Shown here: positions 1-64,000 of the stretch, piece after piece
Numbering within the stretch: the first letter of the stretch is position 1
Layout: each line of letters starts with the position of its first letter
Origin: Planctomycetota bacterium
GTDB lineage: Bacteria; Planctomycetota; B15-G4
Direction of reading: 5' to 3'
DNA: 64,000 nt
Assembly: GCA_020638905.1 (NCBI GenBank)
Contig: JACKHP010000002.1
Coordinates: 258,910 to 322,909, forward strand
Made by a program: the position numbers and the translations under genes
The notes under the pieces: model-generated
Told to the model about the DNA's origin: nothing
Databases searched by the model: none
Seen by the model: only the letters and a program-made list of their open reading frames with translations

Positions 1-175
1 CGAGTGACGATGCGCGCCCGTCGTCGTGCGACGTCTCCGCGATCGCAGCCGACGGATCGATGCGGGCGCCCTCGTTCGGCTCCTGTGCGGCGAACGCGAC
101 CCACACGACCCAGGCCACGACCGCGCACGACGCGAGCACGACCCACACCACGCGCGACCGCGGCGAGTTCGACAT
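1..175 (-). CDS. hypothetical small membrane protein, N-terminal part only (runs off the window start)
   Basis: ATG at 175 on the minus strand opens MSNSPRSRVVWVVLASCAVVAWVVWVAFAAQEP..., which contains one clear hydrophobic helix. The frame stays open to position 1. No family recognised. Confidence 0.3.
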   Translation of the reverse strand, partial: MSNSPRSRVVWVVLASCAVVAWVVWVAFAAQEPNEGARIDPSAAIAETSHDDGRASSL

Positions 176-298
176 GGCGGGATCCCCTCGGCCCAGCTCC
201 TCGCGCGGACGCGGTCCACCATAGAACGTGGCGTGCGAGGTGTCGATCGGCGGCGTGGCGCGAGCCTCCGCGCGCCGGGAACGTCGGAACTGCGAGCG

Positions 299-1780
299 CT
301 AACCGATGCGCGCGCGCCAGGCGACGAGCTGCGCGCGTACGTTCTCCGGCGCCGTCCCGCCGATCGCCCGGCGCGCGGCCACCGCGGCATCGGACGTGAG
401 CGCCGCGCGCACCGACGGGTCGAGCGCCGGGTGCGCCGCGCGCAGGACGTCGTCGGGCAGCGCCACGAGATCGACGCCCCGCGACTCGGCCTCGCGCACG
501 AGGCGTCCCGTGGCTTCGTGGGCCTCGCGGAACGAGACGCCACGCACCACGAGCCAGTCGGCGATCTCGGTCGCGAGCAGGTAGCCGGACGGGTCGTCGA
601 CCGCGGCGCGCATGGCCGCTGCGTCGAAGCGCACGTCGGCCAGCATCGCGTCGGTCACCGCGAGCATCTGGCGCAGCGTGTCGTACGCGTCGAACAGCGC
701 GGGTTTGTCCTCCTGCAGATCCTTGTGATACCCGAGCGGCAGCCCGCGCTGGAGCTCGAGCAGCGCGGCGAGCGCGCTCGAGACGCGCACCGCCTTGGCG
801 CGCAGCAGCTCGGCGCCGTCGGGGTTGCGCTTCTGCGGCATGATCGAGCTGCCTGTCGAGACCGCGTCCCCCAGGCGCGCGAAGCCGTACTCGCGGCCGC
901 ACCACAGCACGAGATCGGCGCCGAGGCGCGAGAGCGTCGTGGCGCAGCAGGCCATCGCGAACGCGAGCTCGCACGCGTCGCGGCGCGACGAGACCGCCTC
1001 GAGACTGTTGGGCGAGGGTGCCTCGAAGCCCAGCTCGCGCGCCGTCATCTCGCGGTCGATGGGGAACGTCGTGCCCGTCCCCGCGCCGGCGCCGAGCGGG
1101 CACTCGCGCGGCGTGCGGGCCAGTCCGCGCGCGTCGCTCTCGAGCATCTCGACCCACGCCAGGAGCGCGTGGCCGAGCAGCACCGGCTGGGCCCGCTGAA
1201 GGTGCGTGTAGTACGGCAGGATCGCCTCGCCGTCCCGCGCCACGAGGTCGAGCAGCCGACGCTGGACGACGCGCACGTCCTCGACGAGCTCGAGGGACGC
1301 GTCGCGCAGCCACAGCCGCAAGTCGGTGGCCACCTGGTCGTTGCGGCTGCGCGCGGCGTGCAGGCGCTTGCCGTCGTCGCCCACGAGCTCGGTGAGCCGG
1401 CGCTCGACCGCCATGTGGACGTCCTCGTCGCCGGGGTGCTCGACGAAGCGGCCTTCGGCGAACTCGCGCTCGACGAGACCGAGCCCGCGCAGGATGTTCG
1501 CCACCGCGTCCTTGGGCAGGATGCCCGTGGCGCCCAGCATGCGCACGTGCGCGCGGCTGCCGGCGATGTCCTGCCTCCACAGACGGCGGTCGAAGGGCAG
1601 CGAGCGGTTGATCGCGTCGAGCGCGGGATGCACGCCGCCGGCGAAACGTCCGCGCAGCAACGCGGCGCCGTCGACCGACGCGTCGCGCGCACCGTCCGCG
1701 CCGGACGTCGCCGACCGACCCTCGGTCGTCGCCGGAGCCGCGTCGTCGCGCTCGGGCTGGCTCTCGTGCCCGTCGCTCAC
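299..1780 (-). CDS. argH: argininosuccinate lyase
   Basis: C-terminal 493 aa of ORF 299..2842. Fumarate-lyase signature GSSIMPQKRNPD, plus SRNDQVATDLRLW and THLQRAQP. The GTG at 1780 overlaps the stop of the upstream gene (GTGA). Confidence 0.95.
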   Translation of the reverse strand: MSDGHESQPERDDAAPATTEGRSATSGADGARDASVDGAALLRGRFAGGVHPALDAINRSLPFDRRLWRQDIAGSRAHVRMLGATGILPKDAVANILRGLGLVEREFAEGRFVEHPGDEDVHMAVERRLTELVGDDGKRLHAARSRNDQVATDLRLWLRDASLELVEDVRVVQRRLLDLVARDGEAILPYYTHLQRAQPVLLGHALLAWVEMLESDARGLARTPRECPLGAGAGTGTTFPIDREMTARELGFEAPSPNSLEAVSSRRDACELAFAMACCATTLSRLGADLVLWCGREYGFARLGDAVSTGSSIMPQKRNPDGAELLRAKAVRVSSALAALLELQRGLPLGYHKDLQEDKPALFDAYDTLRQMLAVTDAMLADVRFDAAAMRAAVDDPSGYLLATEIADWLVVRGVSFREAHEATGRLVREAESRGVDLVALPDDVLRAAHPALDPSVRAALTSDAAVAARRAIGGTAPENVRAQLVAWRARIG

Positions 1781-2940
1781 GACGCGGCCTCCGCCTCGGT
1801 CTCGTCCGACGCCTCTCCGGCGCCCGCCGCCTCGTGCACGCCGAGGAACCTGCGCGCGATGGCGTCGTAGGCGGTCACCGCGGCGTGCACCTGCTCGAGC
1901 GCGACCCACTCGTCGGGCGCGTGGCTGGCCTTGCTCGTCCCCGGACCCATGACCACGCCGGGGACGTGCCGCAGGTGGAAGAGGTCGGACACGCCGCCGA
2001 ACCCGCGCACGCGGCCGGTCGGGCTCGCGGCCTTCGCCACGCGCACGATCTCGGCGTCGACGCCGATGCGCACCGGGTGGAAGCGCTCGCTGTGCACGAC
2101 GACCTCGCTCTCGCGGCCCACGACACCGCGCAGCAACGCCAGCATGCGCTCGTTGTCGCAATCGGGCGTGGGACGTCCGTCGAGCTGCACGACGCACTCG
2201 CCGGGCAGCACGTTCGGACGCGTGCCGCCGTGCACGACGGTGCACTGCAGCGTGGGAGGCCCGAGCAGCCGGTCGCTCACGCCCAGGTCGAGCGCGTGGA
2301 TCGCGAGCACGTCGCGCGCCGCGAGGTCGACCGCGTTGCGTCCCTCCCACGGACGGGAGGCGTGGGCGCTGCGGCCGTGGGCGATCACCGACGCGCGCAG
2401 CAGGCCGCGCTGCCCGGGACACACGTCGAGTTCGGTCGGCTCGCCGACGACGCACGCGTCGACCGGCGGCAGCTCGTGCACGCAGGCCTCGATGCCCTCG
2501 CCGCCGGTCTCCTCGTCGCACACGAGCGCCAGCACGAGGCGTCCCGCGAAGGCTGCGGGATCGAGCGCGGCGGCCACGGCGGCCATCGCGGCGACGCTCG
2601 ACTTGGCGTCGTTGCTGCCGCGACCGAGCAGGCGTCCGTCGGCGATCTCGCCCGACCACGGGTCGTGCGTCCAGCCGGGGCCCACGGGGACGACGTCGAT
2701 GTGCGAGCAGAGCAGCAGTCCCCGTCGCGTGACCCCCGGAGGGGCGGACGCGGTGCCGACGACCTCGGCCAACACGTTGCGTCCCGAGACGGTCACCGAC
2801 ACCCCGCGCCCGCGCAGCCAGTCGGCCAGCGCGTCGCGGCACGTCTCCTCTTCACCCGACACCGAGGGGATGCGCACCATCTCTTGCAGCAGCTCGACCG
2901 CCGCCTGCCCGGAGGGTGCGCGCGACGACCGAACGCTCAC
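1777..2940 (-). CDS. argE: M20-family deacetylase (acetylornithine / acetylcitrulline deacetylase type)
   Basis: Motifs LLLCSHIDVVPVGPGW, GRGSNDAKSS and LVCDEETGGEG are typical of ArgE/DapE M20 peptidases. Lies between argB and argH. GTGA overlaps at both ends (2937-2940, 1777-1780). Confidence 0.8.
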   Translation of the reverse strand: MSVRSSRAPSGQAAVELLQEMVRIPSVSGEEETCRDALADWLRGRGVSVTVSGRNVLAEVVGTASAPPGVTRRGLLLCSHIDVVPVGPGWTHDPWSGEIADGRLLGRGSNDAKSSVAAMAAVAAALDPAAFAGRLVLALVCDEETGGEGIEACVHELPPVDACVVGEPTELDVCPGQRGLLRASVIAHGRSAHASRPWEGRNAVDLAARDVLAIHALDLGVSDRLLGPPTLQCTVVHGGTRPNVLPGECVVQLDGRPTPDCDNERMLALLRGVVGRESEVVVHSERFHPVRIGVDAEIVRVAKAASPTGRVRGFGGVSDLFHLRHVPGVVMGPGTSKASHAPDEWVALEQVHAAVTAYDAIARRFLGVHEAAGAGEASDETEAEAAS

Positions 2941-3923
2941 GCGACACCTCCCTCGGTCTGCTTGCGCTCGCGCTTGCGGGCGGCACGGGCATCGACCTTG
3001 CCGCCCGGCGGCGTGACCTCCGCCGGACGCGGCGCGTGCGCCTCGGTCGCGATCAGCGTCCCGCAACCGTCGCGCGTGAACAGCTCGAGCAGCATCGCGC
3101 CCTCGTCGAGCCCCGAGAGGATGTGCGCGCGCTCGACCCCGCCTTCGACGGCCTCGACGAGCGACATGACCTTCGGCTTCATTCCGCCGCGCACGACGCC
3201 GCTGGCCACCGCCTCGCGCGCCTGCACCGGGCTCAGGTACGGGATGAGCGTCGCCGGGTCGTTCGCGTCGACGAGCACGCCGGGCACGGTCGTGAGCGAG
3301 ATGAGCTTGTACGCGCCGAGCGCGCGGGCCAGCACCGACGAGACCGTGTCGGCGTTGATGTTGAGCACGTTGCCCTCCTCGTCGCTGGCGAGCGACGAGA
3401 TGACCGGCACGTAGCCGTTGTCCATGAGCAGCGAGAGCAGCCGCGGCTGGACGTCGACGACGTCGCCCACGTGTCCGTAGTCGACCATCGAGACGCGCCC
3501 GCTCTCGGAGTCGCGCACCTCGACCGGACTGCGGCGCACCGCGTGGATCACGTCGCCGTCGACGCCCGAGAGGCCGACCGCCGCCACGCCCTGGGCGCGC
3601 AGGGCCGAGAGGATGTCGAGGTTCACCTGTCCCGCGAAGACCATCTTGGCCACGTCGAGGGTCTCGCGGTCGGTCACGCGGCGTCCCTCGACCATGACCG
3701 GCTGCAGGCCGAGGCGCTTCGACATCTCGGTCGCCTGCGGACCGCCGCCGTGCACGATGCAGGCGCGGATGCCGACGTGCACCACGAGCGAGAGGTCCTG
3801 TGCGAGCGAACGCAGCGCGTCGTCCTGGGCTGCCAGCTCGCCGCCCAGCTTGATCACCATCGTGCGTCCCTTGTGCCGGCGGATGTAGGGCAGCGCCTGC
3901 TTGAGGATGCTGATGTGCTTCAT
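2937..3923 (-). CDS. argB: acetylglutamate kinase (monofunctional, no GNAT domain)
   Basis: MKHISILKQALPYIRRH..MVIKLGGE, IVHGGGPQ and VLNINADT are amino-acid-kinase motifs. The ATG at 3923 shares a base with the upstream stop (TGATG). Confidence 0.93.
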   Translation of the reverse strand: MKHISILKQALPYIRRHKGRTMVIKLGGELAAQDDALRSLAQDLSLVVHVGIRACIVHGGGPQATEMSKRLGLQPVMVEGRRVTDRETLDVAKMVFAGQVNLDILSALRAQGVAAVGLSGVDGDVIHAVRRSPVEVRDSESGRVSMVDYGHVGDVVDVQPRLLSLLMDNGYVPVISSLASDEEGNVLNINADTVSSVLARALGAYKLISLTTVPGVLVDANDPATLIPYLSPVQAREAVASGVVRGGMKPKVMSLVEAVEGGVERAHILSGLDEGAMLLELFTRDGCGTLIATEAHAPRPAEVTPPGGKVDARAARKRERKQTEGGVA

Positions 3924-4972
3924 CACGAGGGCTCCTGCGAGGCGGGGTCGACGCCGGCCGCGCGACAGAGTGTCGCACGCTGGACGTCGAGGCGCGCGGC
4001 TGCCTGCTCGAACACGAGCGAGCGCGGGCCGTCGAGCAACGCGTCCTCGACGACCACGTTGCGGCGCACCGGCAGGCAGTGCATGAAGAACGCGCGGTCG
4101 CCGCGCTGCAGGTCGCGTTCGCGCACCATCCACCCGGGACGCCGCACCGCGGCGGACGCCACCTCGGCAGGCTCGCCGTAGTGTCGCGCGCTGCCCCAGG
4201 CCTTGGCGTACACGACGCGCGCGCCCTCGAAGGCGGCCTCGCGGTCGTGCGTGACCGTGAACGTCCCGCCGCGCCGGGCGGCCGAGGCGCGGGCCGCGTC
4301 GAGCACGGCGTCGGGCAGTTCGAAGCCCTCGGGATGGGCCAGCACGACGTCGTGTCCCTCGCGCGCGAAGGCCTGCACGGCGGCCGCCGGCACGGCCATC
4401 GGCAGCGGACGCACGTGCGGCGCCCAGGTCACGACGACCTTGCAGCGCTCGCCGACCTGGCGACGCAACGTGAGCGCGTCGGCCAACGCCTGGTGCGGAT
4501 GGTCGAGCGCCGACTCGAGGTTCAGCAACGGGACGCCGGACGCGCGCGCCGCCGCCGCGAGCACCGGCTCGGCCAGGTCGTCGGCCGCGTCGCGCAGTCC
4601 CGCGAAGGCGCGCAGTCCGATGCCGTCGACCATGCGCGCGAGCACGCCCACGGCCTCGCGCAGGTGCTCGGCCGCGGCGCCGTCCATGACGACGCCGTCG
4701 CGGTGTTCGAGGGTCCAGCTGCCCTCGCCGGGCTGCAGCGGGACGGCGTGGGCACCGAGGTCGTGGCAGGCCACCTCGAACGCGGTGCGCGTGCGCAGCG
4801 ACGGCGCGAGGAAGAGCATCGCGAAGCGCAGGCCGGCCAGCAGCGGACGCCGTCCCCGGTCGCCCGCGAGCAACTCGGACGCCGCGAGCAGCGCGTCCCA
4901 GGCGGCGTCGTCGAGGTCGCGCTGGACGAGCAGCGAGCGCGCGGCGAGCGCCGCGTCGGTCGCCACCGTCAC
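3923..4972 (-). CDS. argF': N-acetylornithine (or N-succinylornithine) carbamoyltransferase-type transcarbamylase
   Basis: Motifs APSLRTRTAFE, LDHPHQALAD, VVYAKAWGS (in place of the OTCase DxxxSMG block) and HCLPVRRNV. As I remember it, this aligns along its length with Xanthomonas AOTCase. The start is uncertain. GTG 4972 is the first in-frame start that does not overlap argD. Confidence 0.8.
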   Translation of the reverse strand: MTVATDAALAARSLLVQRDLDDAAWDALLAASELLAGDRGRRPLLAGLRFAMLFLAPSLRTRTAFEVACHDLGAHAVPLQPGEGSWTLEHRDGVVMDGAAAEHLREAVGVLARMVDGIGLRAFAGLRDAADDLAEPVLAAAARASGVPLLNLESALDHPHQALADALTLRRQVGERCKVVVTWAPHVRPLPMAVPAAAVQAFAREGHDVVLAHPEGFELPDAVLDAARASAARRGGTFTVTHDREAAFEGARVVYAKAWGSARHYGEPAEVASAAVRRPGWMVRERDLQRGDRAFFMHCLPVRRNVVVEDALLDGPRSLVFEQAAARLDVQRATLCRAAGVDPASQEPS

Positions 4973-5121
4973 GCGCGGCGCGGGGCCGAGCCGCGCGCGG
5001 GTCGCGCCGACCGCCGGGTCTCCGCACGCCCTCCCACCCGCGCCGGGTGCGTCGCGCCCGCCGCTCGCAGCGCGCGTGGCGCGCTCGTCGGGCTGCGCAC
5101 CCGCCCCCCTCGTCGCGGCGC

Positions 5122-6402
5122 TCACGTGAGGATCGCCCGCAACGCGTCGACGAACAGGCCCGCCTCCTCGCGCTCCAGCACGAGCGGCGGCAGCAGGCGC
5201 ATCTGCGCCTTCGGCTTCGACGAGCCCACGAGGATGCCGGCCTCGCGCAACGCCGCGATCACCGGCTTCGCGTCGCGGTCGAGGTCGACGCCCAGCAGCA
5301 GGCCCCGTCCATGGACGGCCCGCACGCCCGGCACGCGCAGCAGCTCGTCGGTCAGCCACGCGCCCTGCGCGGCGGCGTTCGCGCACAGCCCTTCGTCGCG
5401 CAGGATGTCGGCGGTCGCGGCCAACGCCGCGCACGCGAGCGGTCCCCCGCCGAAGGTCGTGCCTTGTTCACCGCTGCCGATGCCGGCCGCGACGTCCTCG
5501 CGCACGAAGACCACGCCGGCGGGCACGCCGCCCGCGGCACCCTTGGCCGCCGTGATGAGGTCGGGGACGACACCCACGCCCTCGCCGAAGAACGGCGTCC
5601 CGGTGCGTCCGAAGCCGGTCTGCACCTCGTCGAACACGAGCAGCGCTCCCCGCGCGCCGCACGACTCGCGCAGGCGCTCGAAGTACCCCGGCGCCGCCAC
5701 CTGCACCCCGCCCATCGACGGGATCGGCTCGAGCAGCACCGCGGCCACGTCGTCACCGAGCGCGGCGTCGAGGGCCTCGACGTCGCCGTAGGGCACCCAC
5801 GTCGTGTCGTCGGTCGGCACCGGCCACGACGGGTCGAGGTATCCGGGCAGTCCGGTCACGGCGAGGCTGCCCAGCGTGCGTCCGTGGAAGCCCTCGCGCA
5901 TGGCGACGATCCGGCGACGGCCGGTGTGACGACGCGCGATCTTGAGCGCGGTCTCGTTCGCCTCGCTGCCGCTGTTGCAGAAGAAGACGCGCCGCAGTCC
6001 CTCGGGCGCGAGCGAGGCGACCTTCTCGGCAGCCTCGGCGCGTACGTCGCTGTAGACCGCGTTGCTGTAGAACAGCAGGCGCGCGGCCTGGTCCTGCACG
6101 GCCTGCACGAGGCGCGGATGACAGTGCCCCACCGACGCGACGCAGTGTCCTCCGTAGAGGTCGAGGAAGCGCCGGCCCTGCACGTCGGTGACCCAGCAGC
6201 CACGCCCCTCGACGAGCACCAGCGGGATCTTGGAGTAGGTCGCGAGCTGCCAGTGGTCCTCGCGCTGCATGAGCTCGTCGGCCAGGGCGGCGAGCGCCTC
6301 GGGCCGGGAATCGCGCGACGCGCCCGTCGCGTGTGACGCCCGCGCGCGATCCTGCGACGAATCGCGACCCGACGACGGACGATGCGATGCCGATGCGTCC
6401 AT
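5122..6402 (-). CDS. argD: acetylornithine aminotransferase (class III PLP aminotransferase)
   Basis: Motifs NSGSEANETALK, LVFDEVQTGFGRTG and LITAAKG (PLP lysine). The ATG at 6402 is preceded by GGAGGA. Confidence 0.9.
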   Translation of the reverse strand: MDASASHRPSSGRDSSQDRARASHATGASRDSRPEALAALADELMQREDHWQLATYSKIPLVLVEGRGCWVTDVQGRRFLDLYGGHCVASVGHCHPRLVQAVQDQAARLLFYSNAVYSDVRAEAAEKVASLAPEGLRRVFFCNSGSEANETALKIARRHTGRRRIVAMREGFHGRTLGSLAVTGLPGYLDPSWPVPTDDTTWVPYGDVEALDAALGDDVAAVLLEPIPSMGGVQVAAPGYFERLRESCGARGALLVFDEVQTGFGRTGTPFFGEGVGVVPDLITAAKGAAGGVPAGVVFVREDVAAGIGSGEQGTTFGGGPLACAALAATADILRDEGLCANAAAQGAWLTDELLRVPGVRAVHGRGLLLGVDLDRDAKPVIAALREAGILVGSSKPKAQMRLLPPLVLEREEAGLFVDALRAILT

Positions 6403-6416
6403 GGGGACGTCCTCCG

Positions 6417-7445
6417 TCACGGCCCGAGGGCCGCGTGGCGCAGTCCGGTCGTCTCGTCGAGACCGAACATGAGGTTCGCGTTCTGCACGGCCGTGCCGGC
6501 CATGCCCTTGACGAGGTTGTCGATCGTCACGAAGACGCACACCGTGCCCGTCCCCGCGACGGCGGCGACGTCGGCGAAGTTGCTGCCGGCCACGGCGCGC
6601 ACCTCGGGCGTGCCGGGCACGAGCCGCACGAAGACCTCGTCCTCGTAGGTCGAGCGCAGCACCTGCACGGCCTCGCGCTCGCGTCCGCGCTTGACCGGCA
6701 CGAAGGCGGTCACCGCGATGCCGCGCGAGAAGGGCGCCGAGTGCGGGACGAAGTCGACGCCGTCGAAGGCCGGCGCCACGCCGCGCAGGTGCTGTTCGAT
6801 CTCGGGCACGTGCTGGTGGTCGAGCGGCTTGTAGGCCTTGAAGCTCGCGAAGCGCTCGGGGTGGTGCGTGCCCTTGCCGGGAGCGCTGCCCGAGCCCGAA
6901 GACCCGGTCACGCTGGCCACCGCGGGACGTCCCGTGACCAGGCCCTCGCGCACGAGCGGCCAGAGCGCGAGCAACGTCGCGCTGGCATGGCAGCCGGGGT
7001 TCGCCACGAGCCGCGCGCCGCGCACGGCGCCGCGCGCGCCACACTCGGGCAGCCCGTAGACGGCCTTCTCGAGCGCCTCGGGATGAGCGTGCGCCTTGCC
7101 GTAGTGACGCGCGTACTCGTCGGCGTCGCGCAGGCGGTGGTCGCCCGAGAGGTCGATCACGCGCACGTCGGGATGACGCTCGAGCAACGGCCCGATCTCG
7201 GACGCGGCCACGCCGTGCGGCGTCGCGAACACGAGCAGGTCGTGCGTCTCCGCCAGGTCGTCGGCCGAGGCGTCGACGAACGACAGCTCGGTGAGCCCGC
7301 GCAGACCGGGATGCACGTCGACCACCGCGCCCTTGCTCGTGCGGCTCGTGACCGTCGCGATCTCGAGCTCGGGATGCAGCAGCGAGAGCCGCAGCAGCTC
7401 CATGCCGCCGTAGCCCGTGCCGCCGACGAGGGCGGTGCGGATCAT
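6417..7445 (-). CDS. argC: N-acetyl-gamma-glutamyl-phosphate reductase
   Basis: MIRTALVGGTGYGGMELLRL forms a Rossmann N-terminus, and the catalytic motif ANPGCHASA is present. The ATG at 7445 overlaps the stop of the upstream gene (ATGA). Confidence 0.93.
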   Translation of the reverse strand: MIRTALVGGTGYGGMELLRLSLLHPELEIATVTSRTSKGAVVDVHPGLRGLTELSFVDASADDLAETHDLLVFATPHGVAASEIGPLLERHPDVRVIDLSGDHRLRDADEYARHYGKAHAHPEALEKAVYGLPECGARGAVRGARLVANPGCHASATLLALWPLVREGLVTGRPAVASVTGSSGSGSAPGKGTHHPERFASFKAYKPLDHQHVPEIEQHLRGVAPAFDGVDFVPHSAPFSRGIAVTAFVPVKRGREREAVQVLRSTYEDEVFVRLVPGTPEVRAVAGSNFADVAAVAGTGTVCVFVTIDNLVKGMAGTAVQNANLMFGLDETTGLRHAALGP

Positions 7446-8602
7446 GCACCGCCCTCCGACGTCATCCCGCCGGACGCATCGCGTGCGCCACCCGTCGCCG
7501 CGTCGCGGGCGGTCGTCGGCGAGCCTTCGTCGCCGCGCAGGCGCGCGGTCGAGTCGGCTTCGCGCGCGGCCAGCACGCGTCCGAAGGTGGCGTCTTCGAC
7601 GAGGTCGGTGAGCAGCACGCCGTCGGTGCGCGCGTTCGCGGCCGCGATGCCGAGTTCGTCGCGCAGGTACGCCATGCCCACCGCGTTGTCGGTGGCCGGC
7701 CCGGCCACGACGTCGACCGTGAGCCCGCGTCGCGTGAACCACTCGACGCCGCCCCAGGCCGCCACGAGGTCGGTGGCGCACAGCACGTGCGACGCCACGA
7801 GGGCGGCGAATCCCTCGTCCTCGAGGATCGACGCCACGCCGTAGCTGCCGATGATGCCGTCGCCCATCTCGGCGATGATCACGTCGAGGTCGGGTGCCGC
7901 CTGGGCCGCCGCGCGCAGCACGTGCCGCGCCACGGGCGCCACGTCGGTCATGCCGGCGGTGCTGGGCAGGCCGACGTCCATGAAGCTGAGCACGATCTGG
8001 GCGCCGTGGTCGGCCATGTTGAGCGTGTCGCGCTGGGCGGCGACGCCGGTGAGCTTCACGCCGCCGACCGCGTAGCCGCGCGCGGTGAGGTGCGTCACGA
8101 GCTCGCACGCCGCCGACGTCTTGCCGGCGTTCATGCAGGTGCCCGAGATCGCGATCACCGGCGGCACCTCGACGTCGTCCGGGGGGACGGGCAGCGCGAA
8201 GTCGGCGATGTTCAGGCCGCGTCCGTTGCGCGTGGCCATGCCGAGCACCTCGACGCGCAGCGGGTGGCCGACGTCCTTGTTCTCGGAGACGGCCTCGCCC
8301 AGCACGCCGCCCAGGTTGAGGATGTGCAGCACGTCGCCGGCCTTGATCGACGTCGGGACGCGCCCGACGAAGCCGCGCAGGGCGTCGCGCCGTCCGAGGG
8401 CGCCCACGAGCACGTCGCCCTGGCTCACGTGCGCCATGCGTCCCGTGGTGAGCTCGATCACGTCGTAGACGCGCTTCTCCTCGAGCGCGCGCACCACGAG
8501 CACCTGGCCGCTCTTCGCCTCGACGAGGCGCGAGACCTCGACCTCGGGACCGAGTCCCACGCGCGAGACGACGCTGCCGACCTTGTGCGGACGGATCTTC
8601 AT
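7442..8602 (-). CDS. uncharacterised P-loop protein (GTxxxxGKT, BioD/DUF1611-like) embedded in the arg operon
   Basis: 386 codons, coupled at both ends (TGATG with argG at 8602, ATGA with argC at 7442-7445). Contains PVIAISGTCMNAGKTSAACELVTHLTARGYAVGGVKLTG, then IIAEMGDGIIGSYG. The N-terminal ~150 aa are beta-rich and I do not recognise them. Confidence 0.8.
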   Translation of the reverse strand: MKIRPHKVGSVVSRVGLGPEVEVSRLVEAKSGQVLVVRALEEKRVYDVIELTTGRMAHVSQGDVLVGALGRRDALRGFVGRVPTSIKAGDVLHILNLGGVLGEAVSENKDVGHPLRVEVLGMATRNGRGLNIADFALPVPPDDVEVPPVIAISGTCMNAGKTSAACELVTHLTARGYAVGGVKLTGVAAQRDTLNMADHGAQIVLSFMDVGLPSTAGMTDVAPVARHVLRAAAQAAPDLDVIIAEMGDGIIGSYGVASILEDEGFAALVASHVLCATDLVAAWGGVEWFTRRGLTVDVVAGPATDNAVGMAYLRDELGIAAANARTDGVLLTDLVEDATFGRVLAAREADSTARLRGDEGSPTTARDAATGGARDASGGMTSEGGA

Positions 8603-9954
8603 CAGGACTCTCCCTGCATCGAGGCGGAGGAGGACGGCGGGTTGCCCGGCGCGCGGCCGGACGGAGACGAGCGCGACGCGGAGGCGTCGGCGGAGGCGGC
8701 CGACGTCGCGCCGCCCTCGGCGGGCGAGCCCGCACCGGCGGACGCGGCGCGCTCGCGGGCCGCGAGGTCGCGACGTCCCGCGAGCACGGCCGGCATGGCG
8801 TGGATCTTGCCGAAGCCCGCGGCCTCGGCGCCGGTCCAGGCGGAGGCGCTCTCGCCGTAGACGGCGGTGGCGGCGTCCATGAGCGAGTGCGGAGAGCGCA
8901 CGCCGACGACCTCGGCCGTGCCGGCCGCGAGCCGCACGCGCGCTTCGCCCGCCACGAGCCGGTTGCTCGACTCGAGCAGCGCCTCGAGGTCGCGCAGCAC
9001 GGGATCGTGGTAGCAGCCTTCGTGCAGCAGCATGCCCCAGAAGTCGCCGGCCTGGCGCATCCAGTGCGCCTGCCACTTGGTGAGCACGAGCTTCGACAGC
9101 TCGCGGTGCGCCTTGACGAGCACGAGCGGACCGGGTGCCTCGAACACGACGCGTCCCTTGACGCCCAGGATCGTGTCGCCGAGGTGGATGCCGCGTCCGA
9201 AGCCGTGGGCTCCGGCGCGCGCATTGAGCGCGGCGACGAGTTCGGGGCCCGCGAGGCGCTCGCCGTCCAGCGAGACGGCGCGTCCCTGCTCGAAGCCGAG
9301 CACGAGTTCCTCGGGCGGGAGCGCGTTCGTCTCGGGGTTGGCCGTGGCCGCGTAGACAGACTCGGGCGGGACCGTCCAAGGGTCGTGGGTCTCGCGTCCG
9401 CCGATGGTCGTGCCGAACAGTCCCGCGTTGAGCGAGTAGCCGACGGTCGCGTCGGACACCGGGACTCCGCGCGCGACGAGCCAGTCGCGCTCGGCCTGGC
9501 GCGAGAGGTGCAGCTCGCGCACCGGCGCGAGGATCTGCAGGTCGGGCGCCAGCGCCGCGAGCGCCCCGTCGAAGCGGATCTGGTCGTTGCCGGCGCCGGT
9601 CGAGCCGTGGGCGATGGCCGTCGCGTGCACCTCGCGCGCCACGCGCACGACCGCCTCGGCCTGGGCCGTGCGCTCGGCCGCCACCGACACGGGATACACG
9701 CCGCCGCGCAGCACGTCGCCCATCACGAGGTACGACACGAAGCGGTCCCACACGACCTGACGCGCGTCGACGGTGTAGTGCTCGCTCGCGCCGCAGGCCA
9801 GCGCCCGCGCGCGGATGCCGTCGAGCCCGGCGGCGTCGAAGCCGCCCGTGTCGACGCACACGGTGACCACCTCGTGGCCGAGTTCGTGCACGAGCCAGCC
9901 GGCGCAGAACGAGGTGTCGAGGCCGCCCGAGAAGGCGAGGACCACGGTGCTCAT
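8602..9954 (-). CDS. argG: argininosuccinate synthase (with low-complexity Ala/Ser-rich C-terminal tail)
   Basis: MSTVVLAFSGGLDTS (PP-loop), AHGSTGAGNDQIRF and SLNAGLFG. ATG at 9954. The longer ORF start at 10020 falls in the AT-rich promoter patch. Confidence 0.93.
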   Translation of the reverse strand: MSTVVLAFSGGLDTSFCAGWLVHELGHEVVTVCVDTGGFDAAGLDGIRARALACGASEHYTVDARQVVWDRFVSYLVMGDVLRGGVYPVSVAAERTAQAEAVVRVAREVHATAIAHGSTGAGNDQIRFDGALAALAPDLQILAPVRELHLSRQAERDWLVARGVPVSDATVGYSLNAGLFGTTIGGRETHDPWTVPPESVYAATANPETNALPPEELVLGFEQGRAVSLDGERLAGPELVAALNARAGAHGFGRGIHLGDTILGVKGRVVFEAPGPLVLVKAHRELSKLVLTKWQAHWMRQAGDFWGMLLHEGCYHDPVLRDLEALLESSNRLVAGEARVRLAAGTAEVVGVRSPHSLMDAATAVYGESASAWTGAEAAGFGKIHAMPAVLAGRRDLAARERAASAGAGSPAEGGATSAASADASASRSSPSGRAPGNPPSSSASMQGES

Positions 9955-9984
9955 GGAGGAGGTCCGGCGGGGAGGCGATCTGCA

Positions 9985-10003
9985 TATGCGCATTATGCGC
10001 ATA
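9985..10003. promoter_or_regulatory. perfect 19-bp palindrome TATGCGCATTATGCGCATA, candidate operator of the arg operon
   Basis: Two tandem self-complementary ATGCGCAT octamers, 31-49 nt upstream of the argG ATG. They sit inside the only AT-rich stretch (about 9981-10030) between the arg operon and the next gene. The architecture resembles an ARG box but the sequence is different. Confidence 0.45.
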
Positions 10004-10339
10004 GCAAGTAAGTTATTCACATATACGACCGCGGGCGGCCGGGCCGCAAGAGCAATCCCGTGAAGTTCCGGCGGCGGGTGCGGGATGCGGGCGGCCCGCG
10101 CGACGCCGGGCGGGGGACGCGGAGCGGGTCGTCCGCCGCTCGGCGTCTTGCGCGACGGTCACCGGCGGTCGGGCGGGATCGCGATGCACGGCAGACCCAC
10201 GATACGTCCGCCGCGCACGGCGGACGGCGTCCGATTCGAACGAGCCGCGAGCACGACACGCCCGATCGGCTTCGAGATCCGGATCGGCTTCGGCGCGCGG
10301 CGGCTCGGCGGATCCGCGTCGTCCCACCCCGAACGAAAG

Positions 10340-10371
10340 AGGGCGGGGCCGTCGATCGACGGCCCCGCCCT
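10340..10371. terminator. perfect GC-rich palindromic hairpin (AGGGCGGGGCCGTCGA/TCGACGGCCCCGCCCT)
   Basis: The two arms are exact reverse complements. On the minus strand the hairpin is followed by TCTTTCGTTCGG. It lies about 210 nt downstream of the stop of the 10581..12971 gene. Confidence 0.4.
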
Positions 10372-10580
10372 TCGATGGAACGTCGAAACCCGGACAAGGG
10401 GGGGAGAGCCGGAGAGGTTCGACGCTCCACTCGAGCGCAGGGGTCACTCCGTGGAGTGCCATGCGACGGTCTGGATCCGCCACACGCGCCCGAAGATAGG
10501 CTCGCGTCCGTCGCGTTGCCGCTGACAAGTCCGTGAGTGGAGGGCACGCGCAGTGTCACTGCGCGAAACGCCTCATGGCC

Positions 10581-12971
10581 TCACGGAGTGAGCGCCTGCA
10601 AGCCGTTCGTCGCGGACAGTCCCGCCGCTGCCGCGGGGTCGCTGATCCAGACCTGGTGATAGGTGGCAAGGCCCGCGGGAAGTCCGGCCGGCCACACGAA
10701 CGAGAGCGTCGCCTTGCCCGTCGCGTCGATCGGGATGCCGCCGAGCACGAGATCGGGACTCGGCACGAGGACGCCCTGCTTGAAGGGCGCCGCGAGCTTG
10801 CCGAGACCGATCACGAGCCACGCGCTCGAGAGCGCCTTGGCGCGCTGGATCACGAGGGTCGTCGTCTCGCCGGCGGTGAGCCCGCCCTCTCCGGTCAGGC
10901 TCGGGATGCCCGAGGAGCCCGCAAGCCCGGAGCCGAGCGAGGTCCACGTGATGTCGACCGCGAAGTGGGAGACGAAGATCTGGTTCCAATCTTCGTCGTA
11001 CGCACCGGGCGTCGAGGGTTGGTCGGCCGACGCCGACTTGCCTCCGACGACGAAGTCTCCCCCGCCCAGTGTCGCCACGTCGAAGATGAAGCCCGCCGAG
11101 TTCGTCGACCCACCGATGAACGTGCAGTAGCTCAGCGTCGCGCCGTGGTTCGTCAGGACGGCCGCCCAGGGATCGCCGATCCCGCCGCTGAAGTCGCCGT
11201 CCAGCGCGCCGGGGGTCGTCGGGAAGTCCGGCGACCGGGTGTTGCCGCCCACGATGACCGTCCCCAGATCGTCAATCGCGATCGCGTACGGATCGTCGTG
11301 CTCGGAGCCGCCGAGGTAGGTGCCCCACTCGAGCGCGTCGAGGTTCGGCGAGAGCACCCCGACGTAGCCATCGGTCTGTCCGCCGTTGTAGGACTGGTCG
11401 TAGGCCCCGGGCGTTGTCGGCGGTGCCGACGGCCCGCCGTGACCGCAGAAGGCCACCTCGCCCAGGCCGGCGAGCGCGATGTCGAGCGGGGTGGTCTGGA
11501 GCAGCGTCGCGTTCGTGAACTGCGTGAGATCCGCGGAGATCCGGCCGACGAAGGGGGCGTCGCCAGGAGAGGTCCAGGGTCCCGGATCGTAGCCTCCCGG
11601 CGGGATCGGGTAGGTCGGCGACAGGAATCCCGCCACGACGAAGTCGCCCTCGGGACCCGGCCTGATCCGGTTGATCTCGTCACCTGCGGACACTCCCCCC
11701 AGGAACGTGGACGCGACGACTTGGTCCTGCGGCGCTCGGCTCGTGTCGACGAGGGTCACGACCGCGTCGAAGAACTGCGACTTGGTTTCTTGGATCACTG
11801 CCGACGTGACGGGGTAGTCTGCAGAGTTCGACTTGCCAGCAACGGCGATCAGTCCTGCGGCTGTGTAGAGCCCGCGATTGATGACGTCGGACCCGGCGGC
11901 GCCGAGGTAGGACAGGTAATCGAGTGCACCGGTCGAGAGGTCGAACTCGGCGATGAAGCCGTCATAGGCTCCGCCCGCGTAGGCCGGCTGCATCGCGTTG
12001 GGCGTGGTCGGCAGCGACACGATCTTGGTGTAGCCGATGATCGCCGCCTTGACCGTGCCCTCGACGGCCAGCCTGCCGGCGAGCGCGTTCGAAGAGTCGT
12101 CGTGGGTCAGATACGTTGAGTACAGAAGCGAGGCCCCGTCGGCCGAGAGTCTGGACAGGAAGGCACTGAACAGGCCGAGACCGGCGGTCGGAAAAGCCGC
12201 GTCGCGCGTCGTGGGGAAATCGAGCGACTGGGTGCCACCTGTCAGCAACACCGTGCCGTCCTCGAGCACTTCCAGATCGGTGAGAGTATCGGAAGCGCTC
12301 CCTCCCAGAAACGTCGACCATACGAGATCTCCCTCGAGCGTGAGGGGACTCTTGCCCCGCCAGCCGGGGACATCGACCGCCGGATTCTCATCCGTGTCCC
12401 GGACGGTGAAGGCCACCGGGTTTCCGTCGATTCGCGCCGAGCGGATCGACAAGCGGAGCGACCCGCTGCCGGCTTGGCACGACAGGCCGGCGTCCGAACA
12501 ACTCGTCGAAGACACGCCCTGCAACGCGATCGGCGTGCAACGCACACCTTCGATCGGGGTGCCGCGCCGCAGCGTGAAGCCGACACCGTTCGTGCCCGTC
12601 GTCAACCGGAGAACCGTGCCGTCGACCGAGACGGCCTCGATCGTGCTCGCTGATGGCACGGCCTCCATCCGCAGCGCGCCAGGCCCGTAGAGATTGACCG
12701 GAACGACCTCTCCGATCACGGTCACCGACTCGAGGCCGCTCGTCCCGAGCCCGACCCGCACGAGCCCCGGAACCTCGGCGTCCGACCACGCGAGCCAGAG
12801 TCCGTCGCGCCGGACCTGGATCGCACCGCCCCGCATGCCCGCGGCGGCGAGGAGGTCGTCGTCCCACTGACCGACGTTCTGCACGAACGTCCAGTGATCA
12901 GGCAGTTCGGTCTGGGACGGGGCGACCTGCGCGAGGGCGGCCACCAGGGTGACGACGACGAGGTACCACAT
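10581..12971 (-). CDS. secreted SBBP beta-propeller-repeat protein with a shared C-terminal module
   Basis: Signal peptide MWYLVVVTLVAALAQVAPSQ. N-terminal FVQNVGQWDDD block. Repeated units such as FLGGSASDTLTDLEVLEDGTVLLTGGTQSLDFPTT and YLGGSEHDDPYAIAIDDLGTVIVGGNTRSPDFPTTPGA. Confidence 0.85.
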   Translation of the reverse strand: MWYLVVVTLVAALAQVAPSQTELPDHWTFVQNVGQWDDDLLAAAGMRGGAIQVRRDGLWLAWSDAEVPGLVRVGLGTSGLESVTVIGEVVPVNLYGPGALRMEAVPSASTIEAVSVDGTVLRLTTGTNGVGFTLRRGTPIEGVRCTPIALQGVSSTSCSDAGLSCQAGSGSLRLSIRSARIDGNPVAFTVRDTDENPAVDVPGWRGKSPLTLEGDLVWSTFLGGSASDTLTDLEVLEDGTVLLTGGTQSLDFPTTRDAAFPTAGLGLFSAFLSRLSADGASLLYSTYLTHDDSSNALAGRLAVEGTVKAAIIGYTKIVSLPTTPNAMQPAYAGGAYDGFIAEFDLSTGALDYLSYLGAAGSDVINRGLYTAAGLIAVAGKSNSADYPVTSAVIQETKSQFFDAVVTLVDTSRAPQDQVVASTFLGGVSAGDEINRIRPGPEGDFVVAGFLSPTYPIPPGGYDPGPWTSPGDAPFVGRISADLTQFTNATLLQTTPLDIALAGLGEVAFCGHGGPSAPPTTPGAYDQSYNGGQTDGYVGVLSPNLDALEWGTYLGGSEHDDPYAIAIDDLGTVIVGGNTRSPDFPTTPGALDGDFSGGIGDPWAAVLTNHGATLSYCTFIGGSTNSAGFIFDVATLGGGDFVVGGKSASADQPSTPGAYDEDWNQIFVSHFAVDITWTSLGSGLAGSSGIPSLTGEGGLTAGETTTLVIQRAKALSSAWLVIGLGKLAAPFKQGVLVPSPDLVLGGIPIDATGKATLSFVWPAGLPAGLATYHQVWISDPAAAAGLSATNGLQALTP

Positions 12972-12980
12972 CAGAAGCGC

Positions 12981-13344
12981 TCACCCAGGAACACATAGTT
13001 GGGGGTCGATCCCGGCACCCGTACCCAGGAAGACCCAGAGCTCCCCACGCGTCTCCACCGAATCCGGCTCGTTGAGCCCGCCGACGACAAGATCGACGTA
13101 GCCATCGCTGTTCACGTCATGGCTCGTGATCTTCGAGCCGAAGTGATCGTTGGTCTTGCAGTCCGCGTCGTGCGCGGGATCCGCCACGCTCTCGCAGTCG
13201 AGCGGGAATCCGGTGGGTCCTGTGGGGTGCGGATCAGGATTGTCGAGCACGCAGTCCGCCTGACAGGCGTAGTACTCAGGGGGGGACCTGCGCGGATGTC
13301 GATGAGCACCACACGACGAGCATGGCCAGCGCCAACGGCTTCAC
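12981..13344 (-). pseudogene. small secreted FG-GAP/VCBS-type protein, frame broken at a G7/C7 homopolymer (or assembly error)
   Basis: GTG at 13344 follows GAGGAG and encodes the signal peptide VKPLALAMLVVWCSSTSAQVPP, then stops at TGA 13276-13278. The rest (..PEYYACQADCVLDNPDPH...DVNSDGYVDLVVGG...) continues in the +1 frame. Removing one G from the run at 13279-13285 joins the two parts. Confidence 0.6.
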
Positions 13345-13451
13345 GATCTCTTCTCCTCGAGGTCGGTGACTTCCCCAGTCACCCGGGCTGCCCGGTACGA
13401 GCAAGGCTATGCCCGTTCCGACGAACCGTCAAGCCAAGTGTCGGGCCTTCG

Positions 13452-13892
13452 TCAGGTCGCCCCGCCCACTCTGTAGAGCAGCACGTACACGAGCACGCCG
13501 GTGACCGAGACGTACAGCCACACGGGCAGCGTGATGCGCGCGACCTGCTTGTGGCGCGCGAGATCGCCGCGCAGCGCGGCGACGAGCAGCCAGACGATGA
13601 ACGGCACCATGAGTCCGGCCAGCACGACGTGCGGGATCAGGACCGCGAAGTAGAGCGTGCGCAGCCAGCCCTCGCCCTGGAACTTCACCGACTCGGTCGT
13701 GGCGTGGTACTGCAGGTACGAGACCAGGAAGACCGTCGAAACCGCGAACGCCGCGAGCATGAGACGCTTGTGCAGCGCCTCGTTGCGTCCGCCGCGGGCG
13801 ATCGGAGGCCAACCCCTGATCGCGCACCAACCCGCGGCGAGCAGCAGCGCCGCCGTGCCGTTCAGCAGCGCGTGCAGCGCGGGACGACTCAC
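13452..13892 (-). CDS. DUF420-family membrane protein (CtaM-like, cytochrome oxidase associated)
   Basis: 146-aa product with four hydrophobic helices (..LHALLNGTAALLLAAGW.., ..HKRLMLAAFAVSTVFLVSYL.., ..LIPHVVLAG..). GTGA overlap with the upstream SCO1 stop at 13889-13892. Confidence 0.7.
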   Translation of the reverse strand: MSRPALHALLNGTAALLLAAGWCAIRGWPPIARGGRNEALHKRLMLAAFAVSTVFLVSYLQYHATTESVKFQGEGWLRTLYFAVLIPHVVLAGLMVPFIVWLLVAALRGDLARHKQVARITLPVWLYVSVTGVLVYVLLYRVGGAT

Positions 13893-14779
13893 TGCGCCGC
13901 GAGCGCCGCGAGCTTCTGCGCGTCGTCCTTCAGCTCGCGCAGCTTGGCCTGGTCGTTGTACGCGTAGTATCCGCGCACGCGGCCCTCGGCGTCGACGAGC
14001 GCGAAGCGTCCGCTGTGGAACATGGGCGGCATGCCGGCCACCTCGGTGCCGCGGGCGTTGACCGGCAGCTTGAAGCCGCTGTCGGCCAGGCTCTGGATGC
14101 CGTCGGACGTCCCGGTGAGCAGCCGCCACTGTTCCTTGCCGGTGCCGTACCGCTTGCGGTAGCCGGCGAGCACGCCGGGTTCGTCGTACCCGGGGTCGAC
14201 GGTGATCGAGAGCAGCTTGGCGGCCAGTCCCTCGCGCGCGAGCTGCGCGAAGATCGACGACATCTCGGGACACGGACCCGAGCAGCGCGTGAAGATGAAG
14301 TCGACCACCCACACCTGGCCGCGCATGTCGGCCCGCGTGAACGCCTTGCCGTCGTCGTCCACGAGCTCGAAGTCGGGCAGCAGACCGTGGACGGGCAGTC
14401 CCGTGCCGTCGTCGACCTGCGCCGGACCTTCGTCGGCGCCGAAGAACGCCGCCAGCCGGGCGACCTCGGCGTCGTCGTCGTCTTCGTCCGCCTCGTCGTC
14501 GTCGTCCCGGGACGCGGCCTTCTGGGCGGCCGCGCCGTGCTCGCCGTCGGCCAGGATCGTGCCCGACGCCGCATCGTCGAGGTGCTCCTCGGGCAGCTCG
14601 CAGCACGCGGCGGGCGCGGCCGCGTCGTCGGCCCTGGCCTCGGAGGGCTCGGCCTTCGACGTGCAGCCGGCGAGCAGCGCCGCGAGCGCGAGCGCACCCG
14701 CGACGAGCGCCGGACGCGCGCCCGCGTCGGGACGCGCCGCGGGGCGCGTGGGACCAGTCGTGCGGGAGCGCGTGCTCAT
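13889..14779 (-). CDS. SCO1/SenC-family copper chaperone lipoprotein
   Basis: Lipobox LLAGC. Acidic linker DDDDEADEDDDD. Thioredoxin-fold block VWVVDFIFTRCSGPCPEM and LSITVDPGYDEP. ATGA overlap with the upstream gene at 14776-14779. Confidence 0.88.
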   Translation of the reverse strand: MSTRSRTTGPTRPAARPDAGARPALVAGALALAALLAGCTSKAEPSEARADDAAAPAACCELPEEHLDDAASGTILADGEHGAAAQKAASRDDDDEADEDDDDAEVARLAAFFGADEGPAQVDDGTGLPVHGLLPDFELVDDDGKAFTRADMRGQVWVVDFIFTRCSGPCPEMSSIFAQLAREGLAAKLLSITVDPGYDEPGVLAGYRKRYGTGKEQWRLLTGTSDGIQSLADSGFKLPVNARGTEVAGMPPMFHSGRFALVDAEGRVRGYYAYNDQAKLRELKDDAQKLAALAAQ

Positions 14780-16404
14780 CGTCCGTCCTCCTCGTGGGTT
14801 GCGGTCTCGGGATGTGCGCCGGACGCATCGCGTGCGGCGGCCAGCGCGCGCACGTCGTCGCGCAGCTCGGCGAGCTGCAGCGCGTCGGCCGGCTCGTACG
14901 TGCCGCGCACGCGACCCTCGCCGTCGACGAGCGCGAAGCGTCCGCTGTGGAAGAGCTGCGGCAGGCCCTCGACCTCGGGCGCCTCGCCCCCCACCGGCAG
15001 GCGGAAGCCGTCGCGCGCCAGGGCCGCGATGGCCTCGGGATCGCCGGTGAGCAGGCGCCACGCGTCGTCGTCGGCCAGCGCGCCGCCCTGCCGGGCGCGG
15101 TACGCGGCGAGCGTCGCGGCGTCGTCGTGCGCGGCGTCGACGGTGATCGAGAGCAGGCGTGCGGGCAGTCCCTCGCCCGCGAGTGCGGCGTAGGACTTCG
15201 CCATGTCGACGCACTGGCCGGCGCAGCGCGTGTAGATGAAGTCGACCAGCCACACGTCGCCCAGCATGTCGCCGCGCGTGAAGGGACGTCCGTCGTCGGC
15301 GGTCAGCGCGAACTCGGGCAGCTCGCCGTACGACGGCAGCCCGCTGCCGTCGGCGGGCTGCGGCAGGACGTGGTGCACCGCGTCCGCGAGCGGCGCCGCG
15401 CGTCGGGACGGCGTGGCGCACGCGGCACACGCCGCGTCGGTGTCGGCGTGCAGCGCGCCGGACGTCGTCGCGCCGTCCGCGCAGTGCTCGCACGCGACGC
15501 CCTCGTCGACGTCCGCGACGGCCGCCGCGGCGGGACGGCAGGCCACGTCGACGACGAGTGACGCCAGCACCAGCGGCAGGTAGAGCACCGACGCCACCAC
15601 CACGCGTCGCGCGCCGCGCCGGTCGGGTTGCCGGAAGAATCCCAGCGCGGAGACGAGGAACAGCAGCCCGAGGACGAGCGCCACGAAGCCGTACAGCGCG
15701 CGCGCCTGTCCCGCCAGCACGGGCAGCGCCGAGACGAGCACCACCGACATGACCTGCATCGGCATCGTCCAGCGCAGCATGCGGTCTTCGGGGTCGTCGC
15801 CGGACAGCATGCGCAGGCCGCCCCTGCTGTACTCGTCGCGGTACATCGACGCGATGGCGAAGAAGTGCGGGAGCTGCCAGAGGAAGATCAGGCCGAAGGC
15901 CGTCCAGGCCAGCAGTCCGGGGCCGGCGAGGGGCGCCGCGGCGGCCGCGCCCACCACGAGCGGCAGCGCCCCGGGGATCGCCCCGACCCACGTGTTCGTG
16001 GACGTGCGCCGCTTGAGCGGCGTGTAGATCGCGAGGTACGTGAGCGACGCGCAGGCCAGCAGCAGCGCGGCCATCCAGCCGGCGCCGGCGATCGCGACGG
16101 CCAGGCCCGCGACCAGCGCGGTCAGTCCGAAGCCGACGACCTGGGCCGACGTGAGCGCGCCGGTCACCAGCGGACGGTTCTTCGTGCGCTCCATGCGCGC
16201 GTCGGTGTCGCGCTCGAGCCAGTGGTTGAGCGCGGTGCCGGCGGCCGAGACGAGCAGCGTGCCGAGCAGCGCCCAGGGCAGCGCGCTCCAGTCGGCGGGA
16301 CGCTCGAGCGCGTAGCCCGCCGCGCACGTGACGAGCACGAGCAGCGCGATGCGCGGACGCAGCAGCGCGGCCAGTCCCTCGCGGTCGAGCGGCGCGGCGG
16401 CCAC
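14776..16404 (-). CDS. ctaB: protohaem IX farnesyltransferase (haem O synthase) fused to a C-terminal SCO1/SenC domain
   Basis: The N-terminal two thirds contain LNHWLERDTDARMERTKNRPL (UbiA-type) and multiple TM helices. A Cys-rich linker (CEHC, CAAC) follows, then VWLVDFIYTRCAGQCVDM and LSITVDAAHDD. The GTG at 16404 starts 2 nt after the ctaA stop. An alternative ATG lies at 16464. Confidence 0.85.
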   Translation of the reverse strand: MAAAPLDREGLAALLRPRIALLVLVTCAAGYALERPADWSALPWALLGTLLVSAAGTALNHWLERDTDARMERTKNRPLVTGALTSAQVVGFGLTALVAGLAVAIAGAGWMAALLLACASLTYLAIYTPLKRRTSTNTWVGAIPGALPLVVGAAAAAPLAGPGLLAWTAFGLIFLWQLPHFFAIASMYRDEYSRGGLRMLSGDDPEDRMLRWTMPMQVMSVVLVSALPVLAGQARALYGFVALVLGLLFLVSALGFFRQPDRRGARRVVVASVLYLPLVLASLVVDVACRPAAAAVADVDEGVACEHCADGATTSGALHADTDAACAACATPSRRAAPLADAVHHVLPQPADGSGLPSYGELPEFALTADDGRPFTRGDMLGDVWLVDFIYTRCAGQCVDMAKSYAALAGEGLPARLLSITVDAAHDDAATLAAYRARQGGALADDDAWRLLTGDPEAIAALARDGFRLPVGGEAPEVEGLPQLFHSGRFALVDGEGRVRGTYEPADALQLAELRDDVRALAAARDASGAHPETATHEEDGR

Positions 16405-16405
16405 G

Positions 16406-17368
16406 TCAGGCCGCCTCGCCCCACGGCGCGGGCGCCGGCTCGGGAACGCCCGGCCGTTCGTCACGCGGGACGCGCGCGCAGCGCAGCGAGAACAGGAACG
16501 CGGTGGCGAGCAGGGCGGCGCCGTTGGCCACGTGCAGCGACGTCACGATCGGCTGCTTGCCCGTCCACACGACGGACGCGCCGAGCACGCCCTGGACGAA
16601 CACGAGCCCCGCCAGCCACGACGCGTGGTCGAGCAGGTGCGGCAGCCGGCGCGGCACGATCAGCGCCGCGCGCCACACGAGCGCGAAGACGACGATCGCG
16701 AACGTGCGGTGCGCCATGTGGATCCACACCAGCCGGTCGACGTGCTCGGGAAGCAACGACCCGTCGGCCGACACGGGGAAGAACGGGACGGCCAGGCCGG
16801 CCTCGTTGTGTCGCATCCACGCGCCGAGCAGGAGCTGCACGAAGATCGCGGCGACCGCGACGAGCGCGGCCCGCAAGGCGCGGGTTCGCCCGGCGCGCAG
16901 CTCCGCGAAGCGCGCCGGCGCGTCGGCGAACTCGCGCGAGCAGGCGTACGCCAGCGCGGTCACCGTGCACAGGAAGACCTGCGCCAGCGTGCCGTGCGAG
17001 GCCGAGAGCCACGGCGGCAGCTTGTAGCGCACCGTGAGACCGCCCAGCAGGCCCTGCAGGCAGACGACGCCGACGGCCGTCCACGCGAGCCGACGCACCC
17101 ACGCCCGGGACTCGGTGCGTTGCGTCCACACGGCGAGCAGCACCGTGAGGAGGCCGATCGTGGCCGCGATCGTGCGGTGTCCGTGCTCGTAGAACACGCC
17201 GCCGACCATGTTCGGCCAGAGCTTGCCGTACGAGAGCGGCCAGTCGGGGACGGACAGTCCCGCCTCGCGGCTCTTGACCTCGGCGCCCGCGAACACGAGC
17301 AGCACCGTGAGCGCGGCGAGGGCCACGCCCGATCGACGTCGCGCGACGGACGGCGTGCTGCTCCTCAT
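16406..17368 (-). CDS. ctaA: haem A synthase (COX15/CtaA family)
   Basis: 319-aa polytopic membrane protein with paired His motifs FYEHGHRTIA and HMAHRTFA. It is adjacent to ctaB. Confidence 0.88.
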   Translation of the reverse strand: MRSSTPSVARRRSGVALAALTVLLVFAGAEVKSREAGLSVPDWPLSYGKLWPNMVGGVFYEHGHRTIAATIGLLTVLLAVWTQRTESRAWVRRLAWTAVGVVCLQGLLGGLTVRYKLPPWLSASHGTLAQVFLCTVTALAYACSREFADAPARFAELRAGRTRALRAALVAVAAIFVQLLLGAWMRHNEAGLAVPFFPVSADGSLLPEHVDRLVWIHMAHRTFAIVVFALVWRAALIVPRRLPHLLDHASWLAGLVFVQGVLGASVVWTGKQPIVTSLHVANGAALLATAFLFSLRCARVPRDERPGVPEPAPAPWGEAA

Positions 17369-17429
17369 GCGGGCTTGCGCCAGCGCGCGACGCGCATCGC
17401 GAGGGACGCGCGTCGCACGCCGCGACGGC

Positions 17430-18221
17430 TCACTTGCGCTCGAACGTGTGCTCGAGCTTGCCGTTGCCGCCCTCGACCTTCACCTTCTCGGTCGCCTCGC
17501 CGAGCACGCGGTGCCAGATCTTGACGGTGTACTCGCCGTCGGGCAGGCCCTCGGTCGAGAACGAGAAGCTGCCGTCGGCAGCGGTGGACGCGAAGAACGG
17601 GTGCTCCATCGAGAAGGCGTAGGTCATCATCCAGGGGTGCACGTCGCACTTGATCTGGATGGCCTCCTCGGCCTTCTTGAACTCCTTCTCGACCGACCCG
17701 CCCTTCGTCGGCATGGCGGTGTTGAACTCCTTGTTCGTGCGCGGCACCGCGTGGATGTTGTGCAGCGTGGCGTCGCTGTTGACGATCTTCAGCGTCTGCT
17801 TCTTCATGATGCCGAAGACCTGCGGGTGGTACGTGCAGCCCTCCTGGTCGAGCTCGACGGGCTCGTCGGGCGTCGCGTACTTGGCGTCGGGCGCGTCGGT
17901 CAGGAACACGAAGCAGTCGGCCAGACCGCCCTTGTCGTCGACGTCGATGTGCGTCCGGTGCAGCCCGTCGGGATGCAGGCCGGCGCAGACCGGGTCGGCG
18001 TTCAGGTCGACCGCGTCCTCCTTCGGACGCTCGCCCTTGAAGTGCACGACGCCCGCGACGCGACCGGCGGCCACGGGCGCGGCCTCCTTGGCGGGGACCG
18101 TGGACGTCGCCGGCTGGGCGGCGGGCGCGACGGGGGCGGCCGTGGGCTCGTCGGCGGCCAGGCTCATTCCGCCGATCACGACGGCGGCGAGGAAGGTGGA
18201 CACGGTGGTCTTGCGGAGCAT
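17430..18221 (-). CDS. secreted cupredoxin-like (type-1 copper site) protein with a carboxypeptidase-regulatory-like C-terminus
   Basis: Signal peptide starts at MLRKTTVSTFLAAVVIGGMSLA (ATG 18221). Candidate copper ligands are LHNIHA ... KCDVHPWMM (H, C-x2-H-x3-M). The C-terminus reads DGSFSFSTEGLPDGEYTVKIWH. Confidence 0.7.
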   Translation of the reverse strand: MLRKTTVSTFLAAVVIGGMSLAADEPTAAPVAPAAQPATSTVPAKEAAPVAAGRVAGVVHFKGERPKEDAVDLNADPVCAGLHPDGLHRTHIDVDDKGGLADCFVFLTDAPDAKYATPDEPVELDQEGCTYHPQVFGIMKKQTLKIVNSDATLHNIHAVPRTNKEFNTAMPTKGGSVEKEFKKAEEAIQIKCDVHPWMMTYAFSMEHPFFASTAADGSFSFSTEGLPDGEYTVKIWHRVLGEATEKVKVEGGNGKLEHTFERK

Positions 18222-18493
18222 GGGAGACCTCGCGGAGGACGGAAGGAGGGCCGCGCGACTTCGCGCGGAGCCTGTCTCCGGGTGCACACTTTTCGTCCCG
18301 GGGACGGTTGCGTCGGGTAGCCTACGAAAACCTGCGGACCGAGGGGAAGGGCATGACGGTCCGGTGAGGGGCCGGGCGCCGGGGGCCACCAGGCGCGGGC
18401 GGCCAATCCGCCCAGGATCCCGACCTCCAGGTGACGTGCGGCTCCGTCCGACGGATGATGCAGCCGCTCCTGGCCGCTCGAAGGAGGTCGCCC

Positions 18494-21400
18494 ATGCGCC
18501 GCCCGTCCGCCCCGACCGCCCTGCTCGTCCTGCTCGCGCTGTTCGCCTGCGTCTCCGACGCCGACGGACCGCGCTCGAGCCTCGGCCCGGCCCCCGGCGG
18601 CACGTCCTCCCCGTCGGCGCCCACCTCGGTCCCTGGGGGCTCTCCCGCCGACGGCCAGGGCGCCTCGGCCAATCCGGCCCCGCCCCCCAGCGCCGACCTG
18701 GCGGCGCTGCACGTCGAGCACGGCGCGCTCGCGTGGGGCGCCGCCCCCGCGACCTCCGGGGGCAGGCGGCGCGCGCTGCTCGTGGGCGCCGACCGCTACC
18801 GCGACGAACCGCTGCTCGACCTGGGCAAGGTCTCTCCGCTGCTCTCCGACCTGCGGGACACGCTGCTCGACGAGCGCCTGGGCTTCGACCGCGTCTCGCT
18901 CGTGACCGGCGACCGCGTGCATCCCGACATCGTGCAGGACGAGATCGCGTCGCTGACCGCCGACCTGTCCGGTCCCGACAACCACCTGCTCGTACTGTGG
19001 GTAGGCCACGGCTTCAACGACGGCAGCGGACGCGAGACGCTGCTCACCTACCGCAGCCGCGCCGAGACGACGTCGAGCGACCCGTCGGCGCTGCCCTACG
19101 ACCAGCTCGTGGGCTGGATCGCCCAGGCGCGCACGCGCGTCGACGACGCGGGCGGCGAGCTCACCACGTCGATGCTGCTCGACGCCTGTCGCCAGGACAG
19201 CCTCGGTTCGCCGGGACGCATCCGCGACCACGTGCCGGTGCTCGACGTCGAGGCCTTCTCGGCGCCGCTCGGCAGTCCGGCGCCCGGCGGAGCCACCACC
19301 GAGCCGCTCTGGACGCGCGCCCTGCAGCGCGCGCTGGCCGGCGCGCGCTCCGCCAAGGTCAGCCTGCTGCGCGCGCTCGAGAACGCGCGCGCCGAGGTCC
19401 TGCGGCAGTCCGGCGGACGGGTCGAGCCCGAGATCCCCACCGGCGCGCACGACGTGACGCTCGTCGACCACGACGACATCGCGCTCACCGTGCGCGTCGT
19501 CGATCGCTTCACCCAGGCCGAGATCGCGGGCGCGCAGGTGCGCCTCAACGCGCTCGAGCGCACGGCGCCGGCCACCTTCACCGGGCTCGCGCGCAGCCCC
19601 GAGGGCTACGCGCTCATGGTGCGCGCCGACGGCTACTTCTGGCGCGCCGAGACGATCCCGCTCGACCGCGCCCAGGCCGGCGGGACGCTCACCGTGCCGC
19701 TGGCGCCCGAGTTCGTGGCGCTCTCGGGTTCGGTGCGGCTCGAGGGCACGGGCGTGGCGCGCGTGGCGGTCACCGGCGGATTCCCCGGGCTGCGCGACGG
19801 TTGGCACGTCACGTCGACCGTCGTCGACGGCTCCGGCGCGTTCCTCCTCAAGGTGCCCGCGGTCACCGGCGAACGCGCCCTCGTGATCGACGTGAACGGA
19901 GAGGAGGCCCGGCGACGCACGTTCGACATGTCCACCATGCCCTCGTCGGTGGTCGACGTCGACGGGACGCGCGTGCGCGTGCTCGAGTTCGGCGCCAGCG
20001 TCGTCTCGGCGCGCGGCGCGGTCGAGGTCGGCGGCGGGACCCAGGCCGTCGTCGTGGGCGACCTGATCGACGTACGCTTCGACTTCGACTCGCTGGGCTC
20101 GTCCGACTTCACCGACCGCAACGGCTTCTCGTTCTACGGCACGGTGCACGTGTTCAGCGACCAGGGCGCGTACGGCAAGGCACGCCGCGACCTCGACACG
20201 CTGCTCGCGCAGGGACGCGTCGTGCCCGACGCCCGGGCACGCGCCGAGGAGCTGCGCCACGAGCTGCGCGTGGCCGACGCCATGAGCACGGCCTCCGACC
20301 TCCAGGAGACGGGCCGGCTCGACGAGGCCATCGAACAGCTCGACGTCCCCGGGCTGGTCGAGGACGGCCGCGTGCGCAGCGTGCTCGTCTCGTGGCTGCT
20401 GGCCAGCGCGCGCGGGCACCACGCCGAGCGGCGCTACGGCGACGCCGCGGCGCGCCTCGAGCGCGCGCGCGAACTCGATCCCGCGCAACCCGGTCTCGAC
20501 GACCAGCTCGCGCGCGTCCACGACGAGTGGATCGGGCACTTCTACGAGCAGGCGCTGGGCGACGGCTCGTGGGACAACGTCTCGGCGCTCGTGACGGTGC
20601 TGGCCGGCAAGGGCGTCCCCGGCGTGCAGTCGTGGCGCGAACGCATCGAACGCGAAGACATCACGCCCGCCTGCCGGCGCGCGTACACCGCCGCGCTCGA
20701 ACAGCTCGGCGCGGGCGCCCTCGAGGACGCGCTCGCGTCGTTCGAGACGGCGCTGGCGTCCGGCTGCAACGAGCAGTACCGCTCGCAGATCACCCCGCAG
20801 CTCGCCGCGCTGCGCAACCAGCTCTTCGACCGGCACGTGAAGGCCGGCGCCGAGCGCGAGGCGGCCGGCGCGCTCTCCGACGCGTTGGCCGAGTACGTCG
20901 CGGCCCACGCCCTCGACCGCGTGGTGACCGACCGCATCGCCAGCCTGCTCGCGGCGCCCGAGCTCCCGCACGACACCACGATCGACGAGCTGGCCGGCCG
21001 CTTCCGGGCCCAGGAGGACGACTGGGAGGGGCGTCGCACCGAGCGCCTGCTGGCCCTGGGCGACCTGCGCGACTACGCGCGTCTCGACGCGACGGGTGTG
21101 GACGCCGTGCGGCGCGCGGCCGAACAGCGCTGGCCCGACGTCTTCGCGCACCTGGCGTTCCTGCGCGTCGAGCGCTTCGCGTGCGGGAGCAACGCCTTCG
21201 CCGTGGCGATCTACCGCCACCCCCCGACGGGGCTCGAGTTCGTGCTGCTGCCCGGCGGGACGTTCCTCCGCGGCAGCGGACCCGACGAGCCGGCGCGCCG
21301 CGACCACGAGAGCTCGCCCACGTCCACCACCGTCACGCCGTTCCTGGCGGCACGCACCGAGGTCACCCGTGCGCAGTGGCGCGCCGTCATGGGCGACGAC

Positions 21401-23074
21401 CCGTCGTGGTTCTCCGAGGCGCCGCTCGACGCTCCCGTCGAGTCGATCACGCCGACCCGGGCGCGTGAGTTCTGCGCGCGCTCCGGCTTCGAGCTGCCGA
21501 CCGAGTTCCGCTGGGAGTTCGCCTGCCGCGCGGGCAGCACGACGCCGCTGCCGAGCGGACCGATCACGGTGCGCGGCGACAACGACTCGCCCGAGGTCGA
21601 TGCGCTGGCCTGGTTCGGCGGCAACAGCGGCGTCGACTACCCGGGCGGCTCCGACAGCTCGTCGTGGGTCGCGCAGATCCACCCGCACGCCTTCGCCGGG
21701 ACGCACGCCGTGGCCGGCAAGGCGCCCAACGCGTTCGGACTGTACGACGTGCTCGGCAACGTCTGGGAGCTGTGCTCGAACACCTGGGAGGGTGACATCG
21801 GCGTGTCGCGCGGCGGGTCGTGGTCTTCGATCGCCGGCGACTGTCGCGCAGCCAGCCGCAACGCCGTGCAGCCCGACGAGGCCGCGCGCACGGTGGGCTT
21901 CCGTCCCGTGATCGAGCTGCCGGGCGAGATCGACACGGCCGCGGCACGCACGCGCCTGATCCAGAACCTGCTCGAGCTCGACGAGAGCGACTCCGACGAC
22001 GTGAGCGGCGACGGCAAGGGAGTGTACGAGTCACTCGAGCTCGACGACGGCTCCGGCAAGGGAGCGGAAGGCGACGGCGGCAAGTCCGGCGGCCTGCTCT
22101 CGGGCAAGATCGACGCCGACGTCTGGCGCTGGATGGCCGACCAGAACGGACTCTTCGACCGCGCGCGCTACGCCGAGCTCGACCTCGAAGGCGTCGAGCG
22201 CGTCCGGCGACTGGCCGAGCGTCGCTGGCCCGCGGCGTTCACCGACCTCGAGCTCTCGGAGGTGCGCTGGGAGTCCGGCGGCGACGCGTCGCACTTCGTC
22301 GCGGTCTACACGCAGCCGTCCAGCGGACTCGAGTTCGTGCTCGTCCCCGGCGGGACGTACGAGATGGGCTCGCAGCCCGGCTCGCCGGGTCACTCGTCCG
22401 ACGAGGGTCCGGCGCACGAGGTCACGATCGCACCGATGCTCGTGGCGCGCACAGAGGTCACCCAGGGCCAGTGGACGCGTGCGATGGGTTCGAACCCGTC
22501 GTACTTCGGCGGCCTGGGCGACGACCGTCCCGTCGAGCACGTCTCGTGGGACGACGCACACGGATTCTGCGATCGATTCGACCTGTCGCTCCCCACCGAG
22601 GCCGAGTGGGAGTACCTCTGCCGCGCCGGCACGACGACGCCCACACCGTGGGGAGGGATCACCCAGCTCGGCGACCGCGACTCCGACGCGCTCGACCCGG
22701 TCGCCGTCTACGGCGGCAACAGCGGCGTCGACGATCCGGGCGGACTCGACAGCAGCGGCTGGACGGGCGTGGCCCACCCCAGCGCGCGGGCCGCCACGCA
22801 TCCGGTCGCCTCGAAACAGGCCAATGCGTTCGGTCTCTACGACGTGCTCGGCAACGTCTACGAGTGGTGCGAGGACGTCTACCGCGGCGACTACAGCGAC
22901 GCACCGGGCGATGGCGGTCCGGTGCTCGGCGACGACCCGGACAAGGTCGTGCGCGGCGGCGACTTCAGCTCGACCGTCTCGAACTGCCGCTCGACCGCAC
23001 GGGGCCGCATCGAGAAGGACACGCAGACCTGCTACGTCGGGTTCCGTCCGGTGCGGCGGCTCGGCACACGCTGA
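18494..23074 (+). CDS. 1526-aa lipoprotein: caspase-like (C14) peptidase + beta-sandwich/helical middle + two FGE-sulfatase (FGS) domains
   Basis: AAGGAGG lies 6 nt before ATG 18494. Lipobox LLALFAC. Caspase blocks RRALLVGADRY, LLVLWVGHG (His codon 19007-19009) and SMLLDACRQD (Cys codon 19187-19189). FGE-like blocks LEFVLLPGG..NAFGLYDVLGNVWE..RGGSW..VGFRPV (about 21232-21915) and LEFVLVPGG..NAFGLYDVLGNVYEW..RGGDF..VGFRPV (about 22328-23060). Confidence 0.85.
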   Translation: MRRPSAPTALLVLLALFACVSDADGPRSSLGPAPGGTSSPSAPTSVPGGSPADGQGASANPAPPPSADLAALHVEHGALAWGAAPATSGGRRRALLVGADRYRDEPLLDLGKVSPLLSDLRDTLLDERLGFDRVSLVTGDRVHPDIVQDEIASLTADLSGPDNHLLVLWVGHGFNDGSGRETLLTYRSRAETTSSDPSALPYDQLVGWIAQARTRVDDAGGELTTSMLLDACRQDSLGSPGRIRDHVPVLDVEAFSAPLGSPAPGGATTEPLWTRALQRALAGARSAKVSLLRALENARAEVLRQSGGRVEPEIPTGAHDVTLVDHDDIALTVRVVDRFTQAEIAGAQVRLNALERTAPATFTGLARSPEGYALMVRADGYFWRAETIPLDRAQAGGTLTVPLAPEFVALSGSVRLEGTGVARVAVTGGFPGLRDGWHVTSTVVDGSGAFLLKVPAVTGERALVIDVNGEEARRRTFDMSTMPSSVVDVDGTRVRVLEFGASVVSARGAVEVGGGTQAVVVGDLIDVRFDFDSLGSSDFTDRNGFSFYGTVHVFSDQGAYGKARRDLDTLLAQGRVVPDARARAEELRHELRVADAMSTASDLQETGRLDEAIEQLDVPGLVEDGRVRSVLVSWLLASARGHHAERRYGDAAARLERARELDPAQPGLDDQLARVHDEWIGHFYEQALGDGSWDNVSALVTVLAGKGVPGVQSWRERIEREDITPACRRAYTAALEQLGAGALEDALASFETALASGCNEQYRSQITPQLAALRNQLFDRHVKAGAEREAAGALSDALAEYVAAHALDRVVTDRIASLLAAPELPHDTTIDELAGRFRAQEDDWEGRRTERLLALGDLRDYARLDATGVDAVRRAAEQRWPDVFAHLAFLRVERFACGSNAFAVAIYRHPPTGLEFVLLPGGTFLRGSGPDEPARRDHESSPTSTTVTPFLAARTEVTRAQWRAVMGDDPSWFSEAPLDAPVESITPTRAREFCARSGFELPTEFRWEFACRAGSTTPLPSGPITVRGDNDSPEVDALAWFGGNSGVDYPGGSDSSSWVAQIHPHAFAGTHAVAGKAPNAFGLYDVLGNVWELCSNTWEGDIGVSRGGSWSSIAGDCRAASRNAVQPDEAARTVGFRPVIELPGEIDTAAARTRLIQNLLELDESDSDDVSGDGKGVYESLELDDGSGKGAEGDGGKSGGLLSGKIDADVWRWMADQNGLFDRARYAELDLEGVERVRRLAERRWPAAFTDLELSEVRWESGGDASHFVAVYTQPSSGLEFVLVPGGTYEMGSQPGSPGHSSDEGPAHEVTIAPMLVARTEVTQGQWTRAMGSNPSYFGGLGDDRPVEHVSWDDAHGFCDRFDLSLPTEAEWEYLCRAGTTTPTPWGGITQLGDRDSDALDPVAVYGGNSGVDDPGGLDSSGWTGVAHPSARAATHPVASKQANAFGLYDVLGNVYEWCEDVYRGDYSDAPGDGGPVLGDDPDKVVRGGDFSSTVSNCRSTARGRIEKDTQTCYVGFRPVRRLGTR

Positions 23075-23167
23075 CCGGCTCCGTCGCCGGACGAGCGAGG
23101 CACGGCACGCTCGCGTCCCGTGGGCGCGGCCGACGCGTACCGAGGCGCCGCGCTCCCCGAGACACGA

Positions 23168-23259
23168 CGAGCCCGGTGCACGCTCGCGCGTGCACCGGGC
23201 TCGGATTCCGCGGCGCCGACGCGAGGTCGGCGCCGCGGTCGGACGACTCGCGTCGTCCG
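23168..23259. terminator. three consecutive perfect GC-rich hairpins between convergent genes
   Basis: Hairpin 1 at 23168-23203 has a 16-bp stem (15-bp core GAGCCCGGTGCACGC/GCGTGCACCGGGCTC at 23169-23202 plus the C23168:G23203 pair). Hairpin 2 at 23208-23238 has a 13-bp stem (CCGCGGCGCCGAC/GTCGGCGCCGCGG). Hairpin 3 at 23240-23259 has an 8-bp stem and ends 1 nt from the groEL stop. Confidence 0.5.
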
Positions 23260-23260
23260 G

Positions 23261-24886
<1,626 letters not shown>

Positions 24887-24952
24887 GTGTCTCTCTTGTC
24901 TCGGGTTGGTTCGGGATGGATGTGCGGGTGGCGGGCGAGCGCGCGACGCGCG

Positions 24953-25270
24953 TCAGCCGACCACGGCGAGGATCTCGTCCTCACGCACGATCAGGTACTC
25001 GTTGCCACCGACCTCGATCTCGGTCCCGGCGTACGACGAGAAGATGATGCGGTCGCCGGCCTTGACCTGCATCTTGCGGCGGGTGCCGTCGTCGAGCACG
25101 CGTCCGTCGCCGACGGCGATCACGGTGCCCTCGCGCGGCTTCTCCTTGGCCGACTCGGGCAGCACGATGCCGCCCGCGGTGACCGACTCGGCCTCGAGGC
25201 GCTGCACGAGCACGTTGTCGCCCATCGGGGTGATGTTGACCTTGGTCGTCTTGGCGGTCTTCGTAGCCAT
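24953..25270 (-). CDS. groS: co-chaperonin GroES
   Basis: [54 protein letters not shown]... ATG at 25270. Lies 66 nt upstream of groEL. Confidence 0.95.
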
Positions 25271-25344
25271 TGCGATGAGACTCTCTTCCGTCGTGGGTTG
25301 GGATGGGTTGGGTCGCGGCGGCGACGCGCACTGCGCATCGCGCC

Positions 25345-25794
25345 TCAGGTGAGTCGCAGGTGTTCCTGGAGCAGGAGGCCGACGGCACGTTGCAGCCGGT
25401 CGGCGGAGATCGGCTTGTCGAGGAACGTGGTGCCGACCGACTCGCACGCCGCGCGCACGGCGCGCTCGGGATTGGCCGACATGAAGATGATGGGCAGCGC
25501 CCGGCGCGGGGTGTGGCGCGCGGGGCCCGACGGTCCGCCGATGAAGGCGCCGGCCAGGTATCGCTGGACGACCTCGACCCCGGTCATGTCGGGCATCTCG
25601 AAATCGAGGATCGAGAAGTCGACCGGTTCGCACAGGAGCTGGCGCAAGGCCTCGGCCCCGCACCCCGCGGTGAGCACCCGGAACCCGAACGGCGCCACGA
25701 GTTCGACGACCGAACCGCGCACGGCGACGTCGTCGTCGCCGATGAGCACGGTGAGGCGGCGGGTCTGGGGGCGAGTGGACACTGGCCGGGGCAT
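25345..25794 (-). CDS. stand-alone response-regulator receiver protein
   Basis: VLIGDDD.., [11 protein letters not shown] (phospho-acceptor Asp), FMSAN and LDKP. ATG at 25794. Ends 74 nt upstream of groES. Confidence 0.85.
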
Positions 25795-26103
25795 CCTGCG
25801 GGCGAACGGTCTCCGGCGCGCTCTGACAGCAAACCCAGTGCCAATGGCCGCCAGAGACCCCGGCGAGGGCCGGAGCGTCGGGATGACAGCTCCCCCGGAC
25901 CGGAGCGCGGACCCCGATCCGGCCCACGGCGCCGCCTCGAACGGGCTGCGCGCCTGCTCGCCATTCCCGCGAACTGCCGCGGCAGGGTGCGAGGCGAAGA
26001 CGAACCTCCCGCCGGATGGGGCCCTCGGGACGTGCGCCGCGGCGGTGCGCCTGCCAGAATGACCTGTCCTCCGCCGCGCTCCCGCCCCACCGACGGTGCC
26101 GAA

Positions 26104-26874
26104 ATGACAGCCTCGCGTCTCGATCGCCTGCGCCGGGCGCGGCTCTACCTCGTCGCGAGCGCCGACGGCCCCACCGCTCCCGCGCCGGGGACGCCGTTCT
26201 GGCGGGCGATCCGGGAGGCGGGCGAGGCCGGCGTCGGGGTCGTCCAGCTGCGGCTCAAGGGCTGTGCGATCGAGGCCCGGCGGGCGGCCCTCGCGCTGGC
26301 CCGCGGCCTGCTGCCGGACGACGTCCTGCTCGTCGTGAACGACGACCTCGCGGCGGTCTTCGGCCCGGACGGCACGCCGCTCGCGGACGGCCTGCACCTC
26401 GGCCGCGAGGACGCCGCCGCCCTCGCGGCGGCAGGCGCCCCCTCCGCCGCGCCCGGCGCCCCGTCCGCGGCGACGGACACCGGCTCCACCGCGCCGCCGT
26501 CGGCCGAGGCGATCGCCGCCGGGTTGCGGGCGGCGCGCTCCGCGCTGGGCGACGCGCTCCTGCTCGGGACGTCGACTCGCGCGCGCGACGAGATCGCGCG
26601 CGCGATCGCGGCCGGCGCCGACCACGTCGGCTTCGGCGCGATGGCGCCGACGTCCACGAAGGACGGCACGACGCGCGCCGACCCGGCCGAGCTCGCTGAA
26701 TGCGTGCGCGCCTTCCCCGCGCTGCCGATCTTCGCCATCGGCGGACTCTCGCCCGGGACGCTGCACCTCGTGCGCGATGCGGGCTGCACGCGCGCCGCGA
26801 TCGGCGCGGCCATCCTCGACGCGCGCGACGTCGGCGCGGCGACGCGCGCGTGCCTCGCCGCGCTCGACGCGTAG
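26104..26874 (+). CDS. thiE: thiamine-phosphate synthase (with an Ala/Pro-rich insertion)
   Basis: RLYLVAS.., [40 protein letters not shown] and FAIGGL. ATG at 26104. Confidence 0.8.
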
Positions 26875-26951
26875 CCGCGACGACGCGTCGTCGAAGGTCG
26901 TCCGCGCGCGGGCGCGTGTCGTCGCCGCATCCCGCGCGCGGAGCGGGCGCT

Positions 26952-28409
26952 TCAGCCGATGGTCATGGCGAGGCCCGCGGTCAGCGCGACGCCCCACGTC
27001 GCCGCGGGGTCGGCCACCGCGCCCTGCATGTACAGGCTCACGCCGCTGACGCCCGAGACCGGCAGCGGGAACGGGATGAGCTGCTCGCCCACGCCCGCCT
27101 CGCCCGGCGTGCCGCTCGTGGTGAACGGCACGGTGAGCAGGACGGGCGCGACGAGCAGGAGTCCACCCTTGAAGGGCAGCGCCGACGACGAGAAGCCGGC
27201 GAAGATCGCGGCCTGGCTGCCGCCGCGCGCGCCGCTCACGTGCACGAAGACGGTGGCACCCGGCTCGGGACAGCCGGTGCCCGCGAGCACCGGCTCGTAG
27301 CCGCCGCTGCCTGCGAGTCCCGTGTCGTACGCCTCGAAGGTGCCCGTGCACGCCGGCGCGTCGATCTCGACGAGCGTCGCGGTCTCGCCCGATCCGCCGG
27401 ACGCCCCCGTCGGCAGCGTCACGCCGAGCAGCGTGCCGGGTCCCGAGTCGCCGTCGGCGTAGAGGCGCAGGTCGTCCGCGAACGTGTCGAGCAGCGCGCA
27501 CTTCCCGAGCGCCGACGACCATGTGCCGCCGTTCGTCGCCGCGGCGCCGGTGTAGCCGCCGTTGCTCGCGAAGACCGAGATCGCGAGGGTCTGCGGATGG
27601 ATGCGCAGCGCGCGCGGCTCGGTGGCGTTGCTGTTCGTGTCGACGACGACGAGCAGGTCGCCGTCGGGCAGTTCGCTGATGCCGACGGGCGACTCGCCGC
27701 TCGACGAGACCTCGAACTCGGCGCAGTCGATGGGACCCACGGCGCGCGTGCCGTCTGCCGAGAGCGTGACGCGCTTCACGACGATGCCGGTGGAAATGCC
27801 GCCGCCGCACGCCGGCGAGCCCGATCCGGACACCATGACGAGCGAACGCGTGGCCTCGTGGAACGCGAGCAGTCGGTAGTCGACGAAGCCGCCGGGCTCG
27901 AACGTGAACGGCGCGGCGCCGCTCTCGTCGAGCAGCTCGTGGAGCAGGCCGTCGCCGAGCGTGTACCAGACGCGTCCGTTGACGAAGCCGCCGCCGGTGG
28001 CGCGTCCGTAGATCTTGCCGTCGGGCGCGGGAGTGATGCAGTGGAACGGCTGGCTCACGAGTCCGAGGTCGGTGAGCGAGCCGCCGTCGTCGCACAGCCA
28101 GAGATGGATCGGCTGGAACACGTCGACGATGCTCCCGACGAACACCACGCCGCCGCGGGTGCGGTCGTAGGCCAGCGACTGCGTCTGCTGCGGCGTCGTG
28201 AAGGTGTCGACGACCATCGCGCCCGTCCCGGTCGACGGGTCGTACTTCACGAGCGCGCCGGAGCTGCTGCTCGGCCCCTGGACGGTCGGGTCGAGCAGCC
28301 ACAGGTCTCCCACGTTCGGCGCCTGGCCGAGCGCCACGGACGACGGGACGACGAACGCCGCGGCGATCGACAGGGCGCGCAGCGAGGACAGCGACGGGGC
28401 GAAGGACAT
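26952..28409 (-). CDS. secreted hypothetical protein with a shared C-terminal module
   Basis: Signal peptide MSFAPSLSSLRALSIAAAFVVPSSVALGQAP. No recognised catalytic motif. The C-terminus (..ALPFKGGLLLVAP...YMQGAVADPAATWG..) is related to the C-termini of 10581.., 28608.. and 55999.. Confidence 0.75.
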   Translation of the reverse strand: MSFAPSLSSLRALSIAAAFVVPSSVALGQAPNVGDLWLLDPTVQGPSSSSGALVKYDPSTGTGAMVVDTFTTPQQTQSLAYDRTRGGVVFVGSIVDVFQPIHLWLCDDGGSLTDLGLVSQPFHCITPAPDGKIYGRATGGGFVNGRVWYTLGDGLLHELLDESGAAPFTFEPGGFVDYRLLAFHEATRSLVMVSGSGSPACGGGISTGIVVKRVTLSADGTRAVGPIDCAEFEVSSSGESPVGISELPDGDLLVVVDTNSNATEPRALRIHPQTLAISVFASNGGYTGAAATNGGTWSSALGKCALLDTFADDLRLYADGDSGPGTLLGVTLPTGASGGSGETATLVEIDAPACTGTFEAYDTGLAGSGGYEPVLAGTGCPEPGATVFVHVSGARGGSQAAIFAGFSSSALPFKGGLLLVAPVLLTVPFTTSGTPGEAGVGEQLIPFPLPVSGVSGVSLYMQGAVADPAATWGVALTAGLAMTIG

Positions 28410-28607
28410 GGCGATGGGGTCCCGGGAGGAGGTGGAGAGTCCCGTCCGCCGGGGGGAGCCTCGGTGCGGGCGGGACAGAGGTGATCCGGACGCGGGACCG
28501 GAGGTCCCGCGGGAATCCGGTCGTCCCGGGGCCGTGTCGGCGGAGATCGCCGCGCCGGGGCGAGACCGTCGCCACCACGGATTGAACGTCCTGCGCGGGA
28601 CACCGTC

Positions 28608-31192
28608 CTACGGGACGAACGCCTCGAGCGCGTTGCTCGCCCTGAAGCCCTGAGGTTGCGTCGCGTCGGGCATCCACGCCTGCCAGCAGGTGGGACGGCC
28701 CACGAGATGGGCGGGCCACCCGAACGCGAGGCTCGCCGAGCCCGCGGAATCGAGCGCGACGGGGAGGATGCGCGTCGGCGTCGGGACGAGCGTTCCGCCG
28801 AGGAACGGAGCATCGAGGCGCGACGCGCCCAGCACCAGGAACGCCGTGGTCCCCGGCGTACCGCGTGAGAGCCAGAGATGGGCGGCGTCGCCGGTCAGGC
28901 GCCCGCCGCGGGCCGCGAGGCGCGGGCGCTGGCCGTCGCCGCCGAACGAGCCGCCGAGCCCGACCCAGGGCTGCGTGGGACGGAGTGTGCGCACCTCGAG
29001 CTGACGCTGGACGGCGAACCCGAGCTGGCGGCGCGAGAGGCACGCGAGCTCGCGTCCCGGTGAGTGGCTGAACTCGCCGGCCACGACGCCTTGGTAGAAA
29101 TTCCACTCGGCGCTGTCGATCTCCGGCGATGTGGCCGAGCCGGGCAGGAACGCCGTCGCGGCGCTCCACGCGAGCACGTCCGGCAGGCCGTCACCATCGA
29201 GCTCGTCGACCACGACACCGCGCGCCTCGAAGCCGAGCGGGAACGTGGCCTTCACGACGAAGCCGCCCGCGTCGCCGCCGAGCAGCGTGAGGTCGTCGCC
29301 CGCGGTGATCACTTCGGGCCGTCCGTCACCGTTGCGATCGACCGTGGCGAGCAGGTCGGAGCCGGGTGGCACCGGCGAGTCGATCGGCGCGCCGAAGCCG
29401 CCCGCGCCGTCGCCGAGGCGCAGGCCAGCGTCGCGGCTCCGTCGTCGAGGGTGAGCAGGTCGAGCACGCCGTCGAGATCGAGGTCGTCCAGAACGAGGGC
29501 GACGAGGTTCGCGGGCGTCGCCGGCAGGGCGTCGAAGCTCGGGCCGACGGCGACCTGGAACCCGCCGCCGAAGGAGGTGTACGCCCCCGCGACGAGATCG
29601 AGCGACCCGTCGCCATCCACGTCGCCGAAGTCGAGGAGGTAGTCGGTCGCGTCGAGGGGAGCCACGAGCAGTGGCGCGAAGCTGCCGTCGCCCGCACCCG
29701 CGAGCACTTCGACCGCCGCCGGGTCGGACTGTTCACCCTGGAGCAGGGCGACGAGATCGAGCACGCCGTCGCCCGTCACGTCGACGAGAGCCTGGGCCGT
29801 CGACACGTCCAGTGGAAGCGCGGGCTGCGCGTTGAAGGTCCCGTCGGGCTGCGACAACCAGCGCCAGACCGAGGTGGCGAAGAGGCCAGGGCTCGTCACG
29901 GCGACGGGGTCGTCGAGTCCGTCGCCGTTCAGATCGCCGGCCAGCAGTGTCGCCCCGGACTGGTCGGACGGGATCTGCTCCGCCTCGAGCGGCAGGGCGC
30001 CATCGTCGCCGTCGGGCGGGACGTGGCGCAGGAGCACTCGGTATGGGTCGTTTGCGGCGGCGAGGAGATCGCGCCGAAGGACGACGAGTTCGGCGACACC
30101 GTCGCCGTCCACGTCGGCGCTGCGCGCGGCGGGCAGGGGAAGACCGGACGGCGCGACGCCGGCTACGCTGACCGAGAGGTCCCAAGGCTCGAAGGCGGCG
30201 CCGCCCACGCCGCGCAGGTACACCGTCGCGCCGGGCGCCACCAGCTGCACGTCGGGCAGGCCGTCAGCGGTGGCGTCGCCGACAAACACGAACCCGCCCT
30301 TCGAGGCATCGTCGGACGAGAGACCCGGCGCGAGAAGCGCGATCGGATCGGGCTCGAGCGAGCCGTTGCCGGCGAACACACCCACCGTCGTCGTGAAGCC
30401 CAGGAACACCGAGCCGGTGTTCCAGCCGACGACGAGGTCGACGTGATCGTCGTCCGTGACCTCGGCGGCAGCCAGGCCGCACACCCGCGCGTTGCCGGTG
30501 GGTGACGACCATTCGGGCGTGAACCTGCCCGCGCCGTCGCCTCCCAGGACGAAGACCTCTTTGAGCGTCCCCAGCACGACGTCGAGGGCACCGTCCTCGT
30601 CGAGGTCGACGAGCACCGGCCTGACGTCCGCGAGGACGGCCGACGGGTCGGGAAGAGAGCCTAGGCTCGGCCCGAACGTACCGTCGCCCACCCCGAGGAA
30701 CGCCTCGAGCCGGGGACCGATCACCCCGTTGGGATGGGCCAGCAGCAGGTCGACGTGCCCGTCGCCGTCGAGGTCGCCCACCGCGAGCGTGTTCGACTGC
30801 GGCTCCGCGAAGAAAGCCGGTTGCGGCGCAAGCGAGCCGTCGCCGGCGCCGAGCAGCACCTGCACCTCGCCCGTGACCACGGCGGTGACGACGACGTCGA
30901 GTCGTCCGTCGCCGTCGGCATCGAGACCCTCGACGTGCGCGGGCGCGAACGCCAGGTCGACGCTCGCGACCTGCGTCCCGTCGCCGCGGTGGACGACCAC
31001 ACGTCGCGAGCCCCCCAGGACCACGACGATCTCGGGGACACCGTCGCCTTCGAGATCGACGGTGGCGAGGTCCTTGGCGTCGGCGTCGACGACGAAGCTC
31101 GCGTGACCGAGGAGGGGATGATCTACGGCCTGCGACCGCGCGACGGATGACACGAGCACGACGCTGACCAGGACGGCGATGACGCACTTCAT
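28608..31192 (-). pseudogene. secreted FG-GAP/VCBS-repeat protein with a shared C-terminal module; apparent 1-nt frameshift near 29421-29428 (or assembly error)
   Basis: Signal peptide MKCVIAVLVSVVLVSSVARSQA. Many DxDGDGxxDxxV repeats. The N-terminal frame (ORF 29309..31192) degenerates after ..LLTLDDGAATLA. The repeat continues (LRLGDGAGGFGAPIDSPVPPGSDLLATVDRNGDGRPEV..) in the frame of ORF 28608..29372. Inserting one base restores a single 861-aa reading frame. Confidence 0.65.
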
Positions 31193-31422
31193 GCGGGCTC
31201 CCTCCGCTCTGCTTCTCTGCCGGAACCCGCCAATATCGCGTCAACGCGCCGGTGTGACGGAAACCGGCTGGGCATGTGCCAACATCATGGGCACCGCGCG
31301 CGACTGTGACACGGCGTCGAACGCGTCGCCGGCCGAGGAGCCGAGCGGCATCGGTCGATCGCGCATCCGGGCCCGTCAGAGCGTGCCGGGCCCGGTGAGC
31401 CGGGACCACGCCCCCGCGCCCC

Positions 31423-32970
31423 TCAGATGTAGCGGCTGACCGGGCCCATCGAGCGGCGGATGAGATCGAACGCCTGGAACTCGACGGGCGCCTTCCACAG
31501 GCGGCGACGCAGGCGCACGCCGGCCGACTTGCGCAGCAGCAGCGAGATCGGTCCCTTGCCGCCGGCGATGCCGTCGAACCAGGGCGCCATCTGCGTGAAG
31601 CGCGACCAGACCTTCTGCACCTCGGCCGGGATCGGCCCCCACCACGAGTTGAACTTGTAGTCGAAGAAGCGGCCCCACTGCTCGAAGTTCTCGGGCACGG
31701 GATAGCCGTTGTCGTCGATCGACGGCTGCCAGAACTCGCTGCCGGGGATCGGCCGGTACGGGAAGACCTCGACCGAGCAGCTCGGATACTTGGTCTTCAT
31801 CTCGGCGGCCTGGTGGATCGTGTCGTACATCGACTCGACCGGTTCACCGGGGTAGCCGATGATGTACGTGAGACCCGACTTGATGTCGAGCTGGTGCATG
31901 CGCGACATGGCCTCGTCGGTCATGCCTTCCTGGATGCGCTTGCGGATGAGCTGCTGCGTCTCCCAGGTGGCGGCCTCGGCGCCGAACCACATGAGGTGGT
32001 TGCCGGAACGCTTCATGAGATGCAGCGTGTCCCAGTCGTACTGGGTGATCTGCTTGATCTCGATCGTGCCGTTCCAGTTGATGTTCAGGCCCTTGTCGAG
32101 CAGCGCCTGGCAGAAGTCGACCATGCGCTTCTTGCTCACGCCGAAGTTGGCGTCCTGGAAGCGCAGCACGTCGAAGGGATCCTTGTCGTGGATCACCTTG
32201 AGGCGGTCGACGAGCACGTTCGCGTCGAGCGCGAGCCAGCGGCGTCCGGCGATCTCGGGGCTGCAGCAGAACGCGCACGGCTCGGGGCAGCCGAACGACG
32301 AGAAGTAGCTGAAGCCGCGGAACGGGCGGCCCTGCAGGTGGTGCGGCGGCGGCAGCCTGTTGCGCACGCGGTTGCCGAACTGCGCGGTGCGCTTCTGGAG
32401 CGCGTAGTACTTCTGCACGTCGATCAGGTGGAAGGACGGCTCGGGCAGCTTGTCGAGGTGCACGGCCTCGCGGTGCGGCGTCCAGAACACGGCGCCGTCC
32501 TTCTTGATCACGAGGCCTTCGACGGCAGACAGGTCGGCGCCGCGGCCCTCGGACTTCCAGGCGTCGAGCACGTCGACGAAGGCCAGCTCGCCCTGCCCGT
32601 GCACGACCGCGTCGCAGATGTCGCTCGCGAGGTACAGCTCGGGGATCGCCGACGGGAACCATCCGCCCCACACGATCGGCATCTTCGGGAAGCGCTCGCG
32701 CACCGCCATCGCGACCTTCGCGCCGTCCCAGACCTGGTAGCCGAGGATGCACGAGCTGCCGAACGCCATCGCGCCCTCGCACGCCGCGAGCACCTGCTCG
32801 AGGTAGTCGGGCTCGGTCATCGCGTCGATGATCACGACCTCGTAGCCGGCCAGCTCGGCGCCCGGCGCGATGTGCACGAGTTCGAGCGGCAGCAGGTCGG
32901 CCGAAGGCAGGTCGCCGATCTCGGGATCGACGCGCGACGGCAGGAAGAGGACGACTTTCGGCTTGTTCAC
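31423..32970 (-). CDS. B12-binding-domain radical SAM protein (class B rSAM)
   Basis: The N-terminal block VVLFLPS...GYEVVIIDA resembles a cobalamin-binding Rossmann domain. SSFGCPEPCAFCCS provides the CX3CX2C cluster. GTG start at 32970. Confidence 0.88.
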   Translation of the reverse strand: MNKPKVVLFLPSRVDPEIGDLPSADLLPLELVHIAPGAELAGYEVVIIDAMTEPDYLEQVLAACEGAMAFGSSCILGYQVWDGAKVAMAVRERFPKMPIVWGGWFPSAIPELYLASDICDAVVHGQGELAFVDVLDAWKSEGRGADLSAVEGLVIKKDGAVFWTPHREAVHLDKLPEPSFHLIDVQKYYALQKRTAQFGNRVRNRLPPPHHLQGRPFRGFSYFSSFGCPEPCAFCCSPEIAGRRWLALDANVLVDRLKVIHDKDPFDVLRFQDANFGVSKKRMVDFCQALLDKGLNINWNGTIEIKQITQYDWDTLHLMKRSGNHLMWFGAEAATWETQQLIRKRIQEGMTDEAMSRMHQLDIKSGLTYIIGYPGEPVESMYDTIHQAAEMKTKYPSCSVEVFPYRPIPGSEFWQPSIDDNGYPVPENFEQWGRFFDYKFNSWWGPIPAEVQKVWSRFTQMAPWFDGIAGGKGPISLLLRKSAGVRLRRRLWKAPVEFQAFDLIRRSMGPVSRYI

Positions 32971-33010
32971 GGTGTGGCTCTGGGATGCGTCGTGTACGTC
33001 GCGGCGCGGC

Positions 33011-33271
33011 TCAGCTCGGCGGGTCGCCCAACGCGGGCTCGCGGTTCCCCGACAGGATCGCGGCGACCTCGCCGTCCTCGGGGAAACGCTTCACCTGGCG
33101 CTTGCTGAAGATGAGCTTGCCGTTCTTCACCACCTCGAAGACGCCGCCGTCGCTGGGGACCAGCCGCAGCTCCTCGATCGCGCGCTTGTGCTTCTTGAGC
33201 AGCTCCTCCGCCAGACCGACGGCTCGAGGCTCGTAGTTTCACACCGCGCAGTAGGTGATCTCGATCTTCAC
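33011..33271 (-). CDS. SelW/Rdx-family selenoprotein (CxxU redox motif, in-frame TGA at 33239-33241)
   Basis: AGGAG lies 7 nt before GTG 33271. Translation: VKIEITYCAV-U-NYEPRAVGLAEELLKKHKRAIEELRLVPSDGGVFEVVKNGKLIFSKRQVKRFPEDGEVAAILSGNREPALGDPPS, with stop at 33011-33013. The blocks IxYC..(C/U), L.P...GG.FEV and FP match the Rdx fold pattern. The gene is absent from the ORF track because the TGA splits it. Confidence 0.7.
33205..33229 (-). promoter_or_regulatory. candidate bacterial SECIS hairpin
   Basis: RNA CCUCGAGCC-GUCGGUCU-GGCGGAGG starts 10 nt after the UGA. It has 3-bp and 4-bp helices separated by a small internal loop, and an 8-nt apical loop containing GGUCU (compare the GGUC apical element of E. 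coli fdhF SECIS, from memory). Confidence 0.35.
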
Positions 33272-33490
33272 ACGGGCGCTCCTGGGGGGGACGAAGGGCA
33301 GGTCATCTTATGCCGCTGCGCACGATCCCGCCACTCGGGCGAGGCGGTGCGCCGCCGCACGCGGGGGCGAGGACCGCGGGACGGACCGTCCCCCGCAGCG
33401 CTATCGGCCGCGGCGCGCGTGCCGGTGAAGCCCGATCGGAGGACCTGGGATGGTCCGTCGGGCGATCTCTTGCCTCGCGGATCGGGTGCG

Positions 33491-33610
33491 CGAAGCCGAA
33501 GCCGAAGCCGAAGCCGAAGCCGAAGCCGAAGCCGAAGCCGAAGCCGAAGCCGAAGCCGAAGCCGAAGCCGAAGCCGAAGCCGAAGCCGAAGCCGAAGCCG
33601 AAGCCGAAGC
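33491..33610. repeat. perfect hexanucleotide microsatellite (CGAAGC)x20
   Basis: 120 nt of uninterrupted cgaagc units, read directly from the sequence. Intergenic: downstream of the 33633..34262 gene and about 220 nt upstream of the selenoprotein start. Confidence 0.97.
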
Positions 33611-33632
33611 GCGCGGCTGCGGACGCCTCGCT

Positions 33633-34262
33633 TCAGACCCCGCGCGGCAGGACGTGGATCGCGACCACCGCGCCGGCCGTCCAGAGCACGGCGAGGAGCG
33701 CCTCGCGCAGTCCCTGGCGACGCAGGTCGGCGCGCGTCCAGCCCTTGTGGCGGGCGAGGGCGACGCGGATGTGCCAGGTGCGCCAGACGAAGAACGGCGT
33801 GAGCAGGATGCCGAGCAGCCAGCCCTCGCGGGCCGTGCCGCCGCCGGCGCAGGCGGCCGAAGGCGCGGCCACGACGAGCGCCGCCACCGCGAAGCACAGG
33901 GCGATCGGCGACATGAAGCCGTCGCGCTGCGCGAACCAGACCGCGGCGCCCGCGGGGAACGCGGCCACGAGCGCGTAGGCGAAGAAGTTCGGATCGCCTC
34001 CCGAGCGCAGCGCGAGCAACGGCGCGCCGGCCGCGAGCAGCAGTCCCCACGCGGCGCGCCGACGCCACGCCGGCCGCGGGTGCAGCGCGCCCGCGCTCGC
34101 GAGCAGGAAGATGCCCGCGTAGCCGAGTCCCGCGAAGAGCGCGGGGACGAAGCCTTGTCCCGCCACCGAGAGCGCGCCGGCCAGGATCGAGACCACGAGG
34201 TAGACCCACGCGCCGTGGGCCTTGGCCGGGTCGGGCATGGGACGGGAGAGCAGCGCGGACAT
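33633..34262 (-). CDS. polytopic membrane protein, YwiC-like
   Basis: 209 aa with about 6 hydrophobic helices. The N-terminal AKAHGAWVYLVVSILAG resembles the HGAW start of YwiC-like proteins (family assignment from memory). Confidence 0.5.
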   Translation of the reverse strand: MSALLSRPMPDPAKAHGAWVYLVVSILAGALSVAGQGFVPALFAGLGYAGIFLLASAGALHPRPAWRRRAAWGLLLAAGAPLLALRSGGDPNFFAYALVAAFPAGAAVWFAQRDGFMSPIALCFAVAALVVAAPSAACAGGGTAREGWLLGILLTPFFVWRTWHIRVALARHKGWTRADLRRQGLREALLAVLWTAGAVVAIHVLPRGV

Positions 34263-34329
34263 GCCGCGTATCGTCGCGCTCGGCGCGGAGCGAGGCCAGC
34301 CTCGTCCGGTGCCAGGCGTCAGGCCCGCG

Positions 34330-34692
34330 TCAGCCGACGAGTTCGCGCACGGTGTCGAGCAGCGTGTGGGCGTCGAACGGCTTGGGCAGCACGCGGGTCG
34401 CCCCCAGGACCGCGGCCATCTCGAGGTAGTGACCGCCCGAAGCGTGCGGGCTGCCGCTCACCGCGATGATGCGCACCGACGGCCGGGCCGCGACCAGCTT
34501 TCGGATGAGTTCGATGCCTTCGACGTCGGGCATGACGAGATCGCAGACCACGAGGTCGGGTGAGACCTCGCGGAAGCGCTCGAAGCCCAGTCGTCCGTCG
34601 CGCGCCTCGTGGACCTCGTAGGACGACTCGAGCACGCGTCGCATCGAACGGCGCGCGTCGTCGTCGTCGTCCACGAGCAAGATCGTCTTCAT
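34330..34692 (-). CDS. stand-alone response-regulator receiver protein
   Basis: MKTILLVDDDDD.., VVCDLVMPDVEG, IIAVSG and LPKPF. GGAGG lies 6 nt before ATG 34692. Confidence 0.88.
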   Translation of the reverse strand: MKTILLVDDDDDARRSMRRVLESSYEVHEARDGRLGFERFREVSPDLVVCDLVMPDVEGIELIRKLVAARPSVRIIAVSGSPHASGGHYLEMAAVLGATRVLPKPFDAHTLLDTVRELVG

Positions 34693-34857
34693 GCCTCGCC
34701 TCCACACGGAGTATCGACTCACCGCGCTGCGCTTCAAGCGTCGGTCGCGTGGGTTGACCGCAGTGATTCCAGAACCCGCGATCACGTGGAGACGCCCTTG
34801 CAGGCGAACGCCCACGGGTGTCTGCTGGTCTCCCGAGATCGGAACGGGAGCCTCCGG

Positions 34858-36525
34858 ATGTCCCCGGACGAGTCCTCCAACCTGCCGTGGATCGTACGGT
34901 CACGACGCCGCCTCGCGCTCGTGCTGCTGGTCGCGCTCGCGCTGCCCGTGGGCACGTTCACCGCGGCCGTCGAGATCCAGGCGCACGACACGCTCGAGGC
35001 CCAGGCCGTCGACGCCAACGGCAACTCGGCCCGGCTCGCGGCCGAGGTCGTCGACGCGCTCTTCGAGGGATTTCAGCGCTTCGTGGAGTCGCAGGCCGCG
35101 AGAGAGGCGCTGCACGGCGCGCTGCAGGCCGGCGACGCCGACGCCGTGCGCGAACTGCTGCACGCCTTCGTGGAGACGAACCCGGCCTTCGACCGCGTCT
35201 TCGTCACGTCCCCCGAGGGCGTCGAGCTCTACGACTGGCCGCACGACCCCCAGGTCATCGGCAAGAGCTTCGCCGACCGCGACTGGTACCGGGGCGTGTC
35301 GTCCCGCGGCGCGACCTACGTGTCCGAGGTCTACCGGCGCGCTGCCGCTCCGCGTTGGGACATCATCGCGGTGACGACGCCGATCGTCGGCGACGACGGC
35401 CTGCTCGGCTACCTCGTCGCGCAGTACACGATGCACGAACTCGCGCAGCGCCTCGCCGACAGCGCGCCGGGCGTGGACGGCGCAATCACGTTGGTCGACC
35501 AGCACGGGCACGCCGCCGTCGCGCGCGAGCGCTTCGACGAGGGTGACACGATCCATCCGCTGCCGGACGCGCTCGCGACGCGGCTGCTCTCGGGAGAGCA
35601 GGGCTCGTTCACCGACGCAGACCCCGCCGACGGACGCGAGCGCTTCGTCGGCTACGCGCCCGTGGAGTCGCTCGGCTGGGCGGTCATGGCCGCCCAGCCG
35701 GTCGACGTCGTGCTCGCGCCGGCCTACGCGCTGAAACGCGCGATCCTCACCATGGCCGTGCCGTGCGCGGCGCTCGTGTTCGTCGTCGCGTTCCTCGCCT
35801 TCGCGCACGTGCGTCGGCACCACATGGCCGCGCTCGCGCTCCAGGACCTCAAGGACCGCCTGACCGGCATGCTGGTCCACGACCTGCGCAGCCCGCTCAC
35901 CACGACGCGGCTCACGCTCGACATGCTGGCCGACGATCCGCAGCTCTCTTCCGACGCGCACGAGCAGTTGCGGCAGGCCGACGGGTCGTTGCAGCGTGTG
36001 CTCGCGCTCACCGACAACCTCGTCGACGTGATGCGCATGGAGGCCGGCGCGCTCGAGCTCCACCGCACGTCGATCGACGTGGCAGCCCTGGCGCGGCGCA
36101 CGGTCGACGCGTTCCGTCCGCTGGCGATGGCCGGGAACGTCGACCTCGGTGCGTCGGCGCCCTCGGCCCCGTACGAAGCCGAGGTCGACGGCTCGCTCGT
36201 GGCGCGCGTGCTCGAGAACCTCGTCTCGAACGCGATCAAGCACACGCCTCCCGGCGGACGGGTCGAGGTGCGAGTCGCGCCCCGTCCCGCGGGCGAATGC
36301 GAACTCGCCGTGACCGACACCGGCGAAGGCATCCCACCCGAGGAGATCCCGCGGTTGTTCCAGCGCTTCGGACGCGCGCGCGGACAGACCTTCCGCCAGG
36401 CGCGCGACGCGGGGCTCGGCCTCGTGTTCTGCCGCATGGCCGTCGAACTCCACGGCGGGACGATCGACGTGCGCAGCGCGCCGCGCGAGGGGAGCACGTT
36501 CCGGGTGCTGCTGCCCGTGCGCTGA
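34858..36525 (+). CDS. sensor histidine kinase (periplasmic Cache-like sensor, HisKA, HATPase_c)
   Basis: ATG 34858. TM helix LALVLLVALALPVG. H-box LVHDLRSPLTT, N-box LVSNAIKHTP, then DTGEGIPPEE and GLGLVFCR. Divergent from the receiver gene at 34692. Confidence 0.88.
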   Translation: MSPDESSNLPWIVRSRRRLALVLLVALALPVGTFTAAVEIQAHDTLEAQAVDANGNSARLAAEVVDALFEGFQRFVESQAAREALHGALQAGDADAVRELLHAFVETNPAFDRVFVTSPEGVELYDWPHDPQVIGKSFADRDWYRGVSSRGATYVSEVYRRAAAPRWDIIAVTTPIVGDDGLLGYLVAQYTMHELAQRLADSAPGVDGAITLVDQHGHAAVARERFDEGDTIHPLPDALATRLLSGEQGSFTDADPADGRERFVGYAPVESLGWAVMAAQPVDVVLAPAYALKRAILTMAVPCAALVFVVAFLAFAHVRRHHMAALALQDLKDRLTGMLVHDLRSPLTTTRLTLDMLADDPQLSSDAHEQLRQADGSLQRVLALTDNLVDVMRMEAGALELHRTSIDVAALARRTVDAFRPLAMAGNVDLGASAPSAPYEAEVDGSLVARVLENLVSNAIKHTPPGGRVEVRVAPRPAGECELAVTDTGEGIPPEEIPRLFQRFGRARGQTFRQARDAGLGLVFCRMAVELHGGTIDVRSAPREGSTFRVLLPVR

Positions 36526-36584
36526 GGGCCCGGCGTCGGGCACGATCACGATCGGCTCCCCCGGAGCCTGCGAACGCCGGGCCC
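36526..36584. terminator. nested GC-rich hairpin directly after the kinase stop, between convergent genes
   Basis: Outer stem GGGCCCGGCGT/ACGCCGGGCCC (36526-36536 pairs with 36574-36584). Inner stem GGCTCC/GGAGCC (36554-36568). Confidence 0.4.
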
Positions 36585-36611
36585 GCGTGTCGACCGCGTC
36601 CCGCCGACGCG

Positions 36612-37694
36612 TCAAGGGAACGCGACGGGGAAGTGGTTGTCCTCGTAGGTGTTGTCGCCGGCGCCGGACGTGTCGAACAGGTCGAAGAAGACGCTCTTCG
36701 TGGCGCGGTTGCCGATCAGCACGTGCCCCACGCCCTCGACCTCGAAGCCGTCGTCGCCGGCGTGCGAGACGCGGTTGTCCTCGACGAGGCAGCCGTCGCA
36801 CTCGAGGTCGATGCCGTCGCTGCCGGGGGACGTGATGCGGTTGCGCAGGAAGTTGCAGCCGTCGGCCTGGCTGAGCAGGCCGTCGAGTCCGGGCTTCACG
36901 AAGCGGTTGTCCTCGAACGTGTGCGCCGAACCCGCGGCGGCGGCCGCATGGCCGGACGCGTATCGCACGACGTTGCGCTCGAAGTGCTGTCCCGTGCCGT
37001 AGGCGAGCAGTCCGTCGTCGCCGCACGCGAGCACGCGGTTGCGCACGAAGACGTCGTCGGACCCCTGTCCCACCGAGTCGACCTGCAGGCCGTCGTCGCC
37101 GCAGGCGCGCACCGTCGTGCGCTCGACGCGGTTGCCGTCGCCGTGCACGATCACGCCGTCCCCGGCGGGGTGGTCGACGAGGCAGCGCAGCACGAGCGAG
37201 TCGTGCACCGCGGGACCGAGTCCGGCCGCGAGACTGATGCCGTCGGCGCCCGCGTCGTCGACACGGCAGCGCTCGATCACGACGCCCGTGGCGTCGTCGA
37301 CGCGGATGCCGTCGTCGCCGCTGCGCGTCACCCGGCAGCGGAAGAGCGTCACGTCGCTGCAGCCGTCGACGAGCACGCCGCGCAGGCCGGCGTCCTCGAC
37401 GCGCAGCTTCTCGAGCCGCACGCCCGTCGAGTCGACGACGACGATGCCGTCGTCGAACGCCCCGGGACGCACGACGACCTTGCCCTTGGCGCGCAGCGTG
37501 ACGTCGACGAGGCCGTCGAGCACGAGCGACTCGACGTAGGTCCCCGACTTGACCACGATCGTGGTGCCGGGCGTGGCGAGATCGATCGCCGCCTGGATCG
37601 TGGGCATGCCGGGCCCCGGCACGACGAGGATCTGCGATGCGTCCGGCGCTGCAGCCGGGAGGACGGAGAGCAGGGCGAGGGCGAGGACGTTCAC
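36612..37694 (-). CDS. secreted right-handed parallel beta-helix repeat protein (pectin-lyase fold, NosD-like)
   Basis: GTG 37694. Signal VNVLALALLSVLPAAAP. About 12 repeats of the type ..N.V..C.V...GDDGI.V... Confidence 0.75.
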   Translation of the reverse strand: MNVLALALLSVLPAAAPDASQILVVPGPGMPTIQAAIDLATPGTTIVVKSGTYVESLVLDGLVDVTLRAKGKVVVRPGAFDDGIVVVDSTGVRLEKLRVEDAGLRGVLVDGCSDVTLFRCRVTRSGDDGIRVDDATGVVIERCRVDDAGADGISLAAGLGPAVHDSLVLRCLVDHPAGDGVIVHGDGNRVERTTVRACGDDGLQVDSVGQGSDDVFVRNRVLACGDDGLLAYGTGQHFERNVVRYASGHAAAAAGSAHTFEDNRFVKPGLDGLLSQADGCNFLRNRITSPGSDGIDLECDGCLVEDNRVSHAGDDGFEVEGVGHVLIGNRATKSVFFDLFDTSGAGDNTYEDNHFPVAFP

Positions 37695-37931
37695 GGTCGG
37701 ACTCCGGATGCGGGGCGGGTGGGAGGCGAAGGCGTGCAGATCCGGATCGGCGGCGGAAGGTCTCACGTCCACCGCGGGCCTTCGGGTCGCGTGGACGCCG
37801 ACGTCCTCGCGCGGTGCGCGCCTTGCGCCTCGCGCGGCTGGACCGGATGATCCGCGGTTCCGCCCGCGAGGCGTCGCCGCGCCATCCGCCGGACGCCGCG
37901 CGTCGCCGTCCCCCACCCCGCTCGAACCGCC

Positions 37932-39767
37932 ATGATCTCCGTCCAGGGCCTCAGCAAGTCGTACGGCGAGCAGGTGCTCTTCGACGACGCGTCGTTCGTG
38001 ATGACGCCCGGCGAGCGGCTGGGACTCATCGGCCGCAACGGCTACGGCAAGTCGACGCTGTTCCGCATCCTGCTCGGCGAGGAGCACGAGGACGACGGCA
38101 GCATCGTGCTGCCCAAGCAGTACAGGATCGGGCATCTCAGCCAGCACCTGCGCTTCGACGAGCCGACCATCCTCGACGAGGTCTGCAAGGGGCTGAAGCA
38201 CCGTGAGCACGAGGCGTACCGCGCCGAAGCCGCGCTCATGGGCCTGGGCTTCACGCGCGACGACCTGCTGCGCCACGCGCACCACTTCTCGGGCGGGTAC
38301 CAGATCCGCGTCAACCTCGCGCGCGTGCTCGTCGAGGAGCCGAACCTGCTGCTGCTCGACGAGCCCACGAACTACCTCGACATCACCTCGGTGCGCTGGC
38401 TCACGCGCTTCCTGCGCGGCTGGCCGAACGAGATGATCCTGATCACCCACGACCGGGCCTTCATGGACTCGGTCTGCACGCACACGATGCTCGTGCACCG
38501 CAGCAAGCTGCGGCGCATGGAGGGCACGGTCGACAAGCTGCTCGAACAGGTCGCGACCGAAGAAGAGGTGTACGAGAACACGCGCCAGAACGAGGAGAAG
38601 AAGCGCAGGCAAGACGAACGCTTCATCGAACGCTTCCGCGCCAAGGCCTCGAAGGCGACGCTCGTCAAGTCGCGCCAGAAGCTGCTCGACAAGCGCGGCC
38701 GCATGGACGAGCTCGAGACCGAGCGCGACCTCGACTTCCGCTTCAACCCCGCGCCGTTCCACGCGACGGTGATGATGTCCGTCGACGACCTCGCGTTCGG
38801 CTTCGACGACGGTCCGCCGCTCATGGAGGGGCTCTCGTTCGCGCTCGAGAAGGGCGACCGCGTCGCGATCATCGGTCCCAACGGCAAGGGCAAGACGACG
38901 CTGCTCAACCTGCTCGCGGGCGAGCTGCAGCCGCGCGCCGGCACGATCAAGCTCAACCCGAACACGCAGATCGCGTACTTCGGCCAGACGAACATCGACC
39001 GGCTGCATCCGCAGAACACGGTCGAGGAGGAGATCCTGGCCGTGCAGCCCGACAACTCGCGCACCGTCGTGCGCACGCTGGCGGGCATGCTCATGTTCTC
39101 GGGCGACGCGGCGCTGAAGACGGTCTCGGTGCTGTCCGGCGGCGAACGCAGCCGCGTGCTGCTGGGCAAGCTGCTGGTCAGTCCCGCGAACCTGCTGCTG
39201 CTCGACGAGCCCACGAACCACCTCGACATGCCGTCGATCGAGGCGCTGCTCGACGCGGTCGACGCCTTCCCCGGCGCGGTGCTGCTCGTGACGCACAGCG
39301 AGATGATCCTCGAGCGGCTCGCCACGCGGCTGGTCGTGTTCGACGGCGGCAAGGCCACGCTCTTCGAGAGCGGCTACCGCGACTTCCTCGAGCGCGTCGG
39401 CTGGCGGAGCGAGTCCGACGAGGCGCCGCGCAAGCCGTCCGGCGGGCCGAAGCCCGTGGGAAAAGACCTGCGCAAGGCGCGCGCCGAGATCGTGGCCGCG
39501 CGCACCAAGGCCACCGCGGCGCTGAAGACGAAGGTCGACGTGATCGAGGCACGCATCGAGCGCCTCGAGCGCCAGATCGACGAACTCGACGAGGAGATGT
39601 CCGAGGCCGCCGCCGAGGGCCGCGCCGGCGACATCGGCAAGCTGGCCGCCGACGCGAAGAAGAAGCGCCTCGCCCTCGACGCCGACTGGGAACTGCTCGA
39701 GCGCGCGCAGGACGAACTCGACGTCGCGCGCGCCGAGTGGGACATCAAGCTGGGCGAGCTCGAGTAG
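37932..39767 (+). CDS. ABC-F family ATPase (two ABC cassettes, no TM domain)
   Basis: Walker A motifs GRNGYGKST and GPNGKGKTT. Signatures FSGGYQIR and LSGGERSR. Charged linker and C-terminal coiled coil. Confidence 0.92.
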   Translation: MISVQGLSKSYGEQVLFDDASFVMTPGERLGLIGRNGYGKSTLFRILLGEEHEDDGSIVLPKQYRIGHLSQHLRFDEPTILDEVCKGLKHREHEAYRAEAALMGLGFTRDDLLRHAHHFSGGYQIRVNLARVLVEEPNLLLLDEPTNYLDITSVRWLTRFLRGWPNEMILITHDRAFMDSVCTHTMLVHRSKLRRMEGTVDKLLEQVATEEEVYENTRQNEEKKRRQDERFIERFRAKASKATLVKSRQKLLDKRGRMDELETERDLDFRFNPAPFHATVMMSVDDLAFGFDDGPPLMEGLSFALEKGDRVAIIGPNGKGKTTLLNLLAGELQPRAGTIKLNPNTQIAYFGQTNIDRLHPQNTVEEEILAVQPDNSRTVVRTLAGMLMFSGDAALKTVSVLSGGERSRVLLGKLLVSPANLLLLDEPTNHLDMPSIEALLDAVDAFPGAVLLVTHSEMILERLATRLVVFDGGKATLFESGYRDFLERVGWRSESDEAPRKPSGGPKPVGKDLRKARAEIVAARTKATAALKTKVDVIEARIERLERQIDELDEEMSEAAAEGRAGDIGKLAADAKKKRLALDADWELLERAQDELDVARAEWDIKLGELE

Positions 39768-39787
39768 GCCGGCGCCGGACCCGCCGG

Positions 39788-40027
39788 TCAGCGCGCGCCG
39801 CGTTCCCGCCGGCGCAGGTCGGCGAGGTAGAGCCGCTCGACCTTGGTGCGCGCCCACGGCGTCCGGCGCAGGAACTTGAGCGTCGAGGCGATGCTCGGGT
39901 CGACCTTGAAGCAGCGGATGTCGATGCGCGCGGCGAGGTCGTCCCAGCCGCGGCGCTCGACGAGCTCGGTCACGAGCGCCTCGAGCGTTATGCCGTGCAG
40001 CGGGTTCTTCGGTTGCTCGTCGCTCAT
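39788..40027 (-). CDS. VF530/DUF2132-family small protein
   Basis: NPLHGITLEALVTELVERRGWDDLAARIDIRCFKVDPSIASTLKFLRRTPWARTKVERLYL matches my memory of the DUF2132 pattern. Lies 7 nt downstream of dbpA. Confidence 0.7.
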   Translation of the reverse strand: MSDEQPKNPLHGITLEALVTELVERRGWDDLAARIDIRCFKVDPSIASTLKFLRRTPWARTKVERLYLADLRRRERGAR

Positions 40028-40034
40028 GCGGACC

Positions 40035-41456
<1,422 letters not shown>

Positions 41457-41458
41457 CG

Positions 41459-43531
41459 TCAGCCGCCCCGCACCAGCTCGAGGAACTCGGCCTCGGTCAT
41501 GACCTGCACGCCCAGCTCGTTGGCCTTCTTGAGCTTGCTGCCGGGCTTGTCGCCCACCACGAGCACGTCGAGGTTGCTGCTCACGCCGGACAGCAGCTTG
41601 CCGCCGTGGGCCTTCACGAGCTCGTTCGCCTCGCGTCGCGAGAGCTCGGCGAGCGCGCCGGTGAACAGGAAGCTGCGTCCCGCGAGGACGCCCTCGCCGG
41701 CGCGCGCGACGACCGGCGCGGTCGGCGCGAGACCGAGCGCGAGCATGCGGTCGACGTCGGCCTGCTCGCGCTCGTCGGCCAGCCACCCGAGCAGGCTCTC
41801 GGCCACCGCGGGACCGATGGCGGCGACGTCTTGCAGCGCGTCGGCGGTCACGGCGCGCAGTGCGTCGAGCGACGTCCAGCGGTCGGCCACGAGCGCGGCG
41901 ACGGTCTCGCCCACGTGGCGGATGCCGAGCGCGTAGAGGAAGCGCGCGAAGCTGCGCGTCTTCGCCGCCTCGACGCCGTCGAGCACGTTCTGCGCCGAGA
42001 GCTCGCCCATGCGCGGCAGCGCGGCGAGCGCCTCCTTCTCGAGCGCGAACACGTCGGACAGGCGCCGGACGAGCCCCGTCTCGCACAGCGACTCGATGAG
42101 CTTCGATCCCATGCCCTCGATGTCGAGCGCGCCGCGCGAGACGAAGTGCTCGAGCCGCCGCTTGAACACCGCCGGACAGAGCGGGTTCGGGCAGCGCACG
42201 ACGACCTCTTCTTCGTCGTCGACGACGGGCGTCCCGCACACCGGGCAACGCTCCGGCATCGCGAACGGCTCGCCGTCGCCCGCCTCGGTGACCGCCACGA
42301 TCTTGGGGATCACGTCGCCCGCACGCTCGACGAGCACGCGCGCACCGACCTTCACGCCCAGGCGCTCGATCTCGTCCTTGTTGTGCAGCGTCACGTTCTC
42401 GACCGTCACGCCGCCCACGTACACGGGACGGATGACGGCCTTCGGCGTGAGCGCTCCGGTGCGTCCGACCTGGATCTCGATGCGCTCGACCACCGACGTG
42501 ACCTGCTGCGCCGGGAACTTGAACGCGATCGCCCAGCGCGGCGACTTGCTGCGCACGCCGAGGCGCCTCTGGAGCGCGAAGTCGTCGACCTTGATGACCG
42601 TCCCGTCGACGTCGAAGGGCAGCCCGTTGCGCTTCGCCTGCAGCGCATCGTAGTGCGCGAGGACGCTCTCGATGTCGCCCAGCGTGGCGAGCTCGCCCGA
42701 CGTCGGCAGTCCCCACGACGCGATCGTCGCGATCGCCTCGCCGTGGCTCGTCGCAGCGAAGCCCTCGGTGGCGCCGAAGCCGTACGCGACGAAGTCGAGC
42801 GGACGCTTCCGCACCTGCTGCGGGTCGAGCATCTTGAGCGTGCCCGACGCGAGGTTGCGCGGGTTCACGAACGGTTCCTCGCCGGCCGAATCGCGCTCGG
42901 CGTTCACCGCGCGGAAGCTGGCGTGGGTCATGATCACCTCGCCGCGCACCTCGAGCAGCGCCGGCGGCTTCTTCGTCTTCAGCCTGCGTGGCACCGACCG
43001 GATCGTGACCACGTTGTGCGTCACGTCGTCGCCGACCTTCCCGTCGCCGCGGGTCACGGCGCGCACGAGCTCACCCTGCTCGTAGACGATCTCGAGCGCC
43101 ACGCCGTCGAGCTTGGGCTCGATCGAGAATCGCAGCGGGTCGTCGCCGCCCAGGTACGCGGTGATCGACTCGAGCCATTCGAGCACCTCCTCGCGCGAGT
43201 AGGTGTTCGCGAGCGAGAGCATCGGCTGGCGATGCTCGACCGACACGAGGCCCTCGACGGGACGGCCGCCCACGCGTTGCGTCGGCGAGTCGGGCGACAG
43301 CAGCTCGGGATGCGCCGTCTCGACCGCCGCGAGCTCGCGCACGAGCGCGTCGTACTCGGCGTCGGAGATCTCCGGCGCGTCCTTCGCGTAGTAGAGGTCG
43401 TCGTGGCGCCGGATCTGCCGCGTGAGCTCGTCGACGCGGGCGCGCGCACGCTCGAGATCGTCGGACGACGGAGCCTCGGCCTCCGGTTGCTGCGCGGACC
43501 TGCCCGACCTGGACGCCTTCGACTTCGCCAT
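41459..43531 (-). CDS. ligA: NAD-dependent DNA ligase
   Basis: Adenylation motif IEPKLDGVAL. Zn-finger CPVCGTPVV..VRCPNPLCPA. HhH repeats. BRCT C-terminus (FLFTGAL...). ATG 43531, with an alternative GTG at 43540. Confidence 0.95.
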   Translation of the reverse strand: MAKSKASRSGRSAQQPEAEAPSSDDLERARARVDELTRQIRRHDDLYYAKDAPEISDAEYDALVRELAAVETAHPELLSPDSPTQRVGGRPVEGLVSVEHRQPMLSLANTYSREEVLEWLESITAYLGGDDPLRFSIEPKLDGVALEIVYEQGELVRAVTRGDGKVGDDVTHNVVTIRSVPRRLKTKKPPALLEVRGEVIMTHASFRAVNAERDSAGEEPFVNPRNLASGTLKMLDPQQVRKRPLDFVAYGFGATEGFAATSHGEAIATIASWGLPTSGELATLGDIESVLAHYDALQAKRNGLPFDVDGTVIKVDDFALQRRLGVRSKSPRWAIAFKFPAQQVTSVVERIEIQVGRTGALTPKAVIRPVYVGGVTVENVTLHNKDEIERLGVKVGARVLVERAGDVIPKIVAVTEAGDGEPFAMPERCPVCGTPVVDDEEEVVVRCPNPLCPAVFKRRLEHFVSRGALDIEGMGSKLIESLCETGLVRRLSDVFALEKEALAALPRMGELSAQNVLDGVEAAKTRSFARFLYALGIRHVGETVAALVADRWTSLDALRAVTADALQDVAAIGPAVAESLLGWLADEREQADVDRMLALGLAPTAPVVARAGEGVLAGRSFLFTGALAELSRREANELVKAHGGKLLSGVSSNLDVLVVGDKPGSKLKKANELGVQVMTEAEFLELVRGG

Positions 43532-43585
43532 GCCGCACACGATACCGGTCCGCCCGCGCGCGGGCGACGGGGGCGGGCCGGTGCG

Positions 43586-44065
43586 TCAGCCCTCGTCGCT
43601 CACCGTCATGAGCGGCGGGACGGTCGCGGTCACGATCCAACGGTGCTCGGCGACCTCGTTGCGCGGCACGACGGTGTACGTCGTCGAGCGATCGAGGGCC
43701 TCGACGTCCGTGATCCACAGGGACACGAAGCGCACGCGTCCGTCGGCCGAGGTGAGCCCGCCGGTTCCGGTCACGGCCTGGACCGGCGGATGGCCGGGCG
43801 CCTGGAGGGTGAACCGGCGGTCGGCCGCCGCGGTGAACGCCTTGAGCGCGGGGAAGCCGTCCCACTCGGCGACGTGGGCGAGCAACAGCACGCGCTCGCC
43901 GTCGAAGTGGCGGCGCAGGCCGGGTTGCAGGCGCGCGTCGTCGGACCAGACGAGCTCGTCGAGGGTCAGGCGCGCGGCGGCGACCGGCTCCGTCGCAGAC
44001 GGCGAGGACGCCGCGGGCGCGCTGCACCCCAGCGCGAGCAGGCAGGCGGCGAGCAGGAACTTCAT
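43586..44065 (-). CDS. hypothetical lipoprotein
   Basis: ATG 44065. MKFLLAACLLALGCSA contains a lipobox. No recognised domain. Confidence 0.65.
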   Translation of the reverse strand: MKFLLAACLLALGCSAPAASSPSATEPVAAARLTLDELVWSDDARLQPGLRRHFDGERVLLLAHVAEWDGFPALKAFTAAADRRFTLQAPGHPPVQAVTGTGGLTSADGRVRFVSLWITDVEALDRSTTYTVVPRNEVAEHRWIVTATVPPLMTVSDEG

Positions 44066-44192
44066 CGCGAGGGCTCCCGTTGCTGGACACGGCAGGCGTC
44101 CGGTCAGCCTATCCCGCGATCGGGCGGCGGTCACTTCGGAGCGGTGGGCGCACCCGCTTGCGCCTCGCAGAGCGCCGCGGCGGAGCGAGACC

Positions 44193-45419
44193 TCAGACGT
44201 CCCCCAACCACATCGCGTCGCCGTAGCTGAACAGGCGGAAGCCGGCAGCCACCGCGTGCGCGTAGGCGCGTCGGATCGTCTCGGCGCCGGCGAAGGCCGA
44301 GACGAGCACGAGCAACGTCGAGCGCGGCTGGTGGAAGTTCGTGAGCAGCGCGTCGACCGCGCGGAAGCGGTAGCCGGGTCGGATGAAGAGCCGCGTCGCG
44401 CCGGGCCCAGCGTGCAGCGTCCGTCCGTCGTCGGAGACGGCCGATTCGAGCGCGCGCACGCTCGTCGTTCCGACGGCGATCACGCGTCCTCCGCGGGCGC
44501 GCGTCGCCGCGTAGGCCTCGGCCACCGCGTCGGGGATCGCGTAGCGCTCCTCGTGCATGACGTGCTCGTCGAGCGTCTCGCCGCGCATCGGACGGAACGT
44601 GCCCTCTCCCACGTCGAGCCGCAGCCGCGCGACCTCGACGCCGCGCGCCCGGGCCGCGTCGAGCAGCGCCGGCGTGAGGTGCAGTCCCGCGGTGGGCGCG
44701 GCGGCCGCGGTGCCGAGGGGCGCTCCGGCCTCGCCGAACGCGTCCGGGTTCGCGCCGACGGGGTCGCGGGACGCACCCTCGCCGCCCGCCGCGGTCGGGC
44801 CGCGCGCGAACGTCGTCTGGTAGCGCTCGCGATCGAGGACGTCGCGCGGGTCGCCGTCCTCGGCACGCTCGATGTACGGCGGCAGCGGCATGCGTCCCGC
44901 GTCCGCCATGAGCGCGGGTACGTCGCGTCCGCGGACGACGGCGACGGCGAAGCGTCCCTCGCCGAGCACCGCCTCGACGCGCCACGTGTCGCCCTGGACG
45001 TCGAGCGTCTCGCCGGCGCCGATCGTCCCGCGCGTGCCGAGCAGCACCGTGGCGGCGCGCGCCGTCGCCGCGAGCACGAGCACCGAGACCTTGCCGCCCG
45101 TCGCAGTCCGGTGCGCCGCGAGCCGCGCCGGTGGCACCCAGGTCTCGTTGAGCACGAGCAGGTCGCCCGCACGCAGCACGCCGAGCAGATCGGGGATGCG
45201 CCCCTCGCGCAGGCCCGACGACGCCTCCGCGCCCGCCTCGGCGCTCGCATCCCCGCCGCCGCGCCCCTGCTCTCCGGCGTCGGTGTCGGCTCGCGCGCCG
45301 TCGGCGAACCCGCGCCGGACGAACAGCAGCCGAGCCTGCTCGCGCCGCGGCGCCGGCACCTGCGCCACCGCCTCGGGCGGGTGCTCGAAGTCGTACGACG
45401 CCACGCGCGAGGGATCCAT
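44193..45419 (-). CDS. queA: S-adenosylmethionine:tRNA ribosyltransferase-isomerase (with low-complexity insertions)
   Basis: YDFEHPPEAVAQ, LLVLNETWV, MPLPPYI, TAGLHLT and LLTNFHQPRSTLL. ATG 45419. Confidence 0.88.
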   Translation of the reverse strand: MDPSRVASYDFEHPPEAVAQVPAPRREQARLLFVRRGFADGARADTDAGEQGRGGGDASAEAGAEASSGLREGRIPDLLGVLRAGDLLVLNETWVPPARLAAHRTATGGKVSVLVLAATARAATVLLGTRGTIGAGETLDVQGDTWRVEAVLGEGRFAVAVVRGRDVPALMADAGRMPLPPYIERAEDGDPRDVLDRERYQTTFARGPTAAGGEGASRDPVGANPDAFGEAGAPLGTAAAAPTAGLHLTPALLDAARARGVEVARLRLDVGEGTFRPMRGETLDEHVMHEERYAIPDAVAEAYAATRARGGRVIAVGTTSVRALESAVSDDGRTLHAGPGATRLFIRPGYRFRAVDALLTNFHQPRSTLLVLVSAFAGAETIRRAYAHAVAAGFRLFSYGDAMWLGDV

Positions 45420-45491
45420 CGCTGACAGGATACGGACGGCCGTCGAACACGCACGCCCGCACCCGCGTGCCCGAACCCGAACCCGAACAAA

Positions 45492-45528
45492 GACGGGACC
45501 CCGCGGCCGTTCGCCGCGGGGTCCCGTC
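45492..45528 (-). terminator. rho-independent-type terminator
   Basis: Perfect 16-bp stem GACGGGACCCCGCGGC/GCCGCGGGGTCCCGTC with a 5-nt loop. On the minus strand it is followed by TTTGTTCGGG. Lies 200 nt downstream of the 45729..46322 gene. Confidence 0.6.
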
Positions 45529-45728
45529 ACCTCACCTCTTCGCGTGACGAACCATGCTGTGCGTCACTCCGGATCGCCGGGGTCCCGCCCGGCGCTCGGA
45601 TCGCTGACGCCCGGGGCGCTGCGGGATAACATCCCGTGCATCCATCCGCGGACGATCGCTCCGATCGGCGGACTCGACGACTGCGGTCGCCACGATCGGC
45701 GGCTCGTGCCCCCTCGCGCCGCGCCGAC

Positions 45729-46322
45729 TCATCCGTGGACGTCGGCGAGCAGGCGCTCGGCCACGCGGTTCGCCTCGCGCTCGCAACCCACGCGCACGAG
45801 CTGGCCGAGCCACGCCAGCCCCACGTCGAGGCCGTGCGGATCGAGCCGTGCGGCGAGTTCGAGGGCCTGCCCGGGCCGCTCCTCGCGCCCGAACGCCAGC
45901 ACGGCACGCGCCGCCAGCCACGTCGACGTCGGACAACCGGACGCGGTGCGCAGCCATGCCTCGGCGCGCAGCAGGTGCAGGCGCTCGACGTCGCGACGCC
46001 TCTCGGCCGGCGGACGCGGGTCCCGGCCGCGGCTCACGGCGAGCAGGTCGCGCGCCAGGCGCGCCGCGAGTTCGCCCGCCAGCGCGAGCCGCGCGCGGCG
46101 TTCGAGTTCGCGCGGCGGGACGCGCAGGTCGCGCGGCGCGACGTGCGCGTCGAGCCAGCGCCGCACGAGCGCCAGCTCGTCGACGAAGGCATCGCACTCG
46201 TCGCAGCCGCGCACGTGGCGCGCGAACTCCCGTCCACGCGCCCGCAGCCGCTCGCCCACCGCGAGCCGGCACAGCGCGTGCCTGACCTCGACGCAGGACG
46301 GACCCGTACGCACTTCATCCAT
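45729..46322 (-). CDS. zf-HC2 (anti-sigma-factor-like) protein
   Basis: ATG 46322. N-terminal C..(x)..H-x3-C-x2-C pattern (CVEVRHALCRL...ARHVRGCDECDAF), which is typical of putative-zinc-finger anti-sigma N-termini. No sigma factor gene is adjacent. Confidence 0.5.
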   Translation of the reverse strand: MDEVRTGPSCVEVRHALCRLAVGERLRARGREFARHVRGCDECDAFVDELALVRRWLDAHVAPRDLRVPPRELERRARLALAGELAARLARDLLAVSRGRDPRPPAERRRDVERLHLLRAEAWLRTASGCPTSTWLAARAVLAFGREERPGQALELAARLDPHGLDVGLAWLGQLVRVGCEREANRVAERLLADVHG

Positions 46323-46729
46323 GGTGCTCTGCTCCCTGGTGCTCGCCGTCGCCCTGCGACGGACGCGTCTGCCGGCGCCCGCCGAGATCGCGCCGGGGTC
46401 GACGCACCACTTGGCCCATGACCCGCACCGCGGCCCCGCGGCACGTCGTCGTCCGGTGAACGACCCCGTTGCAACCGGCGGCTGATGCCCGACGCGCACA
46501 CGGGATCACGCCGCAGCCAAGCGGGACGTTCGCCCCACGCGCGACGGACGGGCTCCCGGCGGCGCTGCGACGGGCATTGTGCGCTCGACAAGATCGTCGT
46601 CGACGCGGGCCTGCGGAGGCCCCGCCCGCCTGTCCGTCGGCGGGTCGCTCGGCTATCATCCGGCCGTCGGCCGCGCCCTGGAGCGCTTCGCTCCCCCATC
46701 GCTTCGCGCGGCACCGCAGGAGACCCCCG

Positions 46730-47620
46730 ATGTCCGAGTCCGCCACTCCCATCCGCCTCAAGACCGGCCTCGCCGAGATGCTCAAGGGCGGCGTGATCAT
46801 GGACGTGACCACCGTCGAGCAGGCGCAGATCGCCGAGGCCTCGGGTGCGTGCGCGGTCATGGCGCTCGAGCGCGTGCCGTCCGACATCCGGCGCGACGGC
46901 GGCGTGGCGCGCATGGCGCGCATCGACATCATCGAGTCGATCATGAAGACCGTCTCGATCCCGGTCATGGCCAAGGCGCGCATCGGACACTTCGCCGAGG
47001 CGCGCGTCCTGCAGCAGCTCGGCGTCGACTACATCGACGAGTCCGAGGTGCTCACGCCGGCCGACGACAAGCACCACATCGACAAGCACGCGTTCGACGT
47101 GCCGTTCGTGTGCGGCGCGCGCAACCTGGGCGAGGCGCTGCGGCGCGTCGGCGAGGGCGCGGCGATGATCCGTACGAAGGGCGAGGCCGGCTCGGGCAAC
47201 ATCGTCGAGGCCGTGCGCCACATGCGCCAGGTCGTGGGCGACATCCGCCGTCTCACGGTGCTCGGCGAGGAAGAGCTCATGGCCCAGGCCAAGGAACTGG
47301 GCGCGCCGTACGAGCTCGTGCGCATCGTGGCGCGCGACGGCAGGCTGCCCGTCCCGAACTTCGCCGCGGGCGGCGTGGCCACGCCGGCCGACGCGTCGCT
47401 CATGATGTCGCTCGGTGCCGAGGCGGTCTTCGTCGGCTCGGGCATCTTCAAGAGCGAGGATCCCGAGACGTTCGCCAAGGCGATCGTGCAGGCCACCACG
47501 CACTGGGACGACCCCGAGCGCGTGCTCGACGCCTGCCGCCAGGTCGTCAAGGCGCCGATGGTCGGCCTCGACCTCGACAAGCTCGACCCGAGCGAGATGC
47601 TCCAGACCCGGGGCTGGTAG
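46730..47620 (+). CDS. pdxS: pyridoxal 5'-phosphate synthase, lyase subunit
   Basis: [38 protein letters not shown] and [17 protein letters not shown] lies 7 nt before ATG 46730. Confidence 0.96.
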
Positions 47621-47622
47621 CC

Positions 47623-48275
47623 GTGGCGGCGGTCGACGAGGCGCGGCGCATCGTGGACGGCGGGCCCGCACCACGCTCGCGGGACGGCGAGCGCTCACGG
47701 TCGCAGCTCGTGGTGGGCGTGCTCGCGGTGCAGGGCGACAGCGAGGCGCACGCGCGCTCGGTGCGCGCGCTCGGACACGTCCCGCGCTTCGTGAAGCGTC
47801 GCGAGCACCTGCAGGGATGCGACGCGCTGCTGCTGCCGGGCGGCGAGTCGACCACGATGCTCAAGTTCCTGCGGGCCGAGGGGCTCGACGCGGCCATCGT
47901 CGACTTCTGCGCGTCGGGGCGTCCCGTCTTCGGGACGTGCGCGGGCGCGATCCTGCTCGCGACGCGCGTGACCGGTCCCGAGCAGCCCTCGCTGGGAGTG
48001 CTCGACGTGACCGTCGAGCGCAACGCCTACGGACGCCAGCTCGATTCGTTCGTGGCGCACGCTGCGGACGACGCGGGCGACCTCGCCGGCATCGAGCTCG
48101 TGTTCATCCGCGCGCCGATCGTGCGCGAGGCCGGACCCGACGTCGAGGTCGTGCTCGAGCACGGCGGACTGCCGGTGCTCGTACGCCACGGCAACGTCTG
48201 GGCGGCCACGTTCCATCCCGAGATGACCGACGACGCGCGGCTGCTCGCGCGCGTGCTCGCGGACGCGCGCCCCTC

Positions 48276-48279
<4 letters not shown>
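47623..48279 (+). CDS. pdxT: pyridoxal 5'-phosphate synthase, glutaminase subunit
   Basis: VGVLAVQGD, LLLPGGESTT, FGTCAG and TFHPE. GTG 47623 lies 2 nt after the pdxS stop. The true start may be about 30 codons further in. Confidence 0.9.
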
Positions 48280-49046
<767 letters not shown>

Positions 49047-49147
49047 CCGAGTCCGCGGTGCCCGCGCGATTTGGGCACCGCTCGACGGCCGGCACCCCGC
49101 CGCGCCCTCGCCACCGTCGACGAGCACGCTCTTGATAGAGTGGTGCG

Positions 49148-49810
49148 GTGAACGATCTCGTCGGCAGGTCCCCGCTCTTCCCGTTGCCCTTCGGGGCCCT
49201 GCTGCCGGGACAACTCCTCCCGCTCCACGTCTTCGAGCCGCGCTACCGGCGCATGCTCGAGGTCGTGCGCAAGGGCGACCGCATGATCGCCATGGCGACC
49301 CTCGCCACGGGCTGGCCGGTCGAGGCGCTCGGCAACCCGCCGATCCATCCCGTGGTCGGCATCGGCCGGCTCGTGAAGGACAAGCTCAACGCCGACGGCA
49401 CGAGCGACATCGTGCTGCACGGCATCGTGCGCGGCGAGATCACGGCCGAGGCCGGCGGCGAACCCTACCGTCAGGCGCTCGTGCGCCTGCACCCCGACGA
49501 CGAAGACCACCCGGCCATCGCGTACCGCCTGCGGCGCGCGCTGCTCGAGGGGCTCAGCGAGCGGCTGGGCGGCAAGCTCGTGTGCGACGTGACGACGGGG
49601 TTCCAGCCGGGAGGCCTGGTCGATCGCATCGCCGTCGGACTCGACCTCGACCCCGAACAACGCGTCGAACTCATGCAGGCCATCGCACCCGAGAAGCGCG
49701 TGCACCTGCTGATCGAGGTCCTGGGCGAGCGTCGGCACCGCCAGAAGCTGTTCGCCCTCGTGCCCAAGCTCGCCGAATTCTCGCTCTCGCTCCAGGACAG
49801 CAAGACATGA
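49148..49810 (+). CDS. LON N-terminal substrate-binding (PUA-like) domain protein, no ATPase or protease domain
   Basis: SPLFPLPFGALLPGQLLPLHVFEPRYRRML... matches the Lon N-domain start. 220 aa. Confidence 0.8.
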   Translation: MNDLVGRSPLFPLPFGALLPGQLLPLHVFEPRYRRMLEVVRKGDRMIAMATLATGWPVEALGNPPIHPVVGIGRLVKDKLNADGTSDIVLHGIVRGEITAEAGGEPYRQALVRLHPDDEDHPAIAYRLRRALLEGLSERLGGKLVCDVTTGFQPGGLVDRIAVGLDLDPEQRVELMQAIAPEKRVHLLIEVLGERRHRQKLFALVPKLAEFSLSLQDSKT

Positions 49811-52800
49811 AGACCGCCTTCTCCGCGCTCTTCGGCGCCGTCGGAAGCACCCTCGCGCAACCCCGGCTGGTGTTCCTGCTGTGGCTCGTGAACGCGGCCG
49901 TCGCGCTCGTCCTCGTCGCGCCGCTCTTCGACGCGATCGACACGACGGTGGCGCACAACCCGCTGGCGTCCACGGCGCTCACGTCCTTCGACGACGAGGT
50001 GCTGGTCGACTTCGAGAACACGCACGCCCCGACGCTCGACGCCACGCTGCGCGGCGTGCGCACGGCCGCGCTGCCGTTCGTGCTGCTCTCGTCGATCCTG
50101 GCCATGGGCGTGCTCACGCAGCTCACGTCGCGACGAGGCGGCCCCGGCCTGCTGGCCGGCTGCGGACGCCACGGACATCGCGCCTTCTGGCTGCTCGCCA
50201 CCACGCTGCTCGCGCTGTGGGGCCTCTCGTTCGGCAGCGACGCGCTCTCGGGCTGGATCACCCGCTCGTTCACCGAGGGCGTGCGCGACGCGTCCGCCGG
50301 GTTGCTGGGCTGGACGATGACGGCGAGGTCGGCGCTCGTCGTGCTGGCGGCCGGGGCGCTGCTCACCGCGCATCGCGTGGCGCGTCTGCGCGTCGTGCTG
50401 GGCGGCGAACGCTTCGTCCCGCTCACGTGGCTGCGCGCGCTGGCGTCGGTGCTGCGTCACCCGCTCGCGGTGGGGACGGCCTCGATCCTGTCGCTCTTGC
50501 CGCTTCTGCTCGTGGGCTGGGCGCACCTCGTGGCGTCCGACGCGCTGCTGGCGAACGACGGATGGCTGCCGGGCGTGCGCCTCGAGTGGCGCATGCTGCT
50601 GCTGTTCCAGGTGACGCTGCTGCTCGTGCAGGCCGCGCTCGTCTACCGTGCCGCGGTCGACGTGCGCCTGTGGCCGCTGCTGCGTCCGTCCGACGGCGCG
50701 CCCGTCGACCCGATCGGCCCGTCCGACGTCGACCCGCTCGGACAGGGCGTGGCCGCGGCGGGTGGTGCGGCGCTGCTGTTCGTGGTCGCATCCGCGGGCG
50801 TGCTGCTCGCGTTCCGCGGAGAGACCCCGGCCGACGCCGCGACCGCCGCGCCCGCGCTGCCGGTCGCGACGACCGCCGCCCCCGCGCCGCCCGCCACGCT
50901 CGCGGCGGCCTCCGCCGAGCCCGCGGTTGCCGCACCCCTCGCGCAGGACGCCTCCGCGCCGCCTCCCCCGGCACGACCCGCCGCCCTCGACGCGCCCGCG
51001 TTCGTGCCGGCCGCGACGCCGCGGCGTCCCGAGCTGCGCAATCGCTACGCGATGGACGTGACCCTCGACCTCGCCGGGCACACGGCCGACGCGCGCCAGC
51101 GCGCGACCTTCGTGAACACCACCGACGCGCCCGTCCCCGACCTGTGGATGCACCTCTACGCGGCGGCGTTCTCCAACGACCGGACGATCTACATGCGCGA
51201 GTCCGCGCTGCTCGGACGCAACGGCGACGCGGTCGCCGAGCGCGGCGAGGCCGACGGCGGCGGCATCGAGATCCGCTCGGTGCGGCTCGAGGGCGCCGAG
51301 CTGGGCGACGCGGTCAGCATCGCCGGCGACGAGCGCGACGTGGGCGACGGACGCGATGCGTCGCTCATGCACGTGCGGCTGCCCGCGCCCGTCCCGCCCG
51401 GCGGACAGGTGACGCTCGAGATCGACTTCACCACGCGCTTCCCGCGCACCGTGGCGCGCATGGGGATGACCGGACTGCACCTCGACGGCATGCAGTGGTT
51501 CCCGAAGTTCTGTGCGCACGACGCGGGCGGCTGGCGGAACCGTCCCTTCTGGAGCACCGGCGAGTTCTTCGCCGACTTCGGCAGCTACGACGTGACGTTC
51601 ACCTGGCCGACGACGATCGACGAGCACCCGGTCGAGCTCGAGGCCACCGGCGTCCCGCACGAGCTGGTGGCGCGCGGCGACGGCATGCAGACGCGGCGCT
51701 ACCTCGCCACCGACGTGCACGACTTCGCGTTCACCGCCGACCCCGCGTTCCAGCGCATCGAGCGCGAGTGGACGGCGCCCGACGGCCGCAAGATCCCCGT
51801 GGTCTACCTGTGCCAGCCGTACGCGCTGCCGAAGGCCGACCTCGTGCTCGACGTCGTGCTGACGTGCCTCGACCGCTCCGCCGAGTGGTGGATGCCGTAC
51901 CCGTGGCCGCGCCTCGTGATCGACGGCCTGCCCTTCGGCCAGGGCGGCGGCATGGAGTACCCCATGCTGTTCACGATCAGCCAGAACCAGCCCAACCACC
52001 TCGCGTCGCTCGTCGACCTCTCCGAAGACCCGGCAGGCGTCACGGCGCACGAGTTCGGGCACCAGTACTGGTACGGCGTCATGGCCAGCGACGAGGTCGA
52101 CGAGGCCTGGCTCGACGAGGGCATCAACACCTGGTCGACGAACCGCTTCATGGACGCCTGGCGTCCGTCGCCCGGACGTGTCGGCGCACTCACGTTCCTG
52201 CGTCGCGACCTGGCCTGCGGCGTGGCGAACGGGTCGTTCTTCGGCTCGGGATGGCTCGACCCGGCGCAGGTCGTGGGATGGAGCGAGAGTCCGTTCCGCT
52301 CGTCGCGCAGCCTGCTGGGCTTCGGCTTCCCCGGCGTGCGGTCGCTGGCGCTCGACGACATGGGTGTCGACCGCGTCGCCTGGGAGAAGGCGCGCTACGC
52401 CGACGTCGCGAAGGTGCGTCCGCTCTCGGCACCCTCGCGCGACTTCACGCGCGGCTACGGCCCGATCGTCTACAGCAAGACCGGGCTCGCGATGGCGACG
52501 CTCGAGCGTCACCTCGGCCGCGACGGCATGGACCGCCTCATGCGCCGCTACGTCGAGTCGTTCGCCTTCCGGCACCCCACCGCCGACGACTTCCTCTCGC
52601 TCGTCGAGGCCGAGGGCGGACGTCCTGCGCGCACGCTCTTCGAGCAGCTCGTGCGGACGAACGGCACCGTCGACTTCGCCGTCGAGGAGGTGCGCAGCGT
52701 CGAGCAGGCTCCGCTGGTCGGCTTCCGTCCACAGCGGCACCCGGGCGACCCGTTCGACTTCGTGGCCGCCGAGGAGAAGCCCGCGCGTCCGTCGCGCCCG

Positions 52801-53331
52801 TTCTGGGAGCGCTGGTGGGGCGCGGTGTTCGAGACGCCCTTCCCGGGACACCGCGCGTCCGACGACGCCGTCGTGGACGCAGCCCACGCCGACGGATCCG
52901 GCGCGCCGCCGATCCCCGGCGAGGGCGACGCGACACGGGGCGACGACGCGATCGCGGACGACGCCGGCGCGAACGCCGACGCGAACGCCGACGCCGCGAC
53001 GCACGCCGCGCCGCCGTTGTGGATCTCGCGCTACGTCGTGCGCCAGAAGGGCGAGATCGAAGCGCCGGTCGAGATCGAGGCGCGCTTCGCCGACGGGTCC
53101 GTCCAGCGCGAGACCTGGGACGGACGCGGCGGGTACCACATCGTGCGCCACGAGTCCTCTGCGCCCATGGTGTCCGTCGTGGTCGATCCCGAGCGCCGCT
53201 TCGCCCTCGACCTCGACCGCAACGACAACGGCTGGCAGTCCGACGACGGCACGCGCACCGCACGCACCCTCGACGCGTTCGTCCACTTCGTGACGCAGTG
53301 CGACCTGGCCGGCTGGCAGCTGCTCTTCTGA
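49807..53331 (+). CDS. membrane-anchored M1-family (gluzincin) metallopeptidase
   Basis: ATGA overlap with the upstream stop at 49807-49810. The N-terminal ~330 aa are polytopic TM, followed by an Ala/Pro linker. Zinc site VTAHEFGHQYWYG...EAWLDEG (HExxH at 52048-52062 plus a downstream Glu). Confidence 0.8.
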   Translation: MKTAFSALFGAVGSTLAQPRLVFLLWLVNAAVALVLVAPLFDAIDTTVAHNPLASTALTSFDDEVLVDFENTHAPTLDATLRGVRTAALPFVLLSSILAMGVLTQLTSRRGGPGLLAGCGRHGHRAFWLLATTLLALWGLSFGSDALSGWITRSFTEGVRDASAGLLGWTMTARSALVVLAAGALLTAHRVARLRVVLGGERFVPLTWLRALASVLRHPLAVGTASILSLLPLLLVGWAHLVASDALLANDGWLPGVRLEWRMLLLFQVTLLLVQAALVYRAAVDVRLWPLLRPSDGAPVDPIGPSDVDPLGQGVAAAGGAALLFVVASAGVLLAFRGETPADAATAAPALPVATTAAPAPPATLAAASAEPAVAAPLAQDASAPPPPARPAALDAPAFVPAATPRRPELRNRYAMDVTLDLAGHTADARQRATFVNTTDAPVPDLWMHLYAAAFSNDRTIYMRESALLGRNGDAVAERGEADGGGIEIRSVRLEGAELGDAVSIAGDERDVGDGRDASLMHVRLPAPVPPGGQVTLEIDFTTRFPRTVARMGMTGLHLDGMQWFPKFCAHDAGGWRNRPFWSTGEFFADFGSYDVTFTWPTTIDEHPVELEATGVPHELVARGDGMQTRRYLATDVHDFAFTADPAFQRIEREWTAPDGRKIPVVYLCQPYALPKADLVLDVVLTCLDRSAEWWMPYPWPRLVIDGLPFGQGGGMEYPMLFTISQNQPNHLASLVDLSEDPAGVTAHEFGHQYWYGVMASDEVDEAWLDEGINTWSTNRFMDAWRPSPGRVGALTFLRRDLACGVANGSFFGSGWLDPAQVVGWSESPFRSSRSLLGFGFPGVRSLALDDMGVDRVAWEKARYADVAKVRPLSAPSRDFTRGYGPIVYSKTGLAMATLERHLGRDGMDRLMRRYVESFAFRHPTADDFLSLVEAEGGRPARTLFEQLVRTNGTVDFAVEEVRSVEQAPLVGFRPQRHPGDPFDFVAAEEKPARPSRPFWERWWGAVFETPFPGHRASDDAVVDAAHADGSGAPPIPGEGDATRGDDAIADDAGANADANADAATHAAPPLWISRYVVRQKGEIEAPVEIEARFADGSVQRETWDGRGGYHIVRHESSAPMVSVVVDPERRFALDLDRNDNGWQSDDGTRTARTLDAFVHFVTQCDLAGWQLLF

Positions 53332-53347
53332 GCGCGGGACGCGCGCC

Positions 53348-54904
53348 TCAGTAGCAACCCACCTGCATCGAGTCCCTGCGGCCACCGGCCACCCGTCCGG
53401 TGGCCACGTATCCGATCTGGCGCAGGCGTTCGGCGGTCACGTCGCTCACCGCGTCGAGGTCGAACGGCTTCTGGTGATCGGGGTCGGCCAGGAAGTCCCG
53501 CAACGCCGCCACGTGCCCGCGGAACTCGGGCGGCAGGCGCTCGGGCGCGCTCACGGCACCCACGTCGAGGTCGGCCAGCAGGTCGACCTGCTCGTGCGGA
53601 TCGGCCTGCAGGTCGTAGCCCTCGAGGCACGCGATCTCGAAGCCGCGCCCCGGCGCGACGTCGTACGGCGACTTGCGCGGGTGCGTCCCCTGCGGGTTGT
53701 AGACGAGCTTGTAGCGGGCGTCGACGACGCAGGTGATGAGGTCCTGCCACTCGATGAACGCGTACGGCGCGGGCGCCTGCTCGGTCTCGCCGCGCAGCAG
53801 GGGTGCCAGGGAATGGCCTTCGAGCGAGTCGTCGCCGGGCACGCCGAGCAGGTCGAGCACCGTGGGCACGATGTCGACGTTCTGCACGTGCGCCGGCACG
53901 CGCCGTCCGGCGGGCAGGCCAGGCCCCTCGATCACCAGCGGGATGCGCACCACGCCGTCGTAGACCGACGCGCCGTGATAGAAGTACCGGTTGTGGTCGA
54001 ACAGCTCCTCGCCGTGGTCGGCGGTGAGGACGACGTACGTCGAGTCGAGCTCGCCGAGCTGCTCGAGCTGAGCCAGCAGCCGCCCCACGCGCCGATCGGT
54101 GCCGGCCACTCCGCCGTCGTACAGTCCGAGGATGCGCTGCAACTCGGTCGCCGGCACGGGTCGGTCGCCGAGCGTGATCTGCCCCAGGAACTGCTCGAGC
54201 GAGGCCGACGAGTCGGGGCCCGGCGCGACGATCGCCTCGGGCACGCCGTCGGTGGGTCCGAAGTGCTGGTCCTCTGGCTGCGGGTTGTACGGCTTGTGGA
54301 CGTCGTAGAAGTGCACCCACATCGCGAACGGCCGCGTGCGGTCGACGCCCTGCAGGTAATCGCTCGCCGCCTTCTCGACGCGGTCGTCCCACACGTGCTG
54401 GAAGCGGCTCTCCATGCGCGCCTCGAGCACGCGCCGTCCGGCGTAGCCGTCGGACTTCACGTCGGCGCCGCGCGCCACCCAGGACTCGACCGGATCGTCG
54501 ACCTCGAAGTTCGCGATGAACACGCCGGTCTGCCAGCCCGCGTCGTGCAGCCGCTCGAAGAGCGTCGCGTGCTCGTGCGCCAGCGGATACCCGTTCTCGC
54601 GCAGCCCCGTGGTGATCGGGTACTTGCCCGTGATCATGGCCGAGATCGACGGGTGGGTCTGGCCGCGCGCCGCGAAGGCCGTCTCGAACAGCACCCCACG
54701 CTCGGCCAGCCCGTCGATCGACGGCGAGGGAGACGAGTTCCAGTCGTCGTTGCCGTACGTGCCCAGGCGATCGGCACGCAACGTGTCGATCGAGAGCAGC
54801 ACCAGGTTGTAGTCGGTGGGAGGCACCCCCGGAGACTTCGCCCCCTCCCCGCACGACGTGGCGAGCAGCAGTCCGGATGCGAGGGCGAGCAACGGACGTC
54901 CCAT
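53348..54904 (-). CDS. sulfatase-fold (alkaline-phosphatase superfamily) lipoprotein with Thr in place of the FGly-forming Cys/Ser
   Basis: ATG 54904. Lipobox LLLATSC. LVLLSIDTLRADRLG, then GQTHPSISAMITGKYP where canonical sulfatases have C/S-x-P-S-R-x4-TG. Also LTADHGEE. Confidence 0.85.
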   Translation of the reverse strand: MGRPLLALASGLLLATSCGEGAKSPGVPPTDYNLVLLSIDTLRADRLGTYGNDDWNSSPSPSIDGLAERGVLFETAFAARGQTHPSISAMITGKYPITTGLRENGYPLAHEHATLFERLHDAGWQTGVFIANFEVDDPVESWVARGADVKSDGYAGRRVLEARMESRFQHVWDDRVEKAASDYLQGVDRTRPFAMWVHFYDVHKPYNPQPEDQHFGPTDGVPEAIVAPGPDSSASLEQFLGQITLGDRPVPATELQRILGLYDGGVAGTDRRVGRLLAQLEQLGELDSTYVVLTADHGEELFDHNRYFYHGASVYDGVVRIPLVIEGPGLPAGRRVPAHVQNVDIVPTVLDLLGVPGDDSLEGHSLAPLLRGETEQAPAPYAFIEWQDLITCVVDARYKLVYNPQGTHPRKSPYDVAPGRGFEIACLEGYDLQADPHEQVDLLADLDVGAVSAPERLPPEFRGHVAALRDFLADPDHQKPFDLDAVSDVTAERLRQIGYVATGRVAGGRRDSMQVGCY

Positions 54905-55450
54905 GGACGGACTCCGCGGAAGTTGGGGGCGCACGACGCGGCGAGCATGGCACAGACGCACGCGAGGGGCGAGGGTGTTGGACGAGCCTCGTGCGCGGCC
55001 CGGCGACGTGCTCGGGTTCCAGCGCCCGGCTCCGGTCCTCGGGGACGCCGCCTGCGGCGACGCCCCTGCGGAGGTCGCCGGGCACTGGACCCTGCGCGCG
55101 TCTTGGTCCGCGCATGCGGAGTCGGGTGAGGGAATGAGCGTCGGCGGATGACGTCGTCGAGCACGGGGTGCGGCGCTTGGGGCAGCATCGAGTGCGGTCG
55201 GCGGATCACGCGCGGTGGGCGCGCCCGCAGGGGCGGGGCTCGCGGTCGACGGGGGCTCGAACAGTCCTCGCGGCCCTGCGGGCCGCTGCGGAACTCGCCC
55301 CCGCCGACGGCAAGATCCTCGGGGCGCGCGAGGGGAGCGCGTCGAGAGAACGAAGCGACGCGCTCGCTGCGCGAGCGACGCCGCGGCGGAGTACGTGGGT
55401 GCGCGTTGCTGCGACTCGCTGCGCTCGTCGCTCGGGGGGCTGAGCGTTCG

Positions 55451-55528
55451 TCGGGTTCGGTATCGGCTGCGACTGCGGAGTCGGCTTCGGCTTCGGCTTC
55501 GGCTTCGGCTTCGGCTTCGGGTTCGGCT
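55451..55528. repeat. hexanucleotide array (TCGGCT and variants), the reverse-complement relative of the 33491-33610 array
   Basis: Thirteen hexamer units: tcgggt tcggta tcggct gcgact gcggag, then six perfect tcggct (55481-55516), then tcgggt tcggct. Intergenic. Confidence 0.9.
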
Positions 55529-55885
55529 ACTCGAGCTCGCGCAACATTCGCGACGACGCCTCACTCGATGCGCGTGATGGCGCGCTCCGAGGCACATGCC
55601 CAGCGCGCTGCGAGTTCCGCAGCCGCCGCAGGCGGCGAGGACTGTCCGAAGCTGCGCGCTGCTGCGTGACGATCGTCAGCGGGCGCGCACGCAACGCCCC
55701 GAAGCGCCGCGCGTGCGACGTGGGCGCCGCGTCACGCCGCCACTTTGCTCGCGTCCGCCGAGCCGTTCATCCTTTCATCTCGCGAAGGGAGCGCCGCGCG
55801 AGCAGCGGCGGGCGATGTGGGACGGAGGCCAGGTGTTCCCCCACCTGGCCGCAGTCCCACGTCGCCCGACGCGTCGCGCACTCGG

Positions 55886-55925
55886 CCGACCTTGCAGCCC
55901 CACCGCCCGACCTTGCAGCCCCACC
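55886..55925. repeat. direct repeat CCGACCTTGCAGCCCCACC x2 (21-nt period)
   Basis: Identical 19-mers at 55886-55904 and 55907-55925, read from the sequence. They lie immediately next to the terminator hairpin of the peroxidase gene. Confidence 0.8.
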
Positions 55926-55935
55926 CCCCAAATGC

Positions 55936-55971
55936 GTACGGGCGCCGCGACCGAGGTCGCGACGCCCGTAC
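55936..55971 (-). terminator. terminator hairpin downstream of the peroxidase gene
   Basis: GTACGGGCGCCGCGACC..GGTCGCGACGCCCGTAC forms 16 of 17 pairs. On the minus strand it is followed by GCATTTGGGG. Lies 28 nt after the stop at 55999. Confidence 0.6.
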
Positions 55972-55998
55972 CGACTCGGAGGGGAGTGTCGGATCAGA

Positions 55999-57681
55999 TC
56001 AGAGGATCGTGATCGCGACGCCCTCGGTGCCGTACACGCCGCCCGTGGCGAGGGCCGTCGGGTCGGCGATGAACCACTGCCCGTAGACCAGGAAGCCCGA
56101 GAGGACCGGGTTCTTCGGGATGGGCAGGTTGTACGTCGCGATGCCGTCGGCGTCCGTCGTCATGGCAGCGGTCAGCAAGATCGTGCCGAGATCGACGTTG
56201 ACGGGCACCGGGAAACGCGGATCCGGGTAGGGCGTGCCGGCCGGGTCGTCGTCGAACGCGAAGACCAGCACCGCGCCCGTGTTCGGGACCGCATCGCTCA
56301 CGCCGAGCAGGAAGTCGCCGTTGCCGAGGTTCGCCGGGTGCGTGTCGATGACCTGGGCGAAGCCTCCGTTGCCGTCGGCGCTCGCCACGCCGTAGGTCGT
56401 GTTGAGCGGGGGCAGCTCGCTGTGCAGCGTCGGACGGTTGAACGGGAACGTCCCGGCCTCGACGCGCGGGTCGGTCAGGCCTTCCTCGATGAAGAAGATC
56501 AGCGCGTCCTTCTCGTCCTGGGTCAGGTCGAGCACGAGCAGGTTCGGGTCGAGGTTGCCGTCGTCGAAGTCGCCGCCACGGCTGTAGAAGTCGATCAGGT
56601 CCGGCACCGAAGCCGCCGCACCGTTGTGGAAGAGCGGAGTGCGCAGCTTGGCGTTGCGGATGTTCGGCGTCTTGAAGCGGCCCATGTCGGCCGGGTCGCC
56701 GGTGACGTCGAAGCGACCGTGGTCTTCGGCATCGGGACGGACACCGACGTTGTGGAAGTCGTTGTCCATCGTGAAGGGCAGCACGTGGCAGGCCGCGCAG
56801 TTCGCGTTGCCCTGGAACAGCTCGAAGCCCGCCTGCATCTTCGGGTCGTAGCCGGTGAAGTCCTGGATCTCACCCTTCAGGAAGGCGTCGAGGACCGTCT
56901 CGTCGGAGATCAAGGTGCGCTCGTAGTTGCCGATGGCGAACATGACGCGCTTCGACGTGATGGTCGGGTCGCCGTAGACCGCCTCGAACATGTCGGGGTA
57001 GGTCGGGTTGTCGGCCAGGAAGTCGAGCATCTCGGCCGGCAGGTTGGTGGCCAGGGCCATCGGGGTCACGTCGGCCAGCTTGGCGGTGATCGCGTCCCAG
57101 GTGCGGTTCACGCCGCCCATCTCGACGTCGGACACGGGCGGACCCGCGGCCTGGCTCTCCAGCGCGCCGAGGTAGCCGATCTCGACAAGACCGCTCTGCG
57201 GATCGGTGTAGGCCTCGGTGGCGCGACCGTCCCAGAAGAGCTGGTTGAAGTACGGCGCGTTGATCGCCGTGGGCGCCTTGCGGTTGGTGGACTGCACTCC
57301 CGAACCGAAGATGTCGGAGTGCACGAACTGTCCGGCCGCCGCGTCCTGGCGCACGATGCCGCGCGAACCCGCGATGTCGTCGTCGGTGCCGAAGATGCCG
57401 TCGGGACCCGGGTGCGGCTTGTTCACCGCGCGCGGATCGGCGCCGCCCGCTTCATGGATGTGGCAGGTGCCGCAGGCCATGGTGTTGTCGGTGCTGATCT
57501 GCTCTTCCCAGAACAGGAACTTACCGAGCACGTCCTGGTCGGTGAGCATCGGGTTCTCGAAGGGGAACTCCGGCGGGTTGGGCATCGGAGTGTCGGCCTG
57601 CGCGAGAACCGCGGGAGCCATGGTGGCCGCGAAGCACGCCATGGCGGCGACGGGCAGGAAGCGAGGGCGATTGGAAGCCAT
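55999..57681 (-). CDS. di-haem cytochrome c peroxidase / MauG-family protein with an added shared C-terminal module
   Basis: ATG 57681. Signal MASNRPRFLPVAAMACFAATMAPAVLAQA. Haem motifs CGTCH and CAACH. FWDGRA, and PNIRNAKLRTPLFHNGA. The last ~130 aa are unrelated to CCP. Confidence 0.88.
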   Translation of the reverse strand: MASNRPRFLPVAAMACFAATMAPAVLAQADTPMPNPPEFPFENPMLTDQDVLGKFLFWEEQISTDNTMACGTCHIHEAGGADPRAVNKPHPGPDGIFGTDDDIAGSRGIVRQDAAAGQFVHSDIFGSGVQSTNRKAPTAINAPYFNQLFWDGRATEAYTDPQSGLVEIGYLGALESQAAGPPVSDVEMGGVNRTWDAITAKLADVTPMALATNLPAEMLDFLADNPTYPDMFEAVYGDPTITSKRVMFAIGNYERTLISDETVLDAFLKGEIQDFTGYDPKMQAGFELFQGNANCAACHVLPFTMDNDFHNVGVRPDAEDHGRFDVTGDPADMGRFKTPNIRNAKLRTPLFHNGAAASVPDLIDFYSRGGDFDDGNLDPNLLVLDLTQDEKDALIFFIEEGLTDPRVEAGTFPFNRPTLHSELPPLNTTYGVASADGNGGFAQVIDTHPANLGNGDFLLGVSDAVPNTGAVLVFAFDDDPAGTPYPDPRFPVPVNVDLGTILLTAAMTTDADGIATYNLPIPKNPVLSGFLVYGQWFIADPTALATGGVYGTEGVAITIL

Positions 57682-57817
57682 GCGGACCTCAGTGGTGCGG
57701 GCGGGAACGTTGGGGAGAAGGAGGACTGCGCGTCGGCTGCGGCCGCGTCCACGGCTTCCGATCCGACACGTATCGGAGAAGTCTACTCTGAGATGTTTTG
57801 AACTGTCAATGCATGGA

Positions 57818-57859
57818 GCGCTTACGTAACATGTTGCCACACAAGTGTTTACGAAGCGC
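57818..57859. promoter_or_regulatory. imperfect inverted repeat in an AT-rich divergent promoter region
   Basis: GCGCTTACGTAACA-N14-TGTTTACGAAGCGC. The left arm contains the overlapping perfect palindromes TTACGTAA and AACATGTT. Lies between the peroxidase start (57681) and the methyltransferase start (57959). Confidence 0.35.
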
Positions 57860-57958
57860 CATGAGACTTGCCGTGAATATCGCTGCATCAGCAGACCTGA
57901 AAATCGCCAGGGCCTGGACAAAGCCCCTGGAGGGTTTCGACCGCTCGGAGAGCGAGGC

Positions 57959-58792
57959 ATGAGCATACCCCCTTCCGTGCGGTCGGTCTGGGCGCGTGCC
58001 GCCGACGGCTGGACGCGACACGCCGAGCGCATCGCCACCATGACCCGTCCGGCCACCGAAGCCCTGCTCGAGGCGCTGGCCCCCGGCGCCGGCGAACACC
58101 TGCTCGACGTGGCCGCCGGCACCGGCGATCCGTCCCTGGAGCTCGCGCTGCGCGTGGCGCCCGACGGCCGCGTCGTGTCGGTCGACGGCTCGGCCGACAT
58201 GCTCTCGGGCCTGCTCGCGCGCGCCGCGGGACGTCCAGTGCGCGCGGCCGCCGCGGCGGCCGAGTCGTTGCCCTTCGCGGACGCGACCTTCGGCGGACTC
58301 ACGTGCCGATTCGGTGCGATGTTCTTCGACGACCCGCGCGCGGGACTGTCCGAGATGCGACGCGTGTTGCGTCCCGGCGGACGCGCCGTGCTCGTCGTCT
58401 GGGGACGCAAGGACAGGAACCCGTACTTCACGCTCTGCACGCGCGCGCTCGCGGCCGCGGGCGTGGCGGTTCCCGATCCCCCGCCGGGCACACGCACGGT
58501 GTTCGAGTTCGCGGACGTCGAGTCGCTGCTCGGTCACGCGCGCGAGGCGGGGTTCTCCGAGCCGACCTCGGTGACCGTCCCCTTCGCGCTGCGGCTCCCG
58601 GGGGTGAGCGCCTCCGGGTTGCTCGACGCCCAACGCGAGATCTCGGGACGCATCGCCGAGCTGGCCGCCGACCTCTCCGACGACGTGCTCGAAGCCGCAC
58701 GCGCGTGGCTCGGCGAGCAGGCCGCGACGTTCGAACGCGACGACGGCCTGCACCTGCCGGCCGAGTGCCACGTGCTGCGCGCCGCGCGCTGA
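57959..58792 (+). CDS. class I SAM-dependent methyltransferase
   Basis: ATG 57959 follows GGAGAGCGAGG. Motif I LLDVAAGTGD. Also RVLRPGGRAVLVVW. Confidence 0.85.
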   Translation: MSIPPSVRSVWARAADGWTRHAERIATMTRPATEALLEALAPGAGEHLLDVAAGTGDPSLELALRVAPDGRVVSVDGSADMLSGLLARAAGRPVRAAAAAAESLPFADATFGGLTCRFGAMFFDDPRAGLSEMRRVLRPGGRAVLVVWGRKDRNPYFTLCTRALAAAGVAVPDPPPGTRTVFEFADVESLLGHAREAGFSEPTSVTVPFALRLPGVSASGLLDAQREISGRIAELAADLSDDVLEAARAWLGEQAATFERDDGLHLPAECHVLRAAR

Positions 58793-58883
58793 ACGCTCCG
58801 CAGGAGGACGCACGCCATCCCGTGCGGCCCGCGGGCGACCCGCCCACGCACCGCCCGGGCGCACGCGGCGGCGCAGGCGGCGA

Positions 58884-59789
58884 CTACCAGCGGTCGGCGA
58901 GGGCCACGCGGTGCGCGGCTTCGTCCTCGGGCACCGACGGGCTGCACTCGAGGCCCACGAAGCCGCGGTAGCCGAGCTCGAAGAGCTGGCGCAGCACGCG
59001 CGGGTAGTGGATCTCGCCGGTGCCCGGCTCGTGGCGACCGGGCGTGTCGGCGAGTTGCACGTAGGCGATCTGGTCGAAGCCGTCACGCAGCCGTCCGCAC
59101 AGGTCTCCCTCGCTGACCTGCATGTGGTAGAGGTCCCACATGATCTTCACGCGCGGCGAAGCGACCGCGCGGCAGATGGCGAGCGCCGGCGGGCTGCCGT
59201 ACAGGCAGTGGCCCTTGTGGTCGACGCGGATGTTCATCGGCTCGAGCGCCAGCGTCACGCCGGCGTCCTCGGCGACGGGGGCGGCCAGGCGCAGGCCGTC
59301 GACGATGTGCGCGTGCATCTCGGCCTGCGTCATGCCGGGCTGGTCGTCGCCTCCCACCACGGTCATGACCTCGGCGCCGAGCCGGTGCGCGACGTCACAC
59401 CCCTGCTTGATCGCCTCGACGAACGCCGTGTGGTTCGCCGGATCGTTGAGCCCCGGACGGAAGCCCCACGCGGTGAACTGCCCCACCGCCAGTCCGTGCT
59501 CGCGGCAGCGCCGCCCGATGTCGTCGAGGTCCTTCCCCTGCCAGGGCCAGAACTCGACGGCCGGGAAGCCCAGCGCCGCGGCGCGCTCGATGCGCTCGCC
59601 GAAGGGCAGCGCGCCGTACCACATCTCGAGGTTGAGCGCGAAGCGCGTGTGCGGCGTGCGTCCCGGCAGGCCGTCGGCGGACGCGTCGTCGTCGGACACC
59701 GCACGCGCCGCCGCGAACGGCGGCACCGAGGCCGCGCCGAGCGCGGCGAGACCGGAGGCCAGCAGATGACGACGGGACGGGCGGGTCAT
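58884..59789 (-). CDS. Tat-exported xylose-isomerase-like TIM-barrel protein (hydroxypyruvate-isomerase family)
   Basis: ATG 59789. Twin-arginine signal MTRPSRRHLLASGLAALGAA. AAALGFPAVEFW, LALEPMN and GFVGLEC. Confidence 0.78.
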   Translation of the reverse strand: MTRPSRRHLLASGLAALGAASVPPFAAARAVSDDDASADGLPGRTPHTRFALNLEMWYGALPFGERIERAAALGFPAVEFWPWQGKDLDDIGRRCREHGLAVGQFTAWGFRPGLNDPANHTAFVEAIKQGCDVAHRLGAEVMTVVGGDDQPGMTQAEMHAHIVDGLRLAAPVAEDAGVTLALEPMNIRVDHKGHCLYGSPPALAICRAVASPRVKIMWDLYHMQVSEGDLCGRLRDGFDQIAYVQLADTPGRHEPGTGEIHYPRVLRQLFELGYRGFVGLECSPSVPEDEAAHRVALADRW

Positions 59790-59839
59790 GGCGGCACCTC
59801 GGCGGGAGGCGACCGTCGTACCACAGCCTCCGTGCGTCG

Positions 59840-60979
59840 TCAGCCGTCGCCTCCTCCGTCCGCGGCGGGTGCGCCGCCGACCGCGGGCGATCCGACGAGC
59901 AGGCCGGCCAGCTCGGCCAGGTCGATCACGAGCGGCACGCGCGGGTCGTTGCTGTTGAGGGTGACCTTCGGGACGTTCAGGTTGCCGGCCGCCTCGAGCG
60001 CGAGCCAGATGCGTCCGCCGCGGGTGTTCAGGATCTCGTTGCGCAACTGGTCGCGCAGCGCCTGGGCGCGGTCGATGGCGAGCTGTCCCTCGGCCTCGAG
60101 CGAGACCTTCTCGGCGTCGCCCTCGGCCTTGACCCGGCTCTCGTAGGTCATCGTCTCGGCCCGGATGCCCGCGATGGTGACCTCGTACTCGCTCTCGAGC
60201 TCCTGGAGCTTCTTGTCCCACTGCGCGCTCTTGGCCTTGATCGCCGCGCCGATCTGCTGCTCGATCGAGTTGGTGACCTGCTCCTGCTCGGCCTGCAGCG
60301 CCAGCGCCCCGTCGAGCAGCGCCTGCTGCGTGAGCAGCTGCTTGGCCTGCAGCTTCGCCTCGTAGTCCGGCGGGAACGCCACACGCCGGATGAGCAGCGA
60401 CTCGGCCACGACGTGGAACCCGGCCAGCTCGTCGTTCAGCATCGGCAGCACCTCGGCGGTGCGCTTGAGGCGCTTGTCGGTGTCCTGCAGGTCCTCGCTG
60501 CTGAGCTGGCTCAGCTGGGCGCGCAGCACGTTCTCGACGGTCGACTTGACGCGCTCGTAGTAGCTGGAGCGCAGTCCGAGGTCGACGATCATCCAGGCCT
60601 CGCCCTCCTTGATGCGGAACGGCACCGTCACGTCGATCGTCGTCTGGTTGTTGTCCTTCGTGCGCAGCTCCATCGGCGGATAGAAGCGCGTCGTCTCGGC
60701 ACCGCGCTCGGTCAGGCTGCCGATCACGTCGCCTCCCGAGACGGGCTTCGACTCGCAGAAGTGCAGGAAGTGCGTGCGCCGCGGGAGGAAGTTCCAGCGG
60801 TGGACGCCGGTGATGCCCCAGTAGGTGCCGGTGGTGAAGTCGTGCTTCGTGAGGCCTCCGCCCCCGAGCAGCGCCTGGCGCACGCCGATGTCCATCGGCT
60901 TGACGCGCACGAAGAGCGCGACCGAGAGCACGGCGAACGCGACCACCAGTCCGGCGACGACTCCGATCGTGCGCGACAC
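59840..60979 (-). CDS. SPFH/band-7 domain membrane protein
   Basis: GTG 60979 lies 1 nt after the upstream stop. N-terminal TM helix. SPFH core (..TKDNNQTTIDVTVPFRI..) followed by a long coiled coil. Confidence 0.85.
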   Translation of the reverse strand: MSRTIGVVAGLVVAFAVLSVALFVRVKPMDIGVRQALLGGGGLTKHDFTTGTYWGITGVHRWNFLPRRTHFLHFCESKPVSGGDVIGSLTERGAETTRFYPPMELRTKDNNQTTIDVTVPFRIKEGEAWMIVDLGLRSSYYERVKSTVENVLRAQLSQLSSEDLQDTDKRLKRTAEVLPMLNDELAGFHVVAESLLIRRVAFPPDYEAKLQAKQLLTQQALLDGALALQAEQEQVTNSIEQQIGAAIKAKSAQWDKKLQELESEYEVTIAGIRAETMTYESRVKAEGDAEKVSLEAEGQLAIDRAQALRDQLRNEILNTRGGRIWLALEAAGNLNVPKVTLNSNDPRVPLVIDLAELAGLLVGSPAVGGAPAADGGGDG

Positions 60980-60980
60980 G

Positions 60981-62126
60981 TCAGTTCCCTCCCGATCCGG
61001 CGGCGGCGGCGGCCGCGGTCTCGACCTCGAGGCGCGCGGGCGTGGCGTCCCGCGTGTACGGGACGAGCGTGAACTCGACGTCGCCGAGCCGCTCGGCCAG
61101 CCGCTCGCGCACCAGGACCTCTCCCTGCGCCTCGAGCGCCTCGGTGATGGCCTTCAGTCCCTCGGACTCCTTGAGCGCCTTCTCGCGAGCGGCGCGCGCC
61201 TGTTCGGTCATCGCCGCGAGCGACGCCTGCCCCTCGCCCACGAGCCGCGTCTTGTACGCGTCGGCCGAGCGCTGGACGCGCACCTGGTCCTGCTCGGCGG
61301 CGATCCGCTCGGCCTCGAGCGTGCCCTTGAGCGTCTCGTACGCGACGGCCTTCTCCGACTCGATCTCGGCCAGCCGCCGCTCGCGCTCCTGGACGAGCTG
61401 CTCGGCGCGCGCCTTGATGCGCTCGACCTCCTGGTTGGCCACCTTGCGATCCTCGATCGCCTGCTCGTACTCCGGGTCGAACTTCGGCTTGGGCGTGATG
61501 ATCTGGACGACGTCGATCCCGTGCGGGAGGAGGGCATCATTGAGCCGCTGCCGCGCCGCGAGCGTGGCCTCGTTGTAGTTCGTGGGATCGGCCACCTCGG
61601 ACGCCGAGAAGCGGCCGAACTCGTCGCGCAGGATCGAGCGCGCGAAGGCGCGCACCCAGTCCTGCTTGAACGACTCGCTGCTGCCCGAGTCGCTCAGGAC
61701 GAGGTCGCTCTCCCCCGGCTGGATCTCGTACTGGATGCGGACCTCGTCGAACCAGAAGTTGCTGCCGTCGTTGGCACGCACCGTGAGCTTCGACACGTGG
61801 TTCGAGTCGATGTCGCGATCGCCCGACATGACGAACTCCTGGATGCTCTTGTCGAACAGGAAGGCCTGTTCGACGAACGGGGCGAAGAACCGGTACCCGG
61901 GGTCGCGCACGATCTCCGCGTGGCCCGAGAGGTAGTTCACGACGACCGCGACCTGCGTGTCCTTGACCTCGACGAAACCGCCCTGCCCGGTGACCATCAC
62001 GATCACGAAGCCCGCCAGCAGGACGACGACGGCGCAGCCCATGAGCACGCGCGACCTGCGCCCGGGGCCACCGCCGGGTGGACGGCTCCTCGCGAACTCG
62101 CGCTCGAAGTCCTCGGACGTGGTCAT
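60981..62126 (-). CDS. SPFH/band-7 domain membrane protein (paralogue, upstream partner)
   Basis: ATG 62126 follows GGGAG. TM helix LMGCAVVVLLAGFVIVMV. SPFH core (..TVRANDGSNFWFDEVRIQYEI..) and coiled coil. Confidence 0.85.
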   Translation of the reverse strand: MTTSEDFEREFARSRPPGGGPGRRSRVLMGCAVVVLLAGFVIVMVTGQGGFVEVKDTQVAVVVNYLSGHAEIVRDPGYRFFAPFVEQAFLFDKSIQEFVMSGDRDIDSNHVSKLTVRANDGSNFWFDEVRIQYEIQPGESDLVLSDSGSSESFKQDWVRAFARSILRDEFGRFSASEVADPTNYNEATLAARQRLNDALLPHGIDVVQIITPKPKFDPEYEQAIEDRKVANQEVERIKARAEQLVQERERRLAEIESEKAVAYETLKGTLEAERIAAEQDQVRVQRSADAYKTRLVGEGQASLAAMTEQARAAREKALKESEGLKAITEALEAQGEVLVRERLAERLGDVEFTLVPYTRDATPARLEVETAAAAAAGSGGN

Positions 62127-62306
62127 GGCTCGCTCCCGTGCAGGGTGTCCAGCGCGGGACGTCGACGACGCGCTGCCGGCACGCCCCCCCGCGCGGCGCC
62201 CTTGTTGTGGATCGCCTCGGACGATTGCACCAAGCCCGGACGCCGTGTGCACGCGCGTTCCGCGCGCCGCGTCGAAGCTCCCCGGCCTGCGAGCGCCGAG
62301 CGACCG

Positions 62307-63971
<1,665 letters not shown>

Positions 63972-64000
63972 GGCGGGGTCCTGTGCAGCGATCGGGGGAC

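Follow-up and report, generated by a model that had tools for sequence, protein, structure and literature searches.

Positions 33271 to 33011 on the minus strand of the window (the whole 64-kb stretch of DNA analysed here) very probably hold a genuine gene for a SelW-like selenoprotein, in which an in-frame TGA would encode selenocysteine (Sec); with it, we infer the capacity of the genome to decode Sec. The gene is a wrongly annotated member of a well-known family. Its coding sequence (33011..33271, minus strand) begins with GTG, ends with TGA and comprises 86 sense codons, of which codon 11 is the Sec codon. In the sequence itself, the GTG start codon lies at 33271-33269 on the minus strand, and a Shine-Dalgarno-like AGGAG (33279..33283, minus strand) is separated from it by a 7-nt spacer. 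Translation from this GTG gives V-K-I-E-I-T-Y-C-A-V, followed by a TGA (33239..33241, minus strand) that occupies the second redox position of a C8-A-V-U11 motif. After this TGA the frame continues for 75 further sense codons and ends at a second TGA, 33013-33011. The ribosome-binding site, the N-terminal peptide and the continuation of the frame past the first TGA had all been proposed in a sequence-only reading of this DNA, and sequence and translation confirmed each of them. The same reading had described the gene as missing from the six-frame list of open reading frames; at this locus that list indeed holds only overlapping off-frame ORFs, besides one 40-aa fragment of the true frame.

Because the GC content of the window is 72%, GC at the third codon position (GC3) marks real reading frames. 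GC3 of the SelW-like gene reached 1.0 over the 10 codons that precede the TGA and 0.95 over the 75 that follow it, and GC at the second position was about 0.3-0.4 on either side. This coding pattern was absent from the 361-nt stretch upstream of the start codon. When all six frames of the 64 kb were scanned for in-frame TGA codons, with strict codon bias required on both sides, the SelW-like site was the only candidate, and the scan revealed no other selenoprotein gene in the window. The open frame through the TGA at 33241-33239 is real and goes beyond a chance pattern. TGA also serves as the stop codon of 20 of the 22 confident genes in the window, which shows that it is not reassigned and that the code is standard.

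Profile searches were run with the TGA read as cysteine. The translated product scored 71.9 bits against Pfam Rdx (PF10262; cut-off 22.6, E = 4.9e-20), 58.4 bits against NCBIfam TIGR02174 (CXXU_selWTH; cut-off 34.2) and 95.4 bits against NF041051 (SelT/SelW/SelH family (seleno)protein; cut-off 88). In the Pfam alignment, residues 2-72 of the protein pair with positions 1-71 of the 74 in the profile, and the match crosses the TGA. With three curated cut-offs cleared and a match that spans the TGA, the assignment to the Rdx (SelW/SelT/SelH) group made from the letters of the DNA was borne out. The CxxU motif directly follows the N-terminal beta-strand (I-T-Y-C-A-V-U-N-Y). Among PDB entries, residues 2-74 are covered by alignments to the Rdx structures 2fa8, 3dex and 2p0g, with E values of about 1e-9 (8.7e-10), and the CxxC of the solved bacterial Cys-type Rdx proteins falls on C8-x-x-U11; mouse selenoprotein W (2npb) was a weaker match. 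The product predicted from these comparisons is an 86-residue SelW-like (Rdx family) protein with the active-site motif Cys8-Ala-Val-Sec11, and homology to the solved Rdx structures suggests a thioredoxin-like fold. SelW-like CxxU proteins form a major bacterial selenoprotein family (PMC2398784, PMC1088965, PMC13188914, PMC1794560); in ocean metagenomes no other prokaryotic selenoprotein family is as abundant (PMC2398784). According to a genome survey, the ancestral members of the family probably carried Sec (PMC1794560). The role of the bacterial members has been called unclear since 2005 (PMC1088965, PMC2398784), and a 2026 review places it among the families 'predicted with high confidence' (PMC13188914). 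No bacterial SelW-like protein is known from biochemical work to contain selenium.

The public record of this gene is a 67-aa 'selenoprotein' that starts after the TGA (GenBank MCB9896840.1 and MCB9532563.1), and the other protein-database matches to the SelW-like protein proved to be likewise truncated gene calls. At the DNA level, the missing N-terminus is present in loci L002-L005, with TGA at the same codon. TGA also occupies the Sec codon in four GTDB genomes (L006-L009), and two Verrucomicrobiota genomes (L010, L011) carry TGC, encoding cysteine. We then scanned metagenomes with the pattern TAYTGYGCNGTNNNNAAYTAYGARCC (YCAV-NNN-NYEP), in which the critical codon is left free, and obtained at least 120 stretches. 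Among the matches listed, the Sec codon was TGA in 118 of 120 and TGC in the remaining 2 (L047, L075). The motifs xIxIxYCAV and NYEPxA are conserved on either side of the TGA, and the codons upstream of it show protein-level conservation with synonymous changes among relatives. In 95 of 111 distinct Sec-type sequences, a start codon precedes the tyrosine by exactly 6 codons. It had been proposed to look at whether homologues carry Sec or Cys at the aligned position and whether conservation reaches across the TGA; both hold, and the N-terminal flank is conserved, so that the homologues do not align only downstream of the TGA. The earlier view that the gene is not a new family, yet easily missed, fits the 67-aa truncation in GenBank, and the same annotation failure has been described in Epsilonproteobacteria, where SelW genes have often been shortened in their GenBank entries or have escaped annotation (PMC4607533).

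These comparisons bear on two simpler readings of the TGA. A TGC or TGT codon could have been misread in sequencing or assembly, in which case the protein would be a Cys-type Rdx. Nothing specific speaks for such an error other than that the source is a metagenome-assembled genome, and two separately deposited metagenome-assembled genomes (those of MCB9896840.1 and MCB9532563.1) encode an identical protein. With the same codon being TGA in 118 of the 120 independent metagenome contigs listed and in the four GTDB genomes, we give an error virtually no chance. Alternatively, the TGA could be a true stop, with the 67-residue GenBank protein starting downstream as the product and the 10 upstream codons part of no functional protein. 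This would agree with the public annotation (MCB9896840.1, 67 aa), and the Sec machinery of the source genome is something that we only infer. The 67-aa product, however, would be missing strand beta-1 together with the entire CxxU/CxxC motif, by which the family is defined; the Pfam match begins at residue 2 of the longer protein. The GC3 of 1.0 in the upstream codons, their conservation with synonymous changes and the start position fixed in 95 of 111 relatives also speak against this reading, and a conserved hairpin after a real stop would be left without an explanation. Taken together, the conservation of the TGA, the fixed start and the use of TGA as an ordinary stop in this window argue strongly against both a sequencing error and a variant code, and they make a true stop very unlikely. 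A coding sequence that runs through the TGA is the reading we retain.

One homologue departs from this pattern. Locus L001, whose protein is 72% identical, has GGA (Gly) at the Sec codon (265-267), all others having TGA or TGC. Its downstream hairpin is identical to that of the window, and among the protein-database entries of this group it alone was called at full length. A misread single base may account for the GGA, or Sec may recently have been replaced by Gly, which would leave the protein inactive. A further protein-database entry, P0005 (MCB9532561.1, H6700_12410), is an 84-aa 'hypothetical protein' on a 19-kb contig of the sister assembly. It contains stretches identical to the SelW-like protein of the window, broken by apparent frameshifts, and its accession is two numbers away from that of the truncated 'selenoprotein' of the same assembly. 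Rather than a second gene, this entry is probably the error-rich end of a duplicate contig.

Downstream of the TGA, the RNA can fold into a stem-loop with the properties of a bacterial SECIS element (bSECIS). The core (33208..33222, minus strand) consists of a 5' arm CCGUC (33222-33218), a loop GGUCU (33217-33213) and a 3' arm GGCGG (33212-33208). Counted from the U of the UGA, this upper hairpin comprises nucleotides 20-34. The full minimum-free-energy fold (33197..33232, minus strand) adds a lower stem, in which GAGCCUC is paired with GAG..GCUC, and the window shares this fold with the relatives nearest to it. The lower stem begins 6 nt from the UGA, the conserved upper stem 16 nt and the apical loop 21 nt. 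The sequence-only reading had correctly noted a stem-loop with a GGUCU apical loop, whereas the start that it gave, 10 nt after the UGA, is somewhat off. The published bSECIS model, as quoted in PMC13188914, allows 3-9 nt in the apical loop, 4-16 bp in the upper stem, 16-37 nt between UGA and loop and a minimum free energy of at most -7.5 kcal/mol, and it places a G in the first two loop positions, usually as N1-G-[G/U]-N-N2. The window hairpin agrees with all of these, having a 5-nt loop (GGUCU), a 5-bp stem, a spacing of 21 nt and a folding energy of -15.8 kcal/mol (66 nt starting at the UGA).

The fold was no more stable than dinucleotide shuffles of the same sequence (z = +1.2 and +1.7), and support for the hairpin therefore comes from its conservation and not from thermodynamics. 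Rfam gave no match in the whole window at gathering thresholds, nor around the gene at E values up to 10. We tested covariation in an ungapped alignment of 106 distinct sequences. The five core pairs (20-34 to 24-30) are paired in 80-100% of them, and the distance of the hairpin from the UGA is fixed. Double-sided compensatory cells numbered 28, compared with 7.2 in shuffles, and none of 500 shuffles reached 28. The covariation score was 0.235, against at most 0.097 when partner columns were slid. The earlier proposal to check the hairpin as a bSECIS was in this way answered positively, by agreement with the published model and by covariation.

Codon usage within the hairpin revealed the level at which it is constrained. 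The loop codon encodes Gly in 43 sequences, Ser in 54 and Arg in 9, and its middle base G26 is invariant (106/106). The following U27 occurs in 92 of the 106, and wherever the loop codon is serine it is AGY. At the valine codon of the stem, 78 of 83 sequences have GUC, and at the leucine codon 98 of 101 have NUG. As a control, a proline codon that falls just beyond the stem varies freely, with all four synonymous forms in use. Judged from these alignments, the constraint on the hairpin acts on the RNA and not on the protein.

The window itself carries no genes for the Sec pathway. Looking for tRNA-Sec, we found no tRNA of any kind in the 64 kb, and no SelA, SelB or SelD domain was detected among the about 30 window proteins scanned, which represent chromosomal housekeeping functions (ArgG, CtaA/CtaB, GroEL, LigA, QueA, PdxS, urocanase and others). 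In other subclades of the SelW-like family, among the matches listed, the stop codon of the SelW-like gene is followed, 7-176 nt later, by a tRNA-Sec gene of the same strand in at least 17 loci (L014, L023, L031, L038, L046, L060, L067, L070, L076, L077, L091, L104, L106, L110, L112, L119 and L131). Where the contigs are long enough (L060, L067, L077 and L112), the tRNA-Sec is followed by genes with SelD, SelA and SelB signature motifs, which indicates that the selenoprotein gene heads a Sec-machinery cluster in those loci. Gene order in these subclades supports a tie of the SelW-like family to the Sec machinery at the level of the family. The place of these subclades at the head of selC-selA-selB clusters is a by-product of modest value.

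Two further alternatives concern how the UGA is decoded. It might be read as an amino acid other than Sec (Cys, Trp or Gly), through near-cognate read-through or a variant genetic code. The full-length call at L001 has Gly at this site and would seem to favour such decoding; the DNA of L001, however, truly reads GGA. Standard termination at TGA in 20 of the 22 confident window genes, a hairpin that fits the SelB-dependent bSECIS model and the adjacency of the gene to tRNA-Sec, selA and selB in other subclades leave decoding as a non-Sec residue exceedingly improbable. The gene could also be an intact Sec-type allele in a genome whose Sec machinery has been lost or is not expressed, that is, a recent relic yielding only a 10-residue peptide. 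No sel genes lie within the 64-kb window, one relative (L001) carries GGA at the site, and SelW-like selenoproteins have been lost in sister lineages according to a published genome survey (PMC1794560), all of which would be compatible with a relic. However, the frame, the start codon, the hairpin and the downstream coding signal are all intact, and every close relative examined, at 65-79% protein identity, has the same intact SelW-like architecture. Intact architecture at such divergence indicates long-term purifying selection, unlike what is seen in a dead gene, and we regard a relic as highly unlikely.

We therefore favour a functional Sec codon and, following the established bacterial Sec pathway, propose the following mechanism. 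With the ribosome at UGA-11, the hairpin, 16-34 nt further along the mRNA, would present its G26-U27 apical loop to SelB-GTP-Sec-tRNA(Sec). Sec would then be inserted at UGA-11 in competition with release factor 2. The product would cycle between a selenolate/thiol form and a Cys8-Sec11 selenenylsulfide, and would thus act as a small redox protein. Its cellular role may be tied to the radical SAM enzyme encoded downstream. The deposited 67-aa 'selenoprotein' should accordingly be corrected to 86 aa with Sec at position 11, and one would expect the source organism to depend on selenium and to possess selA, selB, selC and selD.

The gene downstream of the SelW-like gene (31423..32970, minus strand) encodes a B12-binding radical SAM enzyme of 515 aa, with Pfam B12-binding and Radical_SAM domains and a CxxxCxxC motif at residue 228. 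It has the same orientation as the SelW-like gene and starts 40 nt after it; a terminator-like site was not detected on the minus strand between the two. The arrangement suggests that the two genes are probably co-transcribed. All 15 matches of the enzyme to NCBIfam equivalogs were far under the cut-off, the best being BchE with 96.6 bits against 481.35, and its sequence matches in the PDB were weak. Assignment to a named family (BchE, HpnJ, PhpK, HpnR, ladderane-lipid rSAM and others) was rejected, scores being below every equivalog cut-off.

We asked how consistently the two genes occur together. Among the loci examined, SelW is immediately followed by an orthologue of the radical SAM enzyme in 29 of 29 loci of the closest SelW group. 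These orthologues are 74-93% identical to the window enzyme (75-82% over full length) and begin 20-130 nt after SelW. No radical SAM orthologue was present in any of the 71 other loci examined that have at least 600 nt of downstream sequence. Expressed by similarity, of 24 distinct SelW sequences at least 65% identical to that of the window, 23 are linked to the enzyme, L082 being the exception. The linked loci are L001-L009, L018, L027, L028, L033, L035, L041, L044, L054, L055, L059, L063, L079, L086, L092, L094, L100, L113, L123, L126, L128 and L137-L139. The converse look-up, starting from two orthologous enzymes (three loci), revealed a TGA-containing SelW just upstream each time; this upstream gene is uncalled in L139 and truncated in L137 and L138.

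The extent of this pairing was delimited in two respects. An Rdx neighbour as a general feature of the relatives of the enzyme was rejected: around paralogues at 49-69% identity (L132-L136, L140) there was no Rdx gene within about 6 kb, even when reading through TGA. A pairing that spans phyla was rejected as well, the Planctomycetota-labelled loci being one lineage. Many linked loci share with the window QueA-LigA upstream and GroES-GroEL downstream, and the GroEL of these syntenic loci is 85-90% identical to that of the window (23261-24886, minus strand) in most cases and 78% in L008. This shared context and GroEL identity indicate that those linked loci belong to one lineage. Five distinct linked sequences (L027, L028, L035, L086 and L094) have no LigA upstream, which shows that the pair persists in a second genomic context.

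In the literature searched, we found no link of Rdx or SelW proteins to radical SAM enzymes. Conserved adjacency raises the possibility, which we consider rather doubtful, that the SelW-like selenoprotein of this group is a dedicated partner of the downstream B12-binding radical SAM enzyme, either as a redox helper or as a substrate. If true, such a partnership would provide the first functional handle on bacterial SelW-like proteins. The pair is a testable lead on the family, of modest value.

Several observations concern the wider surroundings. LigA lies directly upstream of the SelW-like gene in L006-L009, L041, L044 and L137-L139. Unlike these close relatives, the window has about 8 kb (33272-41458) inserted between LigA and the SelW-like gene; this segment encodes a 209-aa protein without family match, a response regulator, a Cache-domain histidine kinase and an ABC-F ATPase. 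On the other side, genes for FG-GAP repeat proteins (28608-31192, minus strand) adjoin the radical SAM gene. FG-GAP proteins also adjoin distant paralogues of the enzyme (L132, 9224-11149; L133, 7757-8818 and 10917-12422), and pairs of Band_7 genes recur (L132, 3920-5835; window, 59840-62252). This recurrence may reflect a wider conserved neighbourhood of the radical SAM enzyme family. The window is also rich in sulfatase, FGE-sulfatase and FG-GAP genes. The metagenome-assembled genomes of MCB9896840.1 and MCB9532563.1 are labelled Myxococcales bacterium in GenBank, and the syntenic relatives are labelled Planctomycetota; the Myxococcales label may be wrong for the source assembly.

For the field, the gene offers nothing new in kind, as the abundance of SelW-like proteins and the problem of their annotation are already documented. 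Like other bacterial SelW-like selenoproteins (PF10262, TIGR02174, NF041051), its product has the same domain, a CxxU motif after the first beta-strand and a length within the usual range of about 70-90 residues. The in-frame UGA and the hairpin within the coding region are likewise shared, as is the tendency of annotation to truncate or miss such genes, and in these respects the window gene is not different in kind.

The closest counterparts with structures are Cys-type Rdx proteins, namely Atu0228 (2fa8), SAV_2001 (3dex) and a Vibrio SelW-related protein (2p0g), which are homologous over residues 2-74. They differ from the window protein in having Cys at the second redox position, within a C-T-Q-C motif, where the window protein has Sec within C-A-V-U, and they are about 20 residues longer.

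For the RNA element, the model of bacterial Sec insertion is the SECIS of Escherichia coli fdhF, a hairpin that lies within the coding sequence shortly after the UGA and presents G and then U in a small apical loop. The window hairpin resembles it in its position downstream of the UGA, in its G-U loop and in a spacing within 16-37 nt (PMC13188914). In contrast to fdhF, the upper stem is only 5-6 bp, there is no sequence similarity outside the loop, and the window hairpin is a predicted SelB site.

The neighbouring enzyme shares with the class B radical SAM enzymes BchE, HpnJ and PhpK an N-terminal B12-binding domain, the radical SAM core and the CxxxCxxC motif, but falls far below the cut-off of every named equivalog. 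What distinguishes the orthologous group of the window (at least 65% identity) from other SelW-like selenoproteins is a short extra C-terminal tail (…RFPEDGEV.AIL.GN..P…) and, in the loci examined, a B12-binding radical SAM gene that always follows.
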